DNA from: a virus
Virus record (IMG/VR): IMGVR_UViG_3300045988_043817
Span: 1-36,063 of that record
DNA length: 36,063 nt
Direction: 5' to 3' (one strand)
Shown here: positions 1-36,063 of the stretch, piece by piece
Layout: every line of letters begins with the position of its first letter
How positions within the stretch are numbered: position 1 is the first letter of the stretch
Program-made: the position numbers and the translations under genes
The notes under the pieces: model-generated
The model's input: the letters and a program-made list of their open reading frames with translations, nothing else
Told to the model about the DNA's origin: nothing
Databases searched by the model: none

Positions 1-119
1 ATTTTTTTGAACCGTTCCCTCTTCTTCCAGTGATCCGGCCAAGAAGTCAGCGCGTTGTTGTTCGGTGCGGTCTTCATAGTCGGCTGGGAAAAGCTTATCT
101 ACGTAGTTTTCTATAATAC
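1..119. repeat. Terminal direct repeat copy 1 (identical to 35945-36063); overlap of a circularly closed contig
   Basis: 119/119 nt identical at both window ends. The repeat lies inside an ORF that stays in frame across the junction. Confidence 0.95.
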
Positions 120-2184
120 CTACTAGCGGGCTTTCTTCTGTAAATTCCTCGCGGCCTTCGTTGGCGATCGCTTCGGCTTCGTCAGACAAAACAAGGCTTT
201 CACCCAACATGTACAGCTCCATTGCTTCCGCCCAAAGTTGGTCTACCACCGCCTCAAAAGACTTTTCAAACAGCTTGTGTGTGTTTTTGTTGGCGCATAC
301 CTCGATCGGAAAGAAACGGCGGTTTCCGGTCTTGTCCTTCAAAAACTCATCGTCATTGGTAGACCCGAAGAACACACATTGACGCCTGTGTGTCTTGACG
401 CGGCGGGCGTATGCGCTACGATATGTATCTTCCCGCTTGCTGATAAAGTTCTTTGTGGCTTCCACGTCCGAGCGGCGAAGGGCTGATAACTCGGCTAGCT
501 CTACGATCCAAGCGTGCTGTATCGCTTCGTATGCTTTTTGCCCGGATATGTCGGTTAATGAATCATTAAACCAACCTTTTGAAAGGGACTGTATAAGCGT
601 GGACTTTCCTGCGCCCTGTCCTGAATACATAACCAAAGCCGTATCGAATTTGCGGCCCGGCTCATAAACTCTAGTAACAGCGGCAACCATCATTTTACGG
701 AACGCCTCGGAAACGTATATACTAGGCTTCGCACCCATGTAGTCAACCAAAAAATTATCAATACGTTTCACGCCGTCCCATCTTTGTGCCTCTAGATACT
801 TCTTGATAGGGTGAAAAGCGTTTTCGCTGCAAACCTTTTCCAGCGCGTCGTTTAATTTGCTGTCGTTGTAAATACCATGCAAATCCTCTATACGTCCACG
901 GATAATCGCTACGGCAGTATCGTCCAGCATATCACCCTTCTTGATGTCCTTCGAGAAGAACGGCGTACGGGTGTACACGATCGTGTCTAGGAACAAGTCG
1001 TATGCTAACAGATCGTTTAATAGTGGATCACACTTGAAAGCATTAACGAAGTTGCGAACGGTACACAATTTATCACCTTTGCGATCCAAGTCCCAAACCA
1101 GTTCCTCGGCGGTCTGCGCGTCGCTCTTAACATCGTCCGGGTATTCTTCGAAGTCGGCTAGATCATCGTCCACGGCTACCATATCTTTAACACACTCTTT
1201 ATCGGCGCAAATTAGCTTGTTCATCTCTCGAGTACTGTCTTCCTTACCCAGATGTCCGAACTTGTGCACCCGTACAAGGTCATAGGCATTATAAGCGTGC
1301 CCGTCTCCGATCGGATCGGTTGAGTGGTGAGAAAAACAAAGTACATCGTCATACACTACCAAGCCCGCCGCGCCTGATCCAAGGGCATAGGTATAACGTC
1401 CGTTGTCTACTTCCGTGTAAACGTCTGATAGATATTTTTCTATGGCTTCCGGTATGGTGTACGAGCGACAAAACGCGCCTATCAAACCCTCTTTGTCGCG
1501 CGGGTCTTTCGCCATCTCCTTACTAATCAGCGCTCGGGTGTCGCGTTCTACGTCTGAATGGAACGCCCAGTTGCGCACGTCTCGCCATTCTTCATTGTCT
1601 CCGTACAAGCCAATAAGATACTTGGCGTCTATCGGCTCGCCTTCGAACACTTCGAAAAATCCGGTTTGATCTTTTGAAAGGGATTGCCAGTACATCATAC
1701 GTTCCGGTTGGAATGTTGTTTTATCGAACAAGTCGATCCCTAACAACTCGGCTACTTTCCGCGCCGCCGCCTCGTACATAACCACGTCGGTAACCTCTTC
1801 TTTGAAAGGCATGATAAGACGGTAACGGCGCGATCCCGGTCTATCCGAACGCGTTGTATATATAACCGCCGCGTATCCGTGAAAACGATCCTCGAAATCA
1901 ATCGGGAAAAGATCATCGGCAAAGTCAATATCTAGCGTTATCATTGTACGAGACATAACTGCCTTTTTCAGGCGTTGCGATCCTGAAAGCTCGCCGGCCA
2001 TGAATCCGCCTACGTCTTTCAAAGACGATTTGGCGGGCTTATCCAGTTTATCGTACTCGCGTACCGTTTCGTTAGTGATAACGGGCGTACCTAAACGTTT
2101 TACAAAATCGTCCCATGTGAGGCGCACCGCCTTCCATTTCAGAGACGCTGAAGAACCTGCAAGTGATAAGGTGTATTTTTCCAT
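1..2184 (-). CDS. DNA primase/helicase, VirE-like (AEP primase-like N-terminus plus P-loop NTPase). These are the first 728 codons; the gene continues across the circular junction to a stop at 35738 (797 aa total).
   Basis: ATG at 2184-2182 (MEKYTLSLAGSS...). The frame is open to the window edge, since the track lists no minus ORF fragments here. LDIDF acidic motif; Walker A GQGAGKS at about 601-621. The frame of 2184 matches ORF 35738-35986 once the 119-nt overlap is removed. Confidence 0.85.
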   Translation of the reverse strand, partial: MEKYTLSLAGSSASLKWKAVRLTWDDFVKRLGTPVITNETVREYDKLDKPAKSSLKDVGGFMAGELSGSQRLKKAVMSRTMITLDIDFADDLFPIDFEDRFHGYAAVIYTTRSDRPGSRRYRLIMPFKEEVTDVVMYEAAARKVAELLGIDLFDKTTFQPERMMYWQSLSKDQTGFFEVFEGEPIDAKYLIGLYGDNEEWRDVRNWAFHSDVERDTRALISKEMAKDPRDKEGLIGAFCRSYTIPEAIEKYLSDVYTEVDNGRYTYALGSGAAGLVVYDDVLCFSHHSTDPIGDGHAYNAYDLVRVHKFGHLGKEDSTREMNKLICADKECVKDMVAVDDDLADFEEYPDDVKSDAQTAEELVWDLDRKGDKLCTVRNFVNAFKCDPLLNDLLAYDLFLDTIVYTRTPFFSKDIKKGDMLDDTAVAIIRGRIEDLHGIYNDSKLNDALEKVCSENAFHPIKKYLEAQRWDGVKRIDNFLVDYMGAKPSIYVSEAFRKMMVAAVTRVYEPGRKFDTALVMYSGQGAGKSTLIQSLSKGWFNDSLTDISGQKAYEAIQHAWIVELAELSALRRSDVEATKNFISKREDTYRSAYARRVKTHRRQCVFFGSTNDDEFLKDKTGNRRFFPIEVCANKNTHKLFEKSFEAVVDQLWAEAMELYMLGESLVLSDEAEAIANEGREEFTEESPLVGIIENYVDKLFPADYEDRTEQQRADFLAGSLEEEGTVQKN

Positions 2185-2189
2185 GTTAA

Positions 2190-4190
2190 TTAATCTTTCT
2201 TATAATAATTACTAGTGAATCCTTCTGCCTTTAGCGGAATACCGAAAACTTCCGCCCATTTTGGTGTAGCTGCCATAGCTGTACAAATTTCATCCAGCGA
2301 AACAACCGGGTCTCCAAAATCATCTAAAGGCGTTTCGTTTACCGTTTCGTCGTGGATATGTCCCACGATTTTAACCATAGGATAACGTTGTACAATTGTC
2401 TGCATACCATATGCCAAAAGGTCGCGGCTGATAGCCTGTGTTATATTTTCGGTTAGCTTTCCGCCGTATGTATCTAAGTCCGCCCATTTGCCCGTGAGGT
2501 CTTGACCTTTGTATGTTATAACCTCCCTGTCTTGTCCGTTCACGCTTTTTGTGGCGATCCGGCAAAACGGGTAAAACAAACGACGGCCCGAAGGTAATAA
2601 AATTGCTAGAGAATTGTTTTCTTTAAACCATTGAAAAGTACAAACGTGTACGCCGTACCGGATAACCTCCACGTCCCTCTTGTTACGAATACAGAGTTTA
2701 GCACGGCTGTCCAGGGCCTCCCAAAATTCAACCACCCTCGGAGAAGCGGCGCGCCATCTCAATATAATGTCCTTGTATAACGATGGATCGATTGCCTTTT
2801 CATAGTCCATCGTAGACATAGCACCTACCCAACCGCCATAACCTAATGCAAGCTCGGTTACTTTCCCCTGTTGGCGGTAATGAGTGCCTTTGCCGCACTC
2901 CTCGACGGGTAGCCCAAACGTCATACTAGCGGAAACGGCGTAAATGTCCTTGCTATGCCTGAAAGCGTCTATACGCCAATCTTCACGACATAGGCACGCC
3001 AGTACACGGGCTTCGATGGCGGAATAGTCGGCGATATGAAATGTAGTGCCTTCCGGTGCTACAAACGTGGTTCTGATAAGCTGCGATAATGTGTCGGGCA
3101 CATTTCCCCAAAACGTTTCGAAGTCCTGCAAACACATGTGTTTAACATTACCGCGTGCGCCGTCTAGGTCATGTATGTAGTTACGTGGCAGGTTCTGCAT
3201 TTGGACTAGTCTACCGGCCCATCTGCCAGTACGGCCCGCGCCATAGAAACGGTACAAACCGTGTACGCGTCCGTCGAAGCACACGCAATTGCGCATCGCG
3301 GTATATTTGGCGTTACTAGTCTTGTTTATGATCTTACGGGCGTTCAGTACCTCGTCTACTCGTTCGTTGTCGCACTCGGCTATAATGGCGTCTATGTCCT
3401 CTTTGCGGAACGAATCAAAAGACTTTCCGGTTTGGATCATTACAAAGTCCTTTAGTTGCATTGTGGACTTTAAAGAAGATATGCCGTACTTAGTTTTAAT
3501 CCGGTTCTTTAAGTCCTCGCAAAATTCCTCGTTGAGAGCGTCCGCCCGTTCGGCTAGTTCCATGTCTACGGCTATGCCGTTGTCGTTTATGTCTTGGTCC
3601 AGCCTGTACAGGTCTATTTCCGACTGTGGGAACTTACAGTAATTTAGGCGTGCCAGTGCTTCACGTTCCGATAAGACATCATATCGTAGGTAGTCTATAA
3701 ATTCCTCCCACTTTTCCGGATAGTCTTTTGACAAGTTCCGGTACTCTTCCGGGTTCGCTTTGGCCGGCTTCTGTGGTTGGCAAAAGAATTTTATAAGGGC
3801 TAGACCTGTGCCCTTTTTGCCCTCTTTCAGATCAAGGGCTTTAGAAAGGTTTCCCAAGCTTTCGGGGAATCCGGCGTATAGTGCCATAGTTGCGGTACAT
3901 AGGAAACGTTCCGCGGGAATGTCTACCTTATACGCTTTCAAACACAGGCGTTCGAATTGGGCATTGTGTGCCACAATCGTATATTGGGGCGACAAGATGA
4001 GACGAGCGAAAGCGGCAAATTTTATGATCGATCCGGGCTGTGTCATATCAATGATATTAACGTCTCCATCCTCGATCGCGTAACCTATCAAAAGTATCTC
4101 AAAGTCGGGCGATTGCGTATATCTGTACGCGCCGCCGCTCTTTATGTCCTCGCTTGAATAAGTTTCAAAATCTATATAAATTGGTTTCAT
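2190..4190 (-). CDS. Family A DNA polymerase with 3'-5' exonuclease domain (666 aa)
   Basis: Exo motifs DFETYS, AHNAQFE and YLRYDV. Pol motif A DYSAIEARVLA, motif B RQQGKVTELALGYGG, motif C HIHDE. ATG at 4190 is preferred over the track's GTG at 4238, which lies inside a hairpin. Confidence 0.93.
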   Translation of the reverse strand: MKPIYIDFETYSSEDIKSGGAYRYTQSPDFEILLIGYAIEDGDVNIIDMTQPGSIIKFAAFARLILSPQYTIVAHNAQFERLCLKAYKVDIPAERFLCTATMALYAGFPESLGNLSKALDLKEGKKGTGLALIKFFCQPQKPAKANPEEYRNLSKDYPEKWEEFIDYLRYDVLSEREALARLNYCKFPQSEIDLYRLDQDINDNGIAVDMELAERADALNEEFCEDLKNRIKTKYGISSLKSTMQLKDFVMIQTGKSFDSFRKEDIDAIIAECDNERVDEVLNARKIINKTSNAKYTAMRNCVCFDGRVHGLYRFYGAGRTGRWAGRLVQMQNLPRNYIHDLDGARGNVKHMCLQDFETFWGNVPDTLSQLIRTTFVAPEGTTFHIADYSAIEARVLACLCREDWRIDAFRHSKDIYAVSASMTFGLPVEECGKGTHYRQQGKVTELALGYGGWVGAMSTMDYEKAIDPSLYKDIILRWRAASPRVVEFWEALDSRAKLCIRNKRDVEVIRYGVHVCTFQWFKENNSLAILLPSGRRLFYPFCRIATKSVNGQDREVITYKGQDLTGKWADLDTYGGKLTENITQAISRDLLAYGMQTIVQRYPMVKIVGHIHDETVNETPLDDFGDPVVSLDEICTAMAATPKWAEVFGIPLKAEGFTSNYYKKD

Positions 4191-4210
4191 GTTTTTAGGG
4201 GTTTTAAAGT

Positions 4211-4245
4211 TAAAAGCCGCACCGCTTCTACTCGGCACGGCTTTT
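4211..4245 (-). terminator. Minus-strand-specific hairpin plus U-tract between the SSB and polymerase genes (attenuator or partial terminator)
   Basis: Minus-strand RNA GCCGUGCCG-AGUAGAAG-CGGUGCGGC-UUUUAAC forms a 9-bp stem with two G-U pairs. On the plus strand those positions would be A-C mismatches. Confidence 0.45.
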
Positions 4246-4316
4246 AAGAATCATTTTACACTTGTTAATTTAAAAACTTGATTGATTAATAATTATATTT
4301 AAAAATTCACTGTAAT

Positions 4317-4892
4317 TTAAAATGGAGCGTTCATTCCAAACGGATCATCATTTTCATCGCTTAAGTCGTCGAAGTCGTTAACGCTTGCTCCGCCGTCCAG
4401 TCTATCGCCATCAGTTACTTTCTGTATTCCATTCAATCCGGCGGTAATACCGCGGTTGTCGGCGCTCATGTTATAACCGAAAAGCGAGATTGAAGCTACT
4501 CCCCACGAGCCGGAATACATATCTTCCTTAACGGTGATCGGGCGTTTACCTTTATCGATTACGATCGGTTGCCCGTGTTCCTCTTTGCGCTTCGCTGTGA
4601 TGTAGTACATACCCTCAAATCCGGCTTGTCCTTCCTTCTCCGGCGCGTCGCCATCCTTTAACGGACTTTTGTAATTTTCCGGCACACGTCCCTTGAATTT
4701 TGGGTCCCTTGAAAAATAATCCTGTGCTTCTGCCTTAACCGCATCATTAATTTGCTTAACTAGGGCGATGTCTGTTTTGGGGATCAGAAGAACAACACTG
4801 TAATGAAAATCACCTACCCCGTTGAATTGTTCTGCCTCGAAAACTCTTACATAAGAGAAACGTACGTTTTTTAAGATCAATTTTCTACTCAT
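4317..4892 (-). CDS. Phage ssDNA-binding protein, DUF2815 family (191 aa)
   Basis: N-terminal LKNVRFSYVRVFE signature and acidic C-terminal tail DDLSDENDDPF. Conserved position between the DUF2800 and polymerase genes. The track start at 4919 is TTG; an ATG lies at 4892. Confidence 0.8.
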   Translation of the reverse strand: MSRKLILKNVRFSYVRVFEAEQFNGVGDFHYSVVLLIPKTDIALVKQINDAVKAEAQDYFSRDPKFKGRVPENYKSPLKDGDAPEKEGQAGFEGMYYITAKRKEEHGQPIVIDKGKRPITVKEDMYSGSWGVASISLFGYNMSADNRGITAGLNGIQKVTDGDRLDGGASVNDFDDLSDENDDPFGMNAPF

Positions 4893-4916
4893 AATTTTTA
4901 AGATTTTAATTTGGTT

Positions 4917-4924
4917 CAAAGATA
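4917..4924 (-). promoter_or_regulatory. Possible Bacteroidota -7 box (TATCTTTG) ahead of the SSB gene
   Basis: Matches TAnnTTTG 25 nt upstream of ATG 4892. The spacer resembles other promoter copies (TTTTATTTTAGACT), but the -33 element is weak. Confidence 0.35.
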
Positions 4925-4983
4925 TTGTTTTATTTTAGACTTTGAACCGCTTATACATTCTTTAATTGTTTTTTTAACTTCTG

Positions 4984-6147
4984 TTATCCTTCTATGTCGA
5001 AGTCGCAAAGCGGGCTGTATTCCATGCCCTTAGCGGATTCCGGTACTAGCTTTGGTGCGCCGGGTCTCGATTCGATTGCGTCTCCAAATCTAGCGCTAAA
5101 TACCTTTTTGCCTACCAACTTTTCGAGGTCTCCGATACCTTTTAGCTTGATGTTTAAAACCTCGTCCTCTAGGTACTCGTTTAGGAGCGCTTGGCGTATC
5201 TTCGCCTCATCCTTGATAACTCGGCTGGATCTACCTGCTACGAGCTTGTAGCCCTCCCATTTGTGCCCCTGTATCGCCCTGTCGTAGACGTACTTGTTAA
5301 CTGATTCGATCCAACTTTTGTACGTGTCGATCTTCCCTATAAGGTCTACTATCTCCTCGTCAGATAATAACAGCGGTTCGGGCTTTTCTTCGAAATCTGC
5401 GAGTATTGCATCGCGTTGCGCCCTGCATTGCGCTTTAACCGGGCAAAAACCGCACCAACTTCCGATAACCTGTTTTCCTTTGCCCTGTATTGCCGCTTTT
5501 GCAGCCGGTTTCAGGACTTTTTCTGCCCAGTCGAGTAATTCACCCTTTGACATCTCGAACGTGTCGTAGTGGTCTAATCTGACTTGTGCGATTGTCATAC
5601 GGATTTTTTCGATACGATCCGATTCAAGGCTTTTCAAAGTTCCAAGAGCGTACATTAACATTTGCTCGTTCATGTCAGCCGATACCCGGACACCTGTGCC
5701 GTACTTCAGATCAATAATATGGATCGTCTTGTCAGATACTAGTGTTACGTCTACCGACCCGAAGGAATCCGGCGCGAAGTCCGTAATGTCTACTCGACGC
5801 TCTAGGAACGTCCGGCACATGCCATCCTGTTTTTGCATCTCGTAATTTTCACCGATAACAAACTCGCAATAGTCCCGTATATAATCCGCCATGTCTACGC
5901 CGAAAAGCGGGTTTTCAAGATGTTCGTCTTTCAACGGTACCGCATCATCAATTATCGGATCGTATGCTCCTTCCAAATATTTAGTCAAAGCGTATTCGGC
6001 TATTTCGTGGGCTAGCGTGCCCTCTTCGGCGTAAACGCTTGACTTGCTGCCTGCGGCTTCCGCTAGTAGCGCCGACGGAGTACAATTAATCCACCGTTTC
6101 GCGCTACTCGGCGATAAAATCGCGTGATCTCTTTCTGCGTGTCCCAT
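4984..6147 (-). CDS. PD-(D/E)XK nuclease, DUF2800 family (Cas4-like, Cys cluster)
   Basis: ILSPSSAKRWINCTPS N-terminus, IIDLKYG core, and C-terminal CGFCPVKAQC cysteines. Confidence 0.8.
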   Translation of the reverse strand: MGHAERDHAILSPSSAKRWINCTPSALLAEAAGSKSSVYAEEGTLAHEIAEYALTKYLEGAYDPIIDDAVPLKDEHLENPLFGVDMADYIRDYCEFVIGENYEMQKQDGMCRTFLERRVDITDFAPDSFGSVDVTLVSDKTIHIIDLKYGTGVRVSADMNEQMLMYALGTLKSLESDRIEKIRMTIAQVRLDHYDTFEMSKGELLDWAEKVLKPAAKAAIQGKGKQVIGSWCGFCPVKAQCRAQRDAILADFEEKPEPLLLSDEEIVDLIGKIDTYKSWIESVNKYVYDRAIQGHKWEGYKLVAGRSSRVIKDEAKIRQALLNEYLEDEVLNIKLKGIGDLEKLVGKKVFSARFGDAIESRPGAPKLVPESAKGMEYSPLCDFDIEG

Positions 6148-6713
6148 TACAGACGAGTTGAGATGTATTCGATGAACTCCGCGAACATGCTCTCTTTAAG
6201 TGTCGGGAAAGACGTTGCGCCTACCTGTTCGAATGCTTCTTGCACTAAGGGGCGTTTCTTTGCGTTTAGAGCCTTCATTGCCCATTGCTTACACTCTTCC
6301 ACTGTGTGCTCCGTTTCGTCCTTGGCGGGCTTCTCTACTGGTGCAGCGGGTGCTTTCGGGGCGGGTGCTTCCACTTCTTTAGCTTCTTCCACTGGTGCAG
6401 GTTCTTCCACTGGTGCAGGTTCTTCCGCTGGTGCGGGCTTCGCGGTACGCTTAGCACGTGCCTTCGCGCGCTCTGCTTCCATCAATAACGGCAAGCACAC
6501 TTCTTCACCCTTCGCCTTTGTTGCTTCTACAACCGCGTCCGCCAACTTGTCAAGATCTGTTTTTGCGTTCGCGGTTGCTTCGTCGTTCGGTCCATAAACT
6601 TTGGCTTCCGTTGATACGGGAAGACTTCCCTCTGCCAGCTCGCGCAAATAGTTAGACGTCGCCAACAAATCCTGTTTACTCTCGTTTCCTAATAATTCAA
6701 TTACTACTTTCAT
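6147..6713 (-). CDS. Hypothetical early protein with acidic Pro/Glu-rich repeat linker (188 aa)
   Basis: ATG overlaps the upstream stop as ATGA. PAPAEEPAPVEEPAPVEE is encoded by an 18-bp tandem repeat. TAATG junction with the next gene. Confidence 0.7.
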   Translation of the reverse strand: MKVVIELLGNESKQDLLATSNYLRELAEGSLPVSTEAKVYGPNDEATANAKTDLDKLADAVVEATKAKGEEVCLPLLMEAERAKARAKRTAKPAPAEEPAPVEEPAPVEEAKEVEAPAPKAPAAPVEKPAKDETEHTVEECKQWAMKALNAKKRPLVQEAFEQVGATSFPTLKESMFAEFIEYISTRL

Positions 6714-6889
6714 TTTTTCTTAAAATTAAAAATTGTTTCTAATAGCTCGTTTTTGTTCACTCTGATTTTTCCTACGCCGTTCTCGTAACGGGTGAGCTTT
6801 CCCGAATTGAGTTGATAGCGTATCGCATTTTCCGTAACCTCGGCGATCCGGGCGGCTTCCGCGACTGTGATTAACTCGACTTTTTCCAT
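6710..6889 (-). CDS. Small helix-turn-helix DNA-binding protein, MerR/excisionase-like (59 aa; not in the ORF track)
   Basis: Translates as MEKVELITVAEAARIAEVTENAIRYQLNSGKLTRYENGVGKIRVNKNELLETIFNFKKK. Its stop overlaps the next ATG as ATGA. It replaces the out-of-frame track ORF 6726-7094. Confidence 0.7.
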   Translation of the reverse strand: MEKVELITVAEAARIAEVTENAIRYQLNSGKLTRYENGVGKIRVNKNELLETIFNFKKK

Positions 6890-7203
6890 TGCATCTTTTT
6901 ATTGAATTTAAAACTAAGTTCATTAGAGCCTCTAAAGGTTTTAACGTGATCGGAAAAAGCGGCTTTCCGGGCTTGTTCGAAAATGCTTTCGTACCGTTTG
7001 GCATGTGGAATAATAAAACCTCGGATTTTATACTTAAACTTTTTTCCGGCTTCTTCTTCTCGTTGCAAATCTTTGTAGACCATTCCCGACACACCCGGAT
7101 AACCGTATATGTTCGTGACCTCTCCGATCGTTTCGCACGCTTTAATCCTCTCCGTTATCACTTTGTAAAAGAACGCTTCTAACTTGTAAATGTCTACTGC
7201 CAT
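6871..7203 (-). CDS. Hypothetical protein, first gene of the early operon (110 aa)
   Basis: ATG-initiated ORF about 90 nt downstream of a consensus promoter. Confidence 0.65.
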   Translation of the reverse strand: MAVDIYKLEAFFYKVITERIKACETIGEVTNIYGYPGVSGMVYKDLQREEEAGKKFKYKIRGFIIPHAKRYESIFEQARKAAFSDHVKTFRGSNELSFKFNKKMQWKKSS

Positions 7204-7292
7204 ATCTAGTAATGTTTAAAACGATTCTCCGGTATCGGAATAGTTCAACAAATTTAGTAGGCTTTTCAGTTGTTTTATCGCTTTCGATGTTA

Positions 7293-7322
7293 CAAAGGTA
7301 ATGCTTTATTTTGGACTACAAA
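7293..7322 (-). promoter_or_regulatory. Bacteroidota-type promoter (TTTG-N18-TACCTTTG) for the early/replication operon
   Basis: Minus strand: -33 TTTG at 7322-7319 and -7 TACCTTTG at 7300-7293. About 75% identical over about 62 nt to the promoter at 35582-35645. Confidence 0.55.
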
Positions 7323-7383
7323 ACTATTTCCCAAAAAACTTTAGTAATTTAACTCTGATTAACGGTTTTGAAGGTTTGATAAC

Positions 7384-7698
7384 GGTGTAAAAGACAAATA
7401 GTCCTTTTTAAGTGGATCTTTACACCCTTAACTAATTGCGTATCAGTTGTTTATGTGGCAAAAACAGGTGAAGTGCATAAGATATAGGATAGTTTTCTAT
7501 AAAGTTTAAAATAAAATATTTCCATAAATTCATTCACATATTAATTCATATATTTACATATTTTATAGATTATATTACTTTTCCGTTTTTATCTCTATAT
7601 AACATCTTTACATCTTTTACAAATGGTATATATTGATAGATAAAGTACTAGTTATTAGGGAGTTAAGTGTAAAAGATACAAATTTTAATCTTTTACAT
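7384..7698. repeat. Non-coding module copy A (diverged duplicate of 27291-27594) carrying GTGTAAAAGAT-type motifs
   Basis: Identical blocks: 7425-7445, 7604-7624 and 7639-7650. Block 7661-7698 matches copy B at 35/38. Perfect 10-bp inverted repeat at 7668-7677 / 7688-7697. Confidence 0.85.
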
Positions 7699-7782
7699 GC
7701 AAAAAAGCCAACTCGTTAAGAATCAGCGTTTTAAGTTTTTAAGTGCAAAAGATGGAAGGGCATTTATAAAAGACGAAAAGCA

Positions 7783-8370
7783 TTATTTGTCGAATTCTGC
7801 CGAGAATTCTACATGTATTTTAGATTTTGGGTTTTTATTCGATACGGTTATCGTTTGTTTCGGTTTTCCGATCCGAAAGAATAAAAACCGCTTTTGTTTT
7901 ACTGATCCGATCACGTCGATCGTGTCGGTACTGCTAGATTTTATAATCGTGGTGTCCGGTTTAGACTCAACTTGTATATCATTCCACCCGTCGAAGTAGT
8001 GCGCAAACCTGTTTTCCCCGTTCCCGTCCCGGTATTCTGTCTTAACCACGGTGTCCACCTTGGTAACTGTCTCGGCCCTTGTAGCGTTCTTAAGCTCCCG
8101 TATCTTTATCCCCGCCTCGCGTACCTTATTATATAGATCGGCGTTATATAGTTCTAGCTCGTCCTTCTCTAGCTTTAACTGCCTAGCCTGTTCCGCATAA
8201 TCACCCGCCGTAGTCTTGAACGCTACGGCCTCGGAGTTAAGCGCGGTGATGTTGTTTTCCTGCCTTTCTAGCTCTTTATGCTGCCTTTTTATTGTCTTGT
8301 ATGCTGTGAACAATAAAATAGCAAGAAGGACAAGCAAACACAATAAAATCTTAGCTAATGTTATCTTCAT
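7783..8370 (-). CDS. Spanin-like lysis accessory protein (N-terminal TM plus coiled coil, 195 aa)
   Basis: N-terminal hydrophobic segment ILLCLLVLLAILLF, a long heptad-like region, and an ATGA overlap with the endolysin stop. Confidence 0.45.
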   Translation of the reverse strand: MKITLAKILLCLLVLLAILLFTAYKTIKRQHKELERQENNITALNSEAVAFKTTAGDYAEQARQLKLEKDELELYNADLYNKVREAGIKIRELKNATRAETVTKVDTVVKTEYRDGNGENRFAHYFDGWNDIQVESKPDTTIIKSSSTDTIDVIGSVKQKRFLFFRIGKPKQTITVSNKNPKSKIHVEFSAEFDK

Positions 8371-8765
8371 AAGTGTAAGATTTGGCGTTTCACGTTGTTC
8401 TTATCATATGAGATATGCACCCAGGAGAAATTCTTTTCGTCGATGAGCTGGCAAAACGGCAAATTCAGTTTTTGCGCCGTCTCGAAGAGTTTCCTATTCT
8501 CCTGTTTGCTACCCCCCGTAATGTCCGCCGCCTGCCCCTTCATGTGCTGTGACGTTTTAGAACCTTTCACCGCCGCGTTTAGGGCGGGCGATCTGTATCC
8601 GCTTGTAACAATGATCGGTTTGCCATAGGCGTTCCGTAGCGGGTCTAGTACGTTATTGATTAGCTGTTTCAGATTCTCCAATACTTCCGGCGTCGGGTCG
8701 TTGTTGATCTTCTTCGCCTTCGCCGTCGTTGACGCGGTTAGTTCTTGAATTGTGAAGTTTACCAT
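8367..8765 (-). CDS. Endolysin, zinc peptidase M15 (LAS) family
   Basis: SGYRS, SQHMKGQAAD (HxxxxxxD) and WVHIS histidine motifs. Confidence 0.85.
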   Translation of the reverse strand: MVNFTIQELTASTTAKAKKINNDPTPEVLENLKQLINNVLDPLRNAYGKPIIVTSGYRSPALNAAVKGSKTSQHMKGQAADITGGSKQENRKLFETAQKLNLPFCQLIDEKNFSWVHISYDKNNVKRQILHL

Positions 8766-9183
8766 TTTTCAAGCGTTTTATGAAGTCTAAATACTTCGTA
8801 TTAATAATTATATCCAGTACCGTAATAAACTCGTTATCCGGCTGGATCTGCTTAAAATTACGGATAATGTTTTTCGAGTACACAAGCGCGAAGAGCGTTG
8901 TCAACAACCGCAATAAGTCCGTATAATTCCCGTGCGGTTCGATAAGGCGCGCGCCTGCCGCCGTAAATACTATAACTATGGCGGCTATCGCGTACTCAAA
9001 AAACGCGTGAAACGCCTTTTTGTGGCTGTACTTTTCTCCTGCCCTTAAACCTGCAATAAGTCCTACTATAAAGTTCAACGTGCCGAATAACACTATAAGG
9101 ACGAAGAACGTCATTATATCATTGGTAACTGTTAGTAGGAACGCGATTGACGCCACGCGTGCCGTATCAAAAACTCCATCCAT
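8653..9183 (-). CDS. Holin-like membrane protein with about 4 TM segments (176 aa)
   Basis: Four hydrophobic segments and a charged C-terminal tail. The start at 9183 gives a TAATG junction with the upstream gene; ATG 9225 is also possible. The 3' end overlaps the endolysin by 113 nt in another frame. Confidence 0.5.
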   Translation of the reverse strand: MDGVFDTARVASIAFLLTVTNDIMTFFVLIVLFGTLNFIVGLIAGLRAGEKYSHKKAFHAFFEYAIAAIVIVFTAAGARLIEPHGNYTDLLRLLTTLFALVYSKNIIRNFKQIQPDNEFITVLDIIINTKYLDFIKRLKNGKLHNSRTNRVNDGEGEEDQQRPDAGSIGESETANQ

Positions 9184-9620
9184 TACTTTATTAAACATAT
9201 CCGTGATTGTACCCTGTGTGAACATTCCTCTTTGATCATCCCGGCGGTTTTAAACGCCTTGATCAACGGGACTATAAATAAATCAGCTTTTCCGCGTTCC
9301 GCTTCAAACCGCCTTGCTTTGTTGTCATCCGCTAAAACGTAGCTGCCCCCATAGTTTTGTATTTTTAGGCCGCTCGCCGTGCTCTGCTGCTCGCTTGTCT
9401 GCAAGTAGCGCGCAAAGGCATAATAGCACAATACTTTATTAGCGCCGGTGCGCGCCGGGGTATCACCTAAGTATTCCGGCGGTATCTCTTCATACGATCG
9501 GTGAAGTTGCGGCGACATATCAAGCATATCGGCTTCATAAAAAGCTTTTTCAATGTCGCTATCTTTAACGTCCTTCGCGATCGTGAATAAATCTCGTAAT
9601 AGTTGAATCGGGTATGCCAT
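9183..9620 (-). CDS. Hypothetical virion-associated protein (145 aa)
   Basis: ATG ORF tightly packed between the putative portal and holin genes. Confidence 0.6.
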   Translation of the reverse strand: MAYPIQLLRDLFTIAKDVKDSDIEKAFYEADMLDMSPQLHRSYEEIPPEYLGDTPARTGANKVLCYYAFARYLQTSEQQSTASGLKIQNYGGSYVLADDNKARRFEAERGKADLFIVPLIKAFKTAGMIKEECSHRVQSRICLIK

Positions 9621-9621
9621 A

Positions 9622-10782
9622 TCAATCTGTTATTACCTGGTCGGCGGGTGTAGCCGGAACAATATCCGCATCGCCTTCCAAATCGTTTTTAATCTTAGTT
9701 AGCTCCGGGTCTATGTCGAATATGTAGGCTAGATCGCGGGAAATTTTATCACGGACACGCGCCAATGAACGGCGGTAAACGCGTTGCATCTCCTTAACCA
9801 CTTCGCCCGACGCGTTCGAAAAGCTGATAAGCGAAGAATCGATAAGCGGGATCGGAATTGTAAAACAAGAAATTGCAATGTCTTTCCGCAATGGTTCACA
9901 ATATGATTTGTAAAGATCAGAATCAATAGGCGTACCAATTTGATCCACCCGGATAAAGGGCTTCTCCGTAATACCTACATTCTCATCGCGTACTGTAAGA
10001 ACCGCGCCAGTTCCTTCTACCCCCATCATTTCGGTAATTGCGTCCCGGAACTCGTTTTGTTCTTGATCGCTTTGAAACATTCCATGCGATACAACACTGC
10101 AAGCGTGGAAACCACGTGCTAGCACATTTTCAACATACAAGGCGTTCCCGTGTTCCGCCCCCATTTCGGGCTGTACTGCATGAAACGGACTGATCGGATA
10201 GGGCCGACGGTTTGAGAAGTTAGCGTAATATAATTGCCCCGGATGGTTTTCAATACCTCCGTACTCTTCACACTCTTTCCAAAAGTTTTTAGGGTTGAAG
10301 TTAGGATAAACTACGCCCGTTTTAACGTTCGTGTCCTTAAGCGTCTCACGCTCCCAGTTATCGAATACGCGCCATTTCCGCACGATTGAATCGCGTTTGT
10401 AGTCCTCGTTAAGAACGGCACGAACGTAACCGAACGGCACGGGATAACAGTACAAAGGGCGACCATCGCCGCCGTATTGTACTATTAACGCGTAACCTCT
10501 ATATCTCGGTATCTCGTCCGCTACGAACTCTAAAACATCGTTCATGTCCTGTCCGTGCTCGTTGGTTCTCGCTGCAAATTCTTCGTTAACGAACCCTTCG
10601 CAAATGATGTTTTCCTTCGCCTTGTCGCAACACGCCGTAGCGGTCTTACTAGCGTCGATAAGATTTGCGATACGTTGCGGGTATAGATTATCTACATCAT
10701 AGCTAACCACCCCTTCAGAAGTACGGGGCACTAAATTCAGCGCCCTGCGTACTATTAACTCTATTTTCTTTGCTGCGATCAT
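9622..10782 (-). CDS. Putative portal protein (386 aa)
   Basis: Size and composition fit small HK97-type portals and it lies in the head module. No diagnostic motif could be verified by eye. Confidence 0.4.
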   Translation of the reverse strand: MIAAKKIELIVRRALNLVPRTSEGVVSYDVDNLYPQRIANLIDASKTATACCDKAKENIICEGFVNEEFAARTNEHGQDMNDVLEFVADEIPRYRGYALIVQYGGDGRPLYCYPVPFGYVRAVLNEDYKRDSIVRKWRVFDNWERETLKDTNVKTGVVYPNFNPKNFWKECEEYGGIENHPGQLYYANFSNRRPYPISPFHAVQPEMGAEHGNALYVENVLARGFHACSVVSHGMFQSDQEQNEFRDAITEMMGVEGTGAVLTVRDENVGITEKPFIRVDQIGTPIDSDLYKSYCEPLRKDIAISCFTIPIPLIDSSLISFSNASGEVVKEMQRVYRRSLARVRDKISRDLAYIFDIDPELTKIKNDLEGDADIVPATPADQVITD

Positions 10783-10801
10783 TGATTTACCTTTTTAAAT
10801 A

Positions 10802-11347
10802 TTACTCTTCGAACTCCTTAAGACCCTCCGCGGCTTCGGCTTCCGCTGCTGCCTTGTTTGCTGCACGTGTGGCTGCTGCCTTTTTAGCCGCTTCACTGCG
10901 TTTAGCTGCTGCGATCTCTTCTTCTGTCAGCTCCGGTTCTTCTGTCAGCTCCGGTTCTTCTGCCGGGGCTTCCGGTTCACCTTCTACGGGCGCTTCCGGT
11001 TCCGTTTCTGGTTCCGGATCACCTTCTACAGGTGCTTCCGGTTCTGGTTCTGGTTCCGGTTCTGCTTGCAAGTCTATAAAATAGTCCTTGTAATTCTCGT
11101 TCGATTCCATGAACTCCACGGCCTTCTCGTCGCTTGTGTTAAATGCGCGGTACACTCTTCCGTCTTCAATCGAGTTGATGAACAACCCCGGCTTCATAAC
11201 GTAGCGGGTGTGCTGTCCTGTCAAGTAACGTTCATCATACCAGCGTTGCGCAAACAGGCGATCCGCCCCGCATGTAATATCCAATTTTAGGTTAGTCATT
11301 GTTTGACACAATGAAACTATTTGCCCTATATCTGTAATTTTTTCCAT
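10802..11347 (-). CDS. Hypothetical structural protein with acidic PE-rich repeats and Ala/Lys-rich C-terminus (181 aa)
   Basis: EPEPEPEPEAPVEGDPEPETEPEAPVEGEPEAPAEEPELTEEPELTEEE is encoded by nested tandem repeats at 10919-11065. Confidence 0.65.
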   Translation of the reverse strand: MEKITDIGQIVSLCQTMTNLKLDITCGADRLFAQRWYDERYLTGQHTRYVMKPGLFINSIEDGRVYRAFNTSDEKAVEFMESNENYKDYFIDLQAEPEPEPEPEAPVEGDPEPETEPEAPVEGEPEAPAEEPELTEEPELTEEEIAAAKRSEAAKKAAATRAANKAAAEAEAAEGLKEFEE

Positions 11348-11368
11348 CTTTTAAGCTGTTTTAATTTA

Positions 11369-11908
11369 TTAAACTTTAGGTATCTTTAGACCGTCGTACG
11401 CCTCTTTGGAGATAGTTACCAGTCTGTCACCTGTTGACGCTTCTGGCGTTTTAAGTGTCACCGTTGTAATACCCCCCGAGCTAGAATCGGTCGCAAGGTC
11501 CGAAGCTTCTAAACCGCAAAACGCGCCTGCCAAATAGTAATTTCCGTATTTGGATTTTAGAGCTACCCGGAAATTTCCGCCTAACATACTTGATACTGCT
11601 GTCCGGTATGCGGTTTTATCCATAGATGACAACATCTTAATCACTACGCTCTGATCTTCCGCTGCGGGTACGGTATCATTTGTTTTAATTGCATCCTGAT
11701 ACATCACAGAGTTGTTTACGGAGGTAACTACGTATCCTTTTTTCCCTGTTAACATAGTTATAGTACCGACCCCTCCAGTTTCTGATATGGTTGATATATC
11801 ACTCGAGTTAATGATAATAGCCTCGTCTATCTCCCCCGTACCTCCCAGAAAACCTAAATCTGTGCAATCATACGTAATATCCCTACTTAATTTTTTTAAA
11901 CATGCCAT
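11369..11908 (-). CDS. Structural paralog 3 of 3 (179 aa), possible tail tube or decoration protein
   Basis: Shares the MAC(L/I)KxL...YDC N-terminus and the GG(F/I)TT(I/V)T(L/I)KTP C-terminal block with the two upstream genes. Confidence 0.65.
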   Translation of the reverse strand: MACLKKLSRDITYDCTDLGFLGGTGEIDEAIIINSSDISTISETGGVGTITMLTGKKGYVVTSVNNSVMYQDAIKTNDTVPAAEDQSVVIKMLSSMDKTAYRTAVSSMLGGNFRVALKSKYGNYYLAGAFCGLEASDLATDSSSGGITTVTLKTPEASTGDRLVTISKEAYDGLKIPKV

Positions 11909-11921
11909 ATAATATCCTCCC

Positions 11922-12455
11922 TTATGATTCTGTTACGATCGCCGCGGCTCTCAAAGTGTTATAACTAGCATCGGCAAAGCTTACGCGCTTCTCGCCGATA
12001 ACATTTTCTGATGTCGATAGCGTGATGGTAGTAAAACCGCCGTTTGCGTTCAAGTCCTCCGAAATAGCGGTAGCGTTCAAACCGTAATTATACCCGTAAA
12101 CGCGGTGTCTCCCGGATTTAGCCTTAACCAGTGCTAAAAATGTACCGTTTAAAATCTGATTTACTATATGTGTTCCGTTCGTGTTACCTTGATAAAGAGT
12201 GAACGTAACTGCTTGCGTTAACGCTGTTGGCGCGTTATCGTTAGTCTTTATTTCCTCCGTAGCGTTCACACCCTTCTTGTTACTCTCAACCAACACGGCT
12301 TTAGCTCCTGATGCTAGCGCTATAGTGGCAATACCATCTGCTATGCTCTTCGTAGTAATATCCGCAAAATTGATAAGAAGCATTTCGGCTACGCCTGTTG
12401 CCCCTCCGTCGCAATCAACTAAGATCGCTTTAGTTAGTTTATTTAAACATCCCAT
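11922..12455 (-). CDS. Structural paralog 2 of 3 (177 aa)
   Basis: MGCLNKLTKAILVDC... and GGFTTITLSTS blocks. ATG 12455 lies 2 nt after the upstream stop; the track start at 12479 is TTG. Confidence 0.65.
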   Translation of the reverse strand: MGCLNKLTKAILVDCDGGATGVAEMLLINFADITTKSIADGIATIALASGAKAVLVESNKKGVNATEEIKTNDNAPTALTQAVTFTLYQGNTNGTHIVNQILNGTFLALVKAKSGRHRVYGYNYGLNATAISEDLNANGGFTTITLSTSENVIGEKRVSFADASYNTLRAAAIVTES

Positions 12456-12456
12456 A

Positions 12457-12993
12457 TTATACAAGTTTTGCGGAGGCAATAGTGTTCCATGCCGCCGGAT
12501 CTATTGTTACTCTATTTTCTCCTCTAGCATCGTCCGGCGTCTTAATAGTGATCGTAGTAAAACCGCCCGCCGCGTTAGAATCCGTATCAGCTTGTGAAAT
12601 TTCAAGCCCACATTTTAATCCTGCCATAATCGGCCATGAATTGATATCGTTCAACTTAATAGCCGCCATGAAACGCCCCGATAGAAGCGCCGCCATTATA
12701 TGATTAGCCCTTATCACTGTCTTATCGTATAATGTGAACATAACCGACTGATCTAAACCTGCTGAAACGTCCGAAAGCTTTAGGGCTTCCGTATACTTCG
12801 CGCCATTCTTGTAACACTCTACGGGAATGGTTTTTGCTCCCGATTTCAACGTAATGGCCGTATTACGGTTATTACTGTCTACCGCTGCCGACGTTACGTC
12901 TTCGAAGTTAATCAGATACATTTCAGCGATACCTACGCTGCCGGCTTGGCAGTCGTAGGTAATTGCTTTATTTAATGTCTTTATACAAGCCAT
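12457..12993 (-). CDS. Structural paralog 1 of 3 (178 aa)
   Basis: MACIKTLNKAITYDC... and GGFTTITIKTP blocks, immediately downstream of the capsid gene. Confidence 0.65.
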   Translation of the reverse strand: MACIKTLNKAITYDCQAGSVGIAEMYLINFEDVTSAAVDSNNRNTAITLKSGAKTIPVECYKNGAKYTEALKLSDVSAGLDQSVMFTLYDKTVIRANHIMAALLSGRFMAAIKLNDINSWPIMAGLKCGLEISQADTDSNAAGGFTTITIKTPDDARGENRVTIDPAAWNTIASAKLV

Positions 12994-13012
12994 TTAAACT
13001 TTGTTTTAATTA

Positions 13013-13969
13013 TTAAACACCTGCTGCGGTGCACAATTTCAAGTATTGAGGAACTGCCAGCATTGCATCAGCCGCAAATACAGTTGTACTGTAATATTTA
13101 CGATCCTTAGCATCACGGATGAACGGATCAATAGTCAGACTTGCATCTTCCAGCGCCAACTGAATGTTAGTTTTTGGTGAGAAAGCGATGAATGACCGAA
13201 CGGTCAAAGCGTCGCCCTTAGCACTGTTAGACACGTGGCGCAACTCGTTCAACTTGTAACCCTCAAAGTAGTACGCGGGCTTTCCGTCCTCGAAATTAGC
13301 CTGTGCCAAATGATTGTCTTTAGCTTCAACTAAGTCCTTGTAAGCGCGCATAACGTTGCTAGTTACATAGAACTCTGAATCGTCCAGTTGATCCGGGCGT
13401 TGGTTGTCAATACACCACTTCAAACACTCCAAAACGTTTGCGCCAGCTCCGGAAGGAACAAGAGCCTTAATAGTTTCGGTTGAAGCCTGCATCTGCTTGA
13501 TAATACCACCGTTTTTGAAAACTGTGTATTCGCCTGCGGTATCAGTTGTTTTCAGACCGTCCAACCATACGAGACGCAACATATCAGCCTCAAGAACTTT
13601 CAGAATTTCGTTCTGCATGAAAGCCGCCAACTGTGTTTGGTCGAAATCAGCCGAAAGGTGAACACCTTTTGCAACCATTTTGCCCCAAAGGTCTTGCAGA
13701 CAAACCACGATAGGCAACTCGATCTGCGCGTGATCGTAGTATTTCACTTTGTCCTGCAAAGAACTGTACTTATACTCGCTGTCGCAACCCGCGGAACGTC
13801 TAACCGCTTTGTCTGTTGCTGTGAAAGTCAAGATAGGTTTGCCCTTCTCAATACCCGCCAACACTGTTACGCCGTTGGACAATTCGCCTTCCAGTCCCAG
13901 TGTCAAGGAAATAACATCGGCCAGGCTGTCGATATTCAATTTGTTTAAATCGCTAAAAGTAAATGCCAT
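13013..13969 (-). CDS. Putative major capsid protein (318 aa)
   Basis: Size and position directly after the protease/scaffold gene. No compositional bias. Confidence 0.55.
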   Translation of the reverse strand: MAFTFSDLNKLNIDSLADVISLTLGLEGELSNGVTVLAGIEKGKPILTFTATDKAVRRSAGCDSEYKYSSLQDKVKYYDHAQIELPIVVCLQDLWGKMVAKGVHLSADFDQTQLAAFMQNEILKVLEADMLRLVWLDGLKTTDTAGEYTVFKNGGIIKQMQASTETIKALVPSGAGANVLECLKWCIDNQRPDQLDDSEFYVTSNVMRAYKDLVEAKDNHLAQANFEDGKPAYYFEGYKLNELRHVSNSAKGDALTVRSFIAFSPKTNIQLALEDASLTIDPFIRDAKDRKYYSTTVFAADAMLAVPQYLKLCTAAGV

Positions 13970-13989
13970 AATTTTAATATTTTATTGGT

Positions 13990-15009
13990 TTAGTAATTGA
14001 ATTTTTTGCGCATCGCTGCTGCTGCTGCCTGAACTGCTTCACGGCTCAACTTGCTTTCGCCTTTCTGCTCGGTCTTTACCTCGGTCTTAGATGCCGCGGG
14101 TGTTCCGGTACGTTTGCTTAGTTGAGTTTTGAGACTTGAAACGGTTGCCTTTAGTTCGGTAACTTCTTTGCGGATCGCTGCCAGTTCTTCCGGTGTAGCG
14201 GTTTTCTTCTTGTCCTCCGGCTTTTCTTCTGTCTCTTCTGCAAATTCTTCCTGCCCACGATCTTCGCGGTCGGTTTCGTCCTCTACCTCTTTCACGTTGG
14301 AAATCTTTCCGGCAATGACTGATATAATCATGTCTTCACCTTCTCCAATCGAAATGTAGTAGTCGCCATCTTCTACCGGGTTGCCCTCGGCGTCCTGTAC
14401 TTCGTCACCTAAAGCCGCTTGGTCGCCTTGTGCGATGATAACAAGCTCTTTCCCCTCTTTGGTTGTGACGGTCTCTCTAGCTAGCTTAGTAGTCTTTACT
14501 AGCTTTGCCAAATTCGTCCAAAATTTACTCATTGATAAATTGTTTAAATTGTTATTAAATAAAGAACTAGTTGCCGCGGGAAGTCCCACCAAATCGGCAC
14601 TAAATAATTCGCTAACCTCTGTTACGGTTGCTATTCCGGTCTCGTCGTCCAGTTTTTTAACGTCTGACTGATTAACCGATACGCCTAGTAGTTCCGGCTC
14701 TTTCTCGATCATGGCAACCATAAAATTAAACTCGCTAGGGTACGCCGTTTCCAGTGCTTCCGACATAATCAGATCGGCGTAAACGGCTGTCTCGTCGTGT
14801 TGGAAGTTGGTAAAATAGCCTACGTAACCGTCTAGCAAGTCAGCCCCGTTGTGTGTTCGGCGCGCATGGATCGGGCGGGAATTGCCAACCGCCACGAGTG
14901 ACGGGAAAGCACTTGCAGAGATGACTAATTTATAAGTCTTGCCCCCCTCTTCATAGCTGTTGGCGGTTTCGCCCGCCTCTATAATACGTAATTTTTCAAA
15001 CTTTTTCAT
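13990..15009 (-). CDS. Putative prohead protease / scaffolding fusion (339 aa)
   Basis: The N-terminal region resembles the S78/HK97 protease pattern (HARRTH...GYVGYF...LLGVSVNQ). The C-terminus is acidic with a coiled coil (EELAAIRKEVTELKATVSSLKTQL). Confidence 0.45.
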   Translation of the reverse strand: MKKFEKLRIIEAGETANSYEEGGKTYKLVISASAFPSLVAVGNSRPIHARRTHNGADLLDGYVGYFTNFQHDETAVYADLIMSEALETAYPSEFNFMVAMIEKEPELLGVSVNQSDVKKLDDETGIATVTEVSELFSADLVGLPAATSSLFNNNLNNLSMSKFWTNLAKLVKTTKLARETVTTKEGKELVIIAQGDQAALGDEVQDAEGNPVEDGDYYISIGEGEDMIISVIAGKISNVKEVEDETDREDRGQEEFAEETEEKPEDKKKTATPEELAAIRKEVTELKATVSSLKTQLSKRTGTPAASKTEVKTEQKGESKLSREAVQAAAAAMRKKFNY

Positions 15010-15030
15010 TCTATTACTTTATTATCGTCA

Positions 15031-15068
15031 CAAAGATATATTATTTAACGGCACGAAGCCGCGGCTTC
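15031..15068 (-). promoter_or_regulatory. GC hairpin (15055-15068, palindrome GAAGCCGCGGCTTC) followed by a -7 box TATCTTTG (15038-15031) ahead of the head genes
   Basis: Perfect 14-nt palindrome after the tape-measure stop. TAnnTTTG lies 22 nt upstream of ATG 15009. Confidence 0.35.
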
Positions 15069-15077
15069 ACCTACGAT

Positions 15078-17591
15078 TTACAGGCTAGCCGCTACCTGTA
15101 CGCTATTATACTGCTGTTGTCCGGCGTCTATGTCGGTTACAGCCACCTGTGGAGCGGGAACGCTAGCCACTGAATCGTACATGATCGCCGCCAGTTTTTG
15201 AAGGCTGTCATTCGACAGGCTGAATTTGCTTGGTAACGTCATAGTCGATCCGCTGCCTATGTCTATTTTTCCGCCGTTGGCGTATCGGTACACACCGGAC
15301 GACCCGAACGAACGCCCGCCGTACTCCATGTTTAGCGCGCTTAACGCGTTGATCGCGCCGGATGCTTTGCGGTTCAAAATGTACATGTTCTCCCCGCCCT
15401 CGGCTTCGAACTGCTGCCCGTTCGATCCGGTGAACGTCACGCCCCCGGCCGAATGGCTAGGGCCGTATATTTGTCCGCCCTTTGCGTATTTCTTCACGCT
15501 CGTGTTAATCTTGGTGTCCGGCTCTTTGGTTTTGTTAATGCTCATAACGTTCTTCATACCTGCCGCCACTACAATAGCCGCCTGCGCGATACCCCATATA
15601 CCGCCCTGCGCCAGTGCTTTAGACGCTCCTAAGTACGTATTGATAAGAGCCTGCGCCGTGGCAAATGCTTTGCCCGCCGCGCTTTCTTCCCCCAGTAAGC
15701 TAGCGAGCTGTCCGGCTGTGCCCGCCGCCATTTCCAATTGCGCGTTATAGTACTTCCGCTTAAGCTCGTCCTTCATGATCTCGAAACGTTCAGTTATCGC
15801 GGTTGTTTCTGCCCCGATGGCTTCCGCGTTAGCGATCTCCGCCGCTTTTTGCGCGTCCAGTCTTGCAAGCTGACTTTCCAGATCATTAGTCATTTTCATG
15901 TCAGCTAATGATCGCTCGTTCTCTAGGTTGAGGGCTTGGCGGTCTCGTTCTTGCTGGTCTTCCTCTTCCTTCCGGGCCTTGACCTCCGCGGCGTACTCTA
16001 GTTCCAATTGTCGAACGTTATTAATGTACTCCTGTTCCCCGATAAGCCCCTGCGCCCGTCTGTACGTCTCAATCTCTATTTTTTGATCGTTTACCGCTTG
16101 CAGTTCTTGCAATGATATTTTAGCGCCTTCCAGCTCCCGTTGTGCTATGTCAAGCTGCATACTTGTAACCGCTTCTGAATACTTCTTAAGCTGCGCGTCC
16201 TGCGCCGCCTTGATCGCGTCCTGCGCCTTCTTCGCGGCATCCGCCTCCCGTTTGGCTGCATCTTCCGCCGCCTTCGCTGACTTCGCTGCCGCTGCTTGTG
16301 CTGCTGCTGCCTGCTTGTCGCGTTCCTGTTTGATGAAGCCGGACACTTGACCCGCCATTTCCTTCTCCTGTGTGGCATATTGGGCGCGCGCTGCTTCCAG
16401 TGCTGCAAGGGCTTCTTGTTCTTTACGCAAATCTTCATCGCTTGAATAGCCTAGGGAGTTTTGCGCCTTGATCTGCTTGTATTTCGCGTCCAGCACGGAC
16501 AATTCCAAATCACGGATAGCATGCAGTTTGTCTGTAGCTTGTTCCAGTAACTTAGTACGTTCCGCCGCTGACTTGTTTTGATCCGCCGCCAGTGTCTTAA
16601 GCTCTTCCATCTCGCGCCGCATTTGCGCCATCGGCACAAGCGCCGCCGTTTCAGCTTGGTAAATCTTCTGCGTTTGGGCTGCTAGCTTCGCGCCCTCTGC
16701 TGCTGCCCTCTTCGTCTCCTCGCTGATAAGCCCTAACTTATCCAAAAGCCATGTAACGCCCTTAGCAAGGTTTTCAAGAAGGAAGGCTACGCCTTCAAAC
16801 AAACCGGTTACCCAGTCCAGCAAACGCCCGAAAATGACCTTAAACGGCGCGAACGCCGCATTTAAGCTGGTCGCTAACTCACTGTTACGTTTCATCAGCT
16901 TTTCGATGATACCGATAAGAGTTAAGACGAGCGACACGACGAATATAATAGGGTTCGCCTTTAACGCCGCATTGAACGCCTGCACCCCGGCAATACCGCT
17001 TTTCATTTGCCCCACCAGCGCTCCGGTGCCCCCGGTTAGCCCCTGTGTTTGAAGTATGCCGTCTTTAACGCTCTCGGCATAATTACCGACATTACGGCGG
17101 TTGTCGCCTACTGACTTCTCAAGCTCCTTGAGCTTGTCCGATAACGCTTTGGTCTGCTCGGTTAAGTCTTGCCCCTCCTTGCTGGTAGTCCGTTGCGCCT
17201 CGCTCATCTTGTTTAACTCGACGGTGTTTTGCGCCAGTTGGGCGCGTAGGGCGTTGACGCTCGTAGCCTCATTGTCTAATAGCGTTTTGGTACTCTTGAT
17301 CTCGGCGTTATTCTGTTTGTTCGCCTCGGTATTGTCTAGGATCGCTTTTTGCGTCTCAATCAGAGACTTATTCAGCTTTTTAACGGTTGCGTCGTACTTG
17401 TCTTGCTGTACAAGTCCGTCCGCGTAGTTTTGATTTAGCGTTTCTAGCTCCTTCTTTTCAGAGGCGTATGCCGCTTGCAAATCCTTTTTAGTCTTTGCAA
17501 GGGCTATACTCTTAGCTATTAACGCGTCTAGCCCCTTTTCGGCTTCTGACGTGCCGAAATTAAGGTCTAATAGTGTTACTTGATCCGCCAT
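15078..17591 (-). CDS. Tape measure protein (837 aa)
   Basis: Long coiled-coil regions, central hydrophobic segments (IIFVVSLVLTLIGII), a Gly-rich C-terminus and Ala/Lys/Glu-rich low complexity. Confidence 0.7.
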   Translation of the reverse strand: MADQVTLLDLNFGTSEAEKGLDALIAKSIALAKTKKDLQAAYASEKKELETLNQNYADGLVQQDKYDATVKKLNKSLIETQKAILDNTEANKQNNAEIKSTKTLLDNEATSVNALRAQLAQNTVELNKMSEAQRTTSKEGQDLTEQTKALSDKLKELEKSVGDNRRNVGNYAESVKDGILQTQGLTGGTGALVGQMKSGIAGVQAFNAALKANPIIFVVSLVLTLIGIIEKLMKRNSELATSLNAAFAPFKVIFGRLLDWVTGLFEGVAFLLENLAKGVTWLLDKLGLISEETKRAAAEGAKLAAQTQKIYQAETAALVPMAQMRREMEELKTLAADQNKSAAERTKLLEQATDKLHAIRDLELSVLDAKYKQIKAQNSLGYSSDEDLRKEQEALAALEAARAQYATQEKEMAGQVSGFIKQERDKQAAAAQAAAAKSAKAAEDAAKREADAAKKAQDAIKAAQDAQLKKYSEAVTSMQLDIAQRELEGAKISLQELQAVNDQKIEIETYRRAQGLIGEQEYINNVRQLELEYAAEVKARKEEEDQQERDRQALNLENERSLADMKMTNDLESQLARLDAQKAAEIANAEAIGAETTAITERFEIMKDELKRKYYNAQLEMAAGTAGQLASLLGEESAAGKAFATAQALINTYLGASKALAQGGIWGIAQAAIVVAAGMKNVMSINKTKEPDTKINTSVKKYAKGGQIYGPSHSAGGVTFTGSNGQQFEAEGGENMYILNRKASGAINALSALNMEYGGRSFGSSGVYRYANGGKIDIGSGSTMTLPSKFSLSNDSLQKLAAIMYDSVASVPAPQVAVTDIDAGQQQYNSVQVAASL

Positions 17592-17597
17592 ATTAAT

Positions 17598-19352
17598 TTA
17601 CTTTAAATCCATTTTGTACAAAGATAGCTTACAATTCCCGGTTGCTACGTCATATCCATCTAACGATTTAATGTAGAAACAGCTATTCAGCTGCGAAAAG
17701 TAGTACGCGTCCCCCAATCGTAGGTTTTCAACGTCCGCATATTCTAGTTGCGCTTTGATTTTCACCTGTATTCGCGATCTAAACATCTTGAAATGCCTGT
17801 TTATATACGGGTAATAAATATCGTTCACGTGGATATACTGTTGGTCGTATCCCGTCTTGCTGAAAGCTGCCGTAAGTCCTACTTTTGGAAACAAATAAGG
17901 GCTATACGGGAATTTAATCGCCGATTTGTACGCCTCCTTAACGGGCGTTACCATTCCCACACCGTTGCTGTAACTGAATTGCGTAGAATCAAGCGTGCAC
18001 ACGTATTGGTCTGCGAACTCGTCGGGAACATCTACGGTTTCAACGCTTAGTAGTTTGTCGCTCCAATCGTGTATATGTGCCCATGCCGTTGACGTACCGT
18101 CCCGGAGATCGGCGTCTACTATTGGCTCTACGCGTAACGTACCGTTGCGGTAAATCTTTCTCCAATGCCATGCTGTGCACATGTCGTCCACTATGTTTTT
18201 TACGTCCGTGTACGGGAATCCTATCGGTACGTCGTTAACGGTCTTGACCGTAGGGCTTAAAGCGCTTTCCGGCTTGGCTTCCCCCTTGAATCGTATGCAT
18301 TCGCCCGGTGAGTACCCGTTAGGTATTTTGAAAAAGTCCGTCCGTGTCACACCGTTTACTGTGGCAGATATTAATAAATGACTATCGGCTTTCGGGAATA
18401 AGTTCCCGCCCGCTGCTGAATCGAACTTCATAGAATAAACCCACACCCTTTCAGATATTTGTCCCTTGTAAACCCCTGCGAAAAAATTAAAGAGCTCCCC
18501 CGAAGAGTTACCCACTAAATTTATATCCGGTTTTGTTGCGGGGATGGTGTCCCCCGTGTATTCGATCAAGAATGTAGCGAACCTTTCCTCTAGTGAAGGT
18601 TTTACCTTAAGACCCGCCGGAAGCCCCCCAGACCGTGTGCCAAAATAAGAGGCATTCAAGTACATACTAGCATTGTCAAATACATATTGCGCCACGTCTG
18701 GATACAGGTATCCACCCCGTCCTTTAGCCGAGTTTCGGGGTATAAGGCTCGTAGAACCCGCCGCCACATCAGAATCCCATGATAAAGCACCCCGTGAACA
18801 AATCAGGTGCGCCTGTAACGAATCGTAATCTATAGGTCTAGTCCCATCAGCGTAATACGGTTGAATGTTGGGGAACGCAATTTGCGGGAAATCAAAACTT
18901 GTTCTCACGATTTGTGACAGATTCACCGCCGCCAAATACTGTGAGTTTGGAGTGTCCCGGACAATGGCGTGCACATAGGGCGAAGAAATTTGTTCGCTCA
19001 CGTCAGCCCACCTATCCGTACTCTCGATCAAGTTGACAGCGTACTCCGTAGAGGACGCTGATACCTTGGCGTAGAATTGTGTCGGCTCGTCAGACACATA
19101 AGCGTAATACTTGAACGGTATAGACGCTATCAGCACCTCGGCTACGTAATACTCACAGTTGAGTAAACCCTTGTTTAGCCCTATGAACGTCCGGTCATTG
19201 TTGGGCGTTCTCGGGACTTTGATCGTAGCGCTAAACGCTACACTGTCCCCGGTCATAGTAACCGGGGAAATGTTGTTTAATGTGATCTTGACCGTTGCGC
19301 TGTCTAAACCGTCTATATCGTAACCGTTAACTCTTAATGATACTATTTTCAT
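17598..19352 (-). CDS. Tail/baseplate protein (584 aa), possibly distal tail protein-like
   Basis: Large ORF adjacent to the tape measure gene. Assigned by context only. Confidence 0.4.
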   Translation of the reverse strand: MKIVSLRVNGYDIDGLDSATVKITLNNISPVTMTGDSVAFSATIKVPRTPNNDRTFIGLNKGLLNCEYYVAEVLIASIPFKYYAYVSDEPTQFYAKVSASSTEYAVNLIESTDRWADVSEQISSPYVHAIVRDTPNSQYLAAVNLSQIVRTSFDFPQIAFPNIQPYYADGTRPIDYDSLQAHLICSRGALSWDSDVAAGSTSLIPRNSAKGRGGYLYPDVAQYVFDNASMYLNASYFGTRSGGLPAGLKVKPSLEERFATFLIEYTGDTIPATKPDINLVGNSSGELFNFFAGVYKGQISERVWVYSMKFDSAAGGNLFPKADSHLLISATVNGVTRTDFFKIPNGYSPGECIRFKGEAKPESALSPTVKTVNDVPIGFPYTDVKNIVDDMCTAWHWRKIYRNGTLRVEPIVDADLRDGTSTAWAHIHDWSDKLLSVETVDVPDEFADQYVCTLDSTQFSYSNGVGMVTPVKEAYKSAIKFPYSPYLFPKVGLTAAFSKTGYDQQYIHVNDIYYPYINRHFKMFRSRIQVKIKAQLEYADVENLRLGDAYYFSQLNSCFYIKSLDGYDVATGNCKLSLYKMDLK

Positions 19353-19353
19353 T

Positions 19354-21216
19354 TTATCCCTCCTGTGTAATTAAACAAATTGCGATCTCGTGCGTAGTCA
19401 TATTCTCAATTCGAAGTTGACCTGTCCGCGCTGCTCCGGGGTTCGCCGTATCATATTTAATCGCTATGGCAGTTTGTTTGGCCCTTCCTGATGTAGGTGT
19501 AACGGATACCCAGCTAGGCGCGCTACCCATAATCCAGTTATTTTCAGACGTCGCTACCACGAAAACAATTCGGTCCCCCCCGGCTTTAGGTCCTGTCACC
19601 CCTATTGGCAATATTTTTATCGAAGTTGGCGCGCCCGTTTGGTTAACCGTAACTACCGTTATTTCCTCGGTTTGGCCATTATAAAACGTTATCGTCCCAG
19701 TTCTAGCGGTGTTACCCATGTTATTCGCGATCGTTAACGTTACAGCGGTTATTCCACCAACCCCTGTTGTAACGCTCGGAGTGATCCACGAATCCTTTTG
19801 AGAAACAGACCATGCGCCAACCGATGTAACGTCTACGGTTACCGGGTGTGTTAGATAGTCTACATCAAACATTGAGGTGTCTACCGATATATTGCCCGAA
19901 ATCCCGGCCTGCATAACGACTATACTGTACGTAGTAGAGCCCACCTTGCTTTTCAACACAATGTTACCCGTTCTAGCCTCGCCATCGTTGGCGGTTACCG
20001 TGATAACCAAGGGTGTAGTTCCCTTGTTCCCCGTGGGACTATCCGCTGACACCCATGTCGGCGTGCTCTGCACCTCCCATGCCGCGTTGCTGTATATGCT
20101 GTTAGTAATTCCTTCCGCATACGCCGCGCCGATCGTCCACGGGTTTTTCTGCGCGCTAAATGCGATCGACGGTGTGGGCGGTTGATCCGGTGCTAGCGGG
20201 AAGATGTAATTATCTTGTAGCTCGGTGGTCTTGAATCTTACTCGCTGTCTGTACGTCTTGGTACTGTTAGACCACCGCGCCCCCGTGTCGCCTACGACCT
20301 CGGCTCTAAAATGTTTCGATTGGTATTGATTTATACCCGGTATGTTCAAGTCAAACACTACGTTTGAAGAAACTAACAGCTCTTGGTAGACGTTATACCA
20401 TTCTTCACCGTACTCTAGATTTATAGTTAGCTCCGCTTGTTCTGTTACGCCTCCGCGGCCTCGGATAGGGGTGAACTTGTTAGACCAAAAATAGTCCTTG
20501 AACGCGTCCCAAAACCACTGCCCATTGCGCATGTTCCATCTAGCCCTTAGAGCGCATTGCAGGCCCTCATCGTAAACAGCTTCGGACATTAACCGATCTT
20601 CATAGTTAATTACTTGATCCAGCCCGTTACCCCAAACGTTCTTAATAGTCAACTTCTTAATATACGTTATGTCGATAGTGTCCCCCAGTACGTAGGTAGC
20701 GGGAAACATAACATTACTAGGCGCGCCCGTCACAGGTTCAATCTGAACGGATAACGCGTCAGACGGGTGTATAACGTATGGGAAGAATATGTCTAGCGTT
20801 TGTCCCGGTATGCGCGGTTTGATCGGTTGGGGAAGCGCGCTATCAACGCCTAAAGTATCCCAGTATGTAAGATCACAGTGGAATACGGGAATAGTTATAT
20901 AGTCCGTCGGGTCTGAAACCCAAAACAATAGCTCTTGCTGCATAAACCACGGTGTACCCTGCGACTTGTTACGATCCGCGCGCTTAAGCAAAGGGGCGGC
21001 AAAAGATAGGTCTATGTCCGTCCCGTACTGCTGATAAGGCAAAGTTACCGTTTTAACCGGCGATCCGCTGTTCCTCACAGTAATATTCACGGGCTCGTTT
21101 GGGCCCGTTGTCACCTTCACCATTAGCGGGCGTGTAGCCCACACGGGTAACTGCCTGTCATAGGTTTGGCCGTCGGTTAGTGTTACATCTGCTATCGGTA
21201 TATATATGTTCATCAT
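19354..21216 (-). CDS. Tail protein with three C-terminal BACON-like Ig domains (620 aa)
   Basis: Three repeats of about 60 aa with the pattern W-x-(V/I)-x4-10-W(V/I)(S/T)...ARTG(N/T/Q)(I/L)...Q(A/T/E)G, at residues about 378-620. Confidence 0.7.
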   Translation of the reverse strand: MMNIYIPIADVTLTDGQTYDRQLPVWATRPLMVKVTTGPNEPVNITVRNSGSPVKTVTLPYQQYGTDIDLSFAAPLLKRADRNKSQGTPWFMQQELLFWVSDPTDYITIPVFHCDLTYWDTLGVDSALPQPIKPRIPGQTLDIFFPYVIHPSDALSVQIEPVTGAPSNVMFPATYVLGDTIDITYIKKLTIKNVWGNGLDQVINYEDRLMSEAVYDEGLQCALRARWNMRNGQWFWDAFKDYFWSNKFTPIRGRGGVTEQAELTINLEYGEEWYNVYQELLVSSNVVFDLNIPGINQYQSKHFRAEVVGDTGARWSNSTKTYRQRVRFKTTELQDNYIFPLAPDQPPTPSIAFSAQKNPWTIGAAYAEGITNSIYSNAAWEVQSTPTWVSADSPTGNKGTTPLVITVTANDGEARTGNIVLKSKVGSTTYSIVVMQAGISGNISVDTSMFDVDYLTHPVTVDVTSVGAWSVSQKDSWITPSVTTGVGGITAVTLTIANNMGNTARTGTITFYNGQTEEITVVTVNQTGAPTSIKILPIGVTGPKAGGDRIVFVVATSENNWIMGSAPSWVSVTPTSGRAKQTAIAIKYDTANPGAARTGQLRIENMTTHEIAICLITQEG

Positions 21217-21659
21217 TTAATATTTAAAGTGTCAATAATAGCGTATCTAATTATAGTTACTATCTCGTTTTGCAACTTTAGCACCCTCGCAGGGTTGAGT
21301 ACATCCGACACCACGCCTCCCGGGTTGTACTTGTTCGGTACCTTGATACCCATTTCTCCAATAGCTTTAGCGATCGGGTACGCGGCGGTTAGCGGTATGT
21401 TCGCGCCTTGCTTGTTCTTGTCCTCGATCCATTTACGGATGATCCACAATGGCGGGCGTTTACCTGCGATCCTTCCGCCTTCCATCGCACCCACATAACG
21501 CGGTGCAGTGATCCGGGCGTTATTGCCGCCTACGACTAACTTTAGTTCCTTGGCGAAGTTGCCTGACGCCATAAGCCCTTTGGCTTTGTAAGACGCTTCT
21601 ATGTCGTCCCGTAGCTTGGTTAGCAGCACCTCTATTTCCAACATTGCGTTACGTGCCAT
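21213..21659 (-). CDS. Hypothetical neck/tail completion protein (148 aa)
   Basis: ATGA and TAATG coupled junctions within the tail module. Function assigned by context only. Confidence 0.45.
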   Translation of the reverse strand: MARNAMLEIEVLLTKLRDDIEASYKAKGLMASGNFAKELKLVVGGNNARITAPRYVGAMEGGRIAGKRPPLWIIRKWIEDKNKQGANIPLTAAYPIAKAIGEMGIKVPNKYNPGGVVSDVLNPARVLKLQNEIVTIIRYAIIDTLNIK

Positions 21660-22057
21660 TATTCAGATAGATTAAGAGTTATCTCCCAACCTGATTTGGG
21701 ACTGTCGTATATGTTTTGGCGCTTGGTTACCGCTGCGCCCTCGGACACATAAAGGCAAACCGCCTTCTTCGCTATGTCGGTTATGACTGTAAACGTCCGA
21801 TCCAGTACGTCGATCTCGGACGAGCTATCAGTTTCGTAGAACGACGTGCCCAACACCTGTATAAGCACGGAGATCGCGAACGTTTCGGCGGCGTAGTCGT
21901 TATAGTCCTGCCTTCCTCCGGGCACGTCCACAAAGATAAAATCACCCGTTATATCGTTTGCCAGCCGATTACGTGTGGATTCGTCTCCGAAGAATACGGG
22001 AAGCGCGTGTTGCGCCCCCCATGTTCCAATCTGATCTAATATCCCTTTAAAAGTCAT
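21659..22057 (-). CDS. Hypothetical virion protein (132 aa)
   Basis: ATG ORF coupled to its neighbours in the tail module. Confidence 0.5.
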   Translation of the reverse strand: MTFKGILDQIGTWGAQHALPVFFGDESTRNRLANDITGDFIFVDVPGGRQDYNDYAAETFAISVLIQVLGTSFYETDSSSEIDVLDRTFTVITDIAKKAVCLYVSEGAAVTKRQNIYDSPKSGWEITLNLSE

Positions 22058-24434
22058 ATTGCGTTTTTACGTTATTGTCGTATTCGGGCGCGTTTACGTC
22101 TGTAATAGTCCGTTTTCCCGTCCACGTTTTTACTACGTTACCCTTGTAATTACCGGATAATGCAATAGCCCCGATAACGGTTGTGTTCGCCTCAATGCTA
22201 GCGTTTTCCTCCATAACCAGCACCCCGCGGCTAGCTGCCATTATCTGCCCGGTTGCCGTAACTTTGGAGTTGCCCGACATAACCACACCCGACCGTGTGT
22301 TAACTTTTCCCTCTATAACGGCATTGTCCCTCATTATGAACGAAAGGTTCGTGCTAGCTACGTCCACCGATCCGGTAAACTTCGCGTTTCCCTCCATACG
22401 TACAAGGGCGCTCGCACCTGTCAACGCCGAAGGCGCAAATACCGTATTGTCCTTCATGTACACCGTACCGTTGAAGTCCAGCGACGCCCCAACAGTGGGA
22501 TTATAGTGCACAACGGAGTTACCGCCGAAGTAGCCCGAACCTGTGACGCTAGCATTTACAAGTGTAGCATTATCCTTTACCCGTATATTGCCCTTCATGT
22601 TCACGGAGGTTTCTCCTGTGTTTATGATCTTACAACCGTTGTACACCGTTACGGTTACGCCTGCAAGGTCTGCGGGTGTGATCACTGTGCCGTCTATCTT
22701 CTGCATGGCTATGTACACTTTGGCGTACGTAGCGAATGCGGCGAATGTGCGATCACCGCGTATCTTAGTAGACACGGCTACAATCTTATTGTTTGCGTCT
22801 ACAGCGTACGCTATCGAGTCGAAAAGCACTGCCCCTGAATTGGTTATCTTAATGCCGTCCGGAGAGTTTAACCGGAACGGGGCTGCGATTGCCACCCAGT
22901 TATTCGCTGCCACGATACCGGATATCACACCGCCTACGGTGGTATTGTTGAACTTACCTTGTACCGCTCTAGGTGCAACATTTAGAACCTGTGCCAGTGG
23001 ATGGCTACGTACTTTGTTACCGAATACGTTCGTACCTGCGATGTCAAACAGACCGTTTAAATACGCGTCCTTGTAAATGGTTGTGCCATAAGATTTTGCC
23101 AGGTCCGCCATGTTCAGGGACTTGACGCTAGCGTATGATTCTACCAACGCGCCAAAAACTGCAAAATAAATACGATACATGCCCTCAACTTCTGAACTTG
23201 CAAGTATTCCATCGGATGCGATAGATTTACCCAAATCAGCTTGAGCCTTCGCGAAATCAATGTTCTTGTACGTGTTGGCTATTTGCGCATGATGGTAGAA
23301 CCTGCCGCCCGGAACGTTACAACCTTGAAAGATGAAAGGCATGTTAACCGGTCGGGCCGATATTAGTCCTGGGAAGACCGTAGGCGATACAGCGAAGTTG
23401 TCACAGTCGGTAGCCTGAATGCCGCGAGGCACGTTTACATTTAGGCTGTTGGCCGAGACTGCCCCTGTAAACGTCAAGTTATTAACATTGCTATAAATCC
23501 CTACACTCTGCGCATTGTTCTGTGTTGCGTCAATGGCTACATTACACCCGATAAACTCGGACATAAGACGGACCACTCGGTTAGCTGTTGCGTGGCCGTT
23601 TATAACTACTTTGGAGTTTCTAATCACGCTATCCGGGTACTTTACGCCCGATGCGATAGTATGAATGCCGCCCGGTCTGATTGTTGTCGTGCCTGTAGCG
23701 TTTGCCGGGTTTACCTCAAGCCGCGAATCAATGACGGAAAGTTTAGTTTCATAAGTACCTGTAAAGGTAATAGCCGCGTCTGCCGCGTCTGCCGGAATAG
23801 TCGGACTCGCCGGATTTTTAGTTACCTGGATGTATGCATATTGCCCCGCCTCTACTGGGATTGCTTGGTACTCATTGGTTATAACGGTTTTGTAGGGTTT
23901 GATAATATACCCGTCTGCATCCGTTACCAATACCGTGACTATATAGCCCGGGACTGGCGCTTTTATAACGGTAGATTTACCCCCTAGGAAAATAGGGTTC
24001 TTGGTTCTAATAAAGTTTACTGAACCGTCATCCTTTCCGGGTTTTTGCCCAACTGTAAGACTAGCGTACCCGCCTTGTTCGAAGTCATCCGCGGTTAGCA
24101 CCACCGCGTCCGCCTTCGTTTGTTCCGACTCGAATAACAGATTAGCCCCAACTACGACACTATACCCTAGAATGTCTACGTTAGGTGCACCCGCGGCGCT
24201 TAACGCCGCTTCACCTACGTCTACGATCGAATCCCCACCGATCCGTGCACCGGGAAAACCGAAGTTGCCCCTAAACAGCCAGCAAGCGCCATCCTGTGAT
24301 AATGTTTTCTCGTCGTACACAATGCCGCCCACGTCGCCAATATTGACGTAACGGTCTCCCACCTGCCACGAACGAAGGGCGCGTACCCGTTTGTCGCTCC
24401 CTACTGTAATAATCTCATACTTTTTTAAACCCAT
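22047..24434 (-). CDS. Tail fibre / tailspike-like beta-helix protein (795 aa)
   Basis: Gly/Asn/Val/Thr-rich periodic sequence. The C-terminal third has bactofilin-like repeats (GN..V...A.V.G). Confidence 0.45.
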   Translation of the reverse strand: MGLKKYEIITVGSDKRVRALRSWQVGDRYVNIGDVGGIVYDEKTLSQDGACWLFRGNFGFPGARIGGDSIVDVGEAALSAAGAPNVDILGYSVVVGANLLFESEQTKADAVVLTADDFEQGGYASLTVGQKPGKDDGSVNFIRTKNPIFLGGKSTVIKAPVPGYIVTVLVTDADGYIIKPYKTVITNEYQAIPVEAGQYAYIQVTKNPASPTIPADAADAAITFTGTYETKLSVIDSRLEVNPANATGTTTIRPGGIHTIASGVKYPDSVIRNSKVVINGHATANRVVRLMSEFIGCNVAIDATQNNAQSVGIYSNVNNLTFTGAVSANSLNVNVPRGIQATDCDNFAVSPTVFPGLISARPVNMPFIFQGCNVPGGRFYHHAQIANTYKNIDFAKAQADLGKSIASDGILASSEVEGMYRIYFAVFGALVESYASVKSLNMADLAKSYGTTIYKDAYLNGLFDIAGTNVFGNKVRSHPLAQVLNVAPRAVQGKFNNTTVGGVISGIVAANNWVAIAAPFRLNSPDGIKITNSGAVLFDSIAYAVDANNKIVAVSTKIRGDRTFAAFATYAKVYIAMQKIDGTVITPADLAGVTVTVYNGCKIINTGETSVNMKGNIRVKDNATLVNASVTGSGYFGGNSVVHYNPTVGASLDFNGTVYMKDNTVFAPSALTGASALVRMEGNAKFTGSVDVASTNLSFIMRDNAVIEGKVNTRSGVVMSGNSKVTATGQIMAASRGVLVMEENASIEANTTVIGAIALSGNYKGNVVKTWTGKRTITDVNAPEYDNNVKTQYDF

Positions 24435-24438
24435 AACG

Positions 24439-25119
24439 TTATGATTTATAATGTTTTTTCATCTCTGCCTTCTGTTTCTCGTTCTCTTCGTGGCGCTTGG
24501 ATAGCGCTAGCATGGCGTCTAGGTAGTTTATCCGCTTCGCCTCCTCGAACGTGCACTTGAACAACTCCGCCGTAGCCTGTACGAGCGTCAGGACGTTCTT
24601 TGCCTCCTTGATCGGATCATCTTCCGGCGCGCCCCCTGCATCGAAAGGAAAGAGGCGTTTTTCCAGCCCGTCCGCGATCTCTATCTGCTCCTTAATGTAC
24701 TTCGTAGCGCACAACAGATGATAGACGTTATCCGGCGCGTACTCGGCCGGCTCATGCTCTTTGGGCGTGCACCACTTCGTAACCTTCTCCGTTGCCGTCT
24801 CGCTCCTTCTCGCCTCGATAACCTGCCACAGTGTTACGTCCTCGATACGGGGTATACGGTACACGAGCTTGCCATTTTTTACAATAAAAGGGTCGGCCTT
24901 AGCGTACTCTGCCACCGCGTTTAATGTCGCTGCTTGGTCAGAAGTTAGGCCGCCCTTGTAATTCGGATGCAAGTTACAAATATATTCTAATTGTTTGCGG
25001 TTGTAATACCCACAAATCTTCCACCACAAGCGGCGAAAGACGTTTTTAATCTTTCCCCGCCAGTTGGTTTGCTCATTCAGTATCAGCCACTCCACGCCAT
25101 AAAACGCTATTTTACTCAT
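24439..25119 (-). CDS. Hypothetical protein (226 aa)
   Basis: ATG at 25119; the track start at 25125 is TTG. It overlaps the upstream micro-ORF stop as ATGAGTAA. Confidence 0.6.
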   Translation of the reverse strand: MSKIAFYGVEWLILNEQTNWRGKIKNVFRRLWWKICGYYNRKQLEYICNLHPNYKGGLTSDQAATLNAVAEYAKADPFIVKNGKLVYRIPRIEDVTLWQVIEARRSETATEKVTKWCTPKEHEPAEYAPDNVYHLLCATKYIKEQIEIADGLEKRLFPFDAGGAPEDDPIKEAKNVLTLVQATAELFKCTFEEAKRINYLDAMLALSKRHEENEKQKAEMKKHYKS

Positions 25120-25270
25120 ATTCAATCAGTTCTAGTTCCTCGTAATAATACCACTCTTCAACGTCCGATCCGTCCCACTGTACAACCACGCCCAACACCC
25201 CAACGTCTGTGACCGTCCCGGTGTTCCCGGCGTAATCGTATTTAATGCGCACTCGATCGTCCTCTCTCAT
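25112..25270 (-). CDS. Small hypothetical protein (52 aa; not in the track)
   Basis: Hand-translated as MREDDRVRIKYDYAGNTGTVTDVGVLGVVVQWDGSDVEEWYYYEELELIEYE. It fills the terL-downstream gap and has an ATGAGTAA junction. Confidence 0.55.
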   Translation of the reverse strand: MREDDRVRIKYDYAGNTGTVTDVGVLGVVVQWDGSDVEEWYYYEELELIEYE

Positions 25271-25279
25271 GCTGCAAAT

Positions 25280-26452
25280 CTAATCATTATTCGCGTACTT
25301 CGGGCGGTATTTACGTATAAGATAATCAACGCCGTAACGGATGGCGTCCCAAGCGTGGTTGTAATCGTCTACCGGCTCGTTGGTGTACGTGTCGGTCAGG
25401 TTGTCCTTGACGTAGGTGTAATTGTCCGCCTCGTCCAGTATGTTCGTGCTACGTTTCGTAACAAACAGGTTGAACTGCTTCACCTGCTGGATGCCCGCCC
25501 TTATTGATCCTTTCCCCTTGATGCAGGGAATCGTGTTGCAGCCTAAGCCGCGTAGCTCTATGATAGACTTCTGTTCGGCGTTGTCGCATACCGTAATCGT
25601 GCGGTCCAGCCTTTCCATCTTAAGCCGCTCGGCGATCGTGCGGTTAAGCATCTTGGTTTCGTAACACACCTCGTCTATGTACAAGTTCATTCCCCGCATG
25701 TAGATTTTGACAATAGCGGTCGGGTCGTTCTGGAAGCCAAAATCAAGCCCTGTAACAAACTTTACGTCCTCACCCGTTAAATCCTCCGGCAACGCGTCGA
25801 TCGTCTCAATTTGGGGATATACGAGGCCTTCCAGCCCGCCCGTCAGTCCTTCACCGTAGACGCGCCACCAATTGGCATCCTTGGCGTTCCGCTCTATGGC
25901 TTCTACCTGCTGCTTCGACAAGTACGGGTTATCCTTGTAAGTGCTGTGTATCGTTACGTACTTGTCGCCTGTGAAGTCCGTCTCACCCCAAAAGCGCCGC
26001 ACCGGGTTGAAGTCAATAATAACCTTAAGCGTGGTACGAACGTCCAACTGCCGGAATATCTCGCGGGGTACGCGCTGCGCCTCGTTGATGAAAAGAATGT
26101 CACGCGCCGGACCGTGTACCTTTGACGCGTTGTCACACCCGAAGAACTCGATGCACACACCGGGCTTCACCGTGTAGATCATATCGGACTTGTTGAGGGC
26201 GTTGTCGTCCCACACCCCTTCGTCTAGTAACATGTTCTGAAAGTCGCGGAACATGCCGCGCTTGACAGCGGGCAGCGTGTCGGTAACACACGAGATCATT
26301 AACGGGTCGGGGCTTTCCCTAGCCACGAGATAAAGAAGTTGTAACGCGCTCCATGTCTTGGAGGAACGCGTGCCGCCTTTGCTCGCTATCCCTCGTATGT
26401 TCGGGTCTACAAAATAGTCTAGCATCTTGTTGAAGACATAGGTACAATTCAT
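25280..26452 (-). CDS. terL: Terminase large subunit (PBSX-like)
   Basis: Walker A-like GGTRSSKTW, Walker B-like ILFINEA, a C-terminal nuclease-like region with conserved acidic residues, and an ATGA junction with terS. Confidence 0.88.
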   Translation of the reverse strand: MNCTYVFNKMLDYFVDPNIRGIASKGGTRSSKTWSALQLLYLVARESPDPLMISCVTDTLPAVKRGMFRDFQNMLLDEGVWDDNALNKSDMIYTVKPGVCIEFFGCDNASKVHGPARDILFINEAQRVPREIFRQLDVRTTLKVIIDFNPVRRFWGETDFTGDKYVTIHSTYKDNPYLSKQQVEAIERNAKDANWWRVYGEGLTGGLEGLVYPQIETIDALPEDLTGEDVKFVTGLDFGFQNDPTAIVKIYMRGMNLYIDEVCYETKMLNRTIAERLKMERLDRTITVCDNAEQKSIIELRGLGCNTIPCIKGKGSIRAGIQQVKQFNLFVTKRSTNILDEADNYTYVKDNLTDTYTNEPVDDYNHAWDAIRYGVDYLIRKYRPKYANND

Positions 26453-27159
26453 TTCTTATCCTCCTCACCCTTGTGTTCCTTCTTGAAATCTTTCAGTTTC
26501 CCCATCCTTGCAGACACTTTCGGATCGGTAACGTTGACGGTCAAGCCGCCCTTGATGGCTTCGCCGTTAGACGTGTAGTCCATTTGCATCTTGATCCCGC
26601 GTAGCGCCCTGATGTACTGCGCATCGAACTGTCCGACGCTCGCACCCTGATCCATGTCCGCCGCGATCTCGGCGCGTATGCGGTCTATCGTCTCGACGAA
26701 CTCCTCACATACCGACAAACCGAACTCCTCGAAATTCTTCATATAAGTGTTGCGGCGTTCGTGCAAGTACTTCACCCCAGCCCCTAGGAACGCCGTAAAC
26801 TCGCTCTCGCTCTGTAAGTGCTTCTTCGGCACTTCGTAGAGCGTCCCGGCCGCCGGGCCGGACTTTATTGCCTCGTACACTATAACGGGTGTAGCCTCGC
26901 ACCAAGCCGTGTAAATGGCGTACGCCTCCCATAGCTCGGCGGGGTCTTGCCAGACGGGCGTTTTACCGAACCGGCGCGTAGCCAGTTGGTAGCACCGGGT
27001 GCACTCGAACGAATCGGAGAGGTATTGCGTAGACGCGTACGTCGGCCGGATCGCCCCACCACCACACACCGCTTTAATCCTCTCCTCCGGTACAGGCTTC
27101 TCCTTTGGAGGCTCCACAGGCTTCGTAGTTTCTATAATTTCTTTCTTCTTTGTAGCCAT
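26449..27159 (-). CDS. terS: Terminase small subunit (gp3-packaging-like, 236 aa)
   Basis: DPAELWEAYAIYTAWCEATP...FTAFLGAG resembles the terS N-terminal DNA-binding domain. It lies directly upstream of terL. ATG at 27159; the track start at 27186 is TTG inside the -7 box. Confidence 0.65.
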   Translation of the reverse strand: MATKKKEIIETTKPVEPPKEKPVPEERIKAVCGGGAIRPTYASTQYLSDSFECTRCYQLATRRFGKTPVWQDPAELWEAYAIYTAWCEATPVIVYEAIKSGPAAGTLYEVPKKHLQSESEFTAFLGAGVKYLHERRNTYMKNFEEFGLSVCEEFVETIDRIRAEIAADMDQGASVGQFDAQYIRALRGIKMQMDYTSNGEAIKGGLTVNVTDPKVSARMGKLKDFKKEHKGEEDKK

Positions 27160-27183
27160 ATAATTTTTATTTACATTACCATA

Positions 27184-27211
27184 CAAAAGTAGTCATTTTG
27201 CCCGTCTCAAA
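27184..27211 (-). promoter_or_regulatory. Candidate late promoter (-7 TACTTTTG, sub-optimal 16-nt spacer to TTTG)
   Basis: -7 box at 27191-27184, 25 nt upstream of ATG 27159. TTTG at 27211-27208. Confidence 0.35.
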
Positions 27212-27290
27212 CGCCCTGTACGCCTATACAATCCGTAAAATGTACGTTAACCGCCTCAAACACAGCGCTTTAGCAAAATAAGCCGTTTTT

Positions 27291-27594
27291 AGTGTAAAAC
27301 ATAGAATTATACCATCTTTACGCCCTTAACTAATTGCGTATCAAAGAGTTACAAGCGAAAATCGCCAAATGTAAATGATAAAACATAGTTTCTCTATTAG
27401 TTCTAAAATAAAAAAATGACGAAATAAATTATTTAAAATAACAATAGTATATTTATGTTAACTATATATTCTTCTTTTAATAGTTACTAACTAGTATCTA
27501 TCTTTACATCTTTTACAAATACACTATATTATATGATAAAGTACTATAAATAAGCAAGTTAGGTGTGAAAGATACAAATTTTAACCTTTTACAT
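27291..27594. repeat. Non-coding module copy B (diverged duplicate of 7384-7698)
   Basis: Blocks 27323-27343, 27500-27520 and 27535-27546 are identical to copy A. Block 27557-27594 matches at 35/38. Block spacing is 186 bp here and 188 bp in copy A. Confidence 0.85.
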
Positions 27595-27784
27595 CAAAAA
27601 CTTGAAAAGCGCGTTCTACGTCCTGTGAGAGTGGTAGGGTGTAAAACATGAAATGGCAATGTAAAAGAAGGTTTTGGCTACTTTTTTGTCAAAAACACGC
27701 TTTTTAGTTAAAATACCGTTAAAATCAAGCATTCTCTCTAAAAAGTTTTTTCTCACAAAGTTTTTGTAGAAGTGCATCAAAAGC

Positions 27785-27838
27785 GTGTTAACGATTTTAA
27801 CACAAAAAGGGGTTAACGTTTTTATACATTAACCCCCT
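27785..27838 (-). terminator. Tandem rho-independent terminators ending the early block
   Basis: Minus-strand RNA GGGGUUAA-N12-UUAACCCC-UUUUUGUG (27838-27804), then GUGUUAA-AAUCG-UUAACAC-GCUUUUG (27803-27785). Confidence 0.7.
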
Positions 27839-27844
27839 CAATCC

Positions 27845-28384
27845 CTACATAACCAACCCGTATAGAACTTTCCAGTCGTCCAAAATATCTTTACATTTCC
27901 ATTTCTCCGCCCTTTCTATGGTCTCCCATCTCAAAGTACGGTGGTTCAACTTGTCTAGTGTCCTGCTACCATCACAGTACATATTCACACGGTACAGCAT
28001 CGAAACCTCTATGCCGTATTTGTTCGTCTCGGTGTCTTTGCTCGGATAGATCGGGCGTTCTATGTCATCATTTTCGTATGGCCCTACGCGCTTCTTGTCC
28101 TTGTCGCGGTATAGCATATTCTCTACTGTCGGTATGCGCTCCGGGTCTGTCCGGGTATTCCTGTCGTCCCGTACCTTACTAGCCGCGTATAGTATATCCC
28201 GGATAGCTCCGCAGAATATCTCGGCGTTAACCATGTGAAACGGTTTGCCCTTCACTTTGACGTACTTCACGCCGTTCGCCTCAAGCCAGTTGAAGATGAA
28301 AAACGCGTGAAGATTGTAAACGCGTGCCATGTCCTCGACGACTAAAACCCTTCTCTGTTTCTTTTTAATATATGGTGTCGGCAT
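27845..28384 (-). CDS. Hypothetical protein with possible N-terminal excisionase/MerR-like HTH (179 aa); last early gene
   Basis: VLVVEDMARVYNLHAFFIFNWLEANGVKYVKVKGKPFHM resembles the HTH_17 pattern. It is followed by strong terminators. Confidence 0.5.
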   Translation of the reverse strand: MPTPYIKKKQRRVLVVEDMARVYNLHAFFIFNWLEANGVKYVKVKGKPFHMVNAEIFCGAIRDILYAASKVRDDRNTRTDPERIPTVENMLYRDKDKKRVGPYENDDIERPIYPSKDTETNKYGIEVSMLYRVNMYCDGSRTLDKLNHRTLRWETIERAEKWKCKDILDDWKVLYGLVM

Positions 28385-28385
28385 G

Positions 28386-28487
28386 CTATAAGTTATTTAA
28401 GATACATGCTAAAACACAACCTATCGCGATCCCCGCCGCGATTGCCAGGACCAATTGCCCTAGCATTTTCAATCCGTCCTTCATCAT
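28386..28487 (-). CDS. Single-TM micro-protein (33 aa; not in the track)
   Basis: MMKDGLKMLGQLVLAIAAGIAIGCVLACILNNL. Its ATG overlaps the upstream stop as ATGA, and its stop is 1 nt from the next ATG. Confidence 0.5.
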   Translation of the reverse strand: MMKDGLKMLGQLVLAIAAGIAIGCVLACILNNL

Positions 28488-28789
28488 AGCTTCAACGCCT
28501 CCTTAATTTCGCCAATCAAACGGAGCGCCTCAACCCTCGACAAGTCCACCCGGCGTTGCGGCTCGTTCTTCCTGTAAATCGTGATCGTCGTAATCTCTTC
28601 AGCCGTACGTGGCACGCGCTCCGCGTAAACCGTCACCCGCTCTGCTTCCGCCCTGTCGATCTTCTTGCGCATATTATATTGCGCCTTCTCCGCACGATCC
28701 AGCGCTGTTTTGAAACGCCCGGTTCTGATGCCCGCTACTTCCTGCTCCTTCATCTCCTGTTCTCTGAATAAATGCTCCATACTTTCCAT
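28484..28789 (-). CDS. Hypothetical coiled-coil protein (101 aa)
   Basis: ATG ORF with a charged helical composition. Confidence 0.6.
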   Translation of the reverse strand: MESMEHLFREQEMKEQEVAGIRTGRFKTALDRAEKAQYNMRKKIDRAEAERVTVYAERVPRTAEEITTITIYRKNEPQRRVDLSRVEALRLIGEIKEALKL

Positions 28790-28792
28790 AAT

Positions 28793-29062
28793 TTAAAATA
28801 TTAAATCGATTAAAAACATTATAAGATAATTCAGCCCAACCACCAGCATAACGCCGTGCCCGATCGCCCCGCCAACCGCGGTTAGCGCGAAGTCCACAAA
28901 ATCAGCCTTCCCGCCGTACAAATGATCCTTTATTTCCATCCCCAGCCCTACGCCCGTAGTGAACGGAGCGCCGCATACCGCGCCTAGCGGGATCGCGAAA
29001 ATAAAATGCTTCCAGCGGTTCGACGCTTTCCACCAACCGACAACTCTTTTTAAAATTTTCAT
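28793..29062 (-). CDS. Small membrane protein with 2-3 TM segments (89 aa)
   Basis: Hydrophobic segments FIFAIPLGAVCGAPF and GAIGHGVMLVVGLNYLIMFLIDLIF. Confidence 0.6.
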   Translation of the reverse strand: MKILKRVVGWWKASNRWKHFIFAIPLGAVCGAPFTTGVGLGMEIKDHLYGGKADFVDFALTAVGGAIGHGVMLVVGLNYLIMFLIDLIF

Positions 29063-29263
29063 ACCTTCTTAAATATTATGTTACTACTATCTGTTATATT
29101 TATGCACACCCAGCCCCTAGGGCACTCGCACGGCTCGCCGCGCTTGTTGAACGCGCACCCGGCGCACAGCCCGCCTTTTGCCTGTAACTCGGCTATGTAC
29201 GTCACGCCTTCGTGCTCGGCCTGCTGTCCCGGCTCGAAGAAAATGAGCTTTACTTTTTTTCAT
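29059..29263 (-). CDS. Cys-rich small protein (67 aa if one A of an A7 run is skipped); paralog of 30859-31077
   Basis: The sequence reads ATG AAA AAA A|GTA AAG. The +1 frame gives MKKVKLIFFEPGQQAEHEGVTYIAELQAKGGLCAGCAFNKRGEPCECPRGWVCINITDSSNIIFKKV. Both ends form ATGA junctions with the neighbouring genes. Confidence 0.5.
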
Positions 29264-29490
29264 ACCTTCGTAACGTTTGCGTCCATTTTCCAAGCAAACG
29301 GAACTGCGCCTATATTATAACCATACTTTACACACTCTTCATCCGTCAAGGTGCAGAATATTGATAACTTGTTCGGCAATACCGGATCGTACACATAACT
29401 TCTTAGTTTCCTATTAAGTCCGCGATACACGTATTGTACACCGTCTACCAGTTCTACAATATCACCAACTTTGTAACTTACTCTTTTCAT
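29260..29490 (-). CDS. Hypothetical protein (76 aa)
   Basis: ATG ORF with ATGA junctions on both sides. Confidence 0.6.
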   Translation of the reverse strand: MKRVSYKVGDIVELVDGVQYVYRGLNRKLRSYVYDPVLPNKLSIFCTLTDEECVKYGYNIGAVPFAWKMDANVTKV

Positions 29491-30875
29491 ACTCTATATT
29501 TTTTAATTAGTTCCTTAACCATATTCATAAGTCCGTTTTGCGTATCAGCCTTTCCGCTTAGAGCCGCTATAACCCGCTCGTCTATCGTGCCTTTCGTTAC
29601 GATGTGGTGAACAAACACGCTATTCTTTTGTCCCTGTCTCCATAACCTCGCGTTGAACTGCTGATAAAGCTCCAAGCTCCAAGTAGTACCGTACCATATT
29701 ATACGGTTGCCGCCCTTCTGCATATTCAGACCGTGACCCGCGCTAGCCGGGTGTGTCACTAATACGGGTATCTGTCCCTCGTTCCACCTGCGCACGCTGT
29801 CCACGCCTTCCAGCGCTTCCGCTCCAAAACCCTTGAGGGCTTCCAGTATGCGCGCTTTCTCGTGCTGGAAGTTGTACGCCACCAAGACGGGTGATCCGTT
29901 CGCGGCTTCCACCATCTCAACCAACGTTTCCAGTTTCTCATCGTGCACCGCCCTTACATTCCGGTCTGCATCGTAAACCGATCCGCCCGCGAACTGCAAG
30001 AGTTTGTTTGATAAGGCGGCGGCGCTTAGTGCGGTGATCTCGGCATAGTCGTAGTTGGAATCCCTTAGTAGCTGCAAAACCTGTTCTTCTTCAAACTTGT
30101 CGTACATCTTCTTCACTTTGGCGGATAGTTCTACATAGTTGTTCACGCATGTAAGTTCCGGCATATCCAGGAAGTCTAACGCCTTCATCGAAAGGGTGAT
30201 GTCGGCTATCTTCTCGCCTAATACCGCCTCGGTTGTCGCTAGCGGTTTGTACTCGTAAACTATCCCGCCGTTCTGCGCTCCGGGTCTGAAATAGTTGGCC
30301 CGGTAGTCGGTTATTGTCTTTCCCAACCTTTGCCCTCCATCGACTAAATACATTTGCGCCCATAGGTCAATAAGCCCGTTCGGCGCGGGCGTACCCGTCA
30401 GACCCACCACCCGGCTGACGCTACGCCGGATAATCTTCGCAGCCTTGAAGCGTTTCGACTGGTGATTTTTAAAACTGCTTAATTCGTCCAGTACCAGCAT
30501 GTCGTACGGCACTTTCGACCCGCCCCACATTTGCAGAAGCCATACAAGGTTGTCACGGCTCACTGTGTAAACGTCCGCGTCAGCCCGTGCCGCTATCTCG
30601 CGCTGCTTCGCCGTGCCTTTAATGACTGACAAACGAAGGTGCCGGATATGCGCCCAGTTCTCGATCTCGTCGCCCCAAGTCATTTCGGCGACGCGCTTCG
30701 GCGCTACTATCAACACCTTAGTTACCTCGAACTCGTTTATTAGATCGGCTACGGCTGTTAGCGTACTCACCGTCTTTCCCAGTCCCATATCGAGAAACAG
30801 AGCCGCGTCCGGGTGTTCCTTGATATGCTGGACAGCGGTACGCTGATAGCCATGTAAATTACTCCTCTGTAACAT
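29487..30875 (-). CDS. SNF2-family DNA helicase/translocase (462 aa)
   Basis: Motif I LDMGLGKT, motif II VLDELSSFK, motif III TGTPAPNGLIDLW, motif V HPASAGHGLNMQ, motif VI QFNARLWRQGQ. Confidence 0.9.
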   Translation of the reverse strand: MLQRSNLHGYQRTAVQHIKEHPDAALFLDMGLGKTVSTLTAVADLINEFEVTKVLIVAPKRVAEMTWGDEIENWAHIRHLRLSVIKGTAKQREIAARADADVYTVSRDNLVWLLQMWGGSKVPYDMLVLDELSSFKNHQSKRFKAAKIIRRSVSRVVGLTGTPAPNGLIDLWAQMYLVDGGQRLGKTITDYRANYFRPGAQNGGIVYEYKPLATTEAVLGEKIADITLSMKALDFLDMPELTCVNNYVELSAKVKKMYDKFEEEQVLQLLRDSNYDYAEITALSAAALSNKLLQFAGGSVYDADRNVRAVHDEKLETLVEMVEAANGSPVLVAYNFQHEKARILEALKGFGAEALEGVDSVRRWNEGQIPVLVTHPASAGHGLNMQKGGNRIIWYGTTWSLELYQQFNARLWRQGQKNSVFVHHIVTKGTIDERVIAALSGKADTQNGLMNMVKELIKKYRV

Positions 30876-31077
30876 CGTTAGCCATTAATTTAAATATCAC
30901 ATTCTTTCCGTCCTCCCTGTTATCCGCGTCGCATTGAAGCTCGGGGATATTAACCGCTGTGCACCTAGGGGTGTTCAAGTCCCAACCAACCGTGTAAAAG
31001 ATGCAGCCTTTGCATGCTACGTTCTCGTCCACTTCCACCGCGGCGTATGTACGTCCGTCTACTCTTATGGTTTTCAT
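30859..31077 (-). CDS. Cys-rich small protein (72 aa)
   Basis: Blocks GRTYAA, CKGCIF and NVIFK are shared with the 29059-29263 product. Confidence 0.6.
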   Translation of the reverse strand: MKTIRVDGRTYAAVEVDENVACKGCIFYTVGWDLNTPRCTAVNIPELQCDADNREDGKNVIFKLMANDVTEE

Positions 31078-31553
31078 AGTCTTATAAATTTTCCTTTTAG
31101 CTCATTACATTCTAATATATTTGCGTCCTCCTCACCATACGCGATTAATACGCTACCGCATCCGGGCGTCCCGGCTTCGCTTCCGTCAGGCCTTAGAAAC
31201 TTGATTCTGCCTTTCAAGAACTTAACGGCGGTTGCCTTGCCGAACACTTCCATGTGAAACAGTTCCGTATCAGTCCGGGAAAAAATTAAAGCTATTCCCC
31301 GGTTGTGCTCTGCCATCCGGCGCATAAACTTGTTTATCAGCGGGCGAGAATAAGGCGGGTTAAGCCACACGCGCCCCTCCCAATTTTGCGCTAGTCCGTC
31401 GTCGAACTCGTTATACATTACTTCGGCGGTCTTGAATATTGGTACGCTCGGTGCGCACGGGTCTAGATCAAATTTGCCTAAACTGTCTATAATGAATTTT
31501 GGTGTGTACCACTCGTCTGAATACGAAGTTGATTTTTTGAATCCTTCACTCAT
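31074..31553 (-). CDS. DNA N6-adenine methyltransferase, phage Dam-like (159 aa)
   Basis: DEWYTP N-terminal motif and the catalytic NPPY motif (VWLNPPYS). Confidence 0.85.
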   Translation of the reverse strand: MSEGFKKSTSYSDEWYTPKFIIDSLGKFDLDPCAPSVPIFKTAEVMYNEFDDGLAQNWEGRVWLNPPYSRPLINKFMRRMAEHNRGIALIFSRTDTELFHMEVFGKATAVKFLKGRIKFLRPDGSEAGTPGCGSVLIAYGEEDANILECNELKGKFIRL

Positions 31554-31978
31554 AACCCTAAATCCTTTTTGTACAACATATCGTAAATATCATCCAGCGT
31601 GTACCGCTCCGGGAAGCACTTTAGTACTTCTTCGATCACGTCCAGAATGTCGGGGAACCGTGATTTAATTCCTAACAAGTCTTTCATGGCTTCCGCCCGG
31701 TTAGCGTTAAACACTTCTTCTTTGTAAACCTCGGCTATTGTGTCAGCCCCTTCGAATACCACGCCCTCGCCTTTATGAAGTTCCCGGCGGCTATACTCGC
31801 GTCGTAGTATTACGTCCGGCACTTCTGATATAAGGAACTGTTGCGGGTTATCCGGTAATTGCTTTATGGCGTCTCCGATCGCGTAGCCCTCGGCGGGCGT
31901 TCCGTTCGCCATCTTCGTAACCACATCACAAAATAGGTTGATGCGGTCTACCTTAAGTTTCTTGTTGAAGTCTACCAT
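31550..31978 (-). CDS. Hypothetical protein (142 aa)
   Basis: ATG ORF with an ATGA junction downstream. Confidence 0.6.
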   Translation of the reverse strand: MVDFNKKLKVDRINLFCDVVTKMANGTPAEGYAIGDAIKQLPDNPQQFLISEVPDVILRREYSRRELHKGEGVVFEGADTIAEVYKEEVFNANRAEAMKDLLGIKSRFPDILDVIEEVLKCFPERYTLDDIYDMLYKKDLGL

Positions 31979-31980
31979 AA

Positions 31981-32391
31981 TTAAATACCTCCTTGAATTA
32001 CAATTAAATCTGAAATGTTCAGCGTTACCGCTTTATATCCTAACTCGTTCGTGTACGAGAAATCCGTATTAGCCTTAACCTCTACCATACCGTTAGGTTT
32101 GAACGCTAAAAACCAACAGGTGTAAATAGCGCCGTTTTTCTGAAAAGCCAGTTCGTTGCCCAGGATCAAATCAGTAAGCTTTAAAAATTCCTCGGCTTCT
32201 TCGTATCGGCGGGCAAACAGTGTGGCGCGGTCTGTCATTGCAAGGTGAAAACCCTTGTTATACAGGTGCACGTTAAATTGCTTTTCGTTCTCAAAACTCT
32301 TTGTTTCCTTTCCGCATTTCGCTATGATCCGTCCGTTTTGGGCTTTCGACACCTTCATCAATTGCCCGCTATTGCTTCTATATATTTCCAT
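31981..32391 (-). CDS. Hypothetical protein (136 aa)
   Basis: ATG ORF, tightly packed with its neighbours. Confidence 0.6.
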   Translation of the reverse strand: MEIYRSNSGQLMKVSKAQNGRIIAKCGKETKSFENEKQFNVHLYNKGFHLAMTDRATLFARRYEEAEEFLKLTDLILGNELAFQKNGAIYTCWFLAFKPNGMVEVKANTDFSYTNELGYKAVTLNISDLIVIQGGI

Positions 32392-32398
32392 GATGATA

Positions 32399-32836
32399 TT
32401 ATTTGTTTAGGGATTTATTAATTGCTTCTGCCATCTTCTTAAGTTCGCCCCTAGAAATGTTAACGGTGAACTGATTACCCGGGCTGAATATCTGCCAGAC
32501 GCCCGCCATCTTTGGGAAACGCGCGGTATGCCCCGCCGGGTTATTAAGGTGCACGATCTCGTTGCTGCTTGATGGTTTGTACTCGGCCAGACTTAAGAGT
32601 GTCTTAACCGCTGCGTCCGCGTCGCCTAGGTCTATATCCATTTCTAAGGAACTAGTCCCGGCTAGCTGTCCGGTGATCTGATACGTTACCGCATCGCCCT
32701 TCGTGACTTCCACGATCTTACATGTTCCCATACGGAAAGACTTAAGCGTCTTCAAGCTGCCTGTTGCGGTTGATACTTGCGCCATTGCGCTAACTGATAA
32801 CAAAACTACTACTAAAATACTGATTAACTTTTTCAT
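32399..32836 (-). CDS. Secreted (Sec signal peptide) hypothetical protein (145 aa)
   Basis: N-terminus MKKLISILVVVLLSVSAMA|Q. No lipobox cysteine. Confidence 0.6.
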   Translation of the reverse strand: MKKLISILVVVLLSVSAMAQVSTATGSLKTLKSFRMGTCKIVEVTKGDAVTYQITGQLAGTSSLEMDIDLGDADAAVKTLLSLAEYKPSSSNEIVHLNNPAGHTARFPKMAGVWQIFSPGNQFTVNISRGELKKMAEAINKSLNK

Positions 32837-32851
32837 ACTTTTTGGTGTTGT

Positions 32852-32869
32852 GGGCGGTGCGACCCGCCC
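32852..32869 (-). other. GC-rich intergenic stem-loop (GGGCGG-N6-CCGCCC)
   Basis: 6-bp all-GC stem 7 nt after the stop of 32876-33076. No U-tract follows on the minus strand. Confidence 0.4.
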
Positions 32870-32875
32870 GGTTAT

Positions 32876-33076
32876 TTAATAAATTTTTCCTGTTGATCCG
32901 TAAACTCCTCCGTCGTACCATCTTGATAACTTTCCGTAGTAACCGTACTTTCTGTAATTCGCGGTATCGGCTTTAAATAGTTTCATGGCTTCGGCTTTAT
33001 TACTCGCTTGATAGCTTACTCCGGTACTGTTTCCGTTGCAGTCATAGACTACGTAGGTGTTATTTTGCTTACTCAT
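32876..33076 (-). CDS. Small hypothetical protein (66 aa)
   Basis: ATG at 33076. The track start at 33115 is GTG and sits almost inside the promoter -7 box. Confidence 0.55.
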   Translation of the reverse strand: MSKQNNTYVVYDCNGNSTGVSYQASNKAEAMKLFKADTANYRKYGYYGKLSRWYDGGVYGSTGKIY

Positions 33077-33117
33077 AATGGTTATAAATTTTAAGTGGTT
33101 ATTTCCTTTTGACACTT

Positions 33118-33148
33118 CAAAGATACGACTACTTATCAGACTACCAAA
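33118..33148 (-). promoter_or_regulatory. Bacteroidota-type promoter (TTTG-N19-TATCTTTG)
   Basis: -7 box at 33125-33118 and -33 at 33148-33145, in the gap after VRR-NUC. Confidence 0.55.
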
Positions 33149-33193
33149 ATACAGGGTAAACTATTAACATCAATTCGCACTAACCGCCATTAG

Positions 33194-33535
33194 TTAACGC
33201 CCGTTAACATAAAAGTCTATTAGTTCCTTTAAATCGTTGTACTCGTCAGGGTTCGACACTACACGTACGTTGAAGTCGAGCGCGGCGATCCGATCCAGTA
33301 TAACGCGCTGTATCGGTCTAGGCTTGCAGCCCGTAGACTTGAACTCAACAAAGATAACCGTCCCGCCCGGTAACAAGTACATTCGATCCGGCAAACCGTT
33401 AATAAATTGGGATAGCAGTTTAACCGCCATCCCTCCTTTATTCTCGACGTACTTAGACATAGTACGCTCGAATACCTTCTCGCTAGTTTCCGTAGACTTC
33501 ATTTGCAGGTACGTTAATATGCAGGCTCGCGCCAT
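33194..33535 (-). CDS. VRR-NUC domain nuclease
   Basis: GLPDRMYLLPGGTVIFVEFKSTGCKPRPIQ matches the VRR-NUC core (PD...E-x-K...Q). An alternative start lies at 33502. Confidence 0.8.
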   Translation of the reverse strand: MARACILTYLQMKSTETSEKVFERTMSKYVENKGGMAVKLLSQFINGLPDRMYLLPGGTVIFVEFKSTGCKPRPIQRVILDRIAALDFNVRVVSNPDEYNDLKELIDFYVNGR

Positions 33536-33752
33536 TTGCCACTTTGCACGCTTTCCGTAACGCTACGTAATTCTTCCGGGCTGTTGTTGCTTCCGTCCGT
33601 GTCAGACCGGTGCACCCTTCTAAATCGCTCCACGATAGGGTATCCTTAGTATACATTTGCAGCTTGTACAGCCCGCAAAATTCACCTGTACTTTTGTCCG
33701 GTGTTATCCGGGTTGCTCCATCGCGAGACTTTAATTTCTTCTTGTTACTCAT
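33483..33752 (-). CDS. Hypothetical protein (89 aa)
   Basis: ATG ORF with an ATGAGTAA junction upstream. Its 3' end overlaps the VRR-NUC ORF. Confidence 0.5.
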   Translation of the reverse strand: MSNKKKLKSRDGATRITPDKSTGEFCGLYKLQMYTKDTLSWSDLEGCTGLTRTEATTARKNYVALRKACKVANGASLHINVPANEVYGN

Positions 33753-34662
33753 TGCTATATTCTTTTAATAAAATTTTTGCCACTTCTTCCGGCGTTGCTA
33801 TTTTAAACCCGTTCTCTAAATGCAAAACACATTTCTCGTTCGCCGGGAAGTTAATCCCTAAATCCACCAACCTAACACACTTTGCCGTGCCGTCCTCCAT
33901 GTCTACGGAATCCACGATATAAAGAGAGTTTTGTGCTCTTAAATACGTTCCGGGTCTGATATTGCCGTACTTCTCGCAAAGCTCTTCGCGCCGTTTCGCT
34001 ATGGCTTCCTCGCGCTTCTTGTTCTTCCATTCCTCCTTTAGCCGGACTAGCTCGGATATCGCCACGTCGTCAGGAACTACTTCCATTTCCTTGGTACTTG
34101 TAACCCGGTACTTTTGCCCCTTCCCTGTGCCTGATAGGATCGCTACTAACTTCTCGTTGTTATCGTTGACCTCTAGTACCATAGCTAACACTTTCTCATC
34201 TCCAAACATCATGCGCACATATTCATACACTGCCACCTGTGGAGCTTCTTCCATCGTTCCAAGGTCTTTTAAGTTCATTCTTATCCCATATGATTCCATC
34301 ATAGAACACCTACGGTTTAAAAAATCCTTCGTTCCGAAGTCTCCGAACATTTGGCGAAGAACGTGTTTATAGTCCTCTACGTTGTCCCAGTCCTCCGGGC
34401 GGAATGGAGTATGCGAAAATACTACCACAGTACCCTTGTCATCTATCACTACCCTCCACGCGTTTGTATTCTGAACCATCCACTCACATATAACATCTAC
34501 TTGGCTACGTCTTAGACGTAATGCGCCATCTCCTAATATTATTTTAATTAGGTTACGGGACAAATTCCCAGCTCTTAAATCTTTAATGATTTGGTTTTTA
34601 AAACTTTGTTCTTTACTTTCCATACAATAAAATTTTATAAGTTTAAATGGATAATATGTCAT
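33745..34662 (-). CDS. Hypothetical protein (305 aa)
   Basis: ATG overlaps the upstream stop as ATGA. No recognisable motif. Confidence 0.65.
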   Translation of the reverse strand: MTYYPFKLIKFYCMESKEQSFKNQIIKDLRAGNLSRNLIKIILGDGALRLRRSQVDVICEWMVQNTNAWRVVIDDKGTVVVFSHTPFRPEDWDNVEDYKHVLRQMFGDFGTKDFLNRRCSMMESYGIRMNLKDLGTMEEAPQVAVYEYVRMMFGDEKVLAMVLEVNDNNEKLVAILSGTGKGQKYRVTSTKEMEVVPDDVAISELVRLKEEWKNKKREEAIAKRREELCEKYGNIRPGTYLRAQNSLYIVDSVDMEDGTAKCVRLVDLGINFPANEKCVLHLENGFKIATPEEVAKILLKEYSNE

Positions 34663-34868
34663 TTAGTCTCCTCCTTTACATACGTTACATACGTTAAGTC
34701 AACTCGCTTAACCGTAAATCCCGCCAGGGTCTGACAATCTGCGATATACTGCCTTTCCGATTCAATGTCTGATACGGCATACACACCTAAACCATCTTGG
34801 ACTTTTGTGTAGTCCTGTATTATAACACAGTCCGTCGTTATAATCACTGCTTTCAATATCTGTATCAT
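34659..34868 (-). CDS. Small hypothetical protein (69 aa)
   Basis: Internal ATG at 34868 overlaps the stop of the upstream micro-ORF as ATGA. The longer track ORF (to 34925) is probably an over-extension. Confidence 0.5.
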   Translation of the reverse strand: MIQILKAVIITTDCVIIQDYTKVQDGLGVYAVSDIESERQYIADCQTLAGFTVKRVDLTYVTYVKEETK

Positions 34869-34951
34869 ACGCGTGTTGTTGGCTCGCAACATAATAAAAT
34901 GAATAATACAAACAGGATCGCCCAAAAAGTGTAAACTACAAATTGTTTCAT
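34865..34951 (-). CDS. Single-TM micro-protein (28 aa; not in the track)
   Basis: MKQFVVYTFWAILFVLFILLCCEPTTRV, with ATGA junctions at both ends. Confidence 0.4.
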   Translation of the reverse strand: MKQFVVYTFWAILFVLFILLCCEPTTRV

Positions 34952-35091
34952 AACTCTATAATTTTAATGATTGATAACCCGTTTTTCAAGTTCTCCTTTA
35001 CTTGGCGTCTAGCGTCTTTAACGCTCTTCGCCCATACACCGATCCGTGATCGCCAATTGGCGTTTCCATAAATTACCTCATATTGTTTCAT
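34948..35091 (-). CDS. Small hypothetical protein (47 aa; not in the track)
   Basis: MKQYEVIYGNANWRSRIGVWAKSVKDARRQVKENLKNGLSIIKIIEL, with ATGA junctions at both ends. It fills an otherwise empty gap. Confidence 0.5.
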   Translation of the reverse strand: MKQYEVIYGNANWRSRIGVWAKSVKDARRQVKENLKNGLSIIKIIEL

Positions 35092-35378
35092 GATCTAAAA
35101 ATTTTAAAGGTTGATATTGCGTGATTAAAATCTGATTCGCTAGCGCGCCATACGGCATACATATCATTGGTGAAGAATTTACCCGGATATTCTGTAGCGC
35201 GTATTTTTGTAACTTCTTCAATAGAAAAGGTTTTCAGCGCTTTAACTAGTTTCTGCATTTTCATAGATCTACGTTCTAATTCTTTCTTCGTAGGTTCCCC
35301 GAAAAATCCTTTCTTGTTCCAGAAGCGGCGGCGGGCTTTTAAATCCGCCTCGCTTAGTTCTCCTTTGTTAGTTTTCAT
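35088..35378 (-). CDS. Hypothetical protein (96 aa)
   Basis: ATG ORF with ATGA junctions. Confidence 0.6.
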   Translation of the reverse strand: MKTNKGELSEADLKARRRFWNKKGFFGEPTKKELERRSMKMQKLVKALKTFSIEEVTKIRATEYPGKFFTNDMYAVWRASESDFNHAISTFKIFRS

Positions 35379-35557
35379 ACTTTTCCGTTTCTTAATTGGT
35401 TCAACTCGTTCATCTTATTTATAGCGGCTTCTTCTGATATTTCCAAAGACGCCATACTTTTATCGTAACCGTCCATAACGGCGTAATATCCTTTTTTCAA
35501 CGGTTTAATGTAAAACTCGTTTTTGCTGTGGTTCTTTAAATAGGCTTGTACTTTCAT
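35375..35557 (-). CDS. Hypothetical protein (60 aa)
   Basis: First ORF downstream of the promoter at 35582-35612. Confidence 0.55.
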   Translation of the reverse strand: MKVQAYLKNHSKNEFYIKPLKKGYYAVMDGYDKSMASLEISEEAAINKMNELNQLRNGKV

Positions 35558-35581
35558 ATCTTTAATTGGTTATTGTGAAAG

Positions 35582-35612
35582 CAAAGGTACGTCTTTATTT
35601 TGAACTACCAAA
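35582..35612 (-). promoter_or_regulatory. Bacteroidota-type promoter (TTTG-N19-TACCTTTG)
   Basis: -7 box at 35589-35582 and -33 at 35612-35609. Homologous to the promoter at 7293-7322. Confidence 0.6.
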
Positions 35613-35648
35613 TGTTTTCGGAAAAAACTTTGAAATATTAACAAAAAT

Positions 35649-35680
35649 AAAGGCTCGCGTATCACTACGAAAGCCTTTTT
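35649..35680 (-). terminator. Hairpin terminator after the primase/helicase gene
   Basis: AAAGGCT-N16-AGCCTTT flanked by A and T runs. The minus-strand RNA ends in AUUUUUG. Confidence 0.5.
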
Positions 35681-35737
35681 AACTGAAAAACCACCCTAAA
35701 AGTATTAACCTTAAAAATTAGAAAAGAAAGTTTTGTA

Positions 35738-36063
35738 TCACAAAGATAGTAATTTTTTGCTTTCCTCGCTACCTTTACGGATATAAACTACTTGTTGACC
35801 ATATAATTTTGTTCTTTTTAACTTTCCTTTGTACCATCCGCCTAACTGTCTCATAGCTGTTGCCAGTTCGCGCCCCTTCGCGCTTGTATAATCTTCTTTC
35901 CGGCGTCCCAGTGCATCGACCCAAAGCTCCATCAAACAGAACGTATTTTTTTGAACCGTTCCCTCTTCTTCCAGTGATCCGGCCAAGAAGTCAGCGCGTT
36001 GTTGTTCGGTGCGGTCTTCATAGTCGGCTGGGAAAAGCTTATCTACGTAGTTTTCTATAATAC
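35738..36063 (-). CDS. C-terminal part of the primase/helicase gene that starts at 2184. 35738-35944 is unique; 35945-36063 duplicates 1-119.
   Basis: Same frame as 1-2184 after circularisation. The track ORF 35738-35986 starts at an internal TTG only because the window ends there. Confidence 0.85.
   Translation of the reverse strand, partial: IIENYVDKLFPADYEDRTEQQRADFLAGSLEEEGTVQKNTFCLMELWVDALGRRKEDYTSAKGRELATAMRQLGGWYKGKLKRTKLYGQQVVYIRKGSEESKKLLSL
35945..36063. repeat. Terminal direct repeat copy 2 (identical to 1-119)
   Basis: Direct comparison of the two window ends. Confidence 0.95.

What the first reader, a model, noticed from the sequence alone, without database searches (positions are those of the whole stretch)
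7384..7698. Twin non-coding module, copy A: identical short blocks with conserved spacing, upstream of the early operon
7384-7698 is a diverged duplicate of 27291-27594, 19.9 kb away. Several blocks are identical or nearly so. CCCTTAACTAATTGCGTATCA matches 21/21 (7425-7445 = 27323-27343). ATCTTTACATCTTTTACAAAT matches 21/21 (7604-7624 = 27500-27520). GATAAAGTACTA matches 12/12. A 38-nt block matches 35/38 (7661-7698 vs 27557-27594). The stretch of about 150 bp between the blocks is very A+T-rich (roughly 75-80% by eye) and has drifted, yet block-to-block distance is kept at 188 vs 186 bp. No ORF is shared by the two copies. The copies occupy the only two large intergenic regions of the genome. 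Each lies between the end of one transcription block and the promoter of the next. Conserved blocks and spacing around a drifting AT-rich core fit three models: protein-binding arrays flanking an unwinding element (origin), paired operator regions that communicate by looping, or a structured ncRNA. I know of no described element of this architecture, and it is the strongest unexplained signal in the window.
Basis: seen in the sequence. Interest (0 to 1): 0.85.

Follow-up and report, generated by a model that had tools for sequence, protein, structure and literature searches.

The report
Twin replication origins of a gut phage
The two look-alike non-coding stretches are most likely a pair of DNA replication start sites, each an array of short binding sites around an easily melted A+T-rich core, which the phage's own primase-helicase appears to recognise; the kind is known, but the paired and family-wide arrangement is new for this group of gut Bacteroides phages.

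Summary
7384-7698 and 27291-27594 are true paralogues: 123 bits against at most 33 in 200 dinucleotide shuffles.

The window is a roughly 36 kb Bacteroides siphophage. All its genes lie on the minus strand, in two operons. Each module sits between the terminator of one operon and the host-type promoter of the next.

Each module carries 7-9 copies of an 8-9 bp iteron, GTAAA(A)GAT, in both orientations. The iterons surround the two least stable duplex segments of the genome (about 16% G+C).

The same twin layout occurs in B. caccae, B. uniformis and Phocaeicola phages. The iteron differs between lineages but is the same, or nearly so, in both copies of a genome.

Iteron type co-varies with wing residues of the C-terminal winged-helix-like domain of the phage primase-helicase (p = 3e-6 for copy A, 2e-4 for copy B). 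Neighbouring proteins show no such link. That protein is a homologue of the SaPI Rep self-loading helicases, whose origins are iterons flanking an A+T-rich region.

Best reading: twin origin-type helicase-loading sites, as with SPP1 oriL/oriR. No conserved RNA structure was found. The "drifting" cores are in fact strongly conserved among orthologues.

This is a new variant of a known kind, supported by computation only.

The parts
7384..7760 (-). Module A: iteron array plus A+T-rich core, between the terminator of the late operon and the promoter of the early (replication) operon.
27291..27670 (-). Module B: paralogous iteron array plus A+T-rich core, between the terminator of the early operon and the promoter of the packaging/structural operon.
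7669..7696 (.). Copy A inverted iteron pair: the 28-bp near-palindrome GTAAAAGAT-TAAAATTTGT-ATCTTTTAC.
7604..7620 (-). Copy A tandem iterons GTAAAAGAT GTAAAGAT, abutting the A+T-rich core. The type of this site co-varies with the helicase wing residue.
7490..7603 (.). Copy A A+T-rich core, the candidate unwinding element. G+C is 15.8%. It holds the second least stable 60-bp duplex window of the genome. Positions 7521-7560 are 96-99% conserved across 29 phages.
7387..7423 (.). Copy A far-side iterons in opposite orientations: 7416-7423 on the minus strand and 7387-7395 on the plus strand. A degenerate copy lies near 7472-7480.
7745..7753 (+). Copy A outlying iteron GCAAAAGAT (one mismatch), upstream of the terminator.
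27565..27592 (.). Copy B inverted iteron pair GTAAAAGGT-N10-ATCTTTCAC.
27500..27516 (-). Copy B tandem iterons GTAAAAGAT GTAAAGAT.
27380..27499 (.). Copy B A+T-rich core. G+C is 16.7%. It holds the least stable 60-bp duplex window of the genome.
27294..27379 (.). Copy B far-side iterons: 27294-27302 (+), 27314-27321 (-) and 27371-27379 (+).
27641..27669 (+). Copy B outlying iterons: 27641-27649 and 27661-27669.
7707..7727 (-). Terminator-like hairpin with a T-run, ending the late (lysis) operon just upstream of module A's palindrome.
27806..27839 (-). Strong intrinsic terminator (14-bp stem plus T-run) ending the early operon, upstream of module B.
7293..7322 (-). Bacteroidetes sigma-A-type promoter (TTTG-N18-TACCTTTG) of the early operon, downstream of module A.
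   Evidence: The consensus is from my own knowledge (Bayley et al. 2000).
27184..27211 (-). Sigma-A-type promoter (TTTG-N16-TACTTTTG) of the packaging operon, downstream of module B. The terS start is probably the ATG at 27159.
1..2184 (-). Primase-helicase gene, N-terminal and central part. The whole protein is 796 aa and the gene wraps around the circular assembly. It has a primase-like N-terminus and a VapE-like SF3 helicase domain at residues 464-682.
35741..36031 (-). Last 97 codons of the primase-helicase, a winged-helix-like C-terminal domain. Its wing residues (Q in TKLYG-Q-QV; K in KL-K-R) co-vary with iteron type.

Best explanation
Both modules are origin-type loading sites for the phage's own 796-aa primase-helicase.

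Proposed mechanism:
1. The protein's C-terminal winged-helix domain recognises the 8-9 bp iterons GTAAA(A)GAT.
2. The iterons sit in opposite orientations on both sides of a 110-120 bp core that is about 84% A+T.
3. Protein bound on the two sides assembles into hexamers, melts the core and loads itself.
4. The N-terminal primase primes, and the phage PolA extends.

What is shown:
- the anatomy of the modules;
- the extreme instability of the cores;
- family-wide conservation of the layout while the iteron sequence changes;
- co-variation of iteron type with the helicase wing residues;
- homology of the helicase to SaPI Rep.

What is inferred: binding, melting and firing.

Why there are two copies is not resolved. 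Both may fire. Alternatively one may be an auxiliary site bound by the same protein. Examples of that are SPP1 oriR, proposed to stall the fork and trigger the theta-to-concatemer switch, and P4 crr.
For: **Anatomy**
- 16 of 30 iteron matches (at most one mismatch) fall in the two intergenic regions, which are 3.4% of the genome.
- The exact GTAAARGAT pattern occurs 6 times against 0.8 expected.
- The iterons form an inverted pair, a tandem pair and far-side copies around each core.
- The cores are the two least stable 60-bp windows of the genome: -57.1 and -58.8 kcal/mol, against a mean of -82.9 with sd 6.6.

**Position**
- Each module lies between a terminator and the next sigma-A-type promoter.

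**Conservation**
- All 19 related isolates have at least two matching places.
- Twin modules at the same two positions, but with unrelated sequence and different iterons, occur in three further phages.
- B. caccae phage BC679P5: 92-93% identity over about 305 nt; iteron GTCATAGAT.
- B. uniformis phage BU3-1: 83% over 229 nt; iteron GCACAGAT.
- Phocaeicola phage BV674P5: 76% over 275 nt; iteron TGTTCC.

**Cognate protein, group 1 (26 contigs)**
- The tandem type GTCAAAGATGGAAAGAT versus GTAAAAGATGTAAAGAT tracks R versus A/Q/V at one wing position.
- Fisher p = 3.2e-6, the best of 184 variable helicase columns; the next best is 2e-3.
- Seven neighbouring proteins and the DNA flanking the helicase gene give p of 4e-3 or worse.
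- Copy B follows the same rule: 6/0/0/9, p = 2e-4.

**Cognate protein, other lineages**
- The R-with-GTC rule recurs in B. caccae-type phages: BC679P5 has R with GTCATAGAT, and 7 contigs have P with GTAATAGAT.
- In 22 B. uniformis-type contigs, a hypervariable tripeptide in the same domain partitions with iteron type: NGK, DAK/EAK, GRR and KAK.

**Homology**
- Residues 386-711 match 7PDS (SaPI1 Rep bound to DNA) at E = 1.8e-73.
- Pfam assigns a VapE-like domain; the N-terminus matches primase PHROGs.
- The AF2 model of the C-terminal domain has winged-helix topology (pLDDT 69).
- Its Foldseek hits are dominated by winged-helix domains. They include the C-terminal domain of 7pds_F, at probability 0.89.

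**Literature**
- SaPI Reps are self-loading helicases. Their C-terminal winged helix binds 6-12 short iterons flanking a central A+T-rich region, with at least two per side in opposite directions (PMC9371898).
- SPP1 has two similarly organised origins about 13 kb apart, bound by one protein (PMC6316719).
Against: - There is no experimental evidence. All support is correlation and homology.
- The Foldseek matches for the C-terminal domain are weak: no E at or below 1e-3, and TM about 0.46. The model has only moderate confidence. A profile search of PDB sequences found nothing significant.
- In SaPIs the origin lies immediately downstream of rep. Here no iterons follow the helicase gene, and the modules are several kb or more away.
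- The iterons here are 8-9 bp, not 5-6.
- GC skew gives no origin signal, because all genes are on one strand.
- The cores are conserved in sequence, and differ between A and B. A generic unwinding element does not explain that.
- One group-1 contig is an exception: L057 has R with the A-type tandem.
- Binding by the helicase could serve regulation rather than initiation.
Confidence: 0.7

Rival explanations
1. The modules are upstream operator arrays. A sequence-specific phage protein bound at the iterons represses or activates the early and late promoters next to them, possibly by looping between the two copies.
For: - Each module lies just upstream of an operon promoter.
- The 28-bp near-palindrome looks like a dimer operator.
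- Both copies keep the same site type, which fits co-regulation.
- Rep-type initiators of iteron plasmids commonly autoregulate through their own sites (my own knowledge).
Against: - In one search's scan (at most one mismatch), the nearest iterons are 65 nt (A) and 83 nt (B) upstream of the -33 boxes and do not overlap the promoters.
- The HTH_17 protein and the 110-aa protein encoded next to module A do not co-vary with iteron type; their best p values are 0.13 and 0.03.
- The protein that does co-vary is a primase-helicase.
- An operator model does not need the genome's two least stable segments.
Confidence: 0.12
2. The modules encode a structured non-coding RNA or leader element. An example would be a put/nut-like antitermination RNA at the head of each long operon.
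For: - Twin elements at the heads of two long operons recall HK022 putL/putR and lambda nutL/nutR (my own knowledge).
- The inverted iterons can be drawn as hairpins.
- A few arm-to-arm compensations occur in B. uniformis phages.
Against: - RNAalifold on 46 distinct core sequences finds no consensus helix on either strand: -1.8 and -0.8 kcal/mol.
- Folding z-scores are -1.35 and +0.39 on the coding strand, and -1.75 and -2.45 on the other.
- The central pair of the palindrome is T.T in 30 of 46 sequences, and another pair is A.C in 10.
- Rfam gives no hit.
- Each module lies downstream of a terminator and upstream of the promoter.
- The tandem direct copies change in step with the inverted copies, which a hairpin does not require.
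Confidence: 0.03
3. The modules are packaging (pac) or recombination sites, or a duplicated mobile or selfish repeat with no role in replication.
For: - Copy B lies just upstream of the small terminase gene, where pac sites are often found.
- Exchange between the copies is evident: the 21-nt block, and 92% identity between the two copies in BC679P5.
Against: - Copy A is far from the terminase genes.
- Both copies are kept at the same two positions across four divergent lineages.
- The site type tracks the helicase, not terS or any neighbouring gene tested.
- There are no transposase or integrase genes and no target-site features nearby.
Confidence: 0.04

Closest known systems
SaPI replication origins with Rep / PriRep self-loading SF3 helicases (Staphylococcus pathogenicity islands; PDB 7PDS, 7OLA; PMC9371898)
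   Same: - The initiator is a homologous VapE-like SF3 helicase (E = 1.8e-73). As in SaPI5 PriRep, it is fused to a primase.
- It has a C-terminal winged-helix-like domain.
- The origin consists of multiple short iterons on both sides of a central A+T-rich region, in opposite orientations.
- Iteron sequence is specific to the element and matched to the initiator's C-terminal domain.
   Different: - The iterons are 8-9 bp rather than 5-6.
- There is an extra 28-bp inverted pair.
- The site is not adjacent to the initiator gene but several kb or more away.
- There are two copies per genome, at the heads of the two operons.
- The host is Bacteroidota, and the element is a virulent-type siphophage rather than a satellite.
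Bacillus phage SPP1 oriL / oriR (PMC6316719)
   Same: - Two origins of similar organisation (repeats plus an A+T-rich unwinding element) lie kilobases apart on the circular map.
- One protein binds both.
- One of them occupies one of the longest intergenic regions, in the late gene region.
- A+T-rich islands mark both.
   Different: - The SPP1 initiator gp38 works with a separate loader (gp39) and a DnaB-type helicase (gp40), not a self-loading SF3 primase-helicase.
- oriL lies inside gene 38.
- Here both copies are intergenic and placed symmetrically, each between a terminator and a promoter.
Satellite phage P4 ori / crr with the alpha primase-helicase (my own knowledge: Ziegelin, Lanka, Calendar and colleagues, 1990s; PDB 1KA8)
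   Same: - A single polypeptide of roughly 780-800 aa combines primase, SF3-type helicase and a C-terminal origin-binding domain.
- The same short iteron occurs in two separate cis regions several kb apart.
   Different: - In P4 both regions are required, and crr is an enhancer-like element rather than a second origin.
- Homology of the C-terminal domain to P4 alpha was not shown here.
- No paper on this system was available in the held library.
Iteron origins of theta plasmids and lambdoid phages (Rep or O protein, iterons and an A+T-rich element)
   Same: Sequence-specific initiator sites lie next to an A+T-rich unwinding element, and the sites co-evolve with the initiator.
   Different: - Those initiators recruit a host DnaB helicase.
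- Their iterons are 17-22 bp direct repeats.
- They have a single origin, usually within or beside the initiator gene.

Membership tests
Iteron origin served by a SaPI-Rep-like self-loading SF3 helicase | The element encodes an initiator homologous to SaPI Rep (VapE-like SF3 helicase). | tested here: met
   phmmer against the PDB: 7pds_A, E = 1.8e-73, residues 386-711. Pfam PF05272, E = 1.2e-75. The N-terminus matches primase PHROGs.
Iteron origin served by a SaPI-Rep-like self-loading SF3 helicase | The initiator has a C-terminal winged-helix DNA-binding domain. | tested here: inconclusive
   The AF2 model of the last 97 aa has a strand-helix-helix-helix-strand-wing-strand topology (mean pLDDT 69; 80-87 in the core). 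Foldseek hits are dominated by winged-helix domains, including 7pds_F (probability 0.89, TM 0.46), but none has E at or below 1e-3. A sequence-profile search of the PDB found nothing.
Iteron origin served by a SaPI-Rep-like self-loading SF3 helicase | Several short iterons lie on both sides of a central A+T-rich region, with at least two per side in opposite directions. | tested here: met
   The scan gave 7 sites in A and 9 in B, in both orientations, around cores of 15.8% and 16.7% G+C. Some relatives carry inverted tandem arrays on the far side of copy B's core.
Iteron origin served by a SaPI-Rep-like self-loading SF3 helicase | Iteron sequence is matched to the initiator's C-terminal domain. 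| tested here: met
   Co-variation only. p = 3.2e-6 for copy A and 2e-4 for copy B. The rule recurs in a second lineage, and a hypervariable tripeptide tracks the iteron in a third. Controls are negative.
Iteron origin served by a SaPI-Rep-like self-loading SF3 helicase | The origin lies immediately downstream of the initiator gene. | tested here: not met
   No iteron match lies in 35558-35737, downstream of the helicase stop codon. The modules are several kb or more away.
Iteron origin served by a SaPI-Rep-like self-loading SF3 helicase | Specific binding, ATP-independent melting and origin activity. | not testable with these tools
   This needs EMSA or footprinting, KMnO4 probing, marker-frequency analysis or an origin-cloning assay.
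SPP1-type dual origins (oriL/oriR) | Two similarly organised elements (repeats plus an A+T-rich core) lie kilobases apart on the circular genome. | tested here: met
   The modules are 19.9 kb apart one way round the 35.9 kb circle and 16.0 kb the other.
SPP1-type dual origins (oriL/oriR) | The same origin-binding protein recognises both. | tested here: inconclusive
   Both copies carry the same iteron type, and both co-vary with the same helicase residue. No binding data exist.
SPP1-type dual origins (oriL/oriR) | The initiator is gp38-like, with a separate loader and a DnaB-type helicase. | not tested
   No gp38, gp39 or gp40 homologue was searched for. The initiator candidate here belongs to a different family.
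Structured non-coding RNA | A conserved secondary structure supported by covariation. | tested here: not met
   RNAalifold gives -1.8 and -0.8 kcal/mol with no helix. Pair counts show frequent mismatches. z-scores range from -2.45 to +0.39. Rfam finds nothing.
Structured non-coding RNA | The element lies within a transcription unit. | tested here: not met
   By sequence prediction only, each module lies after a terminator-like hairpin and before the sigma-A-type promoter. No RNA data exist.
Operator region of a phage repressor or activator | The sites overlap or abut the core promoter, and a linked HTH regulator co-varies with them. | tested here: not met
   The nearest scanned iterons are 65 and 83 nt upstream of the -33 boxes. 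HTH_17 and the 110-aa protein show no association.

The most novel reading that the evidence does not exclude
The pair may be an obligate two-site replication system that is a hallmark of this whole family of gut phages. In this reading, an origin sits at the head of each of the two co-oriented operons. Replication then runs in the same direction as transcription. Alternatively, the second site may switch replication mode or couple late transcription to replication. Either way, the two copies would be kept in step by gene conversion. A simple wing-residue-to-iteron-base recognition code (Arg with GTC, non-Arg with GTA) would allow lineages to change replicon specificity.
Probability: 0.2. Interest if true: 0.7.

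Novelty: new variant of a known kind. Interest (0 to 1): 0.5.

Why it matters
These 33-38 kb siphophages, proposed as "Bacteroiduroviridae" (PMC12694917), are among the gut Bacteroidaceae phages most readily isolated from sewage. The papers describing them that I could read say nothing about how they replicate.

If the reading is right, it provides:
- candidate origins and a candidate initiator for the whole family;
- a natural series of matched iteron and wing-residue variants, which could be used to dissect how self-loading SF3 helicases read DNA;
- a second, independent example, after SPP1, of a phage that keeps two similar origins, which makes the purpose of a second origin testable;
- cis elements for building phage-derived replicons or engineered phages for Bacteroides.

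Tried and rejected
- **Rfam** at gathering thresholds, and a tRNA/tmRNA scan: nothing found.
- **Small ORFs.** The +strand ORF 7697-7999 has no conserved start codon among relatives. A 35-codon ORF in the A core is broken by a stop codon in most relatives.
- **Promoter inside the shared core.** TTTTTG-N12-TAAAATTTG does not fit the TTTG/TAnnTTTG spacing and is not kept in B. caccae or B. uniformis phages. The TTTTTG is better read as the T-run of the terminator.
- **Invertible segment between inverted iterons.** No relative shows the opposite orientation.
- **HTH_17 (59 aa) and the 110-aa first early protein as the binding protein.** Neither co-varies with iteron type.
- **Genes flanking module A in B. 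uniformis-type contigs.** No outlier tracks the iteron.
- **GC and AT skew.** Monotonic, because all genes are on one strand, so uninformative.
- **Sequence-profile search of the C-terminal domain against the PDB.** No significant hit.
- **First AF2 model from a shallow alignment.** pLDDT 54, so it was not used for fold search.
- **The 179-aa last early protein as a possible late regulator.** No family hit; not pursued.
- **Literature.** No paper in the held library describes origins for these phages, or P4 crr.
Full report
**1. The observation**

The two stretches are real paralogues.
- blastn aligns 7416-7698 with 27314-27594 at 71% over 291 nt, E = 2e-28.
- The best local score between the two intergenic regions is 123 bits. 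Two hundred dinucleotide-preserving shuffles give 21.5 +/- 2.6, maximum 32.8.
- The modules are 23-24% G+C in a 46.8% G+C genome.
- They lie in the two largest gaps between genes, and no ORF is shared.

**2. Genomic setting**

The window is a complete circular assembly: positions 1-119 repeat at 35945-36063. It is a siphophage about 85% identical to Bacteroides ovatus phages such as BK687P3 and BO1. It belongs to the proposed "Bacteroiduroviridae" (PMC12694917).

All genes are on the minus strand, in two blocks.
- The early block begins at 7203 and wraps around the end of the window. It holds a 110-aa protein, an HTH_17 protein, an exonuclease, an SSB-like protein, PolA, a 796-aa primase-helicase, methyltransferases and a second helicase.
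- The late block begins at terS (about 27159) and runs down to 7783. It holds terS, terL, the structural genes, the portal gene, a holin, an endolysin and a spanin-like DUF6549 protein.

On the coding strand, each module is preceded by a terminator-like hairpin: 7727-7707 for A and 27839-27806 for B. Each is followed by a match to the Bacteroidetes sigma-A promoter consensus TTTG-N15-21-TAnnTTTG, at 7293-7322 and 27184-27211. That consensus has six matches in the window against 0.96 expected, and four of them are intergenic on the coding strand. So each module occupies the space between the end of one operon and the promoter of the next.

**3. Anatomy**

Both modules are built from one short motif, GTAAAAGAT or GTAAAGAT.
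- The exact pattern occurs 6 times against 0.8 expected.
- With at most one mismatch, 16 of 30 genome-wide matches fall in the two intergenic regions, which make up 3.4% of the genome.

Read on the coding strand, each module has this order:
1. one or two outlying sites;
2. an inverted pair forming a 28-bp near-palindrome (7696-7669; 27592-27565);
3. about 48 nt of spacer;
4. a tandem direct pair (7620-7604; 27516-27500);
5. a 110-120 bp core of about 16% G+C;
6. further sites in both orientations (7423-7387; 27379-27294).

The two cores are the least stable 60-bp duplex windows of the whole genome. Their values are -57.1 and -58.8 kcal/mol, against a mean of -82.9 with sd 6.6.

**4. Comparative evidence**

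All 19 related isolates match the copy-A query in at least two places. I aligned 13 A copies and 12 B copies from isolates and IMG/VR contigs.

First, only about 100 nt is shared by all A and all B copies: the palindrome, the spacer and the tandem pair. The 21-nt block CCCTTAACTAATTGCGTATCA is present in copy B only in the window's sub-lineage. That points to recent exchange between the copies.

Second, the A+T-rich cores are not drifting. Each is conserved among orthologues. In copy A, 7521-7560 is 96-99% identical across 29 phages. Copy B has its own conserved core.

More telling, the twin layout persists where nucleotide similarity to the window has gone. In each case the pair sits at the same two positions, upstream of the early operon and upstream of terS:

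| Phage | Identity between its two copies | Iteron |
|---|---|---|
| B. caccae phage BC679P5 | 92-93% over about 305 nt | GTCATAGAT |
| B. uniformis phage BU3-1 | 83% over 229 nt | GCACAGAT |
| Phocaeicola phage BV674P5 | 76% over 275 nt | TGTTCC / GGAACA |

Metagenomic relatives add further iterons: GTAATAGAT, TACACAGA and GACCAGAT.

The layout is constant. The short motif changes by lineage and is the same, or nearly so, in both copies of each genome checked. Two exceptions were seen: BU3-1 copy B has two variant sites, and contig 012637 has mixed types. This pattern is the signature of binding sites that co-evolve with a phage-encoded specificity protein.

**5. Which protein**

The proteins encoded next to module A do not track the motif. 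The 796-aa primase-helicase does.

*Group 1 (26 contigs with both loci).* Tandem type GTCAAAGATGGAAAGAT versus GTAAAAGATGTAAAGAT goes with Arg versus Ala/Gln/Val at one position, TKLYG-X-QV.
- The contingency table is 9/1/0/16, Fisher p = 3.2e-6.
- This is the best of 184 variable columns in the helicase; the next best is 2e-3.
- Seven control proteins and the DNA flanking the helicase gene give p of 4e-3 or worse.
- Copy B obeys the same rule: 6/0/0/9, p = 2e-4.

*B. caccae-type phages.* The rule recurs independently. BC679P5 has Arg with GTCATAGAT. Seven contigs have Pro with GTAATAGAT.

*B. uniformis-type phages (22 paired contigs).* A hypervariable tripeptide about ten residues upstream in the same domain partitions with iteron type: NGK, DAK/EAK, GRR and KAK/KAR.
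- Only two of 812 columns separate the TTACACAG phages from the rest, and both lie in this loop.
- Nine of the 15 residues unique to the single GACCAG phage lie in the last 92 residues.

The modules are several kb or more from the helicase gene, and the neighbouring sequence shows no association. Linkage alone is therefore an unlikely explanation.

**6. What the protein is**

- Residues 464-682 are a VapE-like SF3 helicase domain.
- Residues 386-711 match 7PDS, the SaPI1 Rep-DNA complex, at E = 1.8e-73.
- The N-terminal 360 residues match primase PHROGs.
- An AF2 model of the last 97 residues (pLDDT 69; 80-87 in the core) has winged-helix topology, with the co-varying residues at the two ends of the wing.
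- Foldseek returns mainly winged-helix domains, and the C-terminal domain of 7pds_F ranks fourth (probability 0.89, TM 0.46). No hit reaches E = 1e-3, so the fold assignment is only moderately supported.

According to PMC9371898, SaPI Reps are self-loading helicases that also act as initiators. Their C-terminal winged helix recognises short iterons. Six to twelve iterons surround a central A+T-rich region, with at least two on each side in opposite directions. In SaPI5 the primase and Rep are fused. This matches the anatomy found here.

**7. Rivals**

*RNA.* This model fails on four counts.
- RNAalifold on 46 distinct cores finds no consensus helix on either strand.
- Folding z-scores are unremarkable.
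- The palindrome's central pair is T.T in 30 of 46 sequences.
- The modules lie outside the predicted transcription units.

*Operators.* A role as transcriptional operators cannot be excluded as a secondary effect. But the scanned sites do not overlap the promoters, and the adjacent HTH protein does not co-vary.

*Packaging or recombination.* These do not explain copy A or the link to the helicase.

**8. Mechanism and its limits**

The most likely mechanism is as follows.
1. The primase-helicase binds the iterons through its C-terminal domain.
2. It assembles on both sides of the A+T-rich core, melts it and loads itself.
3. It primes, and PolA extends.

The shown parts are the anatomy, the conservation, the co-variation and the homology. 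Binding, melting and initiation are inferred.

Why there are two copies is open. SPP1 is the closest precedent. It has two similarly built origins about 13 kb apart, bound by one protein. oriR lies in a long late-region intergenic gap and is proposed to stall the fork and trigger the switch to concatemer synthesis (PMC6316719). P4 ori/crr is another precedent, from my own knowledge.

Two features remain unexplained. One is the sequence-level conservation of each core, which differs between A and B. The other is the pair of ATAGAGA(A/T)A boxes that bound the cores.

**9. Verdict**

The element belongs functionally with iteron origins of self-loading SF3 helicases. One defining feature of the SaPI type, adjacency to the rep gene, is not met, so I call it a new variant of a known kind. 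The duplication and the family-wide conservation are its distinctive traits. Nothing was found in the held literature about origins in these phages. Interest is moderate.

Noticed in passing
window 7320-7353 (-), 35582-35642 (-), 27742-27785; L022 36208-36460: A second repeated motif, about AAAGTTTTTT(C/G)NNNNAAA (equivalently GAGAGAAAAGTTTTTT). It sits just upstream of the -33 box of the early promoter and of a third promoter at 35582-35612. Two copies lie upstream of module B. In B. caccae-type phages it forms arrays of about 7 copies in both orientations upstream of module B. It may be a transcription-factor site or an UP-like element.
   Followed up: partly
window 7521-7560 and about 27425-27470: The A+T-rich cores are conserved in sequence, not just in composition. 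Copy A, ATATGTAAATATATGAATTAATATGTGAATGAATTTAT, contains three ATATG repeats spaced 10 nt apart and is 96-99% identical across 29 phages. Copy B has a different conserved core, ATATAGTTAACATAAATATACTATTGTTATTTTAAATAATT. A generic unwinding element does not explain this.
   Followed up: partly
window 7585-7600 and 7490-7503; 27395-27410; L022 module: Boxes resembling ATAGAGA(A/T)A bound the A+T-rich core on both sides, for example TATATAGAGATAAAAA and (C)TAATAGAGAAAC. They are shared by the B. ovatus-type and B. caccae-type modules even though the iterons differ.
   Followed up: no
window 7204-7285, against relatives L001, L002, L006, L016, L018, L020, L021 and L022: Downstream of the early promoter, relatives carry one of two unrelated leader segments. 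One is the window's type. The other is a G+C-richer segment of about 150 nt (…CGCCAATCGTAACCAAAGGG…GGTATCCC…GGTGCGGTATCCGC…), which is also present in B. caccae phage BC679P5. This may be a mosaic cassette, a small gene or a structured leader.
   Followed up: no
L104 (BU3-1) copy B, 19622-19840: In this copy, one inverted iteron and the first tandem iteron carry the same variant (ATCTGAGT / ACTCAGAT), while the other sites keep GCACAG. Similar pairwise matches occur in L077 and L081. These may reflect template switching or conversion between sites.
   Followed up: partly
window 1-119 = 35945-36063: An exact 119-nt terminal duplication shows that the window is a circularly closed assembly. The primase-helicase gene (2184->1, then 35944->35738) spans the junction, so the ORF lister does not report it.
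   Followed up: yes
L073 (IMGVR_UViG_3300045988_051890), downstream of the DUF6549 gene: The public contig ends inside module A, in Illumina adapter sequence (AGATCGGAAGAGCACACGTCTGAACTCCAGTCAC…) followed by poly-A. This is an assembly artefact in the database record.
   Followed up: no
window 6368-6442 and 10957-11053: In-frame tandem repeats of 18 nt and of 24/42 nt lie inside coding regions: the 188-aa early protein and the 181-aa ORF at 10802-11347. They produce short peptide repeats.
   Followed up: no
L281 7583-7737 and L280 1796-1951 (IMG/VR contigs 057648 and 027647): In these relatives, copy B has a second array of three tandem iterons on the far side of the A+T-rich core, in inverted orientation. 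This gives a fully symmetric layout with both arrays pointing at the core.
   Followed up: partly
window 27159 against 27186: The mechanical terS ORF starts at a TTG at 27186, inside the predicted -7 promoter box. The ATG at 27159 is the more plausible start codon.
   Followed up: no

Follow-up and report, generated by a model that had tools for sequence, protein, structure and literature searches.

We propose that the two large intergenic regions of a gut Bacteroides phage genome each harbour a Rep-dependent replication origin of the SaPI Rep/iteron type, i.e. that such an origin has been duplicated at the two operon junctions, and we consider this reading probable, at roughly 0.68. It is backed by the anatomy of the two regions, termed module A (7384-7774, proposed oriA) and module B (27291-27670, proposed oriB), by their conservation at both junctions in three lineages, by the homology of the phage primase-helicase (Pri-Rep) to SaPI Rep, and by the co-variation of one iteron base with a residue in the wing of Pri-Rep. 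That Pri-Rep binds and melts the modules and actually initiates at both copies is what we infer from these sequence data.

Genome organisation

The window, i.e. the whole stretch of 36,063 nucleotides that was analysed (IMGVR_UViG_3300045988_043817), is a circularly assembled phage genome of ~35.9 kb in which bases 1-119 are repeated at 35945-36063, an overlap of the size of an assembler k-mer. Its relatives at 84-86% nucleotide identity are cultured Bacteroides siphophages, including BK735P3, BO1, BKR1 and BKO1-1; more distant members are phages of B. caccae (72% amino acid identity in PolA) and of B. thetaiotaomicron and B. fragilis (53%). No replication origin is assigned for any member of this phage family in the literature searched, and queries by phage names and host strains found no paper on the phages or their origins. 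The minus strand carries all genes, and as they all lie on one strand the GC-skew profile is monotonic and uninformative on origins.

The genome is organised in two long transcription blocks. The late block extends from the small terminase gene terS (26449-27159, minus strand; weak match to GP3_package and phrog_606), the start of which at 27159 agrees with the initial annotation, to a DUF6549 gene (7783-8370). The early/replication block begins at a consensus Bacteroidetes promoter (TTTG-N18-TACCTTTG, 7322-7293, minus strand) and codes for p110, an HTH_17 protein, a DUF2800 exonuclease, a gp2.5-like SSB, PolA and the 796-aa Pri-Rep, followed by more early genes, the HTH_17 protein being encoded by the second gene of the operon immediately downstream of module A. 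The block ends at tandem terminator hairpins on the minus strand (27786-27839), one found at 27839-27806 and a second readable at 27804-27786, as had been annotated. The late and early blocks meet at two junctions, which form the two large intergenic regions and contain one module each: module B is flanked by the early-block terminators and the terS promoter, and module A follows the end of the late/lysis block and precedes the early promoter, both taken on the minus strand.

Anatomy of the twin modules

The claim of the initial annotation that both junctions contain non-coding blocks with one architecture is borne out, as 7604-7704 resembles 27500-27600 (101 nt, 81%) and 7416-7445 resembles 27314-27343 (30 nt, 97%), and a gapped alignment of A and B stretches the similarity over ~310 nt. 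Read in gene sense, i.e. on the minus strand, both modules consist of six iterons, an A+T-rich core and three further iterons, giving nine sites of ~11 bp (GTGTAAAAGAT / ATCTTTTACAC) with both orientations on each side of the core. An alignment of 24 module copies in gene sense (A and B of 12 genomes) yields the two forms F = ATCTTTnACAC and R = GTGTnAAAGAT in the order F F, an R-9nt-F unit with an invariant spacer, a tandem R R, the AT-rich core, a single F and an R..F pair.

In module B the outermost sites are B1 (AATGTAAAAGAAG on the plus strand, 27658-27670) and B2 (GGTGTAAAACATG, 27638-27650), both exactly where they had been placed initially. They are followed by B3 (AACCTTTTACATC, 27583-27595), which is inverted relative to B4 (GGTGTGAAAGAT, 27562-27573), the B4-B3 spacer (ACAAATTTTAA, 9-11 nt) being invariant in 24/24 aligned copies, and by the tandem sites B5/B6 (ATCTTTACATCTTTTACAAAT, 27500-27520), which are identical in module A. 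On the other side of the core (27385-27499, 83% A+T), the proposed DNA-unwinding element, B7 (AATGTAAATGATAA, 27368-27381) is the first site towards the promoter, and B8 (CCATCTTTACGC, 27312-27323) and the inverted B9 (AGTGTAAAACAT, 27291-27302) complete the array. A conserved box, CCCTTAACTAATTGCGTATCA, at 27323-27343 is common to module A (7425-7445). Module A shows the same nine-site architecture, with the inverted pair A4/A3 (AGTGTAAAAGAT..AATCTTTTACATG) at 7666-7699, the tandem sites A5/A6 at 7604-7624, a core with 83% A+T at 7479-7603 and the inverted pair A9/A8 (GGTGTAAAAGAC..GGATCTTTACAC) at 7384-7425.

The sites are concentrated in the modules. The motif CTTTTACA has seven copies in the two intergenic regions (1.25 kb) vs. 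two in the other 34.8 kb, a 78-fold enrichment, and GTGTAAAAGAT with up to two mismatches has 26 matches in the genome vs. 12.9 ± 3.7 in shuffled sequences, none of 100 shuffles reaching 26. Half of these matches (13/26) fall in 7385-7753 and 27292-27669, the two modules making up 2% of the genome. The cores, which are 115-125 bp long with 83-84% A+T, stand out in predicted stability as well: the least stable 120-bp window of the genome is 27423-27542 and the second least stable 7482-7601 (both 84% A+T), their -1.00 and -1.01 kcal/mol per bp lying >4 sd above the mean of -1.38 (sd 0.09). The cores of A and B differ from one another, and each is conserved among its own orthologues.

A few iteron-like sequences lie outside the arrays. 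A solitary site, ATCTTTACAT, is present at the 3' end of the CDS upstream of module B, at 27887-27896 and thus one base off the 27886-27895 given initially, and may be a chance match. An exact GTGTAAAAGAT occurs at 30992-31002 in a small ORF (30859-31077) and a copy with two mismatches at 7163-7173 in the first early gene; chance is a possible explanation for both. Besides the iterons, an element resembling AATAGAGAAAC / TATAGGGAAC lies at the edge of the AT-rich core, adjoining the first downstream iteron (window, 27385-27400 and 7489-7504; contig L004, 15459-15480 and 32767-32790; contig L005, ~9108-9120 and ~25715-25730). By sequence it looks conserved in A and B of three lineages while the iterons change, and it might serve in priming or bind a host factor; a simple regular-expression test of a lineage-invariant 'TAATAGAGAAAC' element gave a weak result.

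Twin non-coding elements that head two transcription units and contain inverted repeats might also encode a structured non-coding RNA or act at the RNA level, e.g. as nut/put sites. Against such a function, an Rfam gathering scan and a tRNA scan across the whole window were both negative. RNAalifold on the 24 module copies returned a consensus of -3.65 kcal/mol with neither a conserved fold nor real covariation, i.e. without genuine compensatory pairs, and within the inverted repeats one arm varies independently of the other. We thus consider an RNA-level role extremely improbable.

Conservation of the paired arrays

Both modules are found in 19/19 close GenBank relatives, and paired arrays recur in more distant lineages. 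At the same pair of junctions BC669P1, a phage of B. caccae, carries twins that match over 214 nt (87%) and 69 nt (83%), with the iteron TCTATGACA / TGTCAC. In the B. thetaiotaomicron phage BT566P1 a comparison of the two junctions revealed no long A/B similarity; both contain the iteron CTATCTATCC / GGATAGATAG, with 11 intergenic copies vs. two elsewhere, and the orientation of the sites reverses across an AT-rich centre. Judged from these sequences, the pair of iteron arrays at the two junctions is ancient and the iteron itself lineage-specific, a combination that points to a genome-encoded protein recognising the sites.

The twin repeats break assemblies, and the ends of the GenBank records are no biological termini. 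The records of BKO1-1 and BK745P3 begin and end inside module B or module A, and the record-terminal overlaps in this phage group (141, 119 or 55-65 nt) correspond to assembler k-mer sizes. Another break point of many GenBank assemblies of relatives is the third early gene (ORF 6147-6713), which contains 18-nt tandem repeats (CTTCCACTGGTGCAGGTT) at 6368-6442.

Pri-Rep resembles the SaPI initiator

The Pri-Rep gene (minus strand) occupies 1-2187 with its main part and runs on across the circular junction into 35738-35944, where its 3' end codes for the C-terminal winged helix. The 796-aa protein is composed of an N-terminal primase (PHROG primase match, residues 4-359), a VapE-like helicase (Pfam PF05272, residues 464-682, E 1.2e-75) and the winged helix; an NCBIfam search gave no match. 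Residues 386-711 match the SaPI1 Rep1-DNA complex (PDB 7PDS, 7PDS_A) by sequence with E 1.8e-73, and a weak second segment of this match covers the C-terminal domain as far as the Tyr-Gly-x position. For the last 247 residues an AlphaFold model, based on a 54-sequence alignment, predicts that the C-terminal domain (pLDDT >95) is a winged helix with helix-helix-wing topology. Searching this model with Foldseek returned 7PDS chains at the top (probability 1.0), followed by weak matches (E ~0.05 and above), mostly to winged-helix DNA-binding domains. By these sequence and fold matches the phage protein is a homologue of the SaPI Rep initiator.

An iteron base co-varies with the wing of Pri-Rep

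Among the close genomes, one position of the iteron is T or G depending on the genome and agrees between A and B. Typed by regular expressions of our own choice, the window, BKO1-1, BK735P3 and BK687P3 are T-type (TTTTACA), and BKR1, BK745P3 and others are G-type (TTTGACA). Among 19 close genomes G-type iterons are found in A and B if and only if residue 778 of Pri-Rep is Arg; where the iterons are T-type, this residue, which lies in the motif KLYG-x-QV, is Gln, Ala or Ser (Gln in the window, codon 35795-35797). Seven of the 19 genomes were fetched after the rule had been stated, and 7/7 obey it. In the AlphaFold model residue 778 is located at the predicted tip of the wing, directly after the conserved Tyr-Gly turn, and contacts between Arg and guanine are the textbook form of direct readout.

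Across 41 ORF groups of the 19 genomes, i.e. 11628 aligned amino acid columns of which 4451 are variable, residue 778 is the only column that segregates strictly with iteron type. When the labels were permuted under this strict criterion, at least one segregating column appeared in 3.7% of trials, a figure to be read with the caveat that the permutation ignores phylogeny. A looser test had counted hypervariable columns and therefore produced one or more 'perfect' columns in 17% of shuffles; it was replaced by the strict criterion.

Independent IMG/VR contigs of the same lineage follow the rule in 17/18 cases: Arg goes with G-type iterons in 7/7 and a non-Arg residue (Gln, Ala or Val) with T-type iterons in 10/11 (hypergeometric probability 8/31824, ~2.5e-4, calculated by hand). 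The sole exception is L035 (IMGVR_UViG_3300045988_035735), which has Ala at position 778 and, in module B, mostly G-type iterons mixed with T-type tandem sites, and which might have arisen by recent recombination or be a chimera of metagenome assembly. Within the B. caccae lineage, genomes with Arg or Lys have G-type sites only, the Ser genome has mostly T-type sites and the Pro genomes have both. As these Pro-type phages combine G- and T-type sites, specificity must depend on more than residue 778 alone. When lineages with different iterons are compared, Rep has diverged most in its C-terminal domain, which shows 33% identity vs. ~60% for the rest. Taken together, these data suggest a candidate specificity rule in which Arg or Lys in the wing pairs with an iteron G, and Ala, Gln, Val or Ser with T.

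The search for segregating columns also covered other possible iteron binders. The HTH_17 protein, p110 (the first early protein), p179, p195 (DUF6549) and TerS were considered as such, and none of them, nor any other small early protein, contains a column that segregates with iteron type.

Late promoter and terminase

The terS promoter (TTTG-N16-TACTTTTG, 27212-27184, minus strand) has a 16-nt spacer, with the -7 element found by scan and the spacing read directly. It is sub-optimal, as had been noted initially along with three early promoters with 18-19-nt spacers; three consensus Bacteroidetes promoters with spacers of this length were recovered at 7322-7293, 33148-33118 and 35612-35582. 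Matches to sigma-70-type promoters were no more numerous than in shuffles, and the Bacteroidetes consensus was taken for the scan in their place. In 19 relatives the terS promoter has a good -7 (TATTTTTG) without a properly spaced -33, and two direct iterons abut it.

From such features the initial annotation had derived a model in which the arrays bind a phage transcription factor that activates the weak terS promoter and also acts on the early promoter; under this reading replication plays no part. The spacer in the window, the missing -33 and abutting iterons in the relatives, and an HTH_17 protein encoded just downstream of module A are in line with this model, and parts of it stand: a phage DNA-binding factor for the array, its action at both copies and the sub-optimal promoter all agree with our data. 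The identity of the factor and its primary function find no support, since the only co-varying protein position lies in the winged helix of the replication initiator, with no counterpart in HTH_17, p110 or TerS, which argues against a dedicated late activator. Moreover, the arrays span ~380 bp around a core of the unwinding type, and the iteron nearest to the -33 element lies ~60 nt upstream of it in module A and ~80 nt upstream in module B of the window. A function restricted to transcription activation is thus improbable.

The position of module B next to terS had also raised the possibility of a pac or packaging-initiation region, which TerS would bind as in the case of pacL and pacR of SPP1 upstream of gene 1. 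TerS is of the P22 gp3 type, suggesting headful packaging, and the BKO1-1 record starts inside module B. This start was rejected as evidence for pac, since it results from a 141-nt assembler overlap, a k-mer artefact of the same length as in two other records of that study that start elsewhere. In addition, TerS of the window is only ~66% identical to that of BKO1-1 and relatives with the same iteron type, i.e. it diverges without a change in iteron type, no TerS column co-varies with the iterons, and the same array is present 20 kb away at module A, both arrays tracking Rep. For the copy at 7.4 kb a pac function offers no explanation, whereas a model of two origins predicts it. Packaging initiation at module B therefore finds no support and appears highly improbable.

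The flanks of the modules show further features. In the window and the IMG/VR contigs L022, L023 and L046 module B follows module A in the third nearest to the promoter (sites 8 and 9 and the box CCCTTAACTAATTGCGTATCA), whereas 19/19 GenBank relatives have a GC hairpin and the two direct iterons abutting the terS promoter in this place (window 27160-27343 compared with the relatives, alignment columns 540-700). Together with the divergence of TerS this suggests a recombination junction inside module B. Within module A, a weak terminator-like hairpin followed by a T run (7707-7727, minus strand) is located between iterons A2 and A3, so that the late block seems to terminate within the module; in module B the terminators precede all iterons. 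Another family of repeats, AAAACTTTGTGAGA(A/G)AA (TTTTGAGAGAAAAGTTTT on the other strand), is found at 27735-27780 between the early-block terminators and module B and reaches up to 5-6 copies in B. caccae-type contigs (L004, 15760-15996; L053; L075), and a related AAAGTTTTTTGGGAAATAG lies just upstream of the -33 element of early promoters (7323-7353 and 35613-35642). These repeats might act as an UP-like element or bind another regulator, e.g. the HTH_17 protein.

Comparison with known replication systems

In SaPIs the origin is ~320-370 bp long, with an AT-rich centre flanked by 6-12 iterons, at least two per side and in opposite orientations; the iterons are recognised by the C-terminal winged helix of Rep. 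Rep needs no ATP for binding and melting the origin and is self-loading, and in SaPI5 pri is fused to rep (PMC9371898). The phage system resembles this arrangement in its VapE-like Rep initiator, homologous by sequence and with a C-terminal winged helix, in the primase-Rep fusion as in SaPI5, in nine sites per module, a number within the SaPI range, and in an AT-rich core flanked by 6 + 3 sites with both orientations on each side. It differs from it in several respects. The SaPI origin is single and located immediately downstream of rep, whereas the phage has two modules at a distance of 7.4-8 kb from rep, which ends at 35738, the modules themselves (27291-27670 and 7384-7774) being 16 and 20 kb apart on the circle. 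SaPI iterons comprise 5-6 nt, those of the phage ~11 bp, and the Bacteroidota phage has its own PolA, SSB and exonuclease, whereas a SaPI is a satellite.

For the pair of sites, ori and crr of P4 may be regarded as the closest analogy. The α protein of P4 is a primase-helicase with a C-terminal winged-helix origin-binding domain that reads the same iterons at ori and crr, which are several kb apart. Likewise, the phage has two separated cis sites with the same iterons for one primase-helicase, and A and B change type together with Rep. However, crr is an accessory site, whereas both phage copies carry a full AT-rich core. In iteron plasmids (P1 incC/incA, F, RK2) and at ori λ a replicon-encoded initiator binds iterons adjoining an AT-rich unwinding element, and some of these replicons carry extra arrays that are used in copy control and are devoid of an unwinding element. 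RepA, TrfA and λO are not helicases but recruit DnaB of the host. The phage modules share with these systems the iterons beside an AT-rich unwinding element and, with some of them, the existence of a second array; they differ in that Pri-Rep has a helicase domain, which those initiators do not, and in that neither array is free of an unwinding-type core.

These parallels raise the alternative that one module is the true origin and the other a Rep-binding accessory site, be it an enhancer like crr of P4 or a copy-control/handcuffing array like incA of P1. Both arrays co-vary with Rep, which argues that the same protein binds both, two separated iteron sites read by one primase-helicase are just what P4 has, and the AT-rich cores of A and B differ while each is kept among its own orthologues. 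On the other hand, both modules keep the full origin anatomy, including 83-84% A+T cores that are the two least stable stretches of the genome, and an unwinding element is missing from arrays that only titrate, such as incA. The sequence fits both readings; we deem a division into one origin and one accessory site unlikely and favour two origins.

Proposed mechanism and implications

If modules A and B are both origins, the winged helix of Pri-Rep would bind the ~11-bp iterons on both sides of each AT-rich core, and Pri-Rep hexamers would assemble on either side of the core, melt it and load themselves. Pri-Rep would then prime, and the phage PolA, gp2.5-like SSB and exonuclease would carry out elongation. 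As module B abuts a promoter with a poor -33 element, late transcription may be affected secondarily by Rep binding or replication at this module, a speculative effect on the weak terS promoter. A tentative and rather doubtful extension is a coupled pair of origins, in which Rep hexamers bridge oriA and oriB, forming early and late loops, and occupancy or firing of oriB switches on the terS promoter; late transcription would then be licensed by replication initiation via the initiator itself.

Cultured members of the phage family are numerous and infect B. ovatus, B. caccae, B. thetaiotaomicron and B. fragilis; dozens of contigs from gut and sewage viromes also belong to it. For this family the modules provide precise candidate origin coordinates; they account for the breaking of its assemblies at the module loci and are candidate cis elements for phage-derived Bacteroides replicons. 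If they are origins, the SaPI Rep/iteron mechanism would operate in virulent Bacteroidota phages in a duplicated, rep-distal layout, which raises the question of why two near-antipodal origins have been kept over deep divergence.
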